Virus record (IMG/VR): IMGVR_UViG_3300030098_003180
Span: 1 to 51,137 of that record
Origin: a virus
Taxonomy: Duplodnaviria; Caudoviricetes
Direction: 5' to 3' (one strand)
Length of the DNA: 51,137 nucleotides
Shown: piece by piece, positions 1 to 51,137 of the stretch
Layout of the letters: each line of letters begins with the position of its first letter
How positions within the stretch are numbered: position 1 is the first letter of the stretch
Program-made: the position numbers and the translations under genes
The notes under the pieces: generated by a model
The model's input: only the letters and a program-made list of their open reading frames with translations
Told to the model about the DNA's origin: nothing
The model's database searches: none

Positions 1-636
1 ATACAGGCTCCACCAGCTAGTATGAAGACTATGTTGCTACAAAACTGGGCTAATTACTTCAAGAAACAAACATATTTTGTTGAAATGGAAATGTCACCAA
101 GACAAATATGGTCTAGATTTGTACAAATTGAAATGGGATGGGATGAAAAACAATTATCTGAACATTATAAACAAATGAAAAATGGTATGGATAAGCGTTT
201 TGAATGGTTAACTGTTGATTATTCAGCGCCATATGCGCAAGAATTAGAACAAAGAATAACTAGCCTACCCATTAAGCCAGAAATAGTAATTGTTGACCAT
301 TTGGGGTTATTTAAGAGCAAACAAAAGGATAACAATATGAAAGTTGAGGAAGCATCTCAAGCTATTATGGAACTTGCAGTAAGACAAAACGTGATCGTCT
401 TTGCTGTTAGTGAGGTAAGTAAGTCAGCTTTCAAAGAAGGTATGGACATATCTTCATCTAGAGGTTCATTTAGAATAGCTTATAATGCTAATAAAGTGAT
501 ATCAATTAACCCATTTAAGAATAAAGAAACAGGTTTAGTGGAGCTATTAGACATTAAATGTGATAAAAATAGGGAAAAAGAGCACTTACAAGTAAGATTG
601 GCTGTTAATAATGTTAGAATAGAGAAATCAGAATAG
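1..636 (+). CDS. DnaB-like (SF4) replicative helicase, C-terminal part (5' truncated by window)
   Basis: Frame is open from base 1 (IQAPPASMKT, a variant Walker A). Also FVEMEMS, Walker B IVIVDHL, VSEVSK, and KNRE near the end, all typical SF4 helicase motifs. Confidence 0.85.
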   Translation: MQAPPASMKTMLLQNWANYFKKQTYFVEMEMSPRQIWSRFVQIEMGWDEKQLSEHYKQMKNGMDKRFEWLTVDYSAPYAQELEQRITSLPIKPEIVIVDHLGLFKSKQKDNNMKVEEASQAIMELAVRQNVIVFAVSEVSKSAFKEGMDISSSRGSFRIAYNANKVISINPFKNKETGLVELLDIKCDKNREKEHLQVRLAVNNVRIEKSE

Positions 637-643
637 GAGAACT

Positions 644-928
644 ATGTATTATAATACTAATGATGAAACAGGGGGAACTCTGAGGAGTAGTAGAGACGCT
701 ACAACAAAGCAAGAAAATATGATTCTATCTATATTTGAAACATATCCAAATGAAGGTCTTACACCGTTTGATATTGAAGATTTTGCACATGATCAAGAGG
801 TTAGCTGGCCTATAACAAGTATTAGAAGAGCTATTACAGACTTAACTAATGCTGGTAAATTAACTAAAACAGACACTAAAAAACTAGGTAAGTACGGTAA
901 GTTTGTACATACTTGGAAGTTAACGTAA
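644..928 (+). CDS. Winged helix-turn-helix DNA-binding protein
   Basis: AGGAG RBS; LTPFDI...PITSIRRAITDLTNAGKLTKT...TWKL pattern resembles small phage wHTH proteins. Confidence 0.6.
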   Translation: MYYNTNDETGGTLRSSRDATTKQENMILSIFETYPNEGLTPFDIEDFAHDQEVSWPITSIRRAITDLTNAGKLTKTDTKKLGKYGKFVHTWKLT

Positions 929-933
929 ATAAT

Positions 934-1016
934 TAGGGTGTAATGTTGTCGGGCCAAGATGTAGTAATAAGCAAATTAACAAATTGGTTGACGATACTAG
1001 GTTACATTGCACCCTA
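934..1016 (+). promoter_or_regulatory. Long intergenic stem-loop upstream of an RBS (processing or regulatory hairpin)
   Basis: TAGGGTGTAATGT (934-946) pairs with ACATTGCACCCTA (1004-1016), with inner GCCAA/TTGGT pairing. Followed by AAGGAGG and ATG at 1035. Confidence 0.6.
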
Positions 1017-1034
1017 TAAATTAAGGAGGCTGTA

Positions 1035-1268
1035 ATGGCTAAAAAAGAAACAAAAAAAGAATCTCTTGATATGGTATTGGACTTAATAGATACTGTAAAT
1101 GAAAGTATTAAAAACATTCATGATAGAGCAGATAATCTTCAACAACAAATAACTAAATTAACTGAAGCTACAAAACTAGATTCAGAATTACATCAAGGTC
1201 AAAATGAAATTAACGATGAGTTTGTAAAAATGGTTAATAGAATGGCTAAAAGGATGGGTATGGAATAA
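1035..1268 (+). CDS. Hypothetical coiled-coil protein
   Basis: AAGGAGG RBS; heptad-like sequence; TAATG coupling to next gene. Confidence 0.75.
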   Translation: MAKKETKKESLDMVLDLIDTVNESIKNIHDRADNLQQQITKLTEATKLDSELHQGQNEINDEFVKMVNRMAKRMGME

Positions 1269-1474
1269 TGGGTGCGCCTAATAAAAAGCCAACCATGATG
1301 GAAATGAAAAACGCAGTAAGCAATGTTATAAAACATGTTGATCAGTTATATCAATATGTGCAATCACTAGACTTGACGTTATCAGAGTATATCAAATTCA
1401 AATCAGACGAAACTACATTTAATGATCATTGTAAAAAGGTTGTAGAAAAACAAAAAGAGGAGAACAAAGAATGA
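1268..1474 (+). CDS. Hypothetical protein
   Basis: Translationally coupled on both sides (TAATG, ATGA). Confidence 0.75.
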   Translation: MGAPNKKPTMMEMKNAVSNVIKHVDQLYQYVQSLDLTLSEYIKFKSDETTFNDHCKKVVEKQKEENKE

Positions 1475-1677
1475 GTTGGTTTTGTCAAACAAAAGAAGCT
1501 GAAGAGCAATTAAAAAAATGTGAAGAGAATAACTGTCCTGATTGTGAGAAATGTATTTGGATATATGAGTCTTATAATGCTATGACAGAATATGGTACAG
1601 TTGTAGAGCCAGTAGAAAAACCTCACCCTTTATTAGACCAGATAATTGAGAAATTTAATGGCAAAATTGTTAGTTAG
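1471..1677 (+). CDS. Hypothetical Cys-rich protein
   Basis: GAGGAG RBS; ATGA overlap; C..C-x4-CPDCEKC cluster. Confidence 0.65.
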   Translation: MSWFCQTKEAEEQLKKCEENNCPDCEKCIWIYESYNAMTEYGTVVEPVEKPHPLLDQIIEKFNGKIVS

Positions 1678-1819
1678 CTGTAATAAATGTAATATTATGT
1701 GCAATCCTGTGTATGAATTAAGTACACTACGTAGTCAATTTGTATGCAAGGATTGTGCATTAAAAATAATGGAAGGATATTATGATAGAAGACTTATTGA
1801 ATCTGAAGAAACAGATTGA
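1658..1819 (+). CDS. Small zinc-finger protein (53 aa, not in ORF track)
   Basis: Manual translation MAKLLVSCNKCNIMCNPVYELSTLRSQFVCKDCALKIMEGYYDRRLIESEETD; two CxxC pairs; fills the gap between neighbouring genes. Confidence 0.55.
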   Translation: MAKLLVSCNKCNIMCNPVYELSTLRSQFVCKDCALKIMEGYYDRRLIESEETD

Positions 1820-2084
1820 TACTATGATAGAAACATATAAAGATTTACATCCAGACGAAGAATACGATGAGTATTCTCAAACACATACTGCCTATAGAGA
1901 TGAAGAAGATGAAAACTATCTTTTGGGTAGAGGTGTGTGGGATAGTGAAGAAGTACAAAAAGAAAGAGCTTTAAAAAAAATAAGGGAGGGAACTTATGAA
2001 AGCACGTTCCGCGAAAAACAAAGGGAGAAAACTACAAAACCTAGTCAGGGATCGCCTTCGCTCTGTGTATACGGAGATTCTTGA
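1782..2084 (+). CDS. Hypothetical acidic protein
   Basis: GGAAGGA upstream; acidic 100-aa ORF whose 3' end overlaps the next gene by 89 nt. Confidence 0.6.
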   Translation: MIEDLLNLKKQIDTMIETYKDLHPDEEYDEYSQTHTAYRDEEDENYLLGRGVWDSEEVQKERALKKIREGTYESTFREKQREKTTKPSQGSPSLCVYGDS

Positions 2085-2349
2085 GACGAATGATATTGAA
2101 TCCCAAGTTATGGGAATGAGTGGAGAAGATATTGTATTATCACCAGCAGCTAAAAGAGTTATACCTTATAGTTTTGAGTGTAAAAATCAAGAAAGATTGA
2201 ACCTTTGGGGTTCTTTAGAGCAAGCAGAAGGAAATTCACAGGACAGACAACCTGTATTAATATTTAAACGTAACAGGTCTAAGATCTATGTCGCTATAGA
2301 ATTTGAACATTTTATAGAATTGATAGACCCTAATTTAAGGGAGATTTAA
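1996..2349 (+). CDS. Holliday junction resolvase, PD-(D/E)xK family
   Basis: GGGAGG RBS; SAKNKGRKLQ...GEDIVL...SFECKNQE...PVLIFKRNRS, the typical phage Hjc-like pattern. Confidence 0.85.
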   Translation: MKARSAKNKGRKLQNLVRDRLRSVYTEILETNDIESQVMGMSGEDIVLSPAAKRVIPYSFECKNQERLNLWGSLEQAEGNSQDRQPVLIFKRNRSKIYVAIEFEHFIELIDPNLREI

Positions 2350-2516
2350 TGGATAAAAAAATGGCAACTGATCTTTTAAAGTTAGTATTGTATATACAAG
2401 GACAAGTAGAACACGCAGATAAAACTACTATATTTGGTATATTAAATACTATTGAAAAAAAGTGCAGAAAATTGCGAGGTATCTATTCTTATAGTGAATA
2501 TAAGGAAAGATATTAA
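2349..2516 (+). CDS. Hypothetical protein (55 aa, not in ORF track)
   Basis: AGGGAG RBS; TAATG coupling; MDKKMATDLLKLVLYIQG...YKERY; ends just before the terminator. Confidence 0.6.
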   Translation: MDKKMATDLLKLVLYIQGQVEHADKTTIFGILNTIEKKCRKLRGIYSYSEYKERY

Positions 2517-2546
2517 TAATGTGGGGGTCCTTCCACCCCCATATTA
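2517..2546. terminator. Probable bidirectional terminator between convergent modules
   Basis: TAATGTGGGGGT-CCTTCC-ACCCCCATATTA inverted repeat located exactly between converging stop codons. Confidence 0.7.
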
Positions 2547-5474
2547 ACTTAATGCAGCTAATGCAGCTAATCTAGTTTTTTCTTTTTCTAACTCTTTTTG
2601 ATTCTTTGTTTTTCTTTTAGAGCCACGTTCAAAATCAATATTAGGTAATGCAGAAGTAGAATTATAAGTCATATTAAATAATTTCTTTTTCTGTTTATCT
2701 CTCCATTTAGTAATCCATTTAGGTTTAAACATACCTGTTTCTATTCTAAATGCTTTTTCCCATTGACCTTTAGCAAGAGCTGGCATAGTTTTCCAGAAAG
2801 TTCTTGAACCTTGAATATTAAATATTCTACCTACTTGATACCACCAATCAGAATCATCAGGATTATAATTTAACTTTTTATGTTCTTCATATTCATCTGA
2901 TGTTAAGTTTAAAAAATCTGTTATTTCAGCAGCTGTTATAACATCACTTAAAAACGGTCCCAAATTAGCAACTATAGGACCTTTACCATAATAAGAGTCA
3001 TAATATTGTTTTTCTTTATCAGCGTCACCTGAATGATTCATATTACCTAAAAATTGTAAAAGCTTTGAACTCTCCTCCATAATAGGATTCTCTATTATAG
3101 ATACAGTTGCTTTATTGCTACCTCTACGTTTTTGATCCTCCTCAAAAGGAGTAATACCATAAACAGAAGCAAGGCCTCCAACATCAGCGTCTGATACTAA
3201 GGCAAATAACCCAGGTAACACAGAGTATAATGCAGCAGCTCTAAACATTCTTGTAAAACTTTGAGAAACAATCATTTTACTAGGGTCAAGTGGATCTCTT
3301 TCTGTAAATCTGAAACCTTTAACATCCCTAACTAAATCTTTTACCATATTATAATGTAAATCAAAGAAAGCCCATTTAAAATGTTGATACTGACCTATAA
3401 CTTTACCAGCACGACCTTGCAATATTCTAGCTTTAGCCCAGTTATCGTAATCAAAATGTAATTTTTTAACCATTTCAAATGCCATATTACCTGATGTAGT
3501 TTCAATATGATCATAAAGTTGTTTAGTTGTTGGTGCTTTACCAAGTTTCTGTTCTAATTGTTTTTTATGATAATCAAGTCTAGTCTTTTCCCCCATAAAA
3601 GCATGCGCAAAAGCCATATCAAATGTCTCAATTCTATTTCTATTCTCAGCCCACTTCATAAATGTAGAAAACTTATCAGCACCTTTAGCAAATTTATCAG
3701 CTATTTTTCTTGATGTTTCACCTTTAGTTGACCTAATTAGTTGACCTCTATTATTAACATCAAATCCTTCGGGTATAAGTATAACATCCATAGAACCTTT
3801 AGTTGCAGCAGAAACAGTACCTGCAGCCTCTTTAACGCCCATTAACATACCAAATCTTTTCTTTTGCCTGTTAATCATAGCTTCATTAGTTTGCTCTTTA
3901 CCATCAGTAGTAGAATCATATTCTCTAGATGTCTGATTTTTAAAATCTCTAGTTATTCTATAACCTCTTGTTCCATAAAATATCCAGTTATTAAAAGCCT
4001 GTGTTCTGTTTTTTAAAGCACCCCTGACACTAAAACCTAACTTGCTAGCATACTCAAAAGCGTTTATAGTTCTTACCATGTTATCCATAGCAGATGTAGG
4101 GCTTCCATTACTATATAAAGCACTATCCTTTATTTCAGTCATAATTTCTAATAAATGTTTTGAATAAGCACCAACATCCTTATCACCACCTTTTAAGTTG
4201 TTAGACCTTATACTTTCTAATAACGGTTTCATAGCTGAATGATAATTTAAATTAATTCTAGACCTTAAATTAAAAGATGCTACATCATTTACATATTTGT
4301 TTAAATAATAAACAGGATCTAAACTATAATACTTATCAGTTTCACCAGCTATTTTTAATCTATTAACAACATTTTCAGGGCTCAATTCTTTTTCTAATAT
4401 AGCTTCTACCTGCGCTGGTGTCATATTTTTCCAGTCAATACTTTTATTATCTGACTTTGCAAATGATGCTATTTGATGCATAATATCAGTTAATTCTATA
4501 ACATATTTAGGCGAATATTGTTTTAAACCTACTACATATTCACCCTCACCATTATACTTTTGGTATTTTTCATAAGTTTTAGTATAAGGATTAAACACTT
4601 TTAAATCACTTTCATTTTTCAAAACAAGCATTTCACCATCAGATTTATAATTTTTATTAAATTCTCTAAAATTCATCTTACTACTTACAAGTAAAGCGTC
4701 AATTTGATCTTGTACTTTTTCGTAGGCATTCATTAAATGTTTTCTGTTACCCTCATTAGTTACTGACTGAATTAATCTTCTTGCTGAAATGGCCCCATTT
4801 AAGAGGTTTTTCATACTCTCTACACGTAATACATTCCACTCACTAACTATTGTGTTTTCTGTAGGTGTTTTAGGCAGTGTTGTACCATCTAGTAATTTAT
4901 TATAACGAGTAAGTATTTTACCACCTTCAGTTGTTTCTGTAAATAATGTTAGCTTTCTTAATGCTTCAGTTTTTTCTTTAGGAGTAATAGCGTTCATAAG
5001 TTCAGCTTCTAAGTTTTGAAATTCTTTAAAACCACTTTTTGTAAAAGACTCAGTAAACATAGAATATAATCCATCTATCATAACCTTAACATGTCTTCCA
5101 CCTTCTTGTATTTGTCTTTGGTTATAAGACATAGATTCACCTATAGCTTGAACTAATTCATTACCACCTTTAATATTTCTTGCAAGTGCAACAGGTAGTT
5201 TGACGTTTTGAGAAAACCAACCCTGTCTTTTACCTAAAGTAGATCTCCATTCCATAACACCTGCTTTAAATACTCCTGCATCACCCTTGTCTATATGAAC
5301 AGTAGTAGGGTCCCAAGGTTTACCTGTATAGCGATGCCATAAAAATTCAAAATTCTCACTATTCATACCATCAAATTTCTTTATTAAAGGATCTTTAGTT
5401 AATCCAGCAACTACTTTCATAACTTCTTTAAAGTTTTTTCTTTGCGTACTATCTTTGGTTAAGCATAAAGCCAT
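2544..5474 (-). CDS. Large internal virion/ejection protein (976 aa)
   Basis: Last of four large co-oriented genes after the tail fibre; GGAG RBS; helical protein with a hydrophobic segment near the C-terminus. Function inferred from position. Confidence 0.55.
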   Translation of the reverse strand: MALCLTKDSTQRKNFKEVMKVVAGLTKDPLIKKFDGMNSENFEFLWHRYTGKPWDPTTVHIDKGDAGVFKAGVMEWRSTLGKRQGWFSQNVKLPVALARNIKGGNELVQAIGESMSYNQRQIQEGGRHVKVMIDGLYSMFTESFTKSGFKEFQNLEAELMNAITPKEKTEALRKLTLFTETTEGGKILTRYNKLLDGTTLPKTPTENTIVSEWNVLRVESMKNLLNGAISARRLIQSVTNEGNRKHLMNAYEKVQDQIDALLVSSKMNFREFNKNYKSDGEMLVLKNESDLKVFNPYTKTYEKYQKYNGEGEYVVGLKQYSPKYVIELTDIMHQIASFAKSDNKSIDWKNMTPAQVEAILEKELSPENVVNRLKIAGETDKYYSLDPVYYLNKYVNDVASFNLRSRINLNYHSAMKPLLESIRSNNLKGGDKDVGAYSKHLLEIMTEIKDSALYSNGSPTSAMDNMVRTINAFEYASKLGFSVRGALKNRTQAFNNWIFYGTRGYRITRDFKNQTSREYDSTTDGKEQTNEAMINRQKKRFGMLMGVKEAAGTVSAATKGSMDVILIPEGFDVNNRGQLIRSTKGETSRKIADKFAKGADKFSTFMKWAENRNRIETFDMAFAHAFMGEKTRLDYHKKQLEQKLGKAPTTKQLYDHIETTSGNMAFEMVKKLHFDYDNWAKARILQGRAGKVIGQYQHFKWAFFDLHYNMVKDLVRDVKGFRFTERDPLDPSKMIVSQSFTRMFRAAALYSVLPGLFALVSDADVGGLASVYGITPFEEDQKRRGSNKATVSIIENPIMEESSKLLQFLGNMNHSGDADKEKQYYDSYYGKGPIVANLGPFLSDVITAAEITDFLNLTSDEYEEHKKLNYNPDDSDWWYQVGRIFNIQGSRTFWKTMPALAKGQWEKAFRIETGMFKPKWITKWRDKQKKKLFNMTYNSTSALPNIDFERGSKRKTKNQKELEKEKTRLAALAALS

Positions 5475-5483
5475 ATATTCTCC

Positions 5484-8400
5484 TTAAAAACAAGACGACC
5501 AAGTCTCTTGCATTTTTTCTAATGCACTTATAGGTTTTGATTCTGTACCATTATGGTAACTGTTATCTCTAAATGTTTTCTTAGGCTGATACCAAGCACC
5601 ATCTTTACCTAACTGTATTACTGAGCTTCCTTCCCACATACCTTTCATAACAGAACTAATCTCGCTATGTGAAGGCATAGTGCCGCCTGGCCCCATTTTA
5701 TTTTGATTGCTTAAATTATATGTCATCCTATACAACTGTACAGGGTCCATAAAATACGAACCATTTACAAATTGAAGCATTAAATCTTGGCCTTGTCTTT
5801 GTAAGTTAGTATCAAATACAAAGTTAGGCAAATCTTTTAATGGAGAAATAAATCCAAATTGATCATATTTCCTTTTACTAGTTCCAAAATTAAATACATC
5901 TCCTTGCAAACTACCATCGTGCTGTTTTATAAAAGCTGTTTTAAATCTATCATTTAATCTCTGAAAAATATTATTAGCCTGTTCCATGCTCATAACATTC
6001 TGAGCCTCACCACGCATTGCTTTATTTAAAAACTTAAATACTAACCTTTCATTAGTGGTATTCTTTCTAAATGATGGGCTTAGTAAGTTGTTATTATTGC
6101 TATCTTTACCTATAATTTCCCAAGTATTATCTGAAACTTTAGGTACTAATAAATCAAATAAAAACTGCTGCATAATTTGTTCTGACTTTGCTGGAGATAT
6201 TTCTTTAACTCTTTGTAAAAAGTCTGAAACAACAACCATATCAATCTCACCCATCATGGAAAGCCTTCTAGAATCTAAAGGTTTAGTAGGGTCTGCATAA
6301 CTACGCCTTTCATTAGACAGAGTTTTAAAGAATCCATCCTTAGTATTAAACATAAGATTTCTAACCATCATTAATTCTGTTTCATTAAAGTTTCTAGAAT
6401 CTCTAGCAAAAGCATCATGCATTGCGCGTCTAACCATATTAACAGTTTTATCACCTAATATAATTTGACCTGGATTATTATATATAACATCACCTTTTCT
6501 TACTTCATATCTTTCACCTTGTTTAAACTCTCCTACTAAAAAGGTTTCTTCATTCCTTCTTCTATAAACAGCAATATGATTTTGAGCTACACCCTTTCTA
6601 TCTTTACGAACAATATTAGTTTTATGTAAATCATAAATATTAGCAGGGTCATTTAATTCTTTAACTATATTATCCCTAATCATTTGATTTCTTTTTAATT
6701 CACCTTGCCAATATTTACCACTTGATGTGTTTAATAAACCCTTTCTTTGCATTGAATTAACAACATCTTCTATCTTATCTATATTGAATATAATACTTTC
6801 AAGACCAGCAAATGTTTTTTGGTCAGACAGATATTTTTTTACTGCATCACTAACTTTACTGTCCCTTGTTTGAAGACCTAAAACTACTTCAGCAATAGAC
6901 GATTCAGAAGGGATAGATTTATGGAAATTTTCTTTAGAGTTTCTTAAACCTATCATAGCTTGAACAACAGGATTGGCAGACATGCCAGATCTAGTTTGAC
7001 CTTTTTTATATCCTTCACCTAAAAATCCTAACAAGTTATCCACAATTGATCCATATTCGTTTTGTTGGTAAGTTTTGGTAGTTTTATCAAACAATAAATT
7101 ACCTTTGTTGTCTCTTTTGAACGATGCAAATTTCATTAAAGATAAATTTTGCTCATACTTATACAACATTTCAAATGCAGACATTTTTCTAGATGTTCCA
7201 TCAGCGAAAGATTCTGTCATATGTATTAAGTTGTGTATACGATCCATTGGTCGTAACACTTTAGATATAAATCCTTCAATAGAAGTTTTAGGACTCAAAC
7301 CATCTCTATTTGCAGCACTAGGCAATTCTTCATAAGTAATATACTCAGCTTTATCTTTTACTTTTGACCTACGTATGTTTAAAAACCCATTTTCAGGATT
7401 TAGCCAAGCCTCTTTAACCATATCTACGTCTTGTATATTACCTCTTTCTTTATATATATCAATAGTAGATTTAATAAGGTTTTTAGTATGTGTCATAGCA
7501 TCTACAAATGCTGCATCATTCTTTAATTCAACAACATATTTTTCACCTTCATAATTAAACTCAAATAATTTAAAGTTTTTATTAGCACCTGTTACTTTAC
7601 CGTCTAAAATAGATTGAGAATACGCTGTTCCAGGTTTAAATAACTCTTGTTTAGTAGATATATATTGCAATAACGTACTAAGAGTAGACACTTGTCTCAT
7701 TAATGGTGCTCTTTTAGATTCTAGCTGCTTTAATACTGCTGCATAATTAGTCATCTGTAAAGGGTTATCCATTTTAACTTCGCTAAATGCTCTATCAAAA
7801 ACAGCCATACTTGCAGGATCATTATATCCAGCAACGTTATAAGCTTCTCTAACAACTTCACCAGGAAGTGCAAAGAAACTAGAAGATTTATCTAAATCAA
7901 AGTCAGCATCTTGAGGTTGTATTACGTCTAAGTAATTCATTTCACTAACTGGGCCTCTTCTTCTGTCTAATAATTTTTCAACACGAGTAATAACCCAATC
8001 ATTCATACCTACTTTAGGAACTCTAAGGTCTATTTTAGCAAGATGTACAGACTGAAAATCATTACCAGTCTTGCCTTTACCCCAAACAAAATTTCTCATT
8101 TTTTCAGTTACTGTAGAGGCTGCATTATTATTTCTTACATTAGGTTTATTTGAGTGACTTTCTAACGTATATGTTTGATTGTAATTACCAAATTTCCATT
8201 GAGTATTATCTAATGTCCCATTTAAATACATTGCTAAATCACCTATTGTTTTAATACCTTCTGACCTAAGAGCTGATTCCATAATAACATTATATGAATC
8301 TAAAATATGTTGCTCAAATTTAATAATTTGCTTACCTATATCATTAAGATTACCACCAGTTTTTTTCATATACTGTTGATGTGGTCCTACTATATGGCCA

Positions 8401-11400
8401 TCATGAGTAATTAATACATCCATACCAGTTTCAATACCAATTATATCTTGTTTATTTTTGAAGAACTTATTAATCATATTTTCATTTATTTTAAATACAA
8501 GGCTGACACCTTCTCTAGGATTTATTCTACTAACTTTACCGCCATCTCCTATTTTATACATACTTGATATATCTGTACTATGCTCTGAATAAGACATTCC
8601 AGATCCACCAAATGAATGTTGAACCCCGTTTCTTCTATCACCTAGAGAATAACCAGAACCTGCTGACATGACATTCATTTTGCCTGCACTTACAGAACTA
8701 GATGCAAAGTTTCTACTACCCATATAATCACTTGAAACCATTTTTTCTACAGAAGGTTGCATAAATTCAAACAAAGGTAAACCATTAGCATTTAATACAG
8801 CTTCTGCACCTATAAGTTTGTTTATAGTTCCACCACTTTCATGCTCAAAGTTTTTAAGTCTAGTTACTACTTTTTGATATGAAAATGGATTTTCTGACAA
8901 TGAACTAAATGTTTGTATCATTTCACTAACAACATTATTTTGACCAGTCATTTCAGCTAACGATCTAATAGCTTTGTTAGACATTAAATTACCAAATCCA
9001 TAACTTAAAGTAGCATCATGAATACCAGCTATAGATTTAATCATTATACCTTCTCTACCTATTTCAACAACTTCATTAACCGCATCTCTTGGTAATCCTT
9101 TTTCAAACATAACTCTTTGAAAATCAGTTTCACTACTTATTCTTTCTAAATGAACACCAGGCTTCCTTGTTTCTACACCATTTGAAACCTCATGAATCTT
9201 ATGTGTGCTTTCAAAGCCAATAGAATCAGTAAAATAATCTCCACCTATTTTCATAAGTTTGTCCATTTCTGGATGGAATTTATAAGCAGTTTTACCTACA
9301 TGGGTTACAAGTTCACCTTTAACAGAGTCGAAATGTTTATACATTTCAATAGGTTTGATAGCAACATTAAATCCTACAACAGTTTGAACAGGGACATACC
9401 TACCATCTTTTTTTATGTAGTTACCTTTACTATCCTTTTGCATAACTACTCTATTATTCATATCTAATTTATCACCCCAAATAAACCAATCTGTTCTTGC
9501 TCCTTTGCTCATTAACATAGCAGCCATTTCAGGTAAAGATAAATATTTTTCAGCATTTTGAGCTGAAGCGTGAATAGTCTCATAAGATTCCATAATCAAA
9601 TCAACTCTTTCTTGTACTTCAGACTTGTTTAATTTAGGATTATTAAATTGGATTTGTTGTATTAATTGTTCTTTGGCTAACTCTTTAGTCCCAAAAAAGC
9701 TTGCACCAAGACCACTCTCATCAAACAAGTTTAAAGTTCTATGTTTGGTTGGAGTTTTCCCGTCTTGACCAAAAAATTGTCTGTTATATATATCAACAAC
9801 TTCTTTCATGTTAGAGTTAGGATCTATAAATGTTTCAAGAAAATGTTTAGCAGTCTCTAAGTTTCTTTTAGTTAAAGCAAAACCTCCTCTAGGAGAGTCT
9901 AATTTTATGTATTTTAAATCTGATAACACTTCTTTTATTGTAGTATTTCCAGACATAACATCTGCTAATCTTTGACCACTAAAGGCATTTAATAATCTAG
10001 TAATAGATACAAGCCTTTGAACGTTTTCAGCGTTAGGCTCAATTTTAAAATTACCCTTACTATCCATTGTGGCGCCTAATTCTTTCTTAAAATAATTTTC
10101 TATTATTCTAGCCGCATCAGCAACAGGCATAGCAGTTGTTGCAAGTTCATTAATTAATTGTTTTCTTAAAGGACCTTCAGCTAATGACCATGCTTGTGTT
10201 ACTTTTTGCATAGAATACTGAGGTATAATAACTACAGTTTTTTCATCTAATTGAACAGGAATTAATTCTAACTGCCCTTTCTTTCCTTTACCACCTAAAT
10301 AACTTTTAAATTTATCAAAGAAAAGTATATCATTTTTAGATAATACCTCCCTAATACTTGGAGCTAAAGGTAATCCAGCAGCTAATTGATTGTAAACTTT
10401 TTGAATTTGTTCTGGAGGTAAAGAAGAACTTCTTGTTCCTTTATAAGATATTTCTGGACTAAATAATAATATATCACCCACATCAAACAAACCTAATGAT
10501 TGTTGTAGTTTGTTTATACCAACATTCCAATTAGAAATACTTGTTTCTTCTACATGAACCATGCCATTTTCATACTTCGCTAAATGAACCTTTTTAGAAC
10601 CTAAAGCGCTTTGCATTAAAAACATAGTATCTAGTATAAAATCTTCATATGTCCCTGGTTCTCTTCCATTTTTCTTTTGTCTGGTAATATGAGCTTCAAC
10701 TAAAGGTTTCATATTCTCAATAAAAGGTTTCATTACAACATCAATATACTGCTTTTCTGTAAAAGTACCTCTTATAACAGAGTTAATTCCATCTACTAAC
10801 ATTTCTCTATAAGTTATATCTTTAACACCTAAGTTATTAAGTAAATTAGTTTTAACTTGTCCTTGCATTTGATCTAAACGTTCAAACAATAATCTTGGTT
10901 GAGTTAATATATCGGACATTGTTTCAGCAGATATTCCCCATTTACTTTCGTATTGAGAAGGGCTAATAGATGTGTGGGTTTGATGTGGCCTACCAACACG
11001 ATCACTATTTAAAACATTATTGATTCTTTCTTCTATATAATTTTGAACATCTTCATAAGTTTCAAATCTACCAAGTTCATTCCTTTTATCTAAAGCTTTA
11101 ATAACTATAGATTCAAATTCTTGCCTTAAATTTTCTAAAGTTTTTGATGTTGCCTTACCAGGTTGTCCAATAATCAATTTTTGCTCAAATTGCTGCATTT
11201 TTTCACTTGCATCCATTAATGTTCTTAACCCAATTGCATCATTGGTTGCCATATATTTTTGAATTAAAGACAAAACATTTTCATTTACATTACTAATTTC
11301 AGTTACTTTAGTCATTAATTCTTTAGCGAGATCAGGTTTAGTGTCTAAAATAGATTCAGCTTGAGCCATTAGGTTCATAATTCTTTCCTGGATCTTATTG

Positions 11401-14400
11401 TTATCAATAAATAAGCCTGCACTTTCTGAAACATGAAATTTATTTACTTCACCTAAAGCAGTTTCAATCTCTTGCATTAATTTTTGACGCTCTCTACCTG
11501 GCATATCTAAGTCAATCGGTTTATCTCCAAACTTTATTATACCTTTAGTTTTCTTTAATTGATTTTTTAAAGGAGCTTCAACTTTATTCTCATATTCAGT
11601 TATCTTATTTAACAAAACATCTCTTTCAGCTGGAGGAAGATTTAATCTTACAACACTTTGTCTTAAAGATTCAGCTGATCTAACTACTACAGAACCACCT
11701 GATTTAACTTTAAGCAAAGATTCTCTATCCATCATACTAACTATAACTCTTCTTAAACCTGAAGTTAAGTTTGCGTTTCCTGTTAATTCATTCGCATATT
11801 CTCTATACACGAAGACATTCATAAAGGCATTATATTCACTATTGCTTTCAAATATATTTCCAAAAGCTTTATTTAAGTCCTTACTTAAAGTCTCAAATTC
11901 ACCCTTATTAATATCTCTTGCGCCAGTTTTACCAGTATTATCAAACAACTCTAATACTCTATTAATTCTTTCTAAATTGGCTATTTCATTAGCCTCCATA
12001 GATGCTTCTACGCCTATCTCACCTTTTAAAACTTCTTCTACAACTCTAAATCTAGAACGACCTCCTAGCATTTTTTGTATATTAGAATACATTGTTTGTA
12101 ATTCTGGGGTTCCTCCACCTTGTTTACCTAAAACCTCATAAACTAATCTACTTCTTTTAATTCTATTAGCAGCTTGAACTGACTGCCAAATAGCAGTTTG
12201 TCCCATTATATACTTATCTTTAAACCCTGCATCTGGTTTAGTGAAACCTGGAACATTCTCTCTCCAGTTATCCATCTTCTTGCCATCTAAGCCATTATAC
12301 ATAAGTTCATGCATAGACTCTGTGCTAGTTTTATAAACCTCTAACATTTTTTCAAGTTTACCTAATTCTATTTTTTCCTGATTCCAAGAAACACCTTTGC
12401 TGCTAACATCTAAACTACCTGCGGCCTTAGCAGAATCAATTGTTTCTAAAAGAGAATGAGCAGCATCTGCTATTGGTTTTCCAGCATAGTCTAAACTTAT
12501 AGTTTTTAAAGCATCTCTTACTGTTTCATGTACAAACATTTTACCATTTTGTTCACTAACAATAGAATCTAAACCTATAGCGCCTAAAGAATCCTTTATA
12601 TATTGATGACCCATTTGCTGAATGTTCTCAGTTATTTTTAATTTAGCTAACTCTACCTTAGTATCTATAAGATCTAAATTACTAGAATCAATAACTGTTC
12701 CATCATTAAGCTTAAAGTTATCAAATGTTTTAATATACTCTAAAGCTTCTGCTTGAGTCATATACTTCATTTGTTTCCCAACCATACCAGCTGCAGATAA
12801 TGATGATATTTTAGTTGCTATATTTAATAAGTTTTGCAAATCATTTACTTCTTTAGAAGTTCTAGCAGCAGCTTCTATATTATTATCTTTTTTATGTTGA
12901 GCTTGAATTTTAATTAAGTCACCAATTTTCTTTTGAACGTGAGTTTGAAAAGGCAAAGGTCTTTCATTAAACTTAACTTTATTATCTATAGACTCTTGTA
13001 ATCTTTGTTGGTTTTTATTTATATCTACAAATTCTGCTCTAGAACCTTCTATAAATTCACTTATTTGAATACTAGATTCTTTAGAAGCTGAATCAAGAAT
13101 TAACTTAACAGCTGTATCTGTATCCCCTATTGTAAATGCATTATATATATCGTTCTTAGCAGGCTCAAAACCTAACCTTTCATAAGACTGTAAGAATCTT
13201 TGTATTTCACTACCATTACCATGTAATCCTGTTTGATCATAAAACTTAGGTAACCTTGCAGATTTAGGGTCAAATTTCTTACCACGCTTCATATACAACA
13301 TACCAACCCAATGGTCAAACACTAACTTGTCTACAGGATAATCTTCTGTAAACAGTATACCTGAATCGTACGCTGCTGAATAAGCTCTTGCGTTCATAGC
13401 TAAAGAACCTACAGATGCCCTTGTAAATGATTCAAAACCATCTCTAACAATTTCTTTTTGTAATTTTCTAATTAAACCATCTTTTCCAGGTAATGATTTC
13501 TTTACTATATTATAAGCGTTTTCTAATATTTCTCTTTCATTTACACCTAAAGAAGTACCTTTTCCTACTTTAGTAATCATATCATCTAATGCCGACTTTG
13601 TTAAACCAGAGCCTGGAAACGCAGCACCTATATCATCAGCACCTTTAGAAAAACTATTTATAAATGCTAATAAAGCACTATCATTTTGATCTGCCGCTTT
13701 CTTTCCAAACCTTGATCTAAGCATGCTACCCATAGCCTTAAAGTCAGCTATCATTCCAGACTTACCAAATTGAACACCTTTACCACCAGGTATATATCTT
13801 ATAGGGGCAAGTATTGCACCAGTTTGAGCTCCATGCATAGCTCTTTTATACCACTCTTCATAACCCCATTCATTTTCATTTAACCCATATTGTTGAGCAG
13901 CATAATCACCAGCTTCACCAGCTATCGTATCCCATGTTGCTAATAACACAGATTCATAAGCTATATCGCCTGCTAAAATAGCCATCTTTTTATTCCATCC
14001 ACGCTCTAATAGTTTATGAGTTATAGATTGTCCGAAATGAACATGTCTTGTTTGAGATGCAGAGTTTATTATAGATGATGTCATTTTTTCTACAGACTCT
14101 TCAAAAGATTCTTTACCCGCTTTTTTAACTCCTTCTTCACCAAGCTCTTTTGTAAGCATTTCAGCAACTTCTTTTTTTACATTATCTGTAATTTTTGTTG
14201 TCAATTGAGGGGCGCTATTGAAAGGATTTACTCTAGCTTCTTTTCTTTTAAAGTAATTAAACCAATTGTAGCTTCCTGCCGCCTCTTTACCTGCTTCATC
14301 AATTTGTGAACGAGTTGATTTTATGACTGTTTTCATAGCATCATCGCTCACACTTGTCACAATACCTTTAGCAATATCATCACTTAAATTTTTAACTGCA

Positions 14401-14873
14401 CTTTTACCTGCTTCTTGAACAGCCTTTTTCATACCAGCGCCTGCAACTTTACTTGTAAGACCTATACCTTTACCTACAGCCCCAATACCTGTTAATATAC
14501 CTGCACCTGTACCAATAGCATATCCTATTTTACCTGCTAAAGATTCATCTTTCCAATCTTGTGAACCAAATTGAGCAGAAATATCAGGTCCTCCAGATAC
14601 TTCAGAAGCAACATCAGCTACCGTAGGTACTACAAAAGTTTCACCAAAACCCCATAAAGCATTACCAACAAAGTCAAATAAAAAGAAATCATCTACCCAA
14701 GTATATGTAGGCTCTTTAGGCGTTGCAGATTTTACACCCATTTTTCTAGCAGTTGGACTTAAAGGATCACCAGGTAATTGTAACCCTAAAGGTTTTGCTG
14801 GTTCTGTTTGAACTGCAGTAGGCTTTATAGTTGTTCTATTTCGCCAGTCTTCATAACTTTTATATTTACCCAT
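5484..14873 (-). CDS. Putative virion-packaged single-chain two-barrel RNA polymerase (3129 aa)
   Basis: DADFDLDK (DFDLD at about aa 2324-2328) preceded about 40 aa earlier by LRVP, paralleling beta' NRxP...NADFDGD and the DFDID motif of crAss-like phi14:2 gp66. Gly/Ala-rich hydrophobic N-terminus; giant size; located in the cargo block. Confidence 0.75.
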   Translation of the reverse strand: MGKYKSYEDWRNRTTIKPTAVQTEPAKPLGLQLPGDPLSPTARKMGVKSATPKEPTYTWVDDFFLFDFVGNALWGFGETFVVPTVADVASEVSGGPDISAQFGSQDWKDESLAGKIGYAIGTGAGILTGIGAVGKGIGLTSKVAGAGMKKAVQEAGKSAVKNLSDDIAKGIVTSVSDDAMKTVIKSTRSQIDEAGKEAAGSYNWFNYFKRKEARVNPFNSAPQLTTKITDNVKKEVAEMLTKELGEEGVKKAGKESFEESVEKMTSSIINSASQTRHVHFGQSITHKLLERGWNKKMAILAGDIAYESVLLATWDTIAGEAGDYAAQQYGLNENEWGYEEWYKRAMHGAQTGAILAPIRYIPGGKGVQFGKSGMIADFKAMGSMLRSRFGKKAADQNDSALLAFINSFSKGADDIGAAFPGSGLTKSALDDMITKVGKGTSLGVNEREILENAYNIVKKSLPGKDGLIRKLQKEIVRDGFESFTRASVGSLAMNARAYSAAYDSGILFTEDYPVDKLVFDHWVGMLYMKRGKKFDPKSARLPKFYDQTGLHGNGSEIQRFLQSYERLGFEPAKNDIYNAFTIGDTDTAVKLILDSASKESSIQISEFIEGSRAEFVDINKNQQRLQESIDNKVKFNERPLPFQTHVQKKIGDLIKIQAQHKKDNNIEAAARTSKEVNDLQNLLNIATKISSLSAAGMVGKQMKYMTQAEALEYIKTFDNFKLNDGTVIDSSNLDLIDTKVELAKLKITENIQQMGHQYIKDSLGAIGLDSIVSEQNGKMFVHETVRDALKTISLDYAGKPIADAAHSLLETIDSAKAAGSLDVSSKGVSWNQEKIELGKLEKMLEVYKTSTESMHELMYNGLDGKKMDNWRENVPGFTKPDAGFKDKYIMGQTAIWQSVQAANRIKRSRLVYEVLGKQGGGTPELQTMYSNIQKMLGGRSRFRVVEEVLKGEIGVEASMEANEIANLERINRVLELFDNTGKTGARDINKGEFETLSKDLNKAFGNIFESNSEYNAFMNVFVYREYANELTGNANLTSGLRRVIVSMMDRESLLKVKSGGSVVVRSAESLRQSVVRLNLPPAERDVLLNKITEYENKVEAPLKNQLKKTKGIIKFGDKPIDLDMPGRERQKLMQEIETALGEVNKFHVSESAGLFIDNNKIQERIMNLMAQAESILDTKPDLAKELMTKVTEISNVNENVLSLIQKYMATNDAIGLRTLMDASEKMQQFEQKLIIGQPGKATSKTLENLRQEFESIVIKALDKRNELGRFETYEDVQNYIEERINNVLNSDRVGRPHQTHTSISPSQYESKWGISAETMSDILTQPRLLFERLDQMQGQVKTNLLNNLGVKDITYREMLVDGINSVIRGTFTEKQYIDVVMKPFIENMKPLVEAHITRQKKNGREPGTYEDFILDTMFLMQSALGSKKVHLAKYENGMVHVEETSISNWNVGINKLQQSLGLFDVGDILLFSPEISYKGTRSSSLPPEQIQKVYNQLAAGLPLAPSIREVLSKNDILFFDKFKSYLGGKGKKGQLELIPVQLDEKTVVIIPQYSMQKVTQAWSLAEGPLRKQLINELATTAMPVADAARIIENYFKKELGATMDSKGNFKIEPNAENVQRLVSITRLLNAFSGQRLADVMSGNTTIKEVLSDLKYIKLDSPRGGFALTKRNLETAKHFLETFIDPNSNMKEVVDIYNRQFFGQDGKTPTKHRTLNLFDESGLGASFFGTKELAKEQLIQQIQFNNPKLNKSEVQERVDLIMESYETIHASAQNAEKYLSLPEMAAMLMSKGARTDWFIWGDKLDMNNRVVMQKDSKGNYIKKDGRYVPVQTVVGFNVAIKPIEMYKHFDSVKGELVTHVGKTAYKFHPEMDKLMKIGGDYFTDSIGFESTHKIHEVSNGVETRKPGVHLERISSETDFQRVMFEKGLPRDAVNEVVEIGREGIMIKSIAGIHDATLSYGFGNLMSNKAIRSLAEMTGQNNVVSEMIQTFSSLSENPFSYQKVVTRLKNFEHESGGTINKLIGAEAVLNANGLPLFEFMQPSVEKMVSSDYMGSRNFASSSVSAGKMNVMSAGSGYSLGDRRNGVQHSFGGSGMSYSEHSTDISSMYKIGDGGKVSRINPREGVSLVFKINENMINKFFKNKQDIIGIETGMDVLITHDGHIVGPHQQYMKKTGGNLNDIGKQIIKFEQHILDSYNVIMESALRSEGIKTIGDLAMYLNGTLDNTQWKFGNYNQTYTLESHSNKPNVRNNNAASTVTEKMRNFVWGKGKTGNDFQSVHLAKIDLRVPKVGMNDWVITRVEKLLDRRRGPVSEMNYLDVIQPQDADFDLDKSSSFFALPGEVVREAYNVAGYNDPASMAVFDRAFSEVKMDNPLQMTNYAAVLKQLESKRAPLMRQVSTLSTLLQYISTKQELFKPGTAYSQSILDGKVTGANKNFKLFEFNYEGEKYVVELKNDAAFVDAMTHTKNLIKSTIDIYKERGNIQDVDMVKEAWLNPENGFLNIRRSKVKDKAEYITYEELPSAANRDGLSPKTSIEGFISKVLRPMDRIHNLIHMTESFADGTSRKMSAFEMLYKYEQNLSLMKFASFKRDNKGNLLFDKTTKTYQQNEYGSIVDNLLGFLGEGYKKGQTRSGMSANPVVQAMIGLRNSKENFHKSIPSESSIAEVVLGLQTRDSKVSDAVKKYLSDQKTFAGLESIIFNIDKIEDVVNSMQRKGLLNTSSGKYWQGELKRNQMIRDNIVKELNDPANIYDLHKTNIVRKDRKGVAQNHIAVYRRRNEETFLVGEFKQGERYEVRKGDVIYNNPGQIILGDKTVNMVRRAMHDAFARDSRNFNETELMMVRNLMFNTKDGFFKTLSNERRSYADPTKPLDSRRLSMMGEIDMVVVSDFLQRVKEISPAKSEQIMQQFLFDLLVPKVSDNTWEIIGKDSNNNNLLSPSFRKNTTNERLVFKFLNKAMRGEAQNVMSMEQANNIFQRLNDRFKTAFIKQHDGSLQGDVFNFGTSKRKYDQFGFISPLKDLPNFVFDTNLQRQGQDLMLQFVNGSYFMDPVQLYRMTYNLSNQNKMGPGGTMPSHSEISSVMKGMWEGSSVIQLGKDGAWYQPKKTFRDNSYHNGTESKPISALEKMQETWSSCF

Positions 14874-14881
14874 TGCTCTCC

Positions 14882-17530
14882 TTAAACTCTATCTAATGCT
14901 TCATAAATATCAATAATTTCACTAGTCTGATAATCTTTTTGCTTACCCATAGACTTCTTTCCAGACTTTTTGTATTCTTCAAAAAACTGATGAAAGTCTC
15001 CACCATAATTTTCTTTCATATCAGCAGTATAGGTAACCCATTCTTCATACATCATTCTTTTATCTGTTTCCCAATGATAATAACCTTTAGGCTTGTCATA
15101 TAAATACTTTAACTCACTAGGCAAATCTTCTCTATTATAACCATGATGTTGCAACAAGTCTCTCCATATAGCATCCTGAGCAACTCTTTTTACAGGTATA
15201 TCATCAAAATATTTATCAAACATCGATTGTAAATTTACTACTATATTGTTAGCTTCGCCAACCCTAAATTTTATATCTTCAGTATCATCAGGAAATGCAA
15301 CTCTTTCGCCTTTGCTATTTGTTCTGATTAAATTATTCCAACCATCACCACCAGCATTTTGAAATATTTCACTAGACAATAAAGTAGGTGAATGCGTTAC
15401 TTCGTACAAAACACCACCTTCGTCTCTCAGGACTTTATTATTTGCAAGCTCATTTAAAACTGTATCTATAAATTTATCAGCATTTTCTCTTAACAGTATA
15501 GCTTCTTCTTTTGTAGGAACATAATCAAGTGAAGTTAACTGTCCAGGACCAGTACTACTTCCATCTGAAGACATAACACCAGTATTACTAAACCCAGTCA
15601 GATTATCAAAACTATTTAATGTCGCATATTCAGAAGACCAAGTATAAATATCGCTTATAATTTTAGGTTTATTTTTAGATAAAGCAGTTGCGTCTATATA
15701 AAACCTTCCGTTTTGAGAAGTGGTTTTACTTTTTGGAAAGTTAGAACCTTTATCAAATCCAAATTTATCATTACTTTGTCCCCATAAAAAATGTGTAAAT
15801 TCTGAAAATGTTCCACCCACATCGTGACCCTCTACATCAGTATAACCCTTAATAGGATTAGCATCATCAGATGTAGCTTTGTAATTGTATGTGTTTACAA
15901 ATGCGTTATTTGTATTAGATAAATCTACAGTATTTTGCATATTACTTAAATTACTATTAAAGCTACCTAAAAAATCATAATCAGGATCTGAAGCAAAAGC
16001 TGTGTTTATATCTACATCTGACTGCACTTTAAAACCGTGTTTTAAATTATCATCTAAATCAACACCCCCATCACTTCCACTAGGCTCAACAGCACCTCTA
16101 AATGATTCAGAATCAAAAGTATAAGTATCTGAAGTTATATCGCTACTAAATTGAGTATTCAATCCTGCGGTATTTAATTCTTGCAACCTATCTATCGCTA
16201 ACTCACCTTGTTCATATAAATTATGTATATCATTAGCACTCATATTTCCAGAATATTTTAATATATTTCTCTCTCTTATTGAGTGTGCTTCAAAATCAAT
16301 ATCACCATTTTCTAACATACCATCATTTTGCATTAAAAAATAATGTACTTCTTCTATCATGTTGTGATAAGGTATAATATTTATATGAGCCGCTGGGTTT
16401 CCTTGTCTTGCTGTCCAACCTTCTTTTAAAGCCATATTAGAATTTAAGACTAATTTACCTATTCTTAAGTTTTCATTATATTCTTTACTGCTTGTAATTG
16501 GCGTACCATCTTCCATTGTAGGAACTAAAACACCATCTTTATCAACAGGTAAGTATATACCACTTAGATCTGCTCCTATATTATATACTTCAACTTCAAA
16601 TAAAGTGTTAGCATCTGCTATACTTTCTTCTCTTTCTTTTATTTTATAATCGTCTTTAGGTATTTCTGAGGCTACTAATGAGTTATAGTTTGTGAATGCA
16701 AGTTGCGCATTTGCGATAGAAGTTTCAGCATCTCTTACATTAGGGTATACTAATCCACCATAACTTGATTCTATAACTAGTTTATCTTTTTCTATATTTG
16801 AAAACTCATTATATTTCTTTACATTCTCAGTTTCTATGTCTGATAAAATAGCCTGATTTTCAACACTTTTTGCTTCAAACAATAGTTTGTTAGCATCAAG
16901 AATATTTTGGTCTAATTTACCCATATTTACGTCATATGCACCCTTTGCAAAAGCATTAGCATCAGTTACTGTAACATTGTATCTATCTTTTAATATTGTA
17001 TTTAAATCAGTTAAACTAAAGTCTTCTCTATCCCATTTTTCTGGATCTAAACCTTTATCATAACCTGTCCCAACACCTTTAAAATAATCTTGTATAGTTG
17101 TGGCTATTTTCTTTTGTTTTTTTACTTCCTTTAATTGCAAACGATTATCAGATATTTTTGAATTAGTGTCATCTACTAACATTTTTAATTGAGACATAGA
17201 GCCATTTATTATATCATTAGTAATATTGCCAACGTTACCTGAAGAGTTTACAGGATCAAGAGTAAATACTTGTCCAGTTAACGTTTCTAAATTATCTATT
17301 TCTACATCCAATGAATCATTTACTTCATTTAAAGTTTGATTATTAAGCTCTAGTTTTCTGTTTAATATATTCGTCAATCTATTTAATTCATTTTCTTCTT
17401 TTTGAAAATTAATCGTCATTTGATTTGATAGTATTCCAAGAGCTAAATCGGTATCTTGCTCTTTCTTTTTTTGCTCATTTTCTAGCATCATATTTAATGC
17501 CATTAATAAGGTTGATCCTTTTGTACTCAT
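14882..17530 (-). CDS. Internal virion/ejection protein (882 aa)
   Basis: N-terminal coiled coil, acidic Asn/Asp-rich body, position within the cargo block. Confidence 0.5.
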   Translation of the reverse strand: MSTKGSTLLMALNMMLENEQKKKEQDTDLALGILSNQMTINFQKEENELNRLTNILNRKLELNNQTLNEVNDSLDVEIDNLETLTGQVFTLDPVNSSGNVGNITNDIINGSMSQLKMLVDDTNSKISDNRLQLKEVKKQKKIATTIQDYFKGVGTGYDKGLDPEKWDREDFSLTDLNTILKDRYNVTVTDANAFAKGAYDVNMGKLDQNILDANKLLFEAKSVENQAILSDIETENVKKYNEFSNIEKDKLVIESSYGGLVYPNVRDAETSIANAQLAFTNYNSLVASEIPKDDYKIKEREESIADANTLFEVEVYNIGADLSGIYLPVDKDGVLVPTMEDGTPITSSKEYNENLRIGKLVLNSNMALKEGWTARQGNPAAHINIIPYHNMIEEVHYFLMQNDGMLENGDIDFEAHSIRERNILKYSGNMSANDIHNLYEQGELAIDRLQELNTAGLNTQFSSDITSDTYTFDSESFRGAVEPSGSDGGVDLDDNLKHGFKVQSDVDINTAFASDPDYDFLGSFNSNLSNMQNTVDLSNTNNAFVNTYNYKATSDDANPIKGYTDVEGHDVGGTFSEFTHFLWGQSNDKFGFDKGSNFPKSKTTSQNGRFYIDATALSKNKPKIISDIYTWSSEYATLNSFDNLTGFSNTGVMSSDGSSTGPGQLTSLDYVPTKEEAILLRENADKFIDTVLNELANNKVLRDEGGVLYEVTHSPTLLSSEIFQNAGGDGWNNLIRTNSKGERVAFPDDTEDIKFRVGEANNIVVNLQSMFDKYFDDIPVKRVAQDAIWRDLLQHHGYNREDLPSELKYLYDKPKGYYHWETDKRMMYEEWVTYTADMKENYGGDFHQFFEEYKKSGKKSMGKQKDYQTSEIIDIYEALDRV

Positions 17531-17539
17531 ACTTTTTCC

Positions 17540-19099
17540 TTATATTAAATTGTTATACCATTTTGTATCGTCTTCTAAATCATCATACTGCCTTTTTAAT
17601 TCTCCTATTTGATGTTTAGTATCCATTATATCATCTTCTCTTCCTTGAGCAATATCATCAAATTGAATGTCAGAAGTTTTAAGTAAATCTTTCATTTGAA
17701 CATCGTAATTAGTAGTTAAATCTTCCACAACATTCTCTTTAACCTGTTGCAAACTACCAGAAATTAAACCTCTTGTTTTTTTCCATCCTGATTTAACAGA
17801 AGAGCCAAGTTGCTCTATAGAATCTCCTAGCTGATTTGTAAAACCTTCTATTTTATTTCTTGTTAAATCTTTTAAATTTCCTAATGCCTGTTGACCTCTT
17901 TCGTACGTAGTAGATATAGTACCACCTAAATGATCCATGGTTCTACTTATTTCTTCTTGTTGTTTTTTAGCCTCATCAGCTGCACCAAAAGCACCACCAA
18001 TCCAATCAGCAGCCATAAGTCCTATAGATAAAGGACCTGCCATAGCTCCTATACCACTTAAAGCACCACCAGATGCAAACATAGTTCCTGGAGTACTAGC
18101 AAGTGTACTAATACCACTAGCCATATTAGCCATATTACCAAATCCACCAGAGTATAATTCATACAATCCTGTTTCATCATTAATAGGATAGTCACCTGTT
18201 TTTTTATAATGTTGAGAATTTTTTGCATTTTCTAATAACCAGTCTTCTGCTTCAGCACCAAACATATTAACTAAAGCAAGTTCATGTTCATTTACATGAT
18301 AAGCCCTACCTCCTTGAGTTTCAAACTGTAAAGTAAATGTATCTCCAAATTCACCTGGATAAGGACTAACCGCATCAGTGCCTACAGGTATTCCTTTGTG
18401 TAGAACACTAGATCTTCTAGGGTGAAAAGGAGCGTAATCTGGACTACCAAGACCTATATTGTATTTTTTAGCTTTTTCTACCCAAGGAGGAGCCCAACTT
18501 CCAGAAGTTTCATTAGCAGCATGAGCTTTTGAATAAGGGTCATAAAACTCTTTTTTAAACTGCCTAGCCCAAGGTTCTACAACCTTTAACTTATCTTTAT
18601 CGGAAAGGCTTAAAAATTGTTTAAAATTATTAGAGTAAGATTTTTTAGGACCTGAAAACATTATTTCTTCAGTATAAGGGTCTTCATTTAAATTATATAT
18701 TGTCCCAACAATATTTTGTAAAACTTCAAGATCATTTCCAGATCCTTGGTAAAATTTAGTCATTGCTCTCATTTTTGAATCAGATATAATAACTGGAACT
18801 ATATCACTAGCGTTTTCTGGTCTAACATCGTAACCTAAATGGTTTCCAATTTCTTGATTTGTTTTAGAACTATACCAATTTCCACTTTTGTCTCGAGTGA
18901 ATCCTAAAATATCCTCACCAAATTCAGAAACTTGTTTATTAAATATTGAAGCTTCACTCATGTTTTTAACAGCATTTAAACTAGTTAAAGCCATAAGCAT
19001 AGCCTCTTCTCTTTGTGCTTCCTTCTTATCCATTCTGTTTGCCAACAAGGTCATTCTATTTTGATGTCCTGATAATATTGCTTCTTTACTTATTGCCAT
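17540..19099 (-). CDS. DNA pilot/ejection-type protein (519 aa)
   Basis: GEFGDT...AYHVNEHELALV...PINDETGLYE motif seen in podovirus internal proteins, followed by a Gly/Ala/Met-rich hydrophobic stretch and a coiled coil. Confidence 0.55.
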   Translation of the reverse strand: MAISKEAILSGHQNRMTLLANRMDKKEAQREEAMLMALTSLNAVKNMSEASIFNKQVSEFGEDILGFTRDKSGNWYSSKTNQEIGNHLGYDVRPENASDIVPVIISDSKMRAMTKFYQGSGNDLEVLQNIVGTIYNLNEDPYTEEIMFSGPKKSYSNNFKQFLSLSDKDKLKVVEPWARQFKKEFYDPYSKAHAANETSGSWAPPWVEKAKKYNIGLGSPDYAPFHPRRSSVLHKGIPVGTDAVSPYPGEFGDTFTLQFETQGGRAYHVNEHELALVNMFGAEAEDWLLENAKNSQHYKKTGDYPINDETGLYELYSGGFGNMANMASGISTLASTPGTMFASGGALSGIGAMAGPLSIGLMAADWIGGAFGAADEAKKQQEEISRTMDHLGGTISTTYERGQQALGNLKDLTRNKIEGFTNQLGDSIEQLGSSVKSGWKKTRGLISGSLQQVKENVVEDLTTNYDVQMKDLLKTSDIQFDDIAQGREDDIMDTKHQIGELKRQYDDLEDDTKWYNNLI

Positions 19100-19112
19100 A
19101 ATTAAATCCTTC

Positions 19113-20996
19113 CTATAATCCTGAACTTCTATCTAATATAAATTCTGCTGTAAATACTGTGTCATTTGCATCATTCGTAGGATCAAATGATATATTAATA
19201 ATATCACCTGCACTAAATGTATTATTGCTTGTAAATGCAAATTTGTATGCAGTATCATCAGCAGCCATATCTACTGTTACTGTTGCACTTGCTGTTCCAC
19301 TTGGACTTTCTGTGCCTGTTGATGATTTATGAAAACCACATACTGTAGATCCACATGCTTCTTCACTTCTAAATACTACTTGATTTAATTTACCATCATA
19401 AGGTGCAACGTAAGATAATAATTCATTTGCAGCAAATTGTGAATTTCTTTCTAAGTTATATCCTACAAGTGGTACATAAACTTTCGTTCCTGCTGTATAA
19501 CTATAATTGAATCCTGCATTTATTAATTGTATAAATTCAAATCCCATATAGCCAGAATCTTTTAATCCATCAGGTGTTACTGCCCTTGTAGCATCAGTAC
19601 CTGTAGTAGTTTCTGCTGTTGTTGCTAATTCTACTACACCTTTACCTGTAGCACTTGCAGTATCTACTGCAAATAAAACAGTATTATCGTCTATTTCAGT
19701 TTCTATTACTGAATCGCCTTGAAATGTTATATCTGCATTACCACTATCTATAGTATAATTTCCTGAATCTCCAAGCAATTTTACTCTTGTAATATCTCCT
19801 GTATTAGCCGTAGCACCACTTGCAATTCCATCTAATTTTGTTTTGTCCCCATTAGCAAACGCACCTTCACTTGGTGGTTGTTGAGCAGAATCAGCTTTAG
19901 AGCCTTGTGCTGCAGTTGCGTAATCGGAAGAATCAAAAGATTTTACTTGAGATAAATTTGTTACTTCGCTATCCATTAATGCACCTGCACTTGTAACATT
20001 TGCTGTATCAGTAACATCTGCATTTGCTTCTATTCCATCTAATTTATCATGATGAGCAGTTGACATTAAACCTTCTGCTGAGCCTGTTGCTTCACTATAA
20101 GTTGTATTAGTATAATTAGTTGCGTGAATAGTACCTGCACTTGCTCCTGTCCAATCTATATGTTCATTAGCAACAAAATTGTTTAAACTATCATGGTCTA
20201 TTTCTCCAGGCACAGCAGTTGCTGTTATTGTGGTCCCACTATTCGTAACCCCTACACCATTACTTCCTAATATAGAAAAATCAGCAGAACCACCTGTATC
20301 AGAAGCTGCTGAACCACCACCTGAATCAGTTGTAATTGTTACTCCTGTTATATCTCCTGAAGCAGTTGAATATCCATAAGATTCAATTTTTTCTTTAATT
20401 GCACCTGAACTCATTAAATGATCATCAGTATCTGTAAATTCACTACCAATATCAATATCATCTACTGTATGTCCACCTATAATCAGGCCCCCTGCAGATA
20501 TATTTCCTGTAGTACTTATAGTAGAACTACCTGTATCTATACTACCAAAACCTGATGTTATACTTCCACTATTTAATGCGCCTGTTGTAACAACATTAGA
20601 AGTACCTTGATAACCTTGGTTTAATCCATAAGGTGTAACACCTCTATTTCTCAAAGTTCCTTCAGTAGTTTCTGCTAAAGTTCCTAATTGAGTAACACCT
20701 CTTTGCGCTTCAGTTGCTTCATCTAATCTTAATCCTAGAATATCGTTATCCCCACCCCCAGGAACACCAGATATACCATCTAATTCATCTACTAATCTTC
20801 TCAATAAACTCTCCTGAGCACCCGAAAAACCTTTCGTTAATAAAGAATTATATTTCTTTCCATCTACGTTTATTTCTTTGTAATAATTTCCATCTACTCT
20901 TTTTATAGAATCGGAATTTTTAGGTCTTCTAGATTTAGTAAACTTATCTTTACCTTTAAACAAATGCATATCTCTTCTTGACTGTTTATCTCTCAT
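19113..20996 (-). CDS. Tail fibre protein (627 aa)
   Basis: Two tail-fibre repeats (ATEAQRGVTQLGTLAET...RGVTPYGL and ASATGKGVVELATTAET...RAVTPDGL) plus KLDGI repeats; Thr/Ser/Gly-rich; beta-rich C-terminal domain. Confidence 0.8.
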   Translation of the reverse strand: MRDKQSRRDMHLFKGKDKFTKSRRPKNSDSIKRVDGNYYKEINVDGKKYNSLLTKGFSGAQESLLRRLVDELDGISGVPGGGDNDILGLRLDEATEAQRGVTQLGTLAETTEGTLRNRGVTPYGLNQGYQGTSNVVTTGALNSGSITSGFGSIDTGSSTISTTGNISAGGLIIGGHTVDDIDIGSEFTDTDDHLMSSGAIKEKIESYGYSTASGDITGVTITTDSGGGSAASDTGGSADFSILGSNGVGVTNSGTTITATAVPGEIDHDSLNNFVANEHIDWTGASAGTIHATNYTNTTYSEATGSAEGLMSTAHHDKLDGIEANADVTDTANVTSAGALMDSEVTNLSQVKSFDSSDYATAAQGSKADSAQQPPSEGAFANGDKTKLDGIASGATANTGDITRVKLLGDSGNYTIDSGNADITFQGDSVIETEIDDNTVLFAVDTASATGKGVVELATTAETTTGTDATRAVTPDGLKDSGYMGFEFIQLINAGFNYSYTAGTKVYVPLVGYNLERNSQFAANELLSYVAPYDGKLNQVVFRSEEACGSTVCGFHKSSTGTESPSGTASATVTVDMAADDTAYKFAFTSNNTFSAGDIINISFDPTNDANDTVFTAEFILDRSSGL

Positions 20997-23893
20997 TTAA
21001 CAGTCCTTTCTCTATAAACTATAGACATATCATCAATAATACCTTCGCTAGGCCATGATGCGGTATTTAAGAAAGGTGACATTAACATAATATTAATACT
21101 CTTACCACTACTTTTTATATTGAATTTATTTTCACCATTGTCAATATAATTATAAGTTGTACTATTTTCATTTGTTGCTTGATACCAGCTCTTTCCTCTG
21201 TCTGTAGTAAAGTAAACATTTAATTTTTGACTTGTAGTCCAATTCTTTGTGTTTAAATAAAGATAATAAAACTTCTTCCTTCTGTTTATATCACCACAAC
21301 TTATATCTCCCGTAAGGAATTTAACTGCTTTCCCATGCTGATGATGAAGGCTTCCATAAGAAATAGTTTGATAATCAAGAAAGAACGCAGATGAAGTTTC
21401 ATTCTTAGGAACATAAAATGCACTAATTCCTGGTTCTTGACCTGGAGATAAATTTTCATTTCCTTTAATTATTACTGAATTAGCTGTACTATTTTTTACA
21501 GGATAAGTTAAGTTTTGACTGTTCGAGCCCTTTAAATGACATGTCCAAACCTTCCTTCTTAAATTATAAACTAAAAAATCATCAGTATCTATACAAACTA
21601 TTAAATTATTTTCATTTGGCTCATAATAAATAGAAGCTTCGTCTGCATTTATAGCAACTTCAAACTGAGCATAACCACCCCAATTACCATCATTATCTAA
21701 TACAGGTTCAGTCGCAGTATCATCTACCTGATTAGAATAGCCATAAGTATACATTTTTGGTCCTAATTTAGCATCTGTAATATCTAATGTTCCTTGACCA
21801 TCAAAAAAGTAAACGCCTGAAGCATTAATAAAGGCCAATCCTTCATCTACTTTTGTTACTTGACAATAATTAGATATACCCATCCCTGGTAAAGTAGCTT
21901 CTATATATTCAATATCTTGAGCAACATTTACTACATATAAATCTTTTTTACCAAAAACAAAAAGCCTATCACCACTAGATTCCATTACTTGAATTTCATC
22001 TCCCTGCAAATCAAGATCAATAAAATCTTTATCTGAAAAACCTGCATGTCTACCATTAGTTGTTTTTAATATTTTAGAACCTCTCCATTGTCCATCAAGT
22101 GTTCCTTTTACATTACCTATATAAACTTGACTACCAATTATCGCAGAAGCTTTCCACTCAGCATTAATATCTTCAGTTCCATCAGGGTAACCTGTTTCTA
22201 ATTCAAATGTTGTACCTTTTGGTGGAGAGTGTACATTAACTGGTGTGGTACTAACACTTCCAGCAGTATAAGTTATCCATTCACCATCTGCAAATTTATA
22301 TTTTATATTACTCCCTCTATAATCCCATTCAGCTAATAAAAAATGTTCTCCATAAGCATCTCCATGGTCATTACATTCTCTGTAGTATATCTTCCCTTGA
22401 TCTATTGAACCAGCGGACGGTATAATAAAACTAAAATTTAAACTATTATATACAGTTTGATAATAAGGTATATTAACACCACCACCAACATTTTGTCCAT
22501 ATATTTTGCAATCATATCTTGACAATAAAGACTCAACCCCGTTTTTAATAGCACTCTGATAAAAAGAATATTTTCTATTACCCCATAAATTACTAGCGTC
22601 AGGAGGTTTAATAAAAGATAGTTCTCTTATTTCTACTACAGGATTTGAACCACCAGCGTCTACATACCCAGAAAACATAGGTACAATCCAAAACATTTTT
22701 ACATTTCCAGGACTAAAACTAGCACCTGTATGAATACTTTCTGTCCATTTTTTTGTTACAGTTCCCCAATAAGCATCTTCTCCTACACCATTTTCTAATT
22801 CGCCTAAATTAAAGTCCCAAGCCTTTGCATAGCTGTCTATAGGATTTGTGTCCCAGTTAATTCTATTATCCGCATCATTGCAATCAGCTAAAATTCTAAA
22901 ACCTTGAAAACCTACGTCATCTTGTAATATTCTATATTCCAAATGTATATAACGATCTTCTAGTGTAGGTGCTGAAAATCCATATAATCCATTATCTTGA
23001 ATTGTATCAGCAGTAGAATCTACTTTTCCTGCTCTTATAGTTAAACCACCACTCATTTTAGTAGACTCTACTGGGTTGTGTCTAAAAAAAGAAAAAGCAT
23101 CAAACGATTTATTTGGATTTCTTTGATTTATATCTACCGAATTAGTGCCCTCATCTAAATTTATATAAGTCCAATTAGCGTCTCTAGCAAGAGCATCCAT
23201 TTGATTTTGTGAAACAGAAGCGTCTATATGAAAATGATAATCAGTTCCACCAGTATTAGGCATGTCCCAATGGGTTCTACCTGCACCTAGCACATCCATA
23301 CCTGATTCATTACCTCCATGAGTAGTTATAAGAAAATCATCAGGCGCTCGTGCACCAGAAGTAGTTCCATCTCCCAAAACTGTTTGATCACAAATTTTAC
23401 CAGGTCTATTTTGTTGCCCTACAAAATTAACTTGTGGATACTGTTCTGATTTAGAACCAAGAATAATTAAACGATCATTATCTCTAGTTGGATAAATTTG
23501 TAAATCTATTCCCCAATTGTGAGAACCTCCATTATAATCAAAATCATTTACCATTCCTTCTGTGGGAGGAAATATTCTGTAATCACCATTACCGCTCCAA
23601 TTTACATCTTCTCCATGAGCATATACACCTTTTTCTGAATACCCCATTAGATTGCCATTTTCATCAGGAACTACTACAAATTTATTAGCAGTATGATCAA
23701 TTCCTTCTGGAAAAGCTACACCAACACTTGGTCTTGCTAAAGGTTTATGGTCATTAATACCACCTTCACCAAGAACACATCCTTGAGCTTGCGCACATTC
23801 TGCTTTATCGGTATCATGATCTAAATCAGATACATTTTTTTTGGTATTGATACCACCAGGAAATCCATTTATTGTAAAAGTTTTTTTAGGCAT
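20993..23893 (-). CDS. Tail nozzle/stabilisation protein (beta-propeller type, 966 aa)
   Basis: N-terminal FPGGIN motif, propeller-like blades (GDRLFVFGK, GLAFINASGVYFFDG), C-terminal RRKKFYYLYL; typical podovirus nozzle layout. Confidence 0.7.
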   Translation of the reverse strand: MPKKTFTINGFPGGINTKKNVSDLDHDTDKAECAQAQGCVLGEGGINDHKPLARPSVGVAFPEGIDHTANKFVVVPDENGNLMGYSEKGVYAHGEDVNWSGNGDYRIFPPTEGMVNDFDYNGGSHNWGIDLQIYPTRDNDRLIILGSKSEQYPQVNFVGQQNRPGKICDQTVLGDGTTSGARAPDDFLITTHGGNESGMDVLGAGRTHWDMPNTGGTDYHFHIDASVSQNQMDALARDANWTYINLDEGTNSVDINQRNPNKSFDAFSFFRHNPVESTKMSGGLTIRAGKVDSTADTIQDNGLYGFSAPTLEDRYIHLEYRILQDDVGFQGFRILADCNDADNRINWDTNPIDSYAKAWDFNLGELENGVGEDAYWGTVTKKWTESIHTGASFSPGNVKMFWIVPMFSGYVDAGGSNPVVEIRELSFIKPPDASNLWGNRKYSFYQSAIKNGVESLLSRYDCKIYGQNVGGGVNIPYYQTVYNSLNFSFIIPSAGSIDQGKIYYRECNDHGDAYGEHFLLAEWDYRGSNIKYKFADGEWITYTAGSVSTTPVNVHSPPKGTTFELETGYPDGTEDINAEWKASAIIGSQVYIGNVKGTLDGQWRGSKILKTTNGRHAGFSDKDFIDLDLQGDEIQVMESSGDRLFVFGKKDLYVVNVAQDIEYIEATLPGMGISNYCQVTKVDEGLAFINASGVYFFDGQGTLDITDAKLGPKMYTYGYSNQVDDTATEPVLDNDGNWGGYAQFEVAINADEASIYYEPNENNLIVCIDTDDFLVYNLRRKVWTCHLKGSNSQNLTYPVKNSTANSVIIKGNENLSPGQEPGISAFYVPKNETSSAFFLDYQTISYGSLHHQHGKAVKFLTGDISCGDINRRKKFYYLYLNTKNWTTSQKLNVYFTTDRGKSWYQATNENSTTYNYIDNGENKFNIKSSGKSINIMLMSPFLNTASWPSEGIIDDMSIVYRERTVK

Positions 23894-23906
23894 ATTTTAA
23901 TTTGTA

Positions 23907-23956
23907 TAAAAAGGAGCACATCCGCACCATAATATCCGCACCAGAATTAGTGCTCC
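23907..23956 (-). terminator. Rho-independent terminator-like hairpin with a duplicated 10-mer in the loop
   Basis: GGAGCAC/GTGCTCC stem (23913-23919 with 23950-23956) followed by a T-tract on the minus strand; ATCCGCACCA occurs twice. Confidence 0.55.
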
Positions 23957-23964
23957 AATCTATA

Positions 23965-24150
23965 CTAGTCCTCTATTAAAGCTTCTTTAACAACTTCTTC
24001 CATAGATTCCCAAATAGCAGTAAGAATCTTTTCTTCTGTCTTTTCAGAAATAATAGGAATATCAACGTTGTCATTCATCTTTTGTATCATTTTCTTTTTC
24101 ATTTCGTCATTGAATATATATCCAGCAACTATTTTACCAAATCCAGACAT
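23965..24150 (-). CDS. Hypothetical protein
   Basis: GAGGAG RBS; NDNVDIPIISEKTEEKI; co-oriented with the operon. Confidence 0.75.
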   Translation of the reverse strand: MSGFGKIVAGYIFNDEMKKKMIQKMNDNVDIPIISEKTEEKILTAIWESMEEVVKEALIED

Positions 24151-24218
24151 TAGTATCTCCTCTTTTTAGTTGGTTTTTTAGTTTTAATTGGTTTCTTTTT
24201 TGGTTTACCGTAAGCCAT
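24150..24218 (-). CDS. 22-aa highly basic peptide (not in ORF track)
   Basis: AAGGAG RBS; MAYGKPKKKPIKTKKPTKKRRY; stop overlaps the next ATG (TAATG). Confidence 0.6.
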   Translation of the reverse strand: MAYGKPKKKPIKTKKPTKKRRY

Positions 24219-24231
24219 ATTTATCTCCTTA

Positions 24232-24723
24232 TTATGCTGTACAAGCTATGTAAATTTCAATATCAACATTACCAGTATTTGCGTCTGCTTGAACATCTTT
24301 TAAATCTGCAAGCGCTGTATCAGAAGCAGCGTCCCCTGCAACAGCATTAAACATAGCTGCCATTCCACCTGAGTTATCACCTGCCATCATAAATGATTTA
24401 CCTGCATCAACTTTAACTGCAACCTCATCATTAGCTGAGTTTTTAAATGTCAATGTTACAAAATTTGTATCATCAAGATTAGTAAATCTCATATAAGCAA
24501 CGTTAGCAGGTATATATGTTCCTGCACCTATAGTTGTATCAAAAGCAATTATAGTTGCTTCTGTTGCTGTAATTGTTTCTATTCTTTTTGTGACGTTTTT
24601 TATACCAGTTATTTCCGCAGTAGAATATCCTCCGTAATCTCTACTATTAATTGAGCATGTTTCTGTAACTTGAACAGTTAATGTAGAACCAGTAGTCCCG
24701 CCATAAGCCGCGATTCTAGCCAT
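24232..24723 (-). CDS. Putative virion structural protein (beta-rich, 163 aa)
   Basis: AGGAG RBS; YMRFTNLDDTNFVTL motif; Ala/Thr-rich composition. Confidence 0.6.
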   Translation of the reverse strand: MARIAAYGGTTGSTLTVQVTETCSINSRDYGGYSTAEITGIKNVTKRIETITATEATIIAFDTTIGAGTYIPANVAYMRFTNLDDTNFVTLTFKNSANDEVAVKVDAGKSFMMAGDNSGGMAAMFNAVAGDAASDTALADLKDVQADANTGNVDIEIYIACTA

Positions 24724-24895
24724 TTTTTTTCTCCTTTGTTATTAAGCTTTCTAAAATTATAATTCTATCTTCTAAATTTTTTGTCTTCTCATCTAATTCA
24801 TTGTCTTCAAATACATAGTTCATTATTTTATCTAACTTGAAATGTTTAGCTAATTTACTAGCAACGCTATTTATTACCATTTTAGTTAATATCAT
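24716..24895 (-). CDS. Hypothetical protein (start revised to ATG 24895)
   Basis: ATGA overlap with the upstream gene's stop; C-terminal coiled coil. Confidence 0.6.
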   Translation of the reverse strand: MILTKMVINSVASKLAKHFKLDKIMNYVFEDNELDEKTKNLEDRIIILESLITKEKKNG

Positions 24896-25035
24896 TTCAA
24901 TTTCCAAATCTTCTTAAACATTAATACGCATACTATTATAAGCATAACACTAGCCATATCAACAAAATGGTTACCGCTATCTGATTCAATAGAGCCTATA
25001 GGAGTTTCTATTTTTACTCTTTTAGTCTCATTCAT
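24892..25035 (-). CDS. Small membrane protein (47 aa, not in ORF track)
   Basis: MNETKRVKIETPIGSIESDSGNHFVDMASVMLIIVCVLMFKKIWKLK; one TM helix; AAGGTGG upstream; fills an operon gap. Confidence 0.6.
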   Translation of the reverse strand: MNETKRVKIETPIGSIESDSGNHFVDMASVMLIIVCVLMFKKIWKLK

Positions 25036-25336
25036 CGTTCATACCACCTTTTTCCATCATTCTTAAAAACTTATCTTTAAGTCCATTTCCACTTAATCTA
25101 GCAATAATTTCTACTTGTGCTTTGAATATACCATTTAATTTCTTTTGTTCCATTTGTACCAATTTTTGCTGGTCTATTAACTTAATAATAATACCTTCCA
25201 ACCTCTTGAAATCTTGGTCTAGTTCTGTCATAAGAGTAGATTGGATGAACCGATTTTGTTTCCAAATAAAAAACCCGAACGCCATCGCTACCGCTACTGG
25301 TATTCCAAACTGTTCCAATATTGTAAGTATATCCAT
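25028..25336 (-). CDS. Holin-like membrane protein
   Basis: N-terminal TM segment (QFGIPVAVAMAFGFFIW) followed by a coiled coil. Confidence 0.55.
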   Translation of the reverse strand: MDILTILEQFGIPVAVAMAFGFFIWKQNRFIQSTLMTELDQDFKRLEGIIIKLIDQQKLVQMEQKKLNGIFKAQVEIIARLSGNGLKDKFLRMMEKGGMNDE

Positions 25337-25339
25337 TCA

Positions 25340-26119
25340 TTACCCTTCTATTAACTCTCCCCATAAAGAGGTTTTACCATTAATCATTTGTATAATATGA
25401 ACAGTAAATAATCCACCTCTATAAAAATCTACTATTGCAAAAGCATGTGCCCAATTTATCGGTCTTCCACCAAGCCAACTATTTGCTTCATCTCTCATAT
25501 CTTTTAAACAACCAATACTCCAAGCACTCTTAGGGCCGTCCATATGTGTCGCTGACATTTGTTGTAAGTCATGCCAGTGCCCGTACATTATATTGCATCC
25601 AAGCTTTCTAATATGGTTAGCAGTATGATACTGTCCCCCATATTGATGTCCATGATAAAAATAAAGCTTACCAATTTTAAGTTTTTTACCCATAGGGTAA
25701 TATTTATAACCTCTGTCTTTAAGGTTCACAGCATTTGGAAACTTATACTGAGGTATATAAGGATACTTTTCTACTGCAAAGTTAAGCCAATTATCATGAT
25801 TACCTTCGGTAATATACTTTTCTTTACAATCTACTTTATCCAAACTTTCATCGATCTGATCCATTCCTGCATTAACATCTTTTACATCTTGATCAAAATC
25901 ATCTATCAAAAATTCTAGTGGTGGAGCTTTCTTTCTTTTAAATCTCCAAGCACTAAAAGCGTGCCATTCTCCTACATCTCCCAAATCTACATAAGCATCT
26001 GGTTTTACTATTTCAATTGTCTTCTTTAGGCAGTTAATTGCCTTTTGGTCATGTAAGGGAAAGTGTTTATCTGGTGTAACTATTATTCTTTTGACTACTC
26101 CAGTATCCACTTTTTTCAT
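25340..26119 (-). CDS. Calcineurin-like metallophosphoesterase
   Basis: Motifs PDKH, DLGDVGE, EGNHD, YHGH and GHWH. Confidence 0.9.
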   Translation of the reverse strand: MKKVDTGVVKRIIVTPDKHFPLHDQKAINCLKKTIEIVKPDAYVDLGDVGEWHAFSAWRFKRKKAPPLEFLIDDFDQDVKDVNAGMDQIDESLDKVDCKEKYITEGNHDNWLNFAVEKYPYIPQYKFPNAVNLKDRGYKYYPMGKKLKIGKLYFYHGHQYGGQYHTANHIRKLGCNIMYGHWHDLQQMSATHMDGPKSAWSIGCLKDMRDEANSWLGGRPINWAHAFAIVDFYRGGLFTVHIIQMINGKTSLWGELIEG

Positions 26120-26122
26120 ACA

Positions 26123-26284
26123 TTACTCCTTTAGTTGTTTACGAATCAATGCTGTTTTATATCCAAAATATACTATAGTAGCTATTCCAACGCCTATTTT
26201 AACGATTTCAGGCAAGAAATCCATATACTGGACCCCGAACCCTCCTGAGCCAATAACTACCGATTTTAAGCTATCTATGTCCAT
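26123..26284 (-). CDS. Small holin-like membrane protein (start revised to ATG 26284)
   Basis: TAATG coupling; MDIDSLKSVVIGSGGFGVQYMDFLPEIVKIGVGIATIVYFGYK...; hydrophobic segments and a basic tail. Confidence 0.55.
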   Translation of the reverse strand: MDIDSLKSVVIGSGGFGVQYMDFLPEIVKIGVGIATIVYFGYKTALIRKQLKE

Positions 26285-26748
26285 TAAATTGTCCCATCTG
26301 CATCTGATACCCATGTTCCAGTTCTTGAAAAACATTTAGCAACCCAAAATCCACCTGTACAAACTAGTTCACAAATATCACCTATTACACCATTTGCTGC
26401 TCCACCTAAACCACTACCTTCACTTTCATCATATACTATATACCTATTTACTCCCCAAGCTGTATTAGTTGCTTCTGCTCCTTCATCAGCAACAGCATGC
26501 ATTCTTATTGCAGAAACTGCTTGACCATCTATATTAAAATCTGAAGTTACAGTTTGTCCCACTATTATTGTAACTTTCATACCTTCGGCATCACTAGCTG
26601 CAGGTAAATTAATAGTACTAACTGAACTAACATGATCTATTTTTATAATAGCCCCATCATGTCTTGCTTGTGTTAAAGTTGTATCACTTGTAATGTTAAA
26701 AACTGATGATCTTTCTGCAGGTAAAACGCTTAATACTTTTAACCCCAT
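26284..26748 (-). CDS. Virion accessory protein, paralogue of 31421-32160 genes
   Basis: TTLTQARHDGAII...TINLPAASDAEGMKV...IGDICELVCTGGFW pattern shared with the two post-capsid genes. Confidence 0.6.
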   Translation of the reverse strand: MGLKVLSVLPAERSSVFNITSDTTLTQARHDGAIIKIDHVSSVSTINLPAASDAEGMKVTIIVGQTVTSDFNIDGQAVSAIRMHAVADEGAEATNTAWGVNRYIVYDESEGSGLGGAANGVIGDICELVCTGGFWVAKCFSRTGTWVSDADGTI

Positions 26749-26750
26749 CC

Positions 26751-27146
26751 TTACTCCTTTATATATCTTATTACGTTATTTGCATGAGAAGCAACAATAT
26801 TCCAGTAAACTGTATCACTTGATTTGATTTCTATACCATTTATAGAAGTTGGAATAATTAATTCATAAGTTCCTGCTTGCAATTCCATGTGTGTAGTACT
26901 ACTTGCTAAAACTATATCACTTGGTGAGGTTGAAAAGTTATATCCAAAATATTCAGATGAAGCAGCAACAGGACTATAACTAAATAATATTTTATGATAA
27001 CCTGTTACATCTATATGTTGAGTTTCATCAGGATCTTCCCCAGATACCCAACCAGTAGTAGAATCCTTTAATTCTGTGACATTCCAATCTGATGTAACAT
27101 TTATATTTAAAGCTTCTTTAGCTGTGTATTTATTTATATTCGACAT
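26751..27146 (-). CDS. Putative virion protein (131 aa)
   Basis: GGAG RBS; N-terminus NKYTAKEALN; similar to the adjacent gene (IPTSINGIEI). Confidence 0.6.
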   Translation of the reverse strand: MSNINKYTAKEALNINVTSDWNVTELKDSTTGWVSGEDPDETQHIDVTGYHKILFSYSPVAASSEYFGYNFSTSPSDIVLASSTTHMELQAGTYELIIPTSINGIEIKSSDTVYWNIVASHANNVIRYIKE

Positions 27147-27154
27147 AAATCTCC

Positions 27155-27553
27155 TTAAATTATTGTAATAGAATAAGCATAAGCAGAATTAGCACTACCT
27201 CTGAAATTCATATAAATTGTATCTCCATTTGCCTTATTAATTTCAACACCATTAACCATTGTAGGTATATCTATTTCAATAAGAGCTTTATTTAATTCAA
27301 AATGTAAAGATGAAGACTCAGGTAAAGTAAAAGTTTCGCTAGCATTTCTTGAAAACGTTAAACCATATTGTTGCACATTTTGACTTAATATTCCTGCACT
27401 ACCTGTTCCAAATTTTATCAGTATCTTTTTATTATTAGTAACATCACGAGACACCATTGATCCATTACCACCATTATGAATACATATAGAATCTCCCCCT
27501 GCATACTCTAAATTTAATGCTTCATCACAACTAAATGAATTTAATTTACCCAT
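27155..27553 (-). CDS. Putative virion protein (132 aa), tandem paralogue
   Basis: N-terminus NSFSCDEALN; IPTMVNGVEI...GDTIY matches IPTSINGIEI...SDTVY in its neighbour. Confidence 0.6.
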   Translation of the reverse strand: MGKLNSFSCDEALNLEYAGGDSICIHNGGNGSMVSRDVTNNKKILIKFGTGSAGILSQNVQQYGLTFSRNASETFTLPESSSLHFELNKALIEIDIPTMVNGVEINKANGDTIYMNFRGSANSAYAYSITII

Positions 27554-28166
27554 TTCTCATCCCCCAAAAACTTTGAACAAAATGAACTCCAGCTTTTCTA
27601 GAACTAGAAGCTTTTTCTACTTGTTTTTTAAATAACCTTAAAAAGTATTCTCTTCCATCCATATCCCTGGCATCTTCAGCCATCTTTGCTTTTAAATAAT
27701 ACACTACTGCTTGTGCTTGATATTCAGTTAAGTCTAATTCAAAATCTTCATCAGTCATATAACTAACATCAGTATAAGCTGTTAATGTATCTGTTACAGC
27801 TGCACCATTATATTTTGTAGTAGTAATCCAAAAGCTTGCATTTAACCCAGATATCTTATGAACGCCTGAAAAAGTGCCTGTTGTAATAACTATATAATCA
27901 ACAGCTACGTCAGTAGATAATCCTGAGCCTACAAACTTTAAATTACCAGAAGATGTTTCATAACCTGTTATTCCAGTTTGAACGGCAGATATATCATTTA
28001 TTTTATATATAGGGCTATAGCTATACTCTATTTCAAGTCCATCAGTTACTGCTGTTTTAGGACTCAAGTATTTACCAAAGCTTGAATTTTGTATATCCTC
28101 TACTTCTTTTTCTATTAAAGCAACCTTGTTGCCTTTGTTATAATATGCGTATTTTTTACTTGCCAT
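27546..28166 (-). CDS. Putative neck/adaptor protein (start revised to ATG 28166)
   Basis: MASKKYAYY start overlaps the upstream gene end; C-terminal LTEYQAQAVVYYLKAKMAE helix resembles adaptor C-termini. Confidence 0.5.
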   Translation of the reverse strand: MASKKYAYYNKGNKVALIEKEVEDIQNSSFGKYLSPKTAVTDGLEIEYSYSPIYKINDISAVQTGITGYETSSGNLKFVGSGLSTDVAVDYIVITTGTFSGVHKISGLNASFWITTTKYNGAAVTDTLTAYTDVSYMTDEDFELDLTEYQAQAVVYYLKAKMAEDARDMDGREYFLRLFKKQVEKASSSRKAGVHFVQSFWGMRNG

Positions 28167-28437
28167 CTGCATCCTGTGTTTGTGGTTCATATATTGATCT
28201 AGGAATTGATTGGTATAAACCATCATCATTATCGTGATCTTTACATCTTAAATCAAGCATACGTAATGCATCATTAGGGACCTGGTAAAATCTTTGGTCT
28301 TTAACAATATCAATCCTAGTAGTAGTAGTGTGAGTAGGGGATATAACCGCTATTTCAGACAAAGCTTCTTTTATATACATAATAGCTCTACCAGTTTGAT
28401 TAATCCCCGCTTTTTCCATTAACTCTTGGACAGTCAT
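28156..28437 (-). CDS. Putative neck/adaptor N-terminal-like protein (93 aa)
   Basis: MTVQELME...YIKEALSEI...IVKDQRFYQVPND resembles adaptor N-termini; TAATG coupling. Confidence 0.5.
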   Translation of the reverse strand: MTVQELMEKAGINQTGRAIMYIKEALSEIAVISPTHTTTTRIDIVKDQRFYQVPNDALRMLDLRCKDHDNDDGLYQSIPRSIYEPQTQDADGK

Positions 28438-28919
28438 TAATCCATCCCTATTGCTTCAACAGCTATATCAGAAGACCCACCACGCTTAGCGTAATAGCCT
28501 GATGTTACAGTATCAGATGATCCTGGAACAGGAATAATCCAAGCTTCTCCTGCATTTAATGTTGCTATATGTTCAGAATCAGCATATATCTTTAATGTAT
28601 CTGTAGTAGCATTACCTAATACTGATGCGCTGCTCCATAAATATCCAGTATGTTTTACATAAATAAATGTAGCGGTACCGTCACCAATTGCACATGTTGT
28701 ACTATTATCTGCCTGTAAATATGGAGTAGAGCTTACTCCGTTTGTAAATGTTCCACCTTGAGAAATTGCTCCATCAGTTTCACTAGTGCCGCTTCCTCCA
28801 AGCGTTTTTCTTATATTCTCATGTATTGTATCATGTGCCATTGTTCCGCCATCATCACCTGATTCTTTAGCTACTGGTGTGGCAGAAACAGACCATCTTA
28901 CTTCATGTGTTGTTGCCAT
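28437..28919 (-). CDS. Putative virion protein (160 aa)
   Basis: AGGAG RBS; FIYVKHTGY motif; Gly/Ser/Thr-rich beta composition. Confidence 0.6.
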   Translation of the reverse strand: MATTHEVRWSVSATPVAKESGDDGGTMAHDTIHENIRKTLGGSGTSETDGAISQGGTFTNGVSSTPYLQADNSTTCAIGDGTATFIYVKHTGYLWSSASVLGNATTDTLKIYADSEHIATLNAGEAWIIPVPGSSDTVTSGYYAKRGGSSDIAVEAIGMD

Positions 28920-31354
28920 TATTTTTCTCCTCCTTGTTGTTGTCTAGGCGCCATAACCATAAAAGCTTCAGTATATTGTTTTTCTAATTTAAGAGCTCTT
29001 TGCTGATATAAGTCAACATCTAGCTTTACTTTAGCCATTTGATTAGCGTAGTTTTGAACTTCTGCACCATATTTTGTTAATTTATTTTGATTTTTAACTG
29101 CAATTTTTTGTATATCTGCATTGTACTTAGCTATTCTATTTTGATTTACACTTGCAACTTTTTGCACTTCTGCATTATAATTTGCTAAATTGTTTTGAAA
29201 ATCTGTAGTATTAAATGCTAAGTCACTTTGAAATTTTGCAGTTGCAGATTGAACTTCTGCTTGATATTTTGCCATATCATAACCAGTTTCTACTTGATAT
29301 GCCTGTAAAGCTTTAGATGTTTTAGCTTGATGATCTTGAACAGAAGCTGCAACTCTAGATGTTTCTTTTTGTAAATCTGTATTGTATTGTTGCAATCTTC
29401 CAGCAAATCTATCTTTCCATTGTCCAAATATTTTATTAAATTCTTCATTTGTCCATCTTTGAACTTCTGTAGCAACAGCAGCTTGGTATTTACCTAAATC
29501 TTGTGCATATACCTTAATATCTCTTTCTTGTTTTGAATCTTTCATTTGAGCATTTAGTAAATCTATTTGCAATTGAGCTTGATAAGATGTACTAGCTTCA
29601 TTAAATTTATTTAGTCCACTTTGAATATCGGCTTGATATTTTTGTAATTCTGTAGTTCTTTTTGATTGAAATAATTGTATAGCTAAACTATTTTCTATTT
29701 GATATTCTTGAACAATCTTATTAATATCATTACTATAATTAACCAAATCTTGTTGATATAATGCTATTTTTTGCTGATCATCAGCAGAACTTAATTGTGC
29801 ATTTTGTACAGCTTTTTGAAAGCTAACTTGAAATGCTGAGTTTTGTGAATTAAACTCATTTAGTTCATCTTGAACTTTAGCAGTAAATTCTTGAACATCA
29901 CTTAATCTTTTAGATTCCCATAACTTAATATCTTTATTCATGTTATTAGTATATTCTTGCAACTCTTTATTTACAGATACTTGATATTCTTGCAGTTGCT
30001 GCATATATAGCTGTACTTTTTGATCTTCATCTTTACTTGATAATTGAGCATCTTGTGTTGCTTGTTGAAATTTTGTAGTGTACTCTGTTGATTGCTCAGT
30101 AAAAGATTGAACGCTATTTTGAACTTCAGCTTGAAACTGTGTAATTTTTGTTTGTATATCTTCTAATCTAGATTTAGCCATTTCAGGATCTTCTTCTGTA
30201 TTTATCCATGTATCAACATCACCATAATTAGGTGTATTTAAAACAGGAGGAACATAAGATGGCGCAGTTTCTGTAAAAGAAATGCTAGTATTTGATAAGT
30301 CAGGAGCTATAGGGGCTACTGATTTTATATTTAAATCGCTTATAGTAGGCGCAGCATCTAAACTTAAAGTTGGCTTGTTATAAGCAGGAGCACTATCACT
30401 AAAAGTTACCGAATTGTCTGATAACGAAGGAGATATAGGAGCTACTGCGGTTATATCTAAAGAGCCTAAAGTTATATTAGGAGTTAAAGATAGCGTTGGT
30501 TGAACATATACTGGAGCTGTTCCAGTTATTGTACCATCATTTAAAGATATACTTGGAGCAGTTGGAGTTACTGGTAACGACATATCTGGTATAGTATCTA
30601 ACACTATTTCTGAATATATTGGTGGAACAAATGTTTCTATACTTCCTACATCTGAAAAATCTACATTAACTTCAGAAAGAGAAATAGGTTGAATAAATGT
30701 TCCTGGAGCTGTATAAGAAGGTAAACTTTCAGATACAGTATCTAACGTAACGCTTAAAGAAGAAGATTCTTCTAATACAACATCAATTAAATCAGAAGGT
30801 AATTTATCGTGAGCTGCTTTTACATAATAATCTATTACTTTAGAAGCAGCATACAAAACAACCAAATAAACTTTATCCTTAGGGAAGAATCTTATATCAG
30901 AATCTCCATACGCTATGTTAGCAGCATCACTATCTCTTTTAGGGTCAGTATTTATATAATATACTTTAAAAGTATTTGGATCACTACTTGGATTAGGAAA
31001 AACGTTTATCTTACCATTATCAAGAACAGTGTAAGCTGGATTAAATTTAGAAGCATAATGAATACTATTTATATCAGTTACTCTAGATTGTAAACTAGGA
31101 GGAATTGGTCTTGCATCTCTCCAATCATTAGTAGTTCCAGATTGCCTAACAACAGAAAGTATTTCACCTTTAACAGTTTCAGAATCATTAGATGCTATCT
31201 CACTTGTAACTCTTTGAAAATAGAACTTATCTTCAGGTCTTAATGCAATTACTTTATTTTGAACGTCAATAACACCATCTTTAAGATATTGAGTTAATCT
31301 TGTTGTTTCTGTTAAACCTGTTAAAGCTTCTACTTGTGTTTGAAAATCTGCCAT
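28919..31354 (-). CDS. Virion protein with adaptor-like N-terminus, Pro-rich repeats and Gln-rich coiled-coil repeats (811 aa)
   Basis: Position after the capsid genes; visible internal repeats (see findings). Confidence 0.6.
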   Translation of the reverse strand: MADFQTQVEALTGLTETTRLTQYLKDGVIDVQNKVIALRPEDKFYFQRVTSEIASNDSETVKGEILSVVRQSGTTNDWRDARPIPPSLQSRVTDINSIHYASKFNPAYTVLDNGKINVFPNPSSDPNTFKVYYINTDPKRDSDAANIAYGDSDIRFFPKDKVYLVVLYAASKVIDYYVKAAHDKLPSDLIDVVLEESSSLSVTLDTVSESLPSYTAPGTFIQPISLSEVNVDFSDVGSIETFVPPIYSEIVLDTIPDMSLPVTPTAPSISLNDGTITGTAPVYVQPTLSLTPNITLGSLDITAVAPISPSLSDNSVTFSDSAPAYNKPTLSLDAAPTISDLNIKSVAPIAPDLSNTSISFTETAPSYVPPVLNTPNYGDVDTWINTEEDPEMAKSRLEDIQTKITQFQAEVQNSVQSFTEQSTEYTTKFQQATQDAQLSSKDEDQKVQLYMQQLQEYQVSVNKELQEYTNNMNKDIKLWESKRLSDVQEFTAKVQDELNEFNSQNSAFQVSFQKAVQNAQLSSADDQQKIALYQQDLVNYSNDINKIVQEYQIENSLAIQLFQSKRTTELQKYQADIQSGLNKFNEASTSYQAQLQIDLLNAQMKDSKQERDIKVYAQDLGKYQAAVATEVQRWTNEEFNKIFGQWKDRFAGRLQQYNTDLQKETSRVAASVQDHQAKTSKALQAYQVETGYDMAKYQAEVQSATAKFQSDLAFNTTDFQNNLANYNAEVQKVASVNQNRIAKYNADIQKIAVKNQNKLTKYGAEVQNYANQMAKVKLDVDLYQQRALKLEKQYTEAFMVMAPRQQQGGEK

Positions 31355-31373
31355 TTAATCCTTTTAGTTAAGT

Positions 31374-31413
31374 GACCCACCCCCTGAGAGAACACACTAT
31401 CAAGGGGCAGATC
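31374..31413 (-). terminator. Hairpin after the capsid/decoration genes (terminator or attenuator)
   Basis: Minus strand GATCTGCCCCTTGA...TCAGGGGGTGGGTC stem directly after the stop of 31421-31714; weak U-tract. Confidence 0.55.
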
Positions 31414-31420
31414 TATTATT

Positions 31421-31714
31421 CTACGTTAAGTTTAACGCATTGTAGAAGTTACTTCCATCACAAACTACATCACAGAAATCACCTGCTGCGTCTATATTAC
31501 CTGAAGAGTTCACAGTCGAAGCTGCTCCAGATTTATATACAAACTTAGCATGCCAACCTGCACCAGCGTCAGCTGCATCAGGTAAAGTTACTGTGGCTGC
31601 AGCGCAAAGAAATATCTTTCCACTATCGGATGCTTTAAGGGTTACAGCGCCTTCAAGTGTTTCCACCATATTTTGCGCCCAACCTGCTCTTGCACCATTT
31701 TTAGTTTGTGCCAT
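31421..31714 (-). CDS. Capsid-associated accessory/decoration protein
   Basis: TLKASDSGKIF...TVTLPDAADAGAGWHAKF...GDFCDVVCDGSNFY; directly downstream of the MCP. Confidence 0.6.
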   Translation of the reverse strand: MAQTKNGARAGWAQNMVETLEGAVTLKASDSGKIFLCAAATVTLPDAADAGAGWHAKFVYKSGAASTVNSSGNIDAAGDFCDVVCDGSNFYNALNLT

Positions 31715-31725
31715 TGTTCACCCCC

Positions 31726-32160
31726 TTACGAGTTAGCGCCAACAATACCATTAGTTGCTGAACTGAAAGATTCACACCACCAAGTAGTACCATCATTCCA
31801 TATTTCAACATAATCACCAATGACAGAAGTGCCACTAGCAAATTTTACTAAGTTATTGTCTATCGCGTTTATGCCCGTTGTTGGATCCATGCTAAAACCT
31901 TTGATACCATTAGAAGCACCACTATCAATTTTAACATCATTTGAACCAGCATCAGTAAGTACAAATCTAAACCATAGGCCAGCAGCGTCTGCAGGTAATG
32001 TTACCGAAAACGCAGCATCTTGGTCTATAGTATAGATAGTACCACTGTCAGCAGCTGATAAAAGTGTAGCAGCAGCTATTGCTCCTGTTTTTACTTTACC
32101 ATCAGCGGCATATTGCAAGTTGTCACCATCTTTATTTTGTCCATATAAAGGTATACTCAT
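31726..32160 (-). CDS. Capsid-associated accessory/decoration protein
   Basis: GGAGG RBS; LLSAADSGTIY...VTLPADAAGLWFRF...IGDYVEIWNDGTTWW. Confidence 0.65.
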   Translation of the reverse strand: MSIPLYGQNKDGDNLQYAADGKVKTGAIAAATLLSAADSGTIYTIDQDAAFSVTLPADAAGLWFRFVLTDAGSNDVKIDSGASNGIKGFSMDPTTGINAIDNNLVKFASGTSVIGDYVEIWNDGTTWWCESFSSATNGIVGANS

Positions 32161-32170
32161 CTTAAACCTC

Positions 32171-33667
32171 CTATACCCAGATAGCGTGAGTTTCTGGACA
32201 ACACCATTCCATTCCCGCTTCTGTTAAGATTTGATCCACTCTACGATCGACACCAGAGTTCTCTAAAGTCTGAACTCCTACATAGACTGATGTATCACGA
32301 TTGATACCGTTACCAACTAATGGTCTGTATGCACAATATTTCATGTTGATACCAATCATTTTAACATTAGTACCATCTAAGTGAACGTTACGTGCTACAT
32401 TCATATCACCATATACAGTTGATATTGTTGTTATATCTACACCAAACACTTTTTTCTTACCAGATATAGAGAAGTCTGCTCTATAATTAGGTGAGATTTC
32501 AATGTTATTAGCAAAGTATCCAGATAGTTTATGCAACCAATTGTATACCGCTGTATTACAGAAGAATACAGTTGAGCCTGCATTATTATATCTAGGATCT
32601 AACATTGCTGATAAATCATCCAAGAAATCATCTTGTGTTTTAGTAGATGTTGATAAACTAAATGAGTTACCATAAGTTTGTATAAAATCAACAGCACCTT
32701 CAGTAGTGTTAGCTGTTGAATTTAATGAACCAAACAATAATGAGTTTTCAATATCCCATTTATGCTCAATTAGTTTTTCTTTCCATATACGAGCCCATTC
32801 ATTACCTTCGTACTTTAACACAGTAGCTCTATCAGTATTATTCATAACTGCTGAAGTTTTGAATATCTGAGTTTGTCCATGTGAAGTACTGTAAGGTTGA
32901 TCTGCCCAAGTTTCTGGATAACCAGAACCTGCAGCATGAGCTGAACCGACTACATAACATTTGAAAGGTTCACAAACTTCTTGCGACTGCGTTGTTTCAG
33001 TACTTGTTGTACCTAAACCAGGACCACCATTTGCAACTGAATCAGTTGGATCTGGATAACGTCTAGCAGCAGCAGCACCTTTTACACAAGTAGCTTTAAC
33101 TATTGCGTAGTTTGCTGTACCTAAATCAACTGTATTTACTTTCCAAAGCTCATACTCTGTTGGAGTATTAGAGTCTGAAGAAGCAGCAGCAATTTTGATG
33201 ATTTGACCTGGAACAAAGAATTTAGGCTGAGTTCCTGTCACGCCAGCAAAATACTTTACAGCTTGACCTTTAATGTTCTGAAGATTACCTTCAGAGTTGT
33301 AATCAGTATAAAATTTAAACGAATAAACGCTTGAATCTGCTGTTGCAGTATGATCTCCAGCATCTGGATTAGCAAAAGTGCTTCCACCTGCGGCATCATA
33401 CCCAACCATATAAGCATATCGTTTAGTGTAAGATGATCTTTTTTCAGTAAACTTGAAAGCAGGATCATCTGTTGGTTTTTTGGCAACCATACTCAAAAAT
33501 CTAAAAAATGGATCTTGAGCCAATGCTAGTTCTGAAACGTAACTACCGAAGTTATACTTTCTACGCAACGCGCCAGTATTACCTGCGGTCGTTTCTATCC
33601 CAGTCCTGGCATCATGGTCTTGATCAGAAAGCAAAGCATTTCCAACCACAGTATTCATATCTGCCAT
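32171..33667 (-). CDS. Major capsid protein (HK97 fold)
   Basis: Follows the scaffold; TQIFKT, HKWDIENSLLFG, TTEG and ILTEAGME motifs typical of SU10/DUF5309-like MCPs. Confidence 0.85.
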   Translation of the reverse strand: MADMNTVVGNALLSDQDHDARTGIETTAGNTGALRRKYNFGSYVSELALAQDPFFRFLSMVAKKPTDDPAFKFTEKRSSYTKRYAYMVGYDAAGGSTFANPDAGDHTATADSSVYSFKFYTDYNSEGNLQNIKGQAVKYFAGVTGTQPKFFVPGQIIKIAAASSDSNTPTEYELWKVNTVDLGTANYAIVKATCVKGAAAARRYPDPTDSVANGGPGLGTTSTETTQSQEVCEPFKCYVVGSAHAAGSGYPETWADQPYSTSHGQTQIFKTSAVMNNTDRATVLKYEGNEWARIWKEKLIEHKWDIENSLLFGSLNSTANTTEGAVDFIQTYGNSFSLSTSTKTQDDFLDDLSAMLDPRYNNAGSTVFFCNTAVYNWLHKLSGYFANNIEISPNYRADFSISGKKKVFGVDITTISTVYGDMNVARNVHLDGTNVKMIGINMKYCAYRPLVGNGINRDTSVYVGVQTLENSGVDRRVDQILTEAGMEWCCPETHAIWV

Positions 33668-33713
33668 TTTTATCTCCTAACTATTTTAAATTAAGTTCGG
33701 GAGATTAAATTAT

Positions 33714-34616
33714 CTACCCAAACAAGTTATCTACGCTATTGTCATTGCCAAGAATAGAATCAAAGACACCTCTGTCTTCAGATACATCTTTTTGACCTTG
33801 ACTATTAGCTCCACTAGCAGATGTAGGCATATTTCTAACATTCTTCATTTGGCTAAGCATTTCTGTTTTAGTGCTTTGAGCAACATTAGCAGCGTTTTTA
33901 TCTTTATTTAAAATATAATGTATATCTTCTAAAGACATTCTATGATTCTGAGCTTTATGCTTAAAATCAGCATAGTCTTCTTCTGACATTTTATATTTTT
34001 CTTTAAACTCTACTTCTTGTTTTTTTATCTCATTAGCTCTATTTATTTCATCAGCTCTTTGTTTTTCCTGATTTACCATAGTTCCAACTCTTTGTTCAAC
34101 CATTCGGTCAACATGTGCATTCATAACTTTCGCACTATCGGATTCTGGATCAGTCATTGCTTCGTGCTGATCAAACACAAAATCTTCATCAAGTTTTAAT
34201 TCTTCTTGAACAGATTTCGCTGGTGCTCCACCACCTTGAAGATAGTCTTTGACATGTTCTACAAGTCCACTATCATTTTTCATAGCATCAAGAACAGGTA
34301 CAAATTGTTCAACAGATTTATACCTATCTCTCCACTTAACGGCCTCTCGACTACTATCCGTATATCGCTTTTGCCAGTCTGTGCCGCTATTAGACTGTTC
34401 TGCCACATTGTTGGAGCCTTCCTCTTTATTAGCGTGGGTTACCTGTTTAGGGGCCACTTCTTGATTCGGGGTTACCTCAGTGTCTACTATACCACCATTT
34501 ACTTGGTTTTCAAGACCACTAAAGAAATCCTCGGAGCCTGAGTCATTAGATGCTGATGCAGACTCTAATGAGTCTCCTTGCATACCAATTTCAGGGTTAC
34601 CTTGAGATTCTTCCAT
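33714..34616 (-). CDS. Capsid scaffolding protein
   Basis: Acidic low-complexity N-terminus, WQKRYTDSSREA coiled coil; located between portal and MCP. Confidence 0.75.
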   Translation of the reverse strand: MEESQGNPEIGMQGDSLESASASNDSGSEDFFSGLENQVNGGIVDTEVTPNQEVAPKQVTHANKEEGSNNVAEQSNSGTDWQKRYTDSSREAVKWRDRYKSVEQFVPVLDAMKNDSGLVEHVKDYLQGGGAPAKSVQEELKLDEDFVFDQHEAMTDPESDSAKVMNAHVDRMVEQRVGTMVNQEKQRADEINRANEIKKQEVEFKEKYKMSEEDYADFKHKAQNHRMSLEDIHYILNKDKNAANVAQSTKTEMLSQMKNVRNMPTSASGANSQGQKDVSEDRGVFDSILGNDNSVDNLFG

Positions 34617-34643
34617 GATTTCTCCTTTATTCTAGTTTATAGT

Positions 34644-36941
34644 TTATTCATTTTTGGACCTATTATCCAAATCTTTTTTATAATTTTGTAAAATATCATT
34701 AGCTCTAGCTTTATTTAAGTTAGCTTCAGCTGCCATTGTATTACGTAAAAGTTTTTGTTTTCCACCTGTTTCTACCATCTCTTTATTTAGGTTAGCTTTT
34801 ACTTGTTCTTTCTGTCTATTTATTTCAATTTCAGCATCTTTAACTTTTCCTTTAATACCTGCTTGAACAAGTTGTCTTTCTAGAGTCTCAATTGTTCCTT
34901 CTCTATCCTTAAGAGCTTCAGACATTTGTTGAACTTGACCTTGTAGTTGAGAGTATAAAGATTTACGTTGAACAATTTTTTCTTTATTCTTAATATCTGT
35001 TTCAGCAAGAACAGCTATATCGTCTACGACTCCCATTTGCAGTAATTGTTTTAATTCTTCTAGATATGCCCATCTATTTATAGGTAATGTAGAACCAGAT
35101 ACAACTCTTACATCAAACTTAACTGAATTTATATCCATAGATTTACCTATAGCTTCACCTAGATCATTATAGATAGGAACATTAATTTCCTGTTCTTTTC
35201 CTTCTTGAATTGCACTAGGCTGTATAATTCTAAACCTTTTATTAGCTGTATATGTTGCTTGAGAATAGTTCATTAATACTTCACCAACTTGTCTTAATGC
35301 AGGTTCTATACAAGTATTCATCCATTGTTTTATTCTTCTTGTTCCATATTCATCTAAAGCAAGCATACCTCTATAAGTTTCACTTGCTCCTCCAGTATCT
35401 CCCATCATAGAACTATATATACCTGCTAAATATTCCATATCACCTTTACTTTCTTGAACTATAGTAAAAAATGCATTAGATAATGGTGCAGGTTGAACTG
35501 GTGTCGGTGGAGTTACTCCTGGTCTTATAGGAAGCAATGCTCCTGGGCTTGAAGAATATCTTTCCCAAGTTTCAGCATCAATAGAACCTTCTTCATACAT
35601 CCATCTTAAACTACTACCTAAAGATGCATTGTGAACCATAATTTGATGAGCTTTATTAATTTCTTGCTGTTTACCTATTAAAGGCGCAACAGCACTCATT
35701 GGATAAGGAGTCCCTGTCCATTTATAATGAAAAGGTATTAATGGATATTCTGTAACTGTATCAGGTAATATTTTACTATACAACAACTGATCTCCTACTA
35801 CAACAGTTTGTTTTACTCTTGTATTATAAAATTGAATTTTATCTACTATATTATTTGCTATTGTTGGATTTTTTAATATTAACTTGTATTCTTTTTCAGT
35901 TATAATTTGATTTTCAATTTTAGAAGCTTCTGCTTGCAATTTACTCATACATTCTTGTTGGTAAGCTTGTATTTGTTGTTGCATCATTTCTTGAGCTTTT
36001 TTCATTTCTAAATTATAACGCTCTTCAAGAATTTCACCTGACTGTAATGCCATGTCCATTTTTTGTTTTTGCTCTAAAAATTGAACTTCTAATTCTTGAG
36101 CCATTTCAGCAACCATTACATCACATTGCTCTTTAAGCTGTTTTAAAACTTCAGGGCTAGGAGGTATTCTATAAAAGAGATTTACATATGATACTTTAAC
36201 TTTCTCGTATGTTTCAAAAAATTCACATAACTCATCTGTCTCTCCATAAGGAGTTACTCCTTGAGAGTTTTGCTCAGTATCATCATTATACATAAATAAC
36301 TTTTGATCTTCATCACCATTAGCTCTAATACTAAAAGATCTTTGGCTAGATTCATCACTATTAGATTTTTTAACTTTAGCTTTGTATTCTGGGAAAACAT
36401 TCATTAAGTGATGTCTTGGCAGAACTTTTCTAACCATAACAAACGCTGCATCTCTAAATAACATGTCTCTAGATTTAGGGTCTACATATATATCAAATGG
36501 TTCTGGATTTTGAACTACAACTTCACCCATTCCATTATCAGCATCTTTATCAACCGACACCATTAAATAACCCACTCCTTTAGTAACACAATCATTGATA
36601 GCGTTATTGTATAAAGTTGCCCCATTAGACCCTGCCCAAACATAATCTGACAAGTCTGACATTACAGCTGCTATATCAACATCGCTTCCTTCTACGCCTA
36701 TTGCTTGCCATCTAGGGTTATTAGCGGTAGCATAAAAGTTCAACATTTCAACAACAGGAAGTATTCTATTGATCGTAAAAGTAGGCATACCTTGTTCTTC
36801 TAAAGTGTCTTTTTCTTCTTGAGTTAACTGCTCATCATGAGCAAACTCATAACCTTTTTGATTAATATTTTCCCATTGTTTTCTAGTCCAACTATTAGCT
36901 AGATTATATAACTGTCTTATTTCATCAACTTTTTTAGCCAT
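34644..36941 (-). CDS. Portal protein (P22-like, C-terminal coiled-coil barrel)
   Basis: PTFTINRILPVV, PFDIYVDPKSR, QQEINK motifs; 765 aa; located between terminase and scaffold. Confidence 0.9.
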   Translation of the reverse strand: MAKKVDEIRQLYNLANSWTRKQWENINQKGYEFAHDEQLTQEEKDTLEEQGMPTFTINRILPVVEMLNFYATANNPRWQAIGVEGSDVDIAAVMSDLSDYVWAGSNGATLYNNAINDCVTKGVGYLMVSVDKDADNGMGEVVVQNPEPFDIYVDPKSRDMLFRDAAFVMVRKVLPRHHLMNVFPEYKAKVKKSNSDESSQRSFSIRANGDEDQKLFMYNDDTEQNSQGVTPYGETDELCEFFETYEKVKVSYVNLFYRIPPSPEVLKQLKEQCDVMVAEMAQELEVQFLEQKQKMDMALQSGEILEERYNLEMKKAQEMMQQQIQAYQQECMSKLQAEASKIENQIITEKEYKLILKNPTIANNIVDKIQFYNTRVKQTVVVGDQLLYSKILPDTVTEYPLIPFHYKWTGTPYPMSAVAPLIGKQQEINKAHQIMVHNASLGSSLRWMYEEGSIDAETWERYSSSPGALLPIRPGVTPPTPVQPAPLSNAFFTIVQESKGDMEYLAGIYSSMMGDTGGASETYRGMLALDEYGTRRIKQWMNTCIEPALRQVGEVLMNYSQATYTANKRFRIIQPSAIQEGKEQEINVPIYNDLGEAIGKSMDINSVKFDVRVVSGSTLPINRWAYLEELKQLLQMGVVDDIAVLAETDIKNKEKIVQRKSLYSQLQGQVQQMSEALKDREGTIETLERQLVQAGIKGKVKDAEIEINRQKEQVKANLNKEMVETGGKQKLLRNTMAAEANLNKARANDILQNYKKDLDNRSKNE

Positions 36942-36943
36942 TA

Positions 36944-37336
36944 TTACTCCTTAATTTCAAAATGAGGAAAGTCATCAAATCTATTATCATGAACATACCA
37001 ATCTTGATCCCAGTCTCCACCCCATCTTAATGTTATACCCATAGATTTTGCTATCCCAATAACAAATCCAGCAAATAAATGAAAGCGTTCCCTATCATCC
37101 CAATCAATAGGATAAGGAACAACATCAGCAGCCTTAGACGGGTTAGCATTGTGCCTTCCATTTGGCCAATAGACTTTTGTTTTTCCTTCTTCATAGAGTT
37201 CATTTTGTCTTACCTCACCTCTGTGACCTTCTATAACAGCACAGTCAACATGTTTAATTACTTCATTAAATACTTTCTGCAATTTTTTATCGCAGGTTGC
37301 TAAATTCTTTTTACTTCTTCTTCCAAAATACGGCAT
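36944..37336 (-). CDS. Peptidase M15 family endolysin (L-Ala-D-Glu peptidase-like)
   Basis: EGHRGEVRQNELY, RHN...AAD, RWGGDW, DFPHFE zinc-ligand motifs. Confidence 0.9.
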   Translation of the reverse strand: MPYFGRRSKKNLATCDKKLQKVFNEVIKHVDCAVIEGHRGEVRQNELYEEGKTKVYWPNGRHNANPSKAADVVPYPIDWDDRERFHLFAGFVIGIAKSMGITLRWGGDWDQDWYVHDNRFDDFPHFEIKE

Positions 37337-37345
37337 AATGTTCTC

Positions 37346-38065
37346 CTATTTGTCTTTTATGTATCCATATATTTTTTCTATATTAGTAGTGTCCATTGGT
37401 TCTAATAAAGGATCTATAGTCATTTCATCTCCTGTATATTTCCTATTTTTACTAGGCTCCCAATAATAGTCTGTAGAATAAACACTATCTAAATAAGTCA
37501 TTAATTTTCTGTAACTAGCTTTAGTTTCTTTTTCATTTTTAAAATACCAAGCTTTCACATTTGGTTGGTGAGCTACTTCAGGATATTTTTGAAAAAAATC
37601 AGAAACAAATCTAGTTGCCCCAACATGTCTTGAGTCCCAATCCCAACCCCAAAAATAACCATAATCTTTTGCCGCTGTTCCTATTGCTCTGTAAGGTTTT
37701 TGAGTAGCATAAGTTCTTCCATCCATAACCTTACCATCTATGGAAATATTAAAATCTGCAGCAGCACCAAAATTATGCATTCCAATAGAAGATTTACTTC
37801 TTCCTGATTCATATAACTCCCATTGCTCATCTAAATCTCTATGCATTCCCTTATGCTCATCTAAACTTACTTTAACGTCTTTACCTGGATATTGAACTCT
37901 TAATATTTTTTCAGCATTAACAGCTATTTGTCTAGCATTCTTATAAAATTGATCACTATCCCATTTAGGTTTTTCTGGGGTCTTAGATTTTGTAGGAAGT
38001 TTTGTTCCAATTATATTACCATTGTCATCATATAAATATTGTATATCACTCACGCTGTAACCCAA
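37346..38065 (-). CDS. Second peptidase M15 family protein with N- and C-terminal extensions
   Basis: HRDLDEQWELY, MHNFGAAADF, WGWDWDSRHV motifs. Confidence 0.75.
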   Translation of the reverse strand: MGYSVSDIQYLYDDNGNIIGTKLPTKSKTPEKPKWDSDQFYKNARQIAVNAEKILRVQYPGKDVKVSLDEHKGMHRDLDEQWELYESGRSKSSIGMHNFGAAADFNISIDGKVMDGRTYATQKPYRAIGTAAKDYGYFWGWDWDSRHVGATRFVSDFFQKYPEVAHQPNVKAWYFKNEKETKASYRKLMTYLDSVYSTDYYWEPSKNRKYTGDEMTIDPLLEPMDTTNIEKIYGYIKDK

Positions 38066-39603
38066 CTCCTTGCTTTAGGTTTTTGTTTAAACCATCCATC
38101 TTTACTGTTAGAAATACCTTGGGGTGGATAAGCATATTTACAAGCATAAGCTAATGCATCAATAGTATCATCATGAGCCATACGAGGCCCAAATGTAGAA
38201 ATTTCTCTATGTAAATCATAATGTTCTTTTTTAATATGTATCTGTCCCACAGAAAATCTTTGAGCAAGTATTTCTTGTATCCTGTCTCTTTTAGACATAC
38301 GAGTACCTGGTTTCTCTTCTTTGAAAGGAACATTAAATTGGTTCCTTCTTCTCATTTCAGCACGAATAGCTTGAAACACTGGTTTACTCATAGTCGTATC
38401 CTCGATAGTAAATAATGTTGGTTTATAAAAGTTAGCATAATCAAATATGTAATCAACTATACCTTTTTTGTCCATTCCTGGTATTCCAAGAACAGGTAAA
38501 GATCTGTTTCTAATATAATCCAATATATATATATTATTATCTGGTGTTACTGCAACAGCCAGTATAACACTAAAATCGGAATCGCGCCTAGCACTATCAG
38601 TAGCGGGATCAACACCCACATAGATTGAACACGGCTTCGGATCATCTCCATCGGGTATAACATAAGTGATACCACTTTCTTCATCTTTTGTAAACTTGCC
38701 ATCCCAAAATTTAATATGATCTCTTGTAAATATCGCATCTTCTTCACTTTGTACCTCCATCATGTATTCTTGATAAAATTTTTGCGGAGTTCCACTGTCT
38801 GCGTAGAACTTCTTTTTTCTTGTCATTTCTTTATGACCAAACCACGAAGGCCATAAAGGTGTACCATCCTCTTGTAAAGCTTTGTATGTTATAACTCTCC
38901 AACTAAAATCTTCTTTTTCTTTCTTGGCTTGTTCGTGTCCTATTAAAATCTTTTGTATAAATGCATCATAATGCACTGGTGTTCCATTAATTCTCAGTCT
39001 ACCTGTTTTTGGTTCGAGCGCAGGAAAGACGACAGCAGTAACGAGGTTGGATATTTTAGCCCTACTTTCTGGTGTAATCGTATTATTCTCATCCTCAAAA
39101 TCATCGAGAACAATAAGATCATAACGTTTATGAAGCTTAGCACCACCACGAATACCAGATAAATTGGACTTAGAAATAAGTTTACAATTGTTTTTAAGCT
39201 CGATATCATCTTCTGTCCATTTCCTTCCTTTTAAATCACCAAAGTAATATTTAATTCTTTCATTAAATTCTAAATGATATTTAATATAATCTAAGTTAGG
39301 TACTGATATTTTACTTGAAGCAGCAACCCATCCATAAAATAAAGGCTCATCAGCAAAACAAAAATCGTGTAAGATATTACATTTAGTTAGTACAGTTTTA
39401 CCATGACCCCTAGGTAGTATGACAGCAAGCTGTCTGCAAGATAAATCATTTAAAGAATCAGCAACTTCGTAATGAAAAAATGGTGATTCACTTCTCATAA
39501 AATCTTCATGTAAAAATAATTTACCAAAAGCAATTAAATCTTTATGAGCTAATTGTAACTCTTCTTCTGCTTGACTTACATTTCTAGAATTTATATTAGC
39601 CAT
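38050..39603 (-). CDS. terL: Terminase large subunit
   Basis: Walker A PRGHGKT, Walker B IVLDDFE, NGTP, QEYM, RNase H-like VGVDPA and HDDTIDALAY. Confidence 0.95.
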   Translation of the reverse strand: MANINSRNVSQAEEELQLAHKDLIAFGKLFLHEDFMRSESPFFHYEVADSLNDLSCRQLAVILPRGHGKTVLTKCNILHDFCFADEPLFYGWVAASSKISVPNLDYIKYHLEFNERIKYYFGDLKGRKWTEDDIELKNNCKLISKSNLSGIRGGAKLHKRYDLIVLDDFEDENNTITPESRAKISNLVTAVVFPALEPKTGRLRINGTPVHYDAFIQKILIGHEQAKKEKEDFSWRVITYKALQEDGTPLWPSWFGHKEMTRKKKFYADSGTPQKFYQEYMMEVQSEEDAIFTRDHIKFWDGKFTKDEESGITYVIPDGDDPKPCSIYVGVDPATDSARRDSDFSVILAVAVTPDNNIYILDYIRNRSLPVLGIPGMDKKGIVDYIFDYANFYKPTLFTIEDTTMSKPVFQAIRAEMRRRNQFNVPFKEEKPGTRMSKRDRIQEILAQRFSVGQIHIKKEHYDLHREISTFGPRMAHDDTIDALAYACKYAYPPQGISNSKDGWFKQKPKARSWVTA

Positions 39604-41369
39604 TATTGCTCACTCCAAGTAGGGTGATTTGCAGTATTAAGATAAATTTTATCATCTGTGTGAATTACATTTCTGCCCCCTTTAGTACCTGGTACACATT
39701 GAATAGTATAAGGTGACTCCCAGCTTGTTGCTTGTATTCTTGTATAAGGGCTTCCTGTTCTTGCAAATTGTTCTGGGCCATCACCAAAAACCCAGTAATA
39801 GTTTAAATCGTCTCTACAAGACTGATCTGGCCCTATCCAGTTAGCTTGTGCTCCTGATTTGTATATTTCGGTTACCTCAGAACTACTTAAAGCTTTACCT
39901 TTCCAAACACCTATTTGAGATATTGCTCCTTTAAAATTTCCAGCTTCACCTCTAAGACGCTCTGTTCCTCCAGCTTCTTGATCTGCATAGTTGCTTCCTA
40001 TCCTACCTATATATAATCTATCGCTCTCAGCTGCTGGTGAACCACCAAACGGAACATTATGTGTTAAAGTTCCGTCAGCTGTAGCATTTCTATATATTGT
40101 AAATATATCGTCAGATCCAGAACCATCTAATTCAGCTGAGATAGTAAACAAACTCCATGTATCAGATGAAAAAGAACCAGACGGAGCAGTACCACCATCA
40201 TCAGCCCAATTATCAAAACTTGAATTAACAAGACCAAACCACTCTGTTGACTCATTTTCTTGTAATGAGAAATAAGGCTTTAATCCTAAAAGGCCCATTC
40301 TAAAATTTATATCAATATCAGATGAGCTAAAATCAATTAATGATTGAAATGCACTTCCGCTATAGTCTGATTTAAACCATATAGCTATGGTAAAAGATTC
40401 AGCGCTTCCTGGTCTGAAAAAAGAAGTAGCACCCATTTTTAAATAAGCATGCTGATCATCATAATTTGTTCTAGTGGGAGTGCCTTCATATGTAGAAGGA
40501 TCATTTCCATCAAAATTTAACTGAAATTGATTAACATTACTTACAACACTTTGTAAACCATTTGGTAATTCTGTAGATTGAAAATCTGCTTCAACCATAT
40601 TAGTTGCTGTTAAATGATTTGAAAAAGAACTCAAATCTTTAATGCCACCAGATCCTGTAGAACAATATTGTTTATTTAAAGGCCACCAAGCTTGAAGATC
40701 ACCTCCAATTTCATCTCTTAGAATTTCTGAAGGATTTATACCGTAACCATTATTATACAAATTACGAGAATACCACTTTAAAGCATTTCCATCATCAGGT
40801 GATCCAGTTCCATTCCAGAGAATAAATTGAGTTATATTACCAGTAAAATCTCCATCACATAAAACTAAACTTGTACCACCACCATTTACAGTTTTAGCAA
40901 AATTAGTATCAGTATATTCTAAATTTCCATTTATATAACATTCTAAATCTTTTTGGGCATAGTCGTATCCTATACAAATGTGATACCATTTATCGTGATC
41001 TAAATCATAATCTATTGTTGTATCAACATAAGCAGTACCATTACCATGAGACATAACTAGTTTTTCACTATCACCAGCACCATCTACATAAGATAATTTA
41101 ATACCTTTAGTAGAACCTACAATTTCAAATATTACAGCAGAATGAGTTCCAGTTGTTGAACTTGCGTCTGCAGTTGGTCTAAACCAAAAAGCAATGTTAT
41201 AACTATAAACATATCCTATAGCATCCCAATCTCCACCAGCAGGACCAGTCATACCTGTTTGATCATTATCAGAATCAGAAAAAACAACAGAACTAACTAA
41301 ATCTCCACCAATTGGAGATAACCCTTCATTAAATCCAGGCTTTATAAGTGATTGCCCTATTCTTAACAT
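39603..41369 (-). CDS. LamG/concanavalin A-like domain virion protein, two domains (start revised to ATG 41369)
   Basis: IAFWFRP...KWYHICI...YING...FTGNITQF and FTIAIWFK...TWSLFT...IYRNA...LYIG...FKGAISQIGVW...ALSSSEV. Confidence 0.8.
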   Translation of the reverse strand: MLRIGQSLIKPGFNEGLSPIGGDLVSSVVFSDSDNDQTGMTGPAGGDWDAIGYVYSYNIAFWFRPTADASSTTGTHSAVIFEIVGSTKGIKLSYVDGAGDSEKLVMSHGNGTAYVDTTIDYDLDHDKWYHICIGYDYAQKDLECYINGNLEYTDTNFAKTVNGGGTSLVLCDGDFTGNITQFILWNGTGSPDDGNALKWYSRNLYNNGYGINPSEILRDEIGGDLQAWWPLNKQYCSTGSGGIKDLSSFSNHLTATNMVEADFQSTELPNGLQSVVSNVNQFQLNFDGNDPSTYEGTPTRTNYDDQHAYLKMGATSFFRPGSAESFTIAIWFKSDYSGSAFQSLIDFSSSDIDINFRMGLLGLKPYFSLQENESTEWFGLVNSSFDNWADDGGTAPSGSFSSDTWSLFTISAELDGSGSDDIFTIYRNATADGTLTHNVPFGGSPAAESDRLYIGRIGSNYADQEAGGTERLRGEAGNFKGAISQIGVWKGKALSSSEVTEIYKSGAQANWIGPDQSCRDDLNYYWVFGDGPEQFARTGSPYTRIQATSWESPYTIQCVPGTKGGRNVIHTDDKIYLNTANHPTWSEQ

Positions 41370-41370
41370 A

Positions 41371-41730
41371 TTACCCCATATAACATATACATGCCATACC
41401 ATTGGTTGTTAAACTAACAGAAGACCATCTACCATATATTATTACTCCCCTAGGAAATATTACATTGTTATCGACAGCGTTTCCTCCCGCCTCATAACCT
41501 GTTCCCAATATTTCACCAGAAGCAATACCTGCATAATCATTATTTTCTGGAAGAAGTGTGTCAAACTTTACATCAGTTAACATCATAATAGCCATAACCA
41601 CTCTTGGTTTACTTGGTGTAAAAGTTGTTGCTGCTGTATCTAAATAGACGGACCCTAATTGCCCTAGTGATGCGTTTTGTGCTTCTTGCACAGTTAAGGT
41701 TTGTAAACCTTTATTAAATCCAAATGCCAT
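41371..41730 (-). CDS. Putative virion protein (119 aa)
   Basis: AGGAGG RBS; TVQEAQN N-terminus; FPRGVIIYGRWSSV motif. Confidence 0.65.
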   Translation of the reverse strand: MAFGFNKGLQTLTVQEAQNASLGQLGSVYLDTAATTFTPSKPRVVMAIMMLTDVKFDTLLPENNDYAGIASGEILGTGYEAGGNAVDNNVIFPRGVIIYGRWSSVSLTTNGMACICYMG

Positions 41731-41780
41731 ATTACCCTCCTACCCTAAGCACTGGCTGTGCGTGAATGGGTTGTTATTTA

Positions 41781-42371
41781 TTAATATCCTATTTCTGAAG
41801 CTCTTGGTTTTTTTCTAGTTTCAAAATCTTCAATTTTATTTATATCTTCAAAAGACAACTCTTTAAACAATTCTTTATTTGCTTCCTCAGTAGTATAAGG
41901 TACTCTATCATTATCAATTACATCTACTTTAGTAGGGTCATTTTGCTCATAGTTAGCAACAGGAGCAGAAGTTGTAGTAGTATTTACACTAGCCATTGCA
42001 GGTTTAGGAGGCATTTTATATGTTGTCATTTCTCTATCACCAGTCATAGGTGGTTTATTAATAACCTCATTTTCAACACCTCTTTCTGCCATATCATAAG
42101 TTGTTTGTCCAGTTATTCCTGACATAGGAGCGTCACTTTTAGGATACATAGTAGTACCTTCTGTTTGATAATCTTGTCCTGCTTTAACAGGATTGAAGTC
42201 TCTATTCTCATAAAAATTATATACAGTATCTACTACTTTAGCAGCTGCTGCAGCTCCACCAAGTTCTGCTATACTATTTATTAACCATGATATAGGTGAT
42301 GATTCACGTGTCGGTTTAGTTTTACCTGGGCCAGGAACTTTAGGGTATGGATTTCTTTTATGCTTATCCAT
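41781..42371 (-). CDS. Hypothetical low-complexity protein
   Basis: TAATG coupling; Pro/Thr-rich. Confidence 0.7.
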   Translation of the reverse strand: MDKHKRNPYPKVPGPGKTKPTRESSPISWLINSIAELGGAAAAAKVVDTVYNFYENRDFNPVKAGQDYQTEGTTMYPKSDAPMSGITGQTTYDMAERGVENEVINKPPMTGDREMTTYKMPPKPAMASVNTTTTSAPVANYEQNDPTKVDVIDNDRVPYTTEEANKELFKELSFEDINKIEDFETRKKPRASEIGY

Positions 42372-43477
42372 TAGTACCCCGCATCTTCTATATTTCTTCT
42401 CATTCTTTCTTCAAAATCTGCATTGGTTTTCATTTTTTCTTCAAAAGCTTTTTTACCCTCTTGTGTATATCCAGCTGTATTTGTCTGCCAAACTAAATCT
42501 CTAACATCAGGCTGATAGCCATCATTATAACTTTGATTATTTAATGCCATATTTAATGATTTAGTAGCCGCATCAGCAAAACCTTCACCTGCTTCTGCCC
42601 CTGTGTAATCAATGCCCCACTTAAACATTCTTCTAGAATAATCTCTAGCAGTTTCACCTTCGTTAAGATAACCAAATCTTTGACCTTGAACTCCTATATT
42701 CTCCAGTAGAGTTTGTTGACCTTTTGTATCAAGACTTTCATATAAACCTTTTAACTGATCTAAATTACCTTCTCTAAAATGATGAACATCAAAACCAAAA
42801 TCTCTCATACTTAGATTGTCCCATCCTAATCTACCGCTTGAAAATCCTTTATCACTTGCTTTCATTGAAGTAGGATTTGCCCATCTAAGCGGATCGTTTG
42901 CTATATGCTTTTTGTAAAACGCTAAATCGGAACTTGACAGACCTCTATCTTTAACGTGTTGAGGTACATCGCCATCATTAAGAGCCCAATGTAATGTATT
43001 TTGATCCTGCATCATATCTATCATCATTTCATTTCTTGTAGCTACATCACCAGTATCAAGTGCATGTTTTAATCTTCCTTGATTATATTCACTATACAAT
43101 TCAGCTCTTCTTCTGTCATGATCCATTATTGCTCGATTATATGAATATTCAGTTCCTCTTCCACGAAGCTCTTTTGTAAGAGCATCATAATCACCTAGCT
43201 CATTATCTAAACCAAGTATATCTCTAAGCTTACCTCTTACACCACCTTCTCTTTTGGTTATTTCTGGTAGATCTTCATAATCAAGAGATCTCTGCCAAGA
43301 ATCTTCACCTTCTTTTGAGACTCCTGATAGAGACATTGCTATATTGTGACCTATAGTATCTTTCTTTCCTTCTAAAGCATCTTTAGCTCTTCCAAAAACT
43401 CGACCCTCTTGCCCTCCTTGAAATAAACCTTTGTCATCTTTTAGCGAACCCATTATTTTATCCATTATCTTGCTCAT
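42371..43477 (-). CDS. Hypothetical protein (368 aa)
   Basis: AGGAG RBS; ATGA overlap; long ORF. Confidence 0.75.
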   Translation of the reverse strand: MSKIMDKIMGSLKDDKGLFQGGQEGRVFGRAKDALEGKKDTIGHNIAMSLSGVSKEGEDSWQRSLDYEDLPEITKREGGVRGKLRDILGLDNELGDYDALTKELRGRGTEYSYNRAIMDHDRRRAELYSEYNQGRLKHALDTGDVATRNEMMIDMMQDQNTLHWALNDGDVPQHVKDRGLSSSDLAFYKKHIANDPLRWANPTSMKASDKGFSSGRLGWDNLSMRDFGFDVHHFREGNLDQLKGLYESLDTKGQQTLLENIGVQGQRFGYLNEGETARDYSRRMFKWGIDYTGAEAGEGFADAATKSLNMALNNQSYNDGYQPDVRDLVWQTNTAGYTQEGKKAFEEKMKTNADFEERMRRNIEDAGY

Positions 43478-44223
43478 TTTATCTCCTTTGGCCTTTCCGC
43501 CTCTGCTAGCTTATCTTTACTAAACCCTTGAAATACAGCACCAGTAAGTTGAGTAACTTGTGTTTTATTTTTATCTTCTAAATCCATAATGTCTGCAAGT
43601 TTAAATAAAGCTTTTAATTTAGTTTCATCTTTTTCAGAAGACATAGCAATAGTATTGATATTCTTTAATATACTATTTTCATTTATACCTAACTCTTCTA
43701 AAACAGGTTTTAATTCTTCTTTCATAGCTGTTTTTATCCTCGTAGTTTTTACTAATTGTCCAGCCCGCAATCCAGCATAGTGCGGGTCATTTGTAGGAAA
43801 TGCCTTTAGATACGCCTTGCGGGCATCCATTCCAGATGCTAAGTACTGGACAAATTCATGTTCCCTACTTGATAGATTCTCTCTATCTTCAATTCTTTGG
43901 TTTCTCTCTACATGGCCACCTATACTATATATATTTACCCTTTTAGAGGTGTCCATCTTAGTTTTCTCTGATACTATAAATGTACCTGTACAAGTACCTA
44001 TATATCTTTGCTGTCTATCTTTTCCGTAAGGTTTCATCATAGATCCTTCACGTAAAATCTGTATTACGCAACCATCATCAGATTTAACCCAATCACCTAT
44101 AGAACCTTTTCTCCAGTTATACAGATAGTCTATATCATTAGGTATTTCTTCAGTATCTTCAAAAACTGTGTGCTCTATTTTATTTATCTTATATGTTCTC
44201 ATATATAACCCTAAACCCGCCAA
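43474..44223 (-). CDS. Terminase small subunit-like protein with N-terminal extension (start may be ATG 44202)
   Basis: LSSREHEFVQYLASGMDARKAYLKAF...AGQLVKTTRIKTAMKEEL...KLKALFKLA matches the TerS HTH/oligomerisation pattern; first large gene of the late block. Confidence 0.65.
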   Translation of the reverse strand: MAGLGLYMRTYKINKIEHTVFEDTEEIPNDIDYLYNWRKGSIGDWVKSDDGCVIQILREGSMMKPYGKDRQQRYIGTCTGTFIVSEKTKMDTSKRVNIYSIGGHVERNQRIEDRENLSSREHEFVQYLASGMDARKAYLKAFPTNDPHYAGLRAGQLVKTTRIKTAMKEELKPVLEELGINENSILKNINTIAMSSEKDETKLKALFKLADIMDLEDKNKTQVTQLTGAVFQGFSKDKLAEAERPKEIK

Positions 44224-44232
44224 GGGTTTAGA

Positions 44233-44418
44233 TTAGGCTATCCCCAAAACTTCATGATCTAAGTTATCTAGCATGTACTCACCCATTTCTTTACTTATAG
44301 GTATATCTACTCCATCTACTTCAATACAATAGTCTACCTCATTAAATTGTTCTGATAAGTGAACACATTCATCACTTTTACCATCATAAACTATCTTTAA
44401 CACATATTCCTTTTTCAT
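44233..44418 (-). CDS. Hypothetical protein
   Basis: AGGAG RBS; first gene of the minus-strand block. Confidence 0.65.
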   Translation of the reverse strand: MKKEYVLKIVYDGKSDECVHLSEQFNEVDYCIEVDGVDIPISKEMGEYMLDNLDHEVLGIA

Positions 44419-44840
44419 AACTAGATGCTCCTAACCCCTGACACAATTAAAATTTTTTTTGAAAAATTTATTTAACTCCATATTTCGCCTTGAGCCAGTT
44501 ATATTCTCCCATACTCAAACTTATAATAAAGCAATTTCTACCAGTTATCGGGGACAAACCAGATCTCTATATGAGGAGGTAACCCAACGTCTGACCCTCT
44601 ACTTGCTTGTTAGGCCTTCAAGGGTGATAATCGAATTTCTTCAATTACTGATGGCTATAATATAAAACATTAAATATTACAAAAACAACAGAAAAAAAGG
44701 AAGGTTTCAAAAATTGTGGCATTTTGGTATGCGGTCTTTTCCACAATGGTACCCCCTTAACAGGGGTTTTTCACAATCGTGATTACGTTATTTTTGGATT
44801 AGGATTTTTTGAATACTTTTAACAATGGAAGGAGACAGAG

Positions 44841-45110
44841 ATGTCTAAGATAAATAAGTACTCGAGTGGTAAGATAATCAATGGTCTTGCTAGAGCTGAT
44901 GATATCAGTGTATCAGAAGAAACTAAGACTGCAGTAGAGAGTGTTGCTGTAGCTAACTTAGCGGCTGGTAATACTGAAGAGGCACTAATAAGCTTTGATA
45001 TGTTACGTAAGTTTCAGACTCAAAAGAATATCGAAGGTATGCTAGAGATATTTGCTAAGAGTCAAGCAGCTACTAACAAGCTGTTGGATAAACTCGCTGA
45101 TAAAAAGTAA
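44841..45110 (+). CDS. Hypothetical early protein
   Basis: AAGGAG RBS; first gene of the plus-strand block. Confidence 0.75.
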   Translation: MSKINKYSSGKIINGLARADDISVSEETKTAVESVAVANLAAGNTEEALISFDMLRKFQTQKNIEGMLEIFAKSQAATNKLLDKLADKK

Positions 45111-45117
45111 TCTTTTG

Positions 45118-45161
45118 TAGAGAGGCTTGAACCATTTGAGATCGGCCTCTCTAATTTTCTA
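45118..45161 (+). terminator. Stem-loop/terminator after the first early gene
   Basis: TAGAGAGGC (45118-45126) pairs with GCCTCTCTA (45145-45153), followed by ATTTTCT. Confidence 0.55.
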
Positions 45162-45287
45162 TGTTATATATATTAATAATTACTTATGGTTATTGATAGC
45201 CTGTGTAGACGGTGTGTCTGCAATGTATCATAGTGTGCCTGCGTGTATAGTATATATATACCAACATATAGCACACATAAGACTTAG

Positions 45288-45363
45288 TGCGGGTGTGACG
45301 TCTGGTGATGTCGACTGTCTCATAAGCAGGTCCTGACTGGTTCAATTCCAGTACCCGCAACCA
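45288..45363 (+). tRNA. tRNA with CAT anticodon (Met; acceptor arm resembles fMet)
   Basis: Acceptor TGCGGGT/ACCCGCA, D arm GACG/TGTC, anticodon loop CTCATAA (CAT at 45321-45323), T arm ACTGG-TTCAATT-CCAGT, encoded ACCA; 76 nt. Confidence 0.9.
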
Positions 45364-45505
45364 ATTAAACTGTTCCACTGCGAACCTATGAGATGGGCTA
45401 CATCAGAGTCATGAACTGAGTTGCTTAGCGCTGGTCTGTCTCATTAAATGTTGCAAGTAAACCTTTCTAACAAGAACTGTTAAATATAATAGAAAGGAGG
45501 TGTCC

Positions 45506-45637
45506 ATGAAGGATACTACTTGTAAGAAATGTACTGTGCGTGATCAGTATATTACTACGTTGCTTGACACTGCTACTAGGTATAAGAATGCTTATATCAA
45601 GGCGCAGAAGAAGTTGCGTAACAGAGCTGGGAAATAA
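45506..45637 (+). CDS. Small basic protein (43 aa, not in ORF track)
   Basis: Full AAAGGAGGTG RBS; MKDTTCKKCTVRDQYITTLLDTATRYKNAYIKAQKKLRNRAGK. Confidence 0.65.
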   Translation: MKDTTCKKCTVRDQYITTLLDTATRYKNAYIKAQKKLRNRAGK

Positions 45638-45676
45638 TCCTGGCTCTTTGAACTCTCAAACCAATAAGGAGAAATT

Positions 45677-45880
45677 ATGGCAAAACCTAGTGTTATAGAT
45701 GTATTACCTGAAGAGGTAGTTGAATTAGATAGTATTGAGAATCAAACGCAAGCTTTCTTAGTTGCAATGAAAGATATACTAGATACTCAATGTAGGATGA
45801 TGATGGATAAGGATAGTTATGTGGAACGCAGACGGATTGAAAGAATTGTATTACCAAAGGGATTCAAGTTAATTGGATAA
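45677..45880 (+). CDS. Hypothetical protein
   Basis: AAGGAG RBS; 67 aa. Confidence 0.7.
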   Translation: MAKPSVIDVLPEEVVELDSIENQTQAFLVAMKDILDTQCRMMMDKDSYVERRRIERIVLPKGFKLIG

Positions 45881-45886
45881 CCTTTC

Positions 45887-45965
45887 GGGGATGATAGGTA
45901 TTCGACTGTTCTTAACGCTGTCATGCAGAGGGAATAGGAAGTGAGTTCGATTCTCACCATCTCCA
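45887..45965 (+). ncRNA. Miniature tmRNA-like RNA (tRNA-like domain only)
   Basis: 5' GGGGATGATAGGTATTCGAC resembles tmRNA 5' ends. Acceptor GGGGATG/CATCTCC has a G3:U pair and discriminator A; T arm GTGAG-TTCGATT-CTCAC; no D stem; helix CTGTTCT/GGAATAG capped by a short loop. Confidence 0.7.
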
Positions 45966-45989
45966 CTAAAGATTTTATGAACAATGAAA

Positions 45990-46710
45990 ATAGGTCGCTT
46001 CGGATCTATAGGATAGTACATGGTAACATGTATTAAAGTTAATAGCGCCAGCAATGGTCCAACGGAAGCAAGCAGGTATTGCTACTAACCTCAATGGAGT
46101 AATCTTTGAGAGGATGGTAGTCAGGCTGATGGTAAAGCTGTGAGTATGGTGACATACAATAAATAAACCTGTAAGATACTTAAGATGAGCCTGTGGGAGG
46201 TGAGTCTGGGTGTTATGAAAACATGGTAATCTCGTAGTGATATGAGATATGTCGTGTCAAGATTTGATGTCTCCCAAAGACATTGGAAGAGTCTAGTTAT
46301 GTATTCACTGTCGTAAGATAGCGAGCATATCCACGAGCACTGGACTTGGAATACCTAAAACTAACTTAATCGTTAAATAATATATAACAGAATATAAAAA
46401 CGACAAAGTTCTTGTGGCGTTACAGAGCATAGGGCTCTAATACCTTACACTTAGGTGAATAAGGTGCTGAATGGTTGGTCAACAACTTGAAGGTTTTGTG
46501 ACGAAAGCGTCAGTCTTGGGTCTGCAGCCTGGGATGTCATTGTGACTTAATTGATGTTATTAGTTGCTGAAACAGCTGTAACGTTAAGAGTGGTAGTCTA
46601 TAACTACTGAGCTTGCTAATGTACTTGAGTCAAATCAAGTGGATAAGTCTAAAACCCATTATGGGAACATAGGACGAAAGTATTAGCGTAAAGAGTGTAA
46701 TCTCAACTCG
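45990..46710 (+). ncRNA. Large structured ncRNA, GOLLD/ROOL-type candidate
   Basis: About 720 nt with no credible ORF, GC higher than its flanks, many GNRA/UUCG-capped hairpins and long-range helices, and adjacent to tRNA genes. Boundaries are approximate and the family is not confirmed. Confidence 0.65.
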
Positions 46711-46740
46711 ATAAATAACTTTAAATAACTTGGAGGTATT

Positions 46741-46887
46741 ATGGAACCTGGAACTTGGACATATTATTTGATGTACGACTTTGTTTATTTAGTAAATATG
46801 ATAATAACTATTGTTCTAAAATGTTATGCAATTAGAGCTTTGTATCTATTTATTGTTAAAAAAAGATGGCCTAAACAATGGCTGTAA
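46741..46887 (+). CDS. Small membrane protein (48 aa, not in ORF track)
   Basis: GGAGG RBS; MEPGTWTYYLMYDFVYLVNMIITIVLKCYAIRALYLFIVKKRWPKQWL. Confidence 0.6.
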   Translation: MEPGTWTYYLMYDFVYLVNMIITIVLKCYAIRALYLFIVKKRWPKQWL

Positions 46888-47165
46888 ATTGGTAGGAGAA
46901 ATGATCTATAGGGGTGACAAGCCCAAAACAGCTATAGATCTGTTGGCACCCATCATCGATTGGGGTATACCAGAGGCAAGACCACGAAAGTCGAGCTGTT
47001 GGTGGGTGCTTACTTAAAATATTAAGGTAAATTAACAAAATACCTTAAATAATTAGGGCTGTAGTGACAGGCGAGTGAGCTGGATTGCAATCTAAGGATG
47101 ATAGGCATTATTTAAAGCACATCACACTAACGAGGGTCAATCAGCCCTATAACTTTGGAGGAAAT

Positions 47166-47429
47166 ATGATAAATAGATTTAATGACGATGTCTATAAACA
47201 TTATAGATATGATGAAAGTATTATGCAGTCAATGACTGTTGGTAATATTATGGACGCTTTAAGATATGGCTTAAAACATAGAGCAAAATTAGAGGATATT
47301 GCTAAATTCCTAATAAATAAAAGAAGAATCTCTATGTCGTCAGGTGATAGAAGAAAAGCAAATAGTCTTGAAAGGAAAGTTGAGAGACTAAAAGAATTAG
47401 GTTATGAAATATCTAAGGAGGGTGAATAA
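47166..47429 (+). CDS. Hypothetical basic protein (start revised to ATG 47166)
   Basis: GGAGG RBS 5' of ATG 47166; TAATG coupling to the next gene. Confidence 0.7.
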   Translation: MINRFNDDVYKHYRYDESIMQSMTVGNIMDALRYGLKHRAKLEDIAKFLINKRRISMSSGDRRKANSLERKVERLKELGYEISKEGE

Positions 47430-47926
47430 TGGGATTTGATTTAAGTGGTGTTAACCCTAAAATAAATAAAGACACAAGTCAATACAAATATTATGATAAA
47501 GATACTGAAATATGGAAGTCAGAAGATGAAGAATTGCGTAAAAAGTATTTTAAAGACATGGATGATTATTTTAATGACAATCCTGGTGTATATTTTCGTA
47601 ATAATGTATGGTGGTGGAGACCTTTATGGGATTTTGTATGTATGCATTGTGAATTTATGACTGATGAGCAAAAAATGGGTGGTGCTTATAATGATGGTAA
47701 GCTGATAGATCAAGAAACAGCTGCTAAAATAGGCACAAAACTAGAAATATTGCTTGAAGATGGAACTGTTAAGAGATGGGAGAAGCATATTAAGACTAGA
47801 AATGAAGATTTAGCTAAAGATAACGATAAAGACAAGAGATTTATGTCTAATTATCCATTTTCACAAGATAATGTAGAAAGTTTTGCTAAGTTTTGTCTAG
47901 AATCAGGAGGATTTGAGATATGTTAA
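47429..47926 (+). CDS. Conserved-looking phage hypothetical protein
   Basis: AAGGAGG RBS; MGFDLSG...YFRNNVWWWRPLW...SGGFEIC. Confidence 0.75.
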   Translation: MGFDLSGVNPKINKDTSQYKYYDKDTEIWKSEDEELRKKYFKDMDDYFNDNPGVYFRNNVWWWRPLWDFVCMHCEFMTDEQKMGGAYNDGKLIDQETAAKIGTKLEILLEDGTVKRWEKHIKTRNEDLAKDNDKDKRFMSNYPFSQDNVESFAKFCLESGGFEIC

Positions 47927-48066
47927 CATTTATGCCAGTAAGAACTGAAGATGATGTGCTAAAAGAACTAATTGAACTAAAAAATAAGCAATCTATCCTA
48001 AAAATTAAAGAAAATAAGCTAATTGATGAGTTAGTTAGCATAAATAGGGAGGAAAAAGATGTTTAA
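47920..48066 (+). CDS. Small coiled-coil protein (48 aa, not in ORF track)
   Basis: AGGAGG upstream; MLTFMPVRTEDDVLKELIELKNKQ...EEKDV. Confidence 0.55.
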   Translation: MLTFMPVRTEDDVLKELIELKNKQSILKIKENKLIDELVSINREEKDV

Positions 48067-48145
48067 AATATTAGTCTTAGCAATAATCGCTATTATAATA
48101 TGGTATTTTATATGTAAAAAATGGGGAGATAACTTATGGATGTAG
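48059..48145 (+). CDS. 28-aa single-TM peptide (not in ORF track)
   Basis: GGGAGG RBS; MFKILVLAIIAIIIWYFICKKWGDNLWM. Confidence 0.55.
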   Translation: MFKILVLAIIAIIIWYFICKKWGDNLWM

Positions 48146-48324
48146 GAATGTTAGAAGCAAACATGAGAGTTTTAAAGAAAACTGTTAAATATCTGCCTAA
48201 TGGAAGAGTAAAAGAGTCTGTTGAGATGCAAATTAAACAAAATTTAAATCAAATTGATGACTTTTTTGACCAATTAGCAGATGAAGCAAATTTTATTGAA
48301 TCATATGAACAAACAAACCAATAG
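48136..48324 (+). CDS. Hypothetical protein
   Basis: GGGGAG RBS; 62 aa; immediately upstream of the Ubl gene. Confidence 0.7.
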   Translation: MDVGMLEANMRVLKKTVKYLPNGRVKESVEMQIKQNLNQIDDFFDQLADEANFIESYEQTNQ

Positions 48325-48332
48325 GAGGCTAT

Positions 48333-48551
48333 ATGGCAACCAAAACAATCAAATTTCTACAAGGTGGCGGCTTTGTAGAGAGACAAACTAACGCTGATAC
48401 TGTTGAACAACTAAGAAATGAGTTTCCAGATGATATAACTTCTGGATCATCTGTTGCTGTTAATGGGGTATCTGTAACAAATACACATGCTATTGAAGAA
48501 GGTGATATTGTCGCAGCTGTTAATAACAACAAATCTGGTGGTGATCAGTAA
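48333..48551 (+). CDS. Ubiquitin-like beta-grasp protein with C-terminal GG plus DQ extension
   Basis: AGGAGG RBS; 72 aa; TVEQL...VAVNG...IEEGDIVA...KSGG-DQ is the ThiS/MoaD/Ubl signature; neighbours are E2-like, JAB and E1 genes. Confidence 0.85.
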   Translation: MATKTIKFLQGGGFVERQTNADTVEQLRNEFPDDITSGSSVAVNGVSVTNTHAIEEGDIVAAVNNNKSGGDQ

Positions 48552-48645
48552 ATAGATAACTTTAGAGAGAGTGGGGTGGTTACAATAAATCCTTAATGGC
48601 CTGTTATTGTTGGTACAGCTCTCTTTAATTAACCTTGGAGGGTAT

Positions 48646-49908
48646 ATGGATTTTAGAGATTATGACTGCATTGTAGATGGAACTATAGAACAATGCATGG
48701 AAGAAATAGAAGTAGAAGATCTTGGGGAACATATATATTATGGCCCTCAAGCTGAAGTAATGGAAAAGTTACAACAGTTTAATAGTAGAAATAGAGCTGA
48801 TTTAGAAATTACTAAAACATTTAAATGGAAGCGCGGTTCTTATGATAGAGTAGCTGAACTTATGATGAGAGGTCTTGGATTTAGAAGAAGAGCTAGTGGT
48901 ATGCATAACTATTTAAGTAGAGAAGATTGGTTTAAGAACCATGAATGGGACAGAATAAAACGTACTTTAAGAGAGATTGATTGTATGTTATACCATTTAA
49001 GAGGTTCTGGTGAAGTATGGTTAGATGATCCAAGTGTTCTTGTTGAAAGAAAAAACTTATATTCTAATTATATGTCTGAACAAGTAGAATTGGCTGACGA
49101 ATTAATAGATAATATAGATATAATGCAAGAAATGTATCATCAATTATTTGTTCATCCAACATCACGTTCTAGCCAAAGATATATGTTAGTAAGCACACTT
49201 AGAATAAGACCAGGTGTAATGAAAGTATATATGACAGATGGTAGAACAAGTCAAAATGAAGCTGAACATATAGAGAATATAGCATGTGATACAGATTTGT
49301 ATATAAATAACATTACATATCCGCTTAGAACTATGACTAGAAATACTAATTTTAATAGGCCAAGCTTTGATGTTCAAACATTAGGTCAATTAGAACAACC
49401 AAGTGATAAAGGATATTTAACTTATCCATTTATATCTGGTGGTAGACATTACTCTAGTGGTGTATTTGGAAATAATGTATGTTATGGTGATCAGTCAAAT
49501 GATATATATATAGCACTTAATAGATATGATATGGCTTCATTTGTATTACAATCTATTAATTGGGCTACAACTTATACAAACATAACAGGTCCACATAATA
49601 ATATTAAACAAATGTATCATGGTGAACCAGCAAAGTTATCTGAAAGATATAGATATGCTCATCCTGAACCAGTAACACCAGAACAAGCTGAACAAATGAC
49701 CTTGCAATGGGCTACTAGAATGGGTGGTGTTAGCCATGCTGCTCCAACTATAATACATACAACTGATAGTGCAGGAAATCCAATAAGTGTTACTAGAGAC
49801 ACAGTATCAAATGATCAACCGATACAAGGTGATCGTGAACAATGGGACCCTGAAAATCTTAGAGAAGTCCTTGATGAACGTAATATAAACCCAAATGAGG
49901 AGGAATAA
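48646..49908 (+). CDS. Putative prokaryotic E2-like conjugating protein (start revised to ATG 48646)
   Basis: GGAGG RBS; YPFIS...GVFGNNVCYGD (Cys about 279) resembles the E2 HP(N/H)(I/V)...G.xC flap and catalytic Cys; located between Ubl and JAB. Confidence 0.6.
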   Translation: MDFRDYDCIVDGTIEQCMEEIEVEDLGEHIYYGPQAEVMEKLQQFNSRNRADLEITKTFKWKRGSYDRVAELMMRGLGFRRRASGMHNYLSREDWFKNHEWDRIKRTLREIDCMLYHLRGSGEVWLDDPSVLVERKNLYSNYMSEQVELADELIDNIDIMQEMYHQLFVHPTSRSSQRYMLVSTLRIRPGVMKVYMTDGRTSQNEAEHIENIACDTDLYINNITYPLRTMTRNTNFNRPSFDVQTLGQLEQPSDKGYLTYPFISGGRHYSSGVFGNNVCYGDQSNDIYIALNRYDMASFVLQSINWATTYTNITGPHNNIKQMYHGEPAKLSERYRYAHPEPVTPEQAEQMTLQWATRMGGVSHAAPTIIHTTDSAGNPISVTRDTVSNDQPIQGDREQWDPENLREVLDERNINPNEEE

Positions 49909-50861
49909 TGAAAGTATATATCTTAAAAGAATGTTGGGATAAAATAATAAACTATGCTAAAGCTGCTTATCATGGTGAAAAAGCTGAAATAGGTGGTATG
50001 AGTGTAGTTACTCAAGATAAAGATGGTGATTGGTGGATAGAAGATCCTCAAATCTTAAACCAAGAGATTGCAGGCACTACCTGTGACCTTGATAAAGAAG
50101 ATTTGGCTAAATACTATACACAAATGGCTGTAAAATACAAGGATACTAACTTTAGATTCTGTTGGTGGCATAGTCATCATACAATGGATGCATTCTGGAG
50201 TGGTACTGATTTATCTAGTATAGATGAGTATGGTGAAGGAGAATCTGATCTATCGTTTGCTCTTGTTGTTAATCTTAAAGAAGAGTATAAATGCAGAATA
50301 TCTGTATGGAAACCACTACAAGTACATCAAGATGTTGAGCTTGAGATAGTTGGTAAAGAAGATGTAGACATACCTCTTGAAATAGTAACTGAAGTTAAAG
50401 CTAAATGTAGAACTAGAAAGTTTAATACTGTTATAAACAGAAATACTAAACAATTAAGCATTGGCTCTCATAGTTGGTATGATAGTAGAGGAATGTCTAG
50501 TAATTACAGATTGTTAGAAGATGATTGTATGGGACTTAAACCTACAGAGTCAGAAGCTGCTACATTTGAAGCTAAATGGGAGTATGCTAATGGTAAAATA
50601 CATGAATATATCAGACAATTTAATACAGGTGATTGGAATATGCATAAGTATAAATCTGCTATTAATCATACTAATAAACAATTAGAACCTTATGGTATAG
50701 AAATAGATGTTCTAAACAAAAAAGAGTTACAAGAGTTTATTGAAATGGAATCAGCTCCTTATGAGTTGTTACATTGTATTGATGGTAAATATGCTGAAAT
50801 TGCTGAATCATTAATAGATTGTGCATCTTATAATAATATGTATCAAGGAGTATGGATATGA
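49908..50861 (+). CDS. JAB/JAMM (MPN+) metallopeptidase with C-terminal extension
   Basis: E27 in AEIGG and HSHHTMDAFWSGTD, an exact H-x-H-x7-S-x2-D motif; TAATG coupling. Confidence 0.92.
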   Translation: MKVYILKECWDKIINYAKAAYHGEKAEIGGMSVVTQDKDGDWWIEDPQILNQEIAGTTCDLDKEDLAKYYTQMAVKYKDTNFRFCWWHSHHTMDAFWSGTDLSSIDEYGEGESDLSFALVVNLKEEYKCRISVWKPLQVHQDVELEIVGKEDVDIPLEIVTEVKAKCRTRKFNTVINRNTKQLSIGSHSWYDSRGMSSNYRLLEDDCMGLKPTESEAATFEAKWEYANGKIHEYIRQFNTGDWNMHKYKSAINHTNKQLEPYGIEIDVLNKKELQEFIEMESAPYELLHCIDGKYAEIAESLIDCASYNNMYQGVWI

Positions 50862-51137
50862 TAAATACTAGAAGTCAAGACATCGCAGACTTAAAAGGTG
50901 TAGAGTTTCATATTGTAGGTTGCGGGGCTATCGGTAGCTCCGTGGCCATGCAATTAGTTAGACTCGGTGCAGATAACTTTTATTTGTATGATTTTGATAA
51001 AGTTGAAATACCTAATATAGGTGTAAGCCAATACAATGAACAAGATGTAGGGCTAACTAAGGTAGGTGCTTTAATAAATCATATGAAAAGAGTTAATGTA
51101 ATGATTAAGGTAGAAGGAATAATAAGTAAATTTAAAT
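50858..51137 (+). CDS. E1/ThiF/MoeB-family adenylyltransferase (3' truncated, not in ORF track)
   Basis: AGGAG RBS; ATGA overlap; MINTRSQDIADLKGVEFHIVGCGAIGSSVAMQLVRLGADNFYLYDFDKVEIPNIGVSQYNEQDVGLTKV shows GxGxxG, DxDxVExxN and GxxK. Confidence 0.92.
   Translation, partial: MINTRSQDIADLKGVEFHIVGCGAIGSSVAMQLVRLGADNFYLYDFDKVEIPNIGVSQYNEQDVGLTKVGALINHMKRVNVMIKVEGIISKFK

Follow-up and report, generated by a model that had tools for sequence, protein, structure and literature searches.

The window analysed here (the whole stretch of 51,137 nucleotides from an uncultured marine phage, Caudoviricetes; IMG/VR record IMGVR_UViG_3300030098_003180) encodes on its plus strand, at 45887–45968, a tmRNA that consists of the tRNA-like domain (TLD) only, with 79 nt up to the discriminator and a CTA trailer bringing it to 82 nt. 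The best explanation of this mini-tmRNA, to which we assign a probability of roughly 0.5, is that it comes from a functional phage gene and that this tag-less tmRNA, charged with alanine, would compete with the host tmRNA for SmpB and stalled ribosomes. The idea of a TLD-only phage tmRNA is not new, mycobacteriophage DS6A being the precedent; what is new here is how broad the class is, how seldom ARAGORN detects it, the conserved chromosomal copies in Nostocales and Poribacteria, and the placement beside GOLLD RNA in this phage family.

Anatomy of the mini-tmRNA

The Rfam tmRNA model (RF00023) matched 45887–45968 end to end (59.1 bits against a gathering threshold of 47; E = 1.1e-20), in an alignment spanning model positions 1–374. 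Such a comparison with tmRNA models had been proposed in an earlier note made from the sequence alone, which had also described both tmRNA termini, the G3:U pair, a helix-2-like stem, the absence of a D stem and a length of 79 nt, and all of these features are present. The 5′ strand of the acceptor stem (G1–G7, 45887–45893) pairs at 7 of 7 positions with 45958–45964, G45889 (G3) facing T45962 (U70), and the 3′ strand ends in the discriminator A45965 (45958–45965), so that the 7-bp acceptor with G3.U70 and A73 is that of a canonical tmRNA. A D-loop analogue without a D stem, aligned to the Rfam consensus, occupies 45894–45906 and ends in TTCGAC (45901–45906). Helix 2 (P2a) is formed by 45906–45913 and 45930–45937 and measures 8 bp in the window (CG, UA, GU, UA, UA, CG, UG, UG). 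Just 16 nt separate its two strands (45914–45929); this cap, a small hairpin of CUG/CAG around a CAUG-type loop, stands in place of pseudoknots PK1–PK4 and the tag message. A GAA junction (45938–45940; GAC in the class consensus) leads to the T arm (45941–45957; a 5-bp stem with the loop TTCGATT, read from the sequence). The trailer, likewise read from the sequence, is CTA (45966–45968); CCA is not encoded, as the first reading had it, and must therefore be added after 3′ processing.

The element shares with canonical one-piece tmRNA (RF00023) the acceptor, the D-loop analogue (UUCGAC with G19, no D stem), helix 2a, the T arm with its GTTCGAnTC T-loop region, the alanine identity and the SmpB contacts. 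It differs in lacking PK1–PK4 and the mRNA-like domain (resume codon, tag frame, stop codon), 306 of the 374 model positions being missing and replaced by 14 nt. A hidden tag frame was considered and rejected: the window holds a six-codon GCU-to-UAG frame, but GCN-to-stop frames are not enriched in the class (18 of the 99 members listed, versus 25.7 ± 4.4 in shuffles). The original description of the element as having no tag reading frame is thus borne out. Cryo-EM work names A15, U17, G19 and A334 as SmpB contacts in tmRNA, and G19C abolishes SmpB binding according to the same paper (PMC8363625). All four are kept in the window element, the equivalents of E. coli A15, U17 and G19 being A45900, T45902 and G45904 in the D-loop analogue, and that of A334, which belongs to the SmpB Trp122 pocket, being A45939 in the junction. 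A phage-encoded SmpB was rejected, the SmpB family matching in none of 50 phage records of the class (this window included) and in none of the 23 of those that are at least 90% complete; the mini-tmRNA would thus depend on host SmpB.

The fold of the single sequence is unremarkable (−23.9 kcal/mol, z = −1.61; 14 of 200 shuffles were equally good); what carries the case is the model score, together with comparison across about 100 related sequences. ARAGORN called no gene in the whole window, which neither supports nor refutes the mini-tmRNA. A canonical tRNA, an alternative raised at the outset, was rejected: the element has neither a D stem nor an anticodon arm, ARAGORN is silent, and the best match within the clan is tmRNA and not tRNA.

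A class in viruses and bacterial chromosomes

A pattern scan recovered the same build in at least 120 viral contigs, with 99 distinct sequences of 62–89 nt among the matches listed, and a separate scan recovered it in at least 120 bacterial contigs. Among the matches listed, the Rfam tmRNA model scored above threshold in 46 of 50 viral class records, none of the 50 carried a full-length tmRNA alongside, and CCA was encoded in 36 of 99 sequences. ARAGORN called 5 of the 121 viral loci listed, so the mini-tmRNA is probably missing from most phage annotations. tRNA genes lay within 1 kb at 24 of these 121 listed loci, on the same strand in 23 of the 24, and in one record (G003) the mini-tmRNA heads an array of 31 tRNAs. 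Conserved chromosomal copies were found in Nostocales and Poribacteria, each beside a normal full-length tmRNA, those of Nostocales being syntenic across genera (81 nt in Nostoc or Anabaena); this shows that the form does not serve solely as a weapon against hosts. The acceptor stem of the mini-tmRNA matches that of the host tmRNA in Poribacteria and mismatches it in Nostoc and Streptomyces.

Class members were found with tmRNA-derived patterns, which makes the conservation of fixed motifs circular, and only unfixed positions were counted. A MAFFT alignment held 86 of the 99 sequences (13 of ≤ 73 nt or ≥ 85 nt were left out); the variable 5′ end was misaligned in it, and only 11 pairs came out of RNAalifold, so pairs were counted from fixed anchors with shifted-register controls. 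Among the 99 sequences listed, acceptor pairs 4–7 covary while pairs 1–3 are essentially invariant; pair 5, for example, is paired in 97 of 99 (GC 32, CG 31, AT 22, TA 6, GT 5, TG 1). T-stem pairs 1–4 are paired in all 99, with three to five pair types each. Helix 2 has 7 bp in the class, among which all six standard pair types occur, and pairs 0–6 are paired in 77–98 of 94–99 listed sequences (pairs 1–6: 97, 96, 90, 89 and 84 of 99, and 77 of 94), versus mostly 24–45 of 92–99 in the shifted registers (at the anchor pair, down to 0 and up to 91 of 99). The covariation that the earlier note had wanted sought in relatives is therefore strong, at unfixed positions of the stems, and sequence comparison shows a class under selection, with its stems kept by covariation.

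A second scan with nothing fixed in the acceptor gave 117 unique matches among those listed, of which 110 have a full T stem and at least six of seven acceptor pairs. In these 110, pairs 4–7 vary, and G1–C72 (110/110), G2–C71 (109/110), G3.U70 (109/110) and A73 (110/110) are kept; for the 32 acceptor-free matches from loci missed by the earlier scan, G3.U is present in 31 and A73 in 32. The adenine equivalent to A334, at a position not fixed by the pattern, occurs in 99 of 99 listed class members. Across the class, these counts thus show selection both on the nucleotides of alanine identity and on the adenine of the SmpB pocket. At the junction, 80 of the 99 listed members have GGAC and four have the GGAA of the window; this departure counts against our best explanation in the case of the window element.

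Precedents and proposed modes of action

In two papers of one group, which described the DS6A form (Hudson, Lau & Williams 2014, PMC4131195; the tmRNA database paper of 2025, PMC11915505), mycobacteriophage DS6A is reported to have a ‘TLD only’ tmRNA, and a TLD-only molecule, as cited there from Mao et al. 2009, to act as an inhibitor of E. coli tmRNA, perhaps through titration of SmpB. In the summary of Hudson et al., the inhibition by the TLD-like molecule was independent of charging. The earlier note's statement that no description in phages was known has to be withdrawn, both the form and the SmpB-titration idea being in print in these papers. DS6A is the single phage example of a tag-less tmRNA in the searched literature, where the supplements of PMC4131195, PMC11915505, PMC9004378 and PMC12286853 may list more.

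The DS6A element has the same build as that of the window (acceptor of 7 bp with G3.U70, D-loop analogue, helix 2 of 7 bp, A-rich bulge with a small capped hairpin, T arm, A73), a likeness read from its sequence; the DS6A record annotates no RNA gene in the 5 kb examined. Its trailer, like that of the window element, is CTA and not CCA, it sits in a gap without annotation, at a distance from any annotated integrase, and is phage-encoded like the window element, and the role proposed for it, titration of SmpB, is the one proposed here. The window element in turn has the DS6A-type layout of contiguous TLD halves, short helix 2 and capped hairpin within about 60–90 nt (82 nt). The two differ in that DS6A reads GTCGAC where the window reads TTCGAC, in showing no detectable sequence similarity beyond the T arm (26 nt at 88.5%), and in that the host of DS6A is an actinobacterium, whereas the present phage is uncultured and marine.

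Tag-less forms are also known from organelles, where tmRNAs without a coding sequence occur in jakobid mitochondria and, at about 65 bp, in plastids of Mallomonadaceae (PMC11915505; PMC4131195). These likewise consist of the tRNA-like domain only, have no tag frame and are presumed partners of SmpB; they are, however, the only tmRNA of their organelle and vertically inherited, whereas the window element is an accessory phage gene beside a full-length tmRNA of the host. Full-length phage tmRNAs have been described in Bxz1-type mycobacteriophages, in Bacillus phage G and, as a two-piece form, in phage Melnitz (PMC4131195; PMC9004378); unlike the window element, they encode a tag and can complete trans-translation.

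As a competitor, the mini-tmRNA would be made like a tRNA, as its frequent position in same-strand tRNA arrays of the wider class suggests, and host enzymes would trim it and add CCA. Host AlaRS would charge it with alanine through G3.U70 and A73, and host SmpB would bind its elbow. The resulting Ala-TLD.SmpB.EF-Tu complex would compete with the full-length host tmRNA for SmpB and, if it can enter them, for stalled ribosomes, so that stalled chains in the infected cell would escape the SsrA degradation tag, presumably to the benefit of the phage. Inhibition that is independent of charging fits a plain SmpB sponge, and a sponge alone does not explain why the alanine set is so strictly conserved.

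An alternative that we hold only tentatively, at well under even odds, is a productive tag-free rescuer adding rescue capacity instead of inhibiting: Ala-TLD.SmpB would enter stalled ribosomes and accept the nascent chain, drop-off followed by peptidyl-tRNA hydrolase or an ArfB-type factor would resolve the complex, and ribosomes would become available to phage translation with no tag being added, much as tag-less mitochondrial tmRNAs are presumed to achieve. That the alanine identity set is strictly conserved while neighbouring pairs covary, and that CCA is encoded in 36 of the 99 listed sequences, suggests that charging, and hence delivery by EF-Tu, matters, which argues for such a rescuer. 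The Poribacteria and syntenic Nostocales copies beside full-length tmRNA are hard to square with a purely harmful inhibitor, and the organellar tmRNAs without a coding sequence co-occur with SmpB (PMC11915505). A rescuer with neither resume codon nor stop codon would nevertheless have no built-in termination, no release factor lies nearby (the neighbouring ORFs have no family match), and the sole reported experiment on a TLD-only form is said to show inhibition, not rescue (PMC4131195; PMC11915505). SmpB decoy and tag-free rescuer were the two functions suggested from the first reading of the sequence, and both are left standing by the evidence.

The phage family and the GOLLD neighbourhood

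The mini-tmRNA is present in 5 of the 65 relatives' records searched. Plain blastn recovered the full-length element in 2 of 80 relatives' loci and a purpose-made detector in 3 of 80; this detector gave no match in reversed-sequence controls and picked up 106 of 121 known loci. Relative L300 carries three internal substitutions, one of which changes a G.U pair to G–C, and in relative L369 (the same as G137) the element is retained, double compensatory changes having occurred in helix 2, including its 3′ strand, and in the T stem. The cap sequence is the same in L300, G083 and G137 bar one C/U difference, while helix 2 is changed in G137. In L299, the closest relative, the element is missing through a clean 88-nt indel, and no partly degraded copy was found in the relatives, where the element is either intact or cleanly absent. 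The mini-tmRNA is dispensable in the family. Its restriction to 5 of 65 relatives' records and its absence from the closest relative count against our best explanation.

A tRNA-like gene with a CAU anticodon loop lies upstream on the same strand (45287–45363; 35.2 bits with the tRNA-Sec model, below the gathering threshold of 47); ARAGORN is silent on it, and it is 96% identical in L299. PHROGs and Pfam gave no family match for the ORFs adjoining the mini-tmRNA and recognised, elsewhere in the window, a small terminase, a head protein, a DnaB-like helicase fragment and a lectin-fold (Laminin_G_3) domain, as well as weak Terminase_6C and JAB matches. A blastn search of 45400–46500 against INPHARED phages and a tblastn search with the major head protein gave no match, and hence there is neither a cultured relative nor a host assignment.

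The downstream neighbour is a probable GOLLD RNA (46009–46709, plus strand), made up of a 3′ region that matches the Rfam model just below its threshold (46289–46709; RF02032, 147.8 bits against a gathering threshold of 150, E = 1.6e-40; 155–176 bits in relatives) and a probable 5′ domain upstream of it. Contigs from RNA libraries of four runs in three studies cover 46009–46657 (RNA runs only), and those of the three studies start at 46009–46053, that is 41–85 nt past the 3′ end of the mini-tmRNA. No assembled RNA-library contig spans 45887–45968, which is uninformative either way because the contigs are assembled and the RNA is just 82 nt. Coverage outside GOLLD is not nil, one RNA run (X12) giving low-depth pieces at 43667–43874 and 44198–44373. 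A scan for promoters and terminators was not above shuffles (9 promoter-like sites versus 11.7 ± 3.3).

Four of the five relatives with a mini-tmRNA have GOLLD directly adjacent, in three different sequence types; in one the mini-tmRNA lies 296 nt upstream of the GOLLD model start, as in the window, and in three it lies 14–15 nt downstream. Reported work likewise describes tRNA-shaped genes right beside phage GOLLD (PMC12286853; PMC6582537), which are ordinary or pseudo tRNAs, unlike the tmRNA-type element of the window; no link between GOLLD and a tmRNA-type element was found in the portions of the literature searched. GOLLD as a general partner of mini-tmRNAs was rejected, since it occurs in 4 of 148 listed class records.

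A broader proposal, which we consider unlikely, is that TLD-only mini-tmRNAs may be widespread, selected, alanine-charged SmpB ligands that modulate trans-translation in hundreds of phages and in Nostocales and Poribacteria chromosomes, and that here the mini-tmRNA may be functionally coupled to the GOLLD nanocage RNA, sharing its transcript and serving as a handle that joins GOLLD with stalled ribosomes or SmpB. Likewise unlikely is an accessory of GOLLD or the tRNA island with no role of its own in trans-translation, acting either as an RNase P/RNase Z handle that defines the ends of GOLLD or as a tethered or packaged tRNA-like partner of the nanocage. The recurrent adjacency just described would fit such an accessory, as would the reported position of GOLLD near tRNA islands, with tRNAs sometimes in the linker, and its reported ribosome pull-down (PMC12286853), and the start of the RNA contigs shortly after the element hints weakly at a processed boundary. 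Against this, the four GOLLD-positive records among the 148 listed reduce to 1 of 28 when only those at least 90% complete are counted, 7 of 11 GOLLD-positive relatives' records have no mini-tmRNA match (some of their GOLLD matches lying at contig ends), and a processing handle needs neither G3.U70 and A73 nor the SmpB-pocket nucleotides, and any tRNA could serve as one.

A non-functional remnant of host ssrA integration or capture (an att-site fragment or a decayed phage tmRNA) is highly improbable: integration into tmRNA genes is common, ssrA fragments can occur in phages (PMC9004378; PMC11590407) and some close relatives have the element while others lack it, but this reading, already envisaged in the earlier note, is contradicted by the covariation, in which compensatory changes maintain every stem, by the recurrence of one 62–89 nt build in 99 distinct listed viral sequences, by the copies in relatives that are never partly degraded, and, for an att-site fragment, which was rejected, by the presence of both TLD halves, not the 3′ part alone, joined by a purpose-built hairpin, and by the absence of any Phage_integrase or Resolvase match (tyrosine or serine recombinase) in the window.

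The tRNA genes of phages have received much discussion, but how phages interfere with ribosome rescue has barely been explored. The mini-tmRNA class is common and, judged from its sequences, under clear selection, keeping exactly the nucleotides for alanine charging and the SmpB pocket, and whether phages turn off SsrA tagging, or add tag-free rescue, during infection can now be tested with simple reagents. The chromosomal copies suggest that cells may regulate their own trans-translation by the same trick. The recurrent adjacency to GOLLD in one marine phage family is a new lead on GOLLD function and, if the coupling of mini-tmRNA and GOLLD is true, it would be the first mechanistic link of GOLLD to translation.

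A tmRNA reduced to its tRNA-like domain

The element at window positions 45887–45968 (+) is a miniature tmRNA consisting of the tRNA-like domain (TLD) only. Read from the sequence on the plus strand, a 7-bp acceptor stem (45887–45893 with 45958–45964), with G45889.T45962 as its third pair and A45965 as discriminator, encloses a stretch without a D stem that ends in TTCGAC (45901–45906), an 8-bp helix (45906–45913 with 45930–45937) closed by 16 nt, a three-base GAA junction immediately 5′ of the T arm (before 45941) and a standard T arm (45941–45957). The trailer up to 45968 is CTA, so that CCA is not encoded. All of this, from the G3:U pair and the helix-2-like stem to the uncoded CCA, agrees with the earlier note. 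The Rfam tmRNA model (RF00023, gathering threshold 47 bits) matched the mini-tmRNA end to end over model positions 1–374 (59.1 bits, E 1.1e-20), with 14 nt in place of 306 model positions. ARAGORN called neither tRNA nor tmRNA over the entire window. The single-sequence fold gave the expected structure and was not significant alone (z −1.61); the weight of the observation lies in the Rfam score and in the comparison with other sequences. The original reading of the feature was sound except on precedent, since the note knew of no description in phages and ‘Mycobacterium phage DS6A (TLD only)’ appears in the 2014 tmRNA list of Hudson, Lau and Williams (PMC4131195). The 2025 tmRNA database paper credits the DS6A form with inhibition of the endogenous tmRNA in E. 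coli and also mentions CDS-less plastid tmRNAs of ~65 bp (PMC11915505). The concept was therefore already in print for this one phage. The DS6A element, which lies where nothing is annotated between gp33 and a DNA polymerase gene, has the same build as that of the window, and its A-rich bulge and capped hairpin were also seen in many other viral mini-tmRNAs. No wider description of miniature phage tmRNAs was found in the literature searched.

Breadth of the viral class and selection on its sequence

A scan of viral contigs with a pattern in which GGGG, TTCGAC, the T-loop core and CTCCA were the sole fixed parts, 20–50 nt being allowed between the two halves, returned at least 120 loci, and a variant pattern added one more (Rfam, 54 bits). 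The viral loci among the matches listed correspond to 99 distinct sequences of 62–89 nt. Rfam tmRNA scores were above threshold in 46 of 50 class records among the matches listed, and no match in these 50 exceeded 115 nt, which means that no full-length tmRNA accompanies the mini form in any of these phage records. ARAGORN called five of the 121 loci among the matches listed (four as tmRNA, one as tRNA-Glu), i.e. the class is near-invisible to this program. Mini-tmRNAs frequently reside in tRNA arrays, with other tRNA genes at 25 of these 121 loci, within 1 kb at 24 of them and on the same strand at 23 of those 24. In one phage fragment (G003, locus L124) the mini-tmRNA opens an array of 31 tRNAs (3031–10881); this array also holds a GOLLD-like element (70 bits) with a tRNA-Ser inside it. 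A complete 136-kb phage (G056, locus L052) encodes two separate mini-tmRNAs (61.4 and 57.3 bits). No SmpB gene was found in the 50 class phage records, including that of the window, 23 of which are at least 90% complete.

Covariation was counted in the 99 distinct viral sequences, among the matches listed, at positions that the pattern left unfixed. Acceptor pair 5 was paired in 97/99 (GC 32, CG 31, AT 22, TA 6, GT 5, TG 1), pairs 6 and 7 in 90/99 each, and T-stem pairs 1–4, each represented by three to five pair types, in 99/99. For helix 2, counted from fixed anchors, pairs 0–6 were formed in 98, 97, 96, 90, 89 and 84 of 99 and in 77/94 sequences. Pairs 1–6 show five or six pair types each, and in shifted-register controls they formed in 24–45 of 92–99; pairing dropped off beyond pair 6. 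This nearly perfect pairing, preserved through compensatory change, indicates that every stem is under selection. A second viral scan left the acceptor wholly unfixed and gave 117 unique matches; in 110 of them the T stem was perfect and six or seven of the seven acceptor pairs formed. Among these 110 listed matches, G1-C72 was present in 110, G2-C71 in 109, G3.U70 in 109 and A73 in 110, which are the alanine identity nucleotides of tRNA-Ala; pair 4 was more variable (GC 80, CG 17, TA 4, GT 4, AT 4, one unpaired C/T) and pairs 5–7 varied freely. The 32 of these matches that came from loci missed by the first scan kept G3.U in 31 and A73 in all 32, and the single exception looks mis-registered. 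According to PMC8363625, AlaRS recognizes tmRNA through G3.U, and A334, A15 and U17 of E. coli tmRNA form a pocket for SmpB Trp122. The junction adenine equivalent to A334, which the pattern did not fix, was invariant (99/99 among the matches listed), and the window retains the equivalents of A15, U17, G19 and A334. The absence of a tag reading frame claimed for the element extends to the class, which contains no hidden one: GCN-to-stop frames occurred in 18 of the 99 sequences among the matches listed, against 25.7 ± 4.4 in shuffles. CCA was encoded in 36 of these 99.

Proposed competition with host tmRNA, possible rescue and cellular copies

An RNA that has selected stems, keeps its alanine identity set and the SmpB-pocket adenine invariant, lacks a message and is carried by phages in which no SmpB was found would be processed like a tRNA, given CCA, charged by host AlaRS and bound by host SmpB. 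Together with EF-Tu it would contend with the host's tmRNA for access to SmpB and to stalled ribosomes, and stalled chains would escape SsrA tagging. We put the probability that the mini-tmRNA is such a competitor or inhibitor of tagging at about one half, a reading that gains support from the inhibition reported for a similar molecule. That the charging determinants are so strictly conserved points to something beyond a passive sponge and keeps in play productive tag-free rescue as the selected function, a possible though rather unlikely explanation; conserved chromosomal copies do likewise.

These copies came from applying the first viral pattern to one genome per prokaryotic species (at least 120 matches). 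Two big conserved clusters stood out among the matches listed, one of 81 nt in Nostocales and one of ~83 nt in Poribacteria (six loci and others); the other matches came from scattered assemblies or, in a few cases, were plainly false positives. The Nostocales copies are chromosomal, conserved and syntenic across genera (eight loci and many more), and no prior account of them was found in the literature searched. The one Nostoc locus examined has a same-strand tRNA about 130 nt downstream and the PsrR1 sRNA nearby, and the one Nostocales genome checked, a Nostoc, also encodes a normal full-length tmRNA. Mini and normal (357–390 nt) forms coexist in the Nostoc, Poribacteria and Streptomyces genomes examined; the two share their acceptor stem in the Poribacteria pair compared but not in the Nostoc and Streptomyces pairs. 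Pattern matches also occurred on contigs binned as archaea (Iainarchaeum and Promethearchaeota; loci L147, L185 and L243), which are expected to have neither tmRNA nor SmpB. The complete mini-tmRNA build is present at L147; acceptor pairing is poor at L185 and L243, which could be false positives. Genuine matches of this kind would probably lie on viral or mis-binned contigs.

GOLLD adjacency and the phage's relatives

The IMG/VR virus record, a linear sequence of 51,137 bp with an estimated completeness of 91%, carries its structural genes, including small terminase and major head protein, on the minus strand; a single 3129-codon open reading frame (5484–14873, −) lies among them. No cultured phage matched the window, no tyrosine or serine recombinase was found in it, and the five runs with at least half of its sampled words are all labelled marine metagenome (two studies). 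The mini-tmRNA lies in ~860 nt without credible ORFs, a 67-codon ORF ending 7 nt before it. At 45287–45363 (+), 520 nt upstream, lies a tRNA-like gene whose anticodon loop carries CAU, whose acceptor stem has 8–9 bp and whose ACCA end is encoded. It scores 35.2 bits with the tRNA-Sec model (threshold 47), is missed by ARAGORN and shows 96% conservation in L299, the closest relative.

About 320 nt downstream of the mini-tmRNA, the Rfam model for the conserved 3′ part of GOLLD RNA matches 46289–46709 (+) at a score slightly short of its threshold (147.8 bits, threshold 150, E 1.6e-40); with its probable 5′ domain the GOLLD RNA is placed at 46009–46709 (+). Contigs of four marine metatranscriptome runs (three studies) span 46009–46657 at 95–100% identity, which fits GOLLD as an abundant RNA, and their starts at 46009–46053 hint weakly that the stable RNA begins 41–85 nt after the mini-tmRNA. 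Relatives collected via the small terminase comprised 80 loci (60–92% identity), with 65 searchable records. Among these 65, the mini-tmRNA was detected in five (three above threshold, two at 45.6–45.8 bits) and GOLLD in 11 (relatives score 155–176 bits above the threshold of 150). GOLLD directly adjoins the mini-tmRNA in four of the five: in G083 the mini-tmRNA is 296 nt upstream of the GOLLD model start, as arranged in the window, and in G099, G118 and G143 it lies 14–15 nt downstream of the GOLLD 3′ end, the four comprising three different mini-tmRNA sequence types. In published work GOLLD occurs close to tRNA islands and in some cases has tRNAs within its linker, and ribosomes are reported from GOLLD pull-downs (PMC12286853, PMC6582537). 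A role as a GOLLD or tRNA-island accessory nevertheless seems improbable; GOLLD was found in only four of 148 class records among the matches listed (one of the 28 at least 90% complete), so the mini-tmRNA does not depend on it. Such adjacency characterizes this phage's lineage and may reflect a hot spot at which tRNA-like genes insert, or else local functional coupling.

A non-functional remnant is very unlikely. In relatives the element is either maintained or cleanly absent, which answers the refuting condition set in the earlier note, a variably degraded pseudogene or att-site remnant. L299, with nearly identical flanks, lacks exactly window 45879–45966 (an 88-nt indel). L300, a relative beyond the 65 records, carries the element with three internal substitutions, one changing G.U to G-C. 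In L369 (record G137), which keeps the element, helix 2 shows a C-G to G-C swap, one G.U to G-C and two U.G to U-A changes, the T stem one A-U to G-C, and the cap hairpin a single C/U difference. This clean absence, together with intact copies bearing compensatory changes, shows the mini-tmRNA to be an accessory gene in the phage's family. What probability remains falls to explanations other than competitor, rescuer, accessory or remnant. A published link between miniature phage tmRNAs and GOLLD was not found in the literature searched, nor were descriptions of the breadth of the class, its near-invisibility to ARAGORN or its cellular copies; it is this adjacency, these copies, the low detectability and a class both large and conserved that give the work its value beyond a single finding.

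Follow-up and report, generated by a model that had tools for sequence, protein, structure and literature searches.

The GOLLD RNAs whose structures have been solved self-assemble without protein into closed dihedral cages of 12-14 copies (PMC12286853, PMC12990946). The GOLLD known as env-38, which is 833 nt long, forms a D7 14-mer cage that is 380 A across, and the 700-nt GOLLD of Streptococcus agalactiae is a 12-mer; copy number changes according to whether helices such as P21b are present (PMC12286853, PMC12990946). In the env-38 cage, the 5' domains make up the caps and the 3' domains the ring, with the linker disordered inside (PMC12286853), and a symmetric loop-loop contact between copies has been described at L21a of the same RNA. 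Variability of the 5' domain has been described for the family, and env-38 itself is located downstream of a Met-tRNA (PMC12286853). ROOL, another large ornate RNA of phages and prophages, is likewise found near tRNA genes and also forms RNA-only cages (PMC12286853). Among the roles proposed for GOLLD are the enclosure of cargo such as tRNAs or ribosomes, and the withholding of embedded tRNAs from maturation (PMC12286853, PMC12990946). The question of its function dates from 2009, and the solved cages are empty.

A second group of described molecules bears on the locus reported here. Mycobacteriophage DS6A carries a tmRNA that consists of the tRNA-like domain (TLD) only, and a molecule similar to it strongly inhibits tmRNA, perhaps by titrating SmpB (PMC4131195). 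Two plastid tmRNA genes of approximately 65 bp also lack a CDS (PMC11915505). As far as these accounts extend, precedent for a TLD-only tmRNA is sparse, consisting of one phage (DS6A) and the two plastid genes. The word "tmRNA" has no occurrence in the text of the 2025 structure paper (PMC12286853), and the open-access text, taken apart from the supplementary alignments of Kretsch et al., does not describe a gene resembling tmRNA next to GOLLD.

The stretch of DNA that we analyzed in full, referred to here as the window, is the IMG/VR virus record IMGVR_UViG_3300030098_003180, which is 51,137 bases in length, has an estimated completeness of 91% and has a GC content of approximately 0.33. Searches against Pfam and PHROGs found matches to portal, large terminase and major head proteins, as well as small terminase, and the record is, judging by its genes, an uncultured tailed phage. 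A long leftward block comprises the head, packaging and tail-type genes, and a rightward block of small genes that starts at approximately 44,840 contains the element described below. The small genes around the RNA were assigned to no family when 19 neighboring and structural proteins were searched against Pfam and PHROGs. Listed matches of the large terminase to cultured phages range from 23.5 to 25.3% identity, and all 739 fall below 60%; therefore, neither the host nor the genus can be named. A DNA search with 45880-47160 of a phage collection that may lack records near the window returned no match, and a word search found the stretch in marine metagenome runs, six of which are DNA-type runs that hold at least half of its words.

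Inspection of the letters of this DNA alone (hereafter the sequence-only reading) had marked 45990-46710 as a large ornate noncoding RNA that would belong to GOLLD or ROOL or else be a new large RNA. The GOLLD option is the one that stands. The Rfam family RF02032 (GOLLD) matches 46289-46709 on the + strand across model positions 1-416 of 416, with a score of 147.8 bits and an E value of 6.6e-41 in a 1.7-kb scan (4.7e-43 for the same match in another scan). The curated gathering cut-off of RF02032 is 150 bits, which is an annotation convention and not a biological trait, and the element is 2.2 bits short of it. Because of this shortfall, a default Rfam scan of the whole window misses the GOLLD, and its sole report is a tmRNA match at 45887-45968. 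We consider that 45970-46712 (+) is almost certainly the gene for a GOLLD RNA of approximately 720-740 nt in an uncultured tailed phage. The element is a further member of the known GOLLD family that fits in every testable feature except for the curated score line and, as the sequence-only reading itself allowed for a GOLLD match, its novelty is reduced accordingly.

That reading had proposed a search with Rfam covariance models, and we ran one permissively over 45600-47300 with all 4227 families and E values of up to 10. GOLLD was matched, and neither ROOL nor group I or group II introns were. Besides GOLLD and tmRNA, the scan returned chance-level snoRNA and sRNA matches and one weak permuted-tmRNA match (17.9 bits, E 0.47, cut-off 47). 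A self-splicing group I or II intron, a ROOL or some other known large RNA would fit loosely with the size, the many GNRA-type loops and the phage setting. However, no such family is matched among the 4227 searched, and the element is not flanked by an interrupted gene, leaving this explanation with a negligible probability. The locus differs from ROOL in the same respect, given the absence of a ROOL match over 45600-47300.

The RF02032 model starts at the last 5' hairpin and continues through the linker and the 3' domain, and 45992-46290 lies outside it. One could argue on this basis for a large structured RNA of a new class whose resemblance to GOLLD is no more than local, since the Rfam model represents the 3' part only and the 5' 300 nt have no Rfam family of their own. 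Nevertheless, the match spans the full length of the model, and therefore the proposal of a new large RNA falls. Furthermore, the sequence that precedes the Rfam-positive 3' domain at four other loci (L048, L051, L138 and L078) is homologous to 45992-46290, and a variable 5' domain is already part of the published description of GOLLD (PMC12286853). We regard a new class as highly improbable and retain the assignment to GOLLD.

In order to place the element among its relatives, we used two scans of IMG/VR. A motif scan for the GOLLD 3' end gave at least 120 loci, and a scan with a 5'-domain word gave 31 loci, of which 29 were new. Searching with the whole 741-nt element, nhmmer found end-to-end matches in L136 (692 bits), L034, L135 and L148, a match in L147 that is cut at the 3' end, and weaker matches in 18 further loci among those listed, always with the 5' part followed by the 3' part. 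Locus L034 is 85% identical to the window over 45957-46717. When scored with RF02032, eight relatives range from 142.7 to 176.1 bits, and six of the eight are above the 150-bit cut-off; the four nearest score 155.2 (L136), 168.4 (L034), 167.3 (L148) and 149.7 (L135). By these scores, the window element belongs to a clade that straddles the Rfam cut-off, and default scans would consequently undercount the GOLLD family.

Folding of the + strand of 45970-46712 gives a minimum of -211.8 kcal/mol, compared with -182.1 +/- 4.8 for 20 shuffled sequences (z -6.17), and none of the 20 shuffles folds as well. The - strand of the same stretch has a z of -0.75, with 4 of 20 shuffles as good. The structure is on the + strand only. 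Also in agreement with the sequence-only reading, which saw no credible ORF, the longest ORF within the element is 41 aa.

To look for covariation on homologues, as that reading had proposed, we aligned 16 full-length sequences with MAFFT (alignment A4) and derived a consensus with RNAalifold. The consensus consists of 104 pairs in 21 helices, and 71 of the 104 pairs show compensatory change. Of 1643 cells, 95.1% are paired, as opposed to 33.4-40.5% when the partners are slid by 1-3 columns, and pairs with double changes number 71 against 14-22 in the slid controls. Since the alignment and the consensus come from the same sequences, the fraction of paired cells is somewhat inflated, and the slid controls and compensatory counts are the fairer measures. 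No shuffle in 500 reached any of the five measures. In this alignment, covariation is as clear in the 5' helices as in the 3' ones, and both GOLLD domains are, as judged from these relatives, held by covarying base pairs. The 16 sequences thereby back, through covariation, a 5' domain that is absent from the public model.

These data also bear on whether the stretch could be a noncoding spacer, or DNA encoding a small protein, in which the hairpins arise by chance or act as DNA. An A/T-rich record, with a GC content of approximately 0.33, does yield many short hairpins. However, the fold is strand-specific and includes G-U pairs that work on the + strand only, covariation extends across 16 sequences, and the longest internal reading frame is 41 aa. 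We regard this explanation as already refuted by the RF02032 match and the covariation, and give it next to no weight.

The borders proposed by the sequence-only reading, 45990-46710, agree with the first covarying helix, which begins at 45992, and the last, which ends at 46710. Between the TLD and the first GOLLD helix lies an A/U-rich spacer (45969-45991, +). The spacer is kept in the window, L136, L034 and L147, and approximately 5 nt take its place in L148 and L135; therefore, it is not a conserved structural part. The 5' domain follows at 45992-46290 (+), assigned by its homology to other GOLLD 5' domains, and every one of its consensus helices shows compensatory change. Its helices, all on the + strand, begin with 45992-96/46003-07, 46018-22/46027-31, which carries a GUAA loop, and 46047-50/46055-58. 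The helix at 46072-77/46167-72 then encloses 46090-92/46110-12 and 46146-48/46153-55, the latter with a GUGA loop. Beyond it are 46175-77/46212-14 together with 46183-86/46204-07, followed by 46230-36/46241-47, again around a GUGA loop, and 46267-72/46278-83.

The last helix before the linker is the hairpin that opens the Rfam model (46298-46329, +, model positions 1-62), in which 7 of 11 consensus pairs show compensatory change. The A/U-rich linker at 46330-46417 (+) corresponds in the alignment to the A-rich stretch that RF02032 leaves unpaired. It contains no consensus pairs in the RNAalifold structure and no tRNA according to ARAGORN; the linker of other family members sometimes holds one.

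The 3' domain at 46418-46710 (+), assigned by the match to RF02032, is closed by a long-range helix (46418-25/46576-83, +) with compensatory change in 7 of 8 pairs. The inner helices of the same strand are located at 46442-47/46460-65, 46466-69/46492-94, 46499-503/46508-12 and 46592-97/46603-08. A further helix, 46614-21/46681-88 (+), also with compensatory change in 7 of 8 pairs, encloses 46622-29/46634-41 and 46647-50/46672-75, and the domain ends with 46692-96/46706-10 (+) around a GUAAUCUCA loop. All ten 3'-domain helices are 80-100% paired in the alignment.

Most of the pairings picked out by the sequence-only reading are part of this covarying consensus, and all 19 of the words that it quoted are present where it had placed them. 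The consensus includes the hairpins GTACATGGTAACATGTAT (46016), GTATGGTGACATAC (46144) and ATCTCGTAGTGATATGAGAT (46229), the stems GTAGT/ACTAC (46593/46603) and ACTTGA/TCAAGT (46623/46635), and the long-range pairings CGTTACAG/CTGTAACG (46418/46576) and GCTAAT/ATTAGC (46615/46682). The proposed stem TGACG/CGTCA (46499/46508) shows compensatory change in 3 of 5 pairs. Two other stems fared less evenly. ATGTCT/AGACAT (46267/46278) has a double change in the close relative L034 but is paired in 46.9% of cells, because the distant rows align poorly there. AGAGC/GCTCT (46424/46434) is paired in 92.5% of cells, but all of its variation is on one side, and two of its bases also belong to the covarying long-range helix.

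The one pairing that the sequence-only reading had proposed between the two domains, AGCAAGC (46067) with GCTTGCT (46611), is not upheld as an inter-domain link. Both arms overlap helices that do covary, and at alignment pair 134-787, 5 rows have G-C and the other 11 are unpaired. Its failure agrees with the spatially separate domains described for solved GOLLDs (PMC12286853). The four invariant pairs of AGCAAGC/GCTTGCT may still make a contact between the domains.

Seven of the runs listed for the stretch are RNA libraries. With regard to accumulation as RNA during phage lytic growth, a trait looked for in a GOLLD, contigs from four RNA-library runs, belonging to three studies, carry 46009-46657, which is evidence of presence only and not of transcription, strand, level or ends, and such libraries may contain DNA. 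No RNA-library contig lies over 45400-46008 or 46658-47400, the stretches in which the TLD and the flanking genes are located, and this should be taken neither as evidence of silence nor as marking an RNA end. One of the contigs, of 605 nt, differs from the window at eight positions, none of which breaks a consensus pair. Two of the differences, 46502 C>U and 46509 G>A, together change a single pair of the TGACG/CGTCA stem from C-G to U-A. Those at 46278, 46511 and 46618 convert a Watson-Crick pair to G-U, that at 46531 converts a G-U pair of the single-sequence fold to A-U, and those at 46453 and 46470 are located outside the consensus pairs.

The sub-threshold score could conceivably indicate that the element is a decaying, nonfunctional GOLLD remnant that is no longer under selection, and 147.8 bits against a cut-off of 150, along with a poor model fit at 46513-46550, would be in keeping with decay. 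However, the shortfall is common to a whole clade whose members differ mostly by changes that preserve structure, and relatives that are 78-85% identical to the window score between 149.7 and 168.4 bits. Decay is also difficult to reconcile with the absence of pair-breaking differences in the 605-nt variant contig and with covariation in the 5' domain, a part that Rfam does not score. We therefore judge a remnant to be very unlikely, although less remote than a new class.

The worst fit to RF02032, at 46513-46550, is characterized by extra bases, low posterior probability and non-canonical marks. At 46513-46546 (+), where the Rfam model has two hairpins, the window likewise has two small hairpins. 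The first has a CUGCA loop that contains the self-complementary word UGCA, and its stem appears in the single-sequence fold only; the second is GUCA-UUG-UGAC. In our own reading, these hairpins would correspond to P21a and P21b and the first loop to L21a. At one aligned loop offset, 11 of the 16 GOLLDs carry a self-complementary tetranucleotide, which is UGCA, GGCC, GAUC or AAUU. Four different self-complementary words at a single offset is the pattern expected for a symmetric loop-loop contact.

Several features invite comparison with the solved RNAs. As in these, the 3' domain is closed by a long-range helix, the 5' domain is variable and an A-rich linker lies between the two, and the length of approximately 720-740 nt falls between those of the two solved GOLLDs (700 and 833 nt). 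Two hairpins lie where the family model has what would be P21a/b, as described for env-38, and the self-complementary loop word of the first may correspond to that of L21a. The element also shares with the GOLLD family a phage origin and an adjoining tRNA-type gene on the same strand. It departs from the family in scoring 2.2 bits under the cut-off, in the extra, unmodeled bases of the P21 region, and in a linker without a tRNA. Given that the domain plan is kept, along with a self-complementary loop word at the putative place of the described symmetric contact, the window RNA probably forms a GOLLD-type cage, by analogy with the solved structures.

The sequence-only reading had also described tRNA-like genes next to the RNA. 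ARAGORN finds no tRNA in the window; what does lie there is a tRNA-like domain of the tmRNA type at 45887-45968 (+), outside of the GOLLD itself. It matches RF00023 at 59.1 bits (cut-off 47, E 1.1e-20), with both model ends aligned and 14 nt in place of 306 model positions. It consists of a 7-bp acceptor stem with G3-U70, a stub hairpin that replaces the mRNA-like part, and a T arm, and is followed by ACUA. Folding of 45887-45968 gives the same acceptor stem, stub hairpin and T arm. The acceptor stem with G3-U70, a D-loop region of the tmRNA type and the T arm are the features by which the tRNA-like domain of tmRNA is recognized, and G3-U70 is the alanine identity pair. ARAGORN calls neither a tRNA nor a tmRNA nor a tag at 45887-45968. 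Given that the mRNA-like domain, with its tag frame and pseudoknots, is missing, we file the gene as a TLD-only mini-tmRNA and not as a working tmRNA. It ends at 45968, 1 nt before the spacer and 23 nt before the first GOLLD helix at 45992.

Among seven aligned copies of the TLD, 100% of the cells are paired, all seven have a G-U as the third acceptor pair, and two of the seven acceptor pairs (pairs 4 and 5) show compensatory change. The 3' end of these copies is ACUA or ACAA, not ACCA. A covariance model of the TLD that we built (R1) scores above 50 bits in 8 of 150 sources, namely the window, L034, L048, L135, L078, L116, L148 and L138 among the loci listed, although seven of these eight are its own training rows; the one new find is L138, at 51.6 bits, and the next best match is at 32 bits. 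RF00023 scores six of the TLD loci at 41.9-53.2 bits. A T-arm scan for more TLD-only genes gave at least 117 stretches, of which 115 were new; among the matches listed, ARAGORN reads 82 as ordinary tRNAs and leaves 33 uncalled. Of 11 further loci, L347 was the only one with a TLD-like score (54.3 bits with R1; next best 33.2). None of the 33 uncalled stretches, L347 included, has a same-strand GOLLD 3' motif in the stretch fetched. TLD-only genes are therefore not confined to GOLLD loci, and the strength of the link between TLD and GOLLD cannot be put into numbers.

In total, TLD-only genes that score above 50 bits were found in nine sources, including the window, and in eight of the nine the gene is within approximately 300 nt of a GOLLD. 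It is just upstream of the GOLLD in the window, L034, L148 and L135, and within approximately 200 nt downstream in L078, L116, L048 and L138. Similar to the TLD-only tmRNA of DS6A, this is a phage gene with little beyond the tRNA-like domain and no tag frame, a likeness that is one of description only. Unlike the DS6A gene, the copies found here come from uncultured phages, eight of nine are near a GOLLD, and the 3' end is ACUA or ACAA. By analogy, the likeliest role of the TLD here would be interference with host trans-translation. No SmpB family member is encoded in the record, which is 91% complete.

The position beside GOLLD is occupied by different tRNA-type genes at different loci. Among the matches listed, 38 of 120 other loci have tRNAs close to the GOLLD according to ARAGORN, all of them on the strand of the GOLLD. 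Directly upstream of the GOLLD is the TLD in the window, L148 and L135, the TLD together with an ochre-suppressor tRNA in L034, and an ochre-suppressor tRNA alone in L147. In L138 the corresponding gene is a Met-tRNA, as it is for env-38, in place of the tmRNA mimic of the window, and in L078 it is a tRNA. In L136, the nearest relative, nothing tRNA-like lies upstream of the GOLLD, and therefore a flanking tRNA-type gene is not required for the 5' end.

At loci such as the window, the way in which the tRNA-like element abuts the GOLLD suggests that tRNA-processing enzymes could set the 5' end. The RNA would then be part of a multi-gene transcript that runs rightward, with tRNA-type processing of the adjoining element defining its 5' end, a tentative proposal to which we would give somewhat less than an even chance. 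A scan around the element found 17 promoter-like sites, with 13.5 +/- 3.8 expected, which is the level of chance; no terminator was found within the element, and neither a terminator nor a promoter stands out beside it.

Because same-strand tRNA-type genes are the constant company of GOLLD, here in the form of a tmRNA mimic, GOLLD may act on the host translation machinery or the tRNA pool during lytic growth, although we consider this rather doubtful. A more specific version, in which GOLLD and its adjoining tRNA-type gene constitute a single processed RNA module that targets the end of translation, is a long shot. The adjoining gene of such a module would be interchangeable between a tag-less tmRNA mimic, an ochre-suppressor tRNA, both, or a Met-tRNA, and the cage would withhold, deliver or act alongside small tRNA-like RNAs that interfere with ribosome rescue, through SmpB titration, and with the reading of stop codons. 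If true, it would give GOLLD its first concrete functional partner. The presence, in the slot beside GOLLD in this clade, of tRNA-type genes that bear on translation termination or ribosome rescue is in any case a testable lead.

We also scanned genome contigs amounting to 596 Gb with the 5'-domain word TAGCGCCAGNAATGGTYC and obtained 72 stretches, where by our own arithmetic approximately 140 are expected by chance. By nhmmer, none of the 72 is related to GOLLD, the TLD or the downstream motifs. They sit in unrelated, mostly coding contexts and are uninformative with regard to hosts. Of the downstream motifs, motif Y is located approximately 10-20 nt ahead of a ribosome-binding site. Another, motif X (46888-47016), was considered as a 38-aa gene and rejected, as only the window and L148 have an uninterrupted frame, whereas it is broken in L136, L135 and L157; we read it as a putative RNA.

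Directly upstream of the large phage RNA GOLLD lies a tmRNA gene cut down to its tRNA-like domain (TLD; 45887-45968, plus strand), in which G3-U70 is retained and the tag frame is absent. The same TLD-only form is found in viral loci, namely L034 (845-925), L148 (967-1047), L135 (1953-2032, minus strand), L078 (9350-9431), L116 (3425-3506), L048 (1343-1423), L138 (866-946, minus strand) and L347 (4382-4459). GOLLD adjoins a TLD-only tmRNA in at least 8 sources among the matches listed, the window included, and L347 is the one case among those matches with no GOLLD motif found in the stretch examined. We looked for SmpB in the phage record, which is 91% complete, and none is encoded. There is precedent for a TLD-only tmRNA in phage DS6A, and a similar molecule inhibits tmRNA (PMC4131195). 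Further precedent for tmRNA lacking the tag frame comes from two plastid genes (PMC11915505).

In two GOLLD relatives, the place of the window's TLD is taken by a tRNA with a long arm and a UUA anticodon, directly 5' of GOLLD (L034, 1050-1144, plus strand; L147, 648-737, minus strand), which ARAGORN reports as 'tRNA-Stop'. Judged by its anticodon, this tRNA would read the UAA stop codon. Under the standard code, the long ORFs of the window stay open. The structural block contains a single 3129-aa ORF (5484-14873, minus strand).

Among the matches listed, seven viral contigs (L277, L285, L295, L319, L320, L324 and L343) carry 'top-half' minihelices of about 45 nt, none of which is called by ARAGORN. 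In these, a 6-bp acceptor-like stem is joined straight to the same T arm as that of the TLD, with no D arm or anticodon arm, and the 3' end is ACUA.

Immediately 3' of GOLLD is a 48-codon ORF (46741-46887, plus strand), the product of which looks hydrophobic by eye and matches no Pfam family. The related loci L148, L136 and L135 preserve the ribosome-binding site and start of this ORF (AACUUGGAGGUAUUAUG) but encode a protein of diverged sequence. In L136 (about 1950-2040, minus strand) and L135 (about 1130-1220, minus strand), the interval separating GOLLD from this small ORF holds an ORF of 7 codons and a hairpin resembling a terminator (AGCCAG-loop-CUGGCU, then a run of U); both features are absent from the window and L148.

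Next comes motif X (46888-47016, plus strand), with copies also in L148, L136, L135, L151, L153 and L157 and no match in Rfam. True copies account for 6 of 13 pattern matches, the remainder being chance matches within coding DNA. The element consists of UUGGUAGGAG, a hairpin GAUCUAUAG...AAAACAG-CUAUAGAUC and a longer hairpin CACCCAUCAUCGAU...GCUGUUGGUGGGUG, and both hairpins show compensatory changes. A 38-aa frame across it is open in the window and L148 only, and is broken in three other copies.

Motif Y (47055-47149, plus strand), likewise unmatched in Rfam, is also present in 26 of 27 viral stretches from the pattern scan (L151-L182, plus L135 and L148). Whole elements of 74-165 nt run from an invariant AGGGCUGUAGUGACAGGCGAG through a hairpin that varies in both sequence and length to an invariant CUAACGAGGGUCAAUCAGCCCUA. 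Thirteen of the 15 copies folded share a rod composed of a 7-bp outer stem, UGAC/GUCA, an internal loop AGG/AGG and then the variable stem, the exceptions being L151 (inner part) and L135 (whole fold). Motif Y may be a leader, either cis-regulatory or protein-binding. Most copies are followed by a ribosome-binding site and then by genes that are not alike: a ~450-aa protein gene lies downstream of 13 copies (one cut by the locus end), and a ~85-aa protein gene downstream of four, the window among them.
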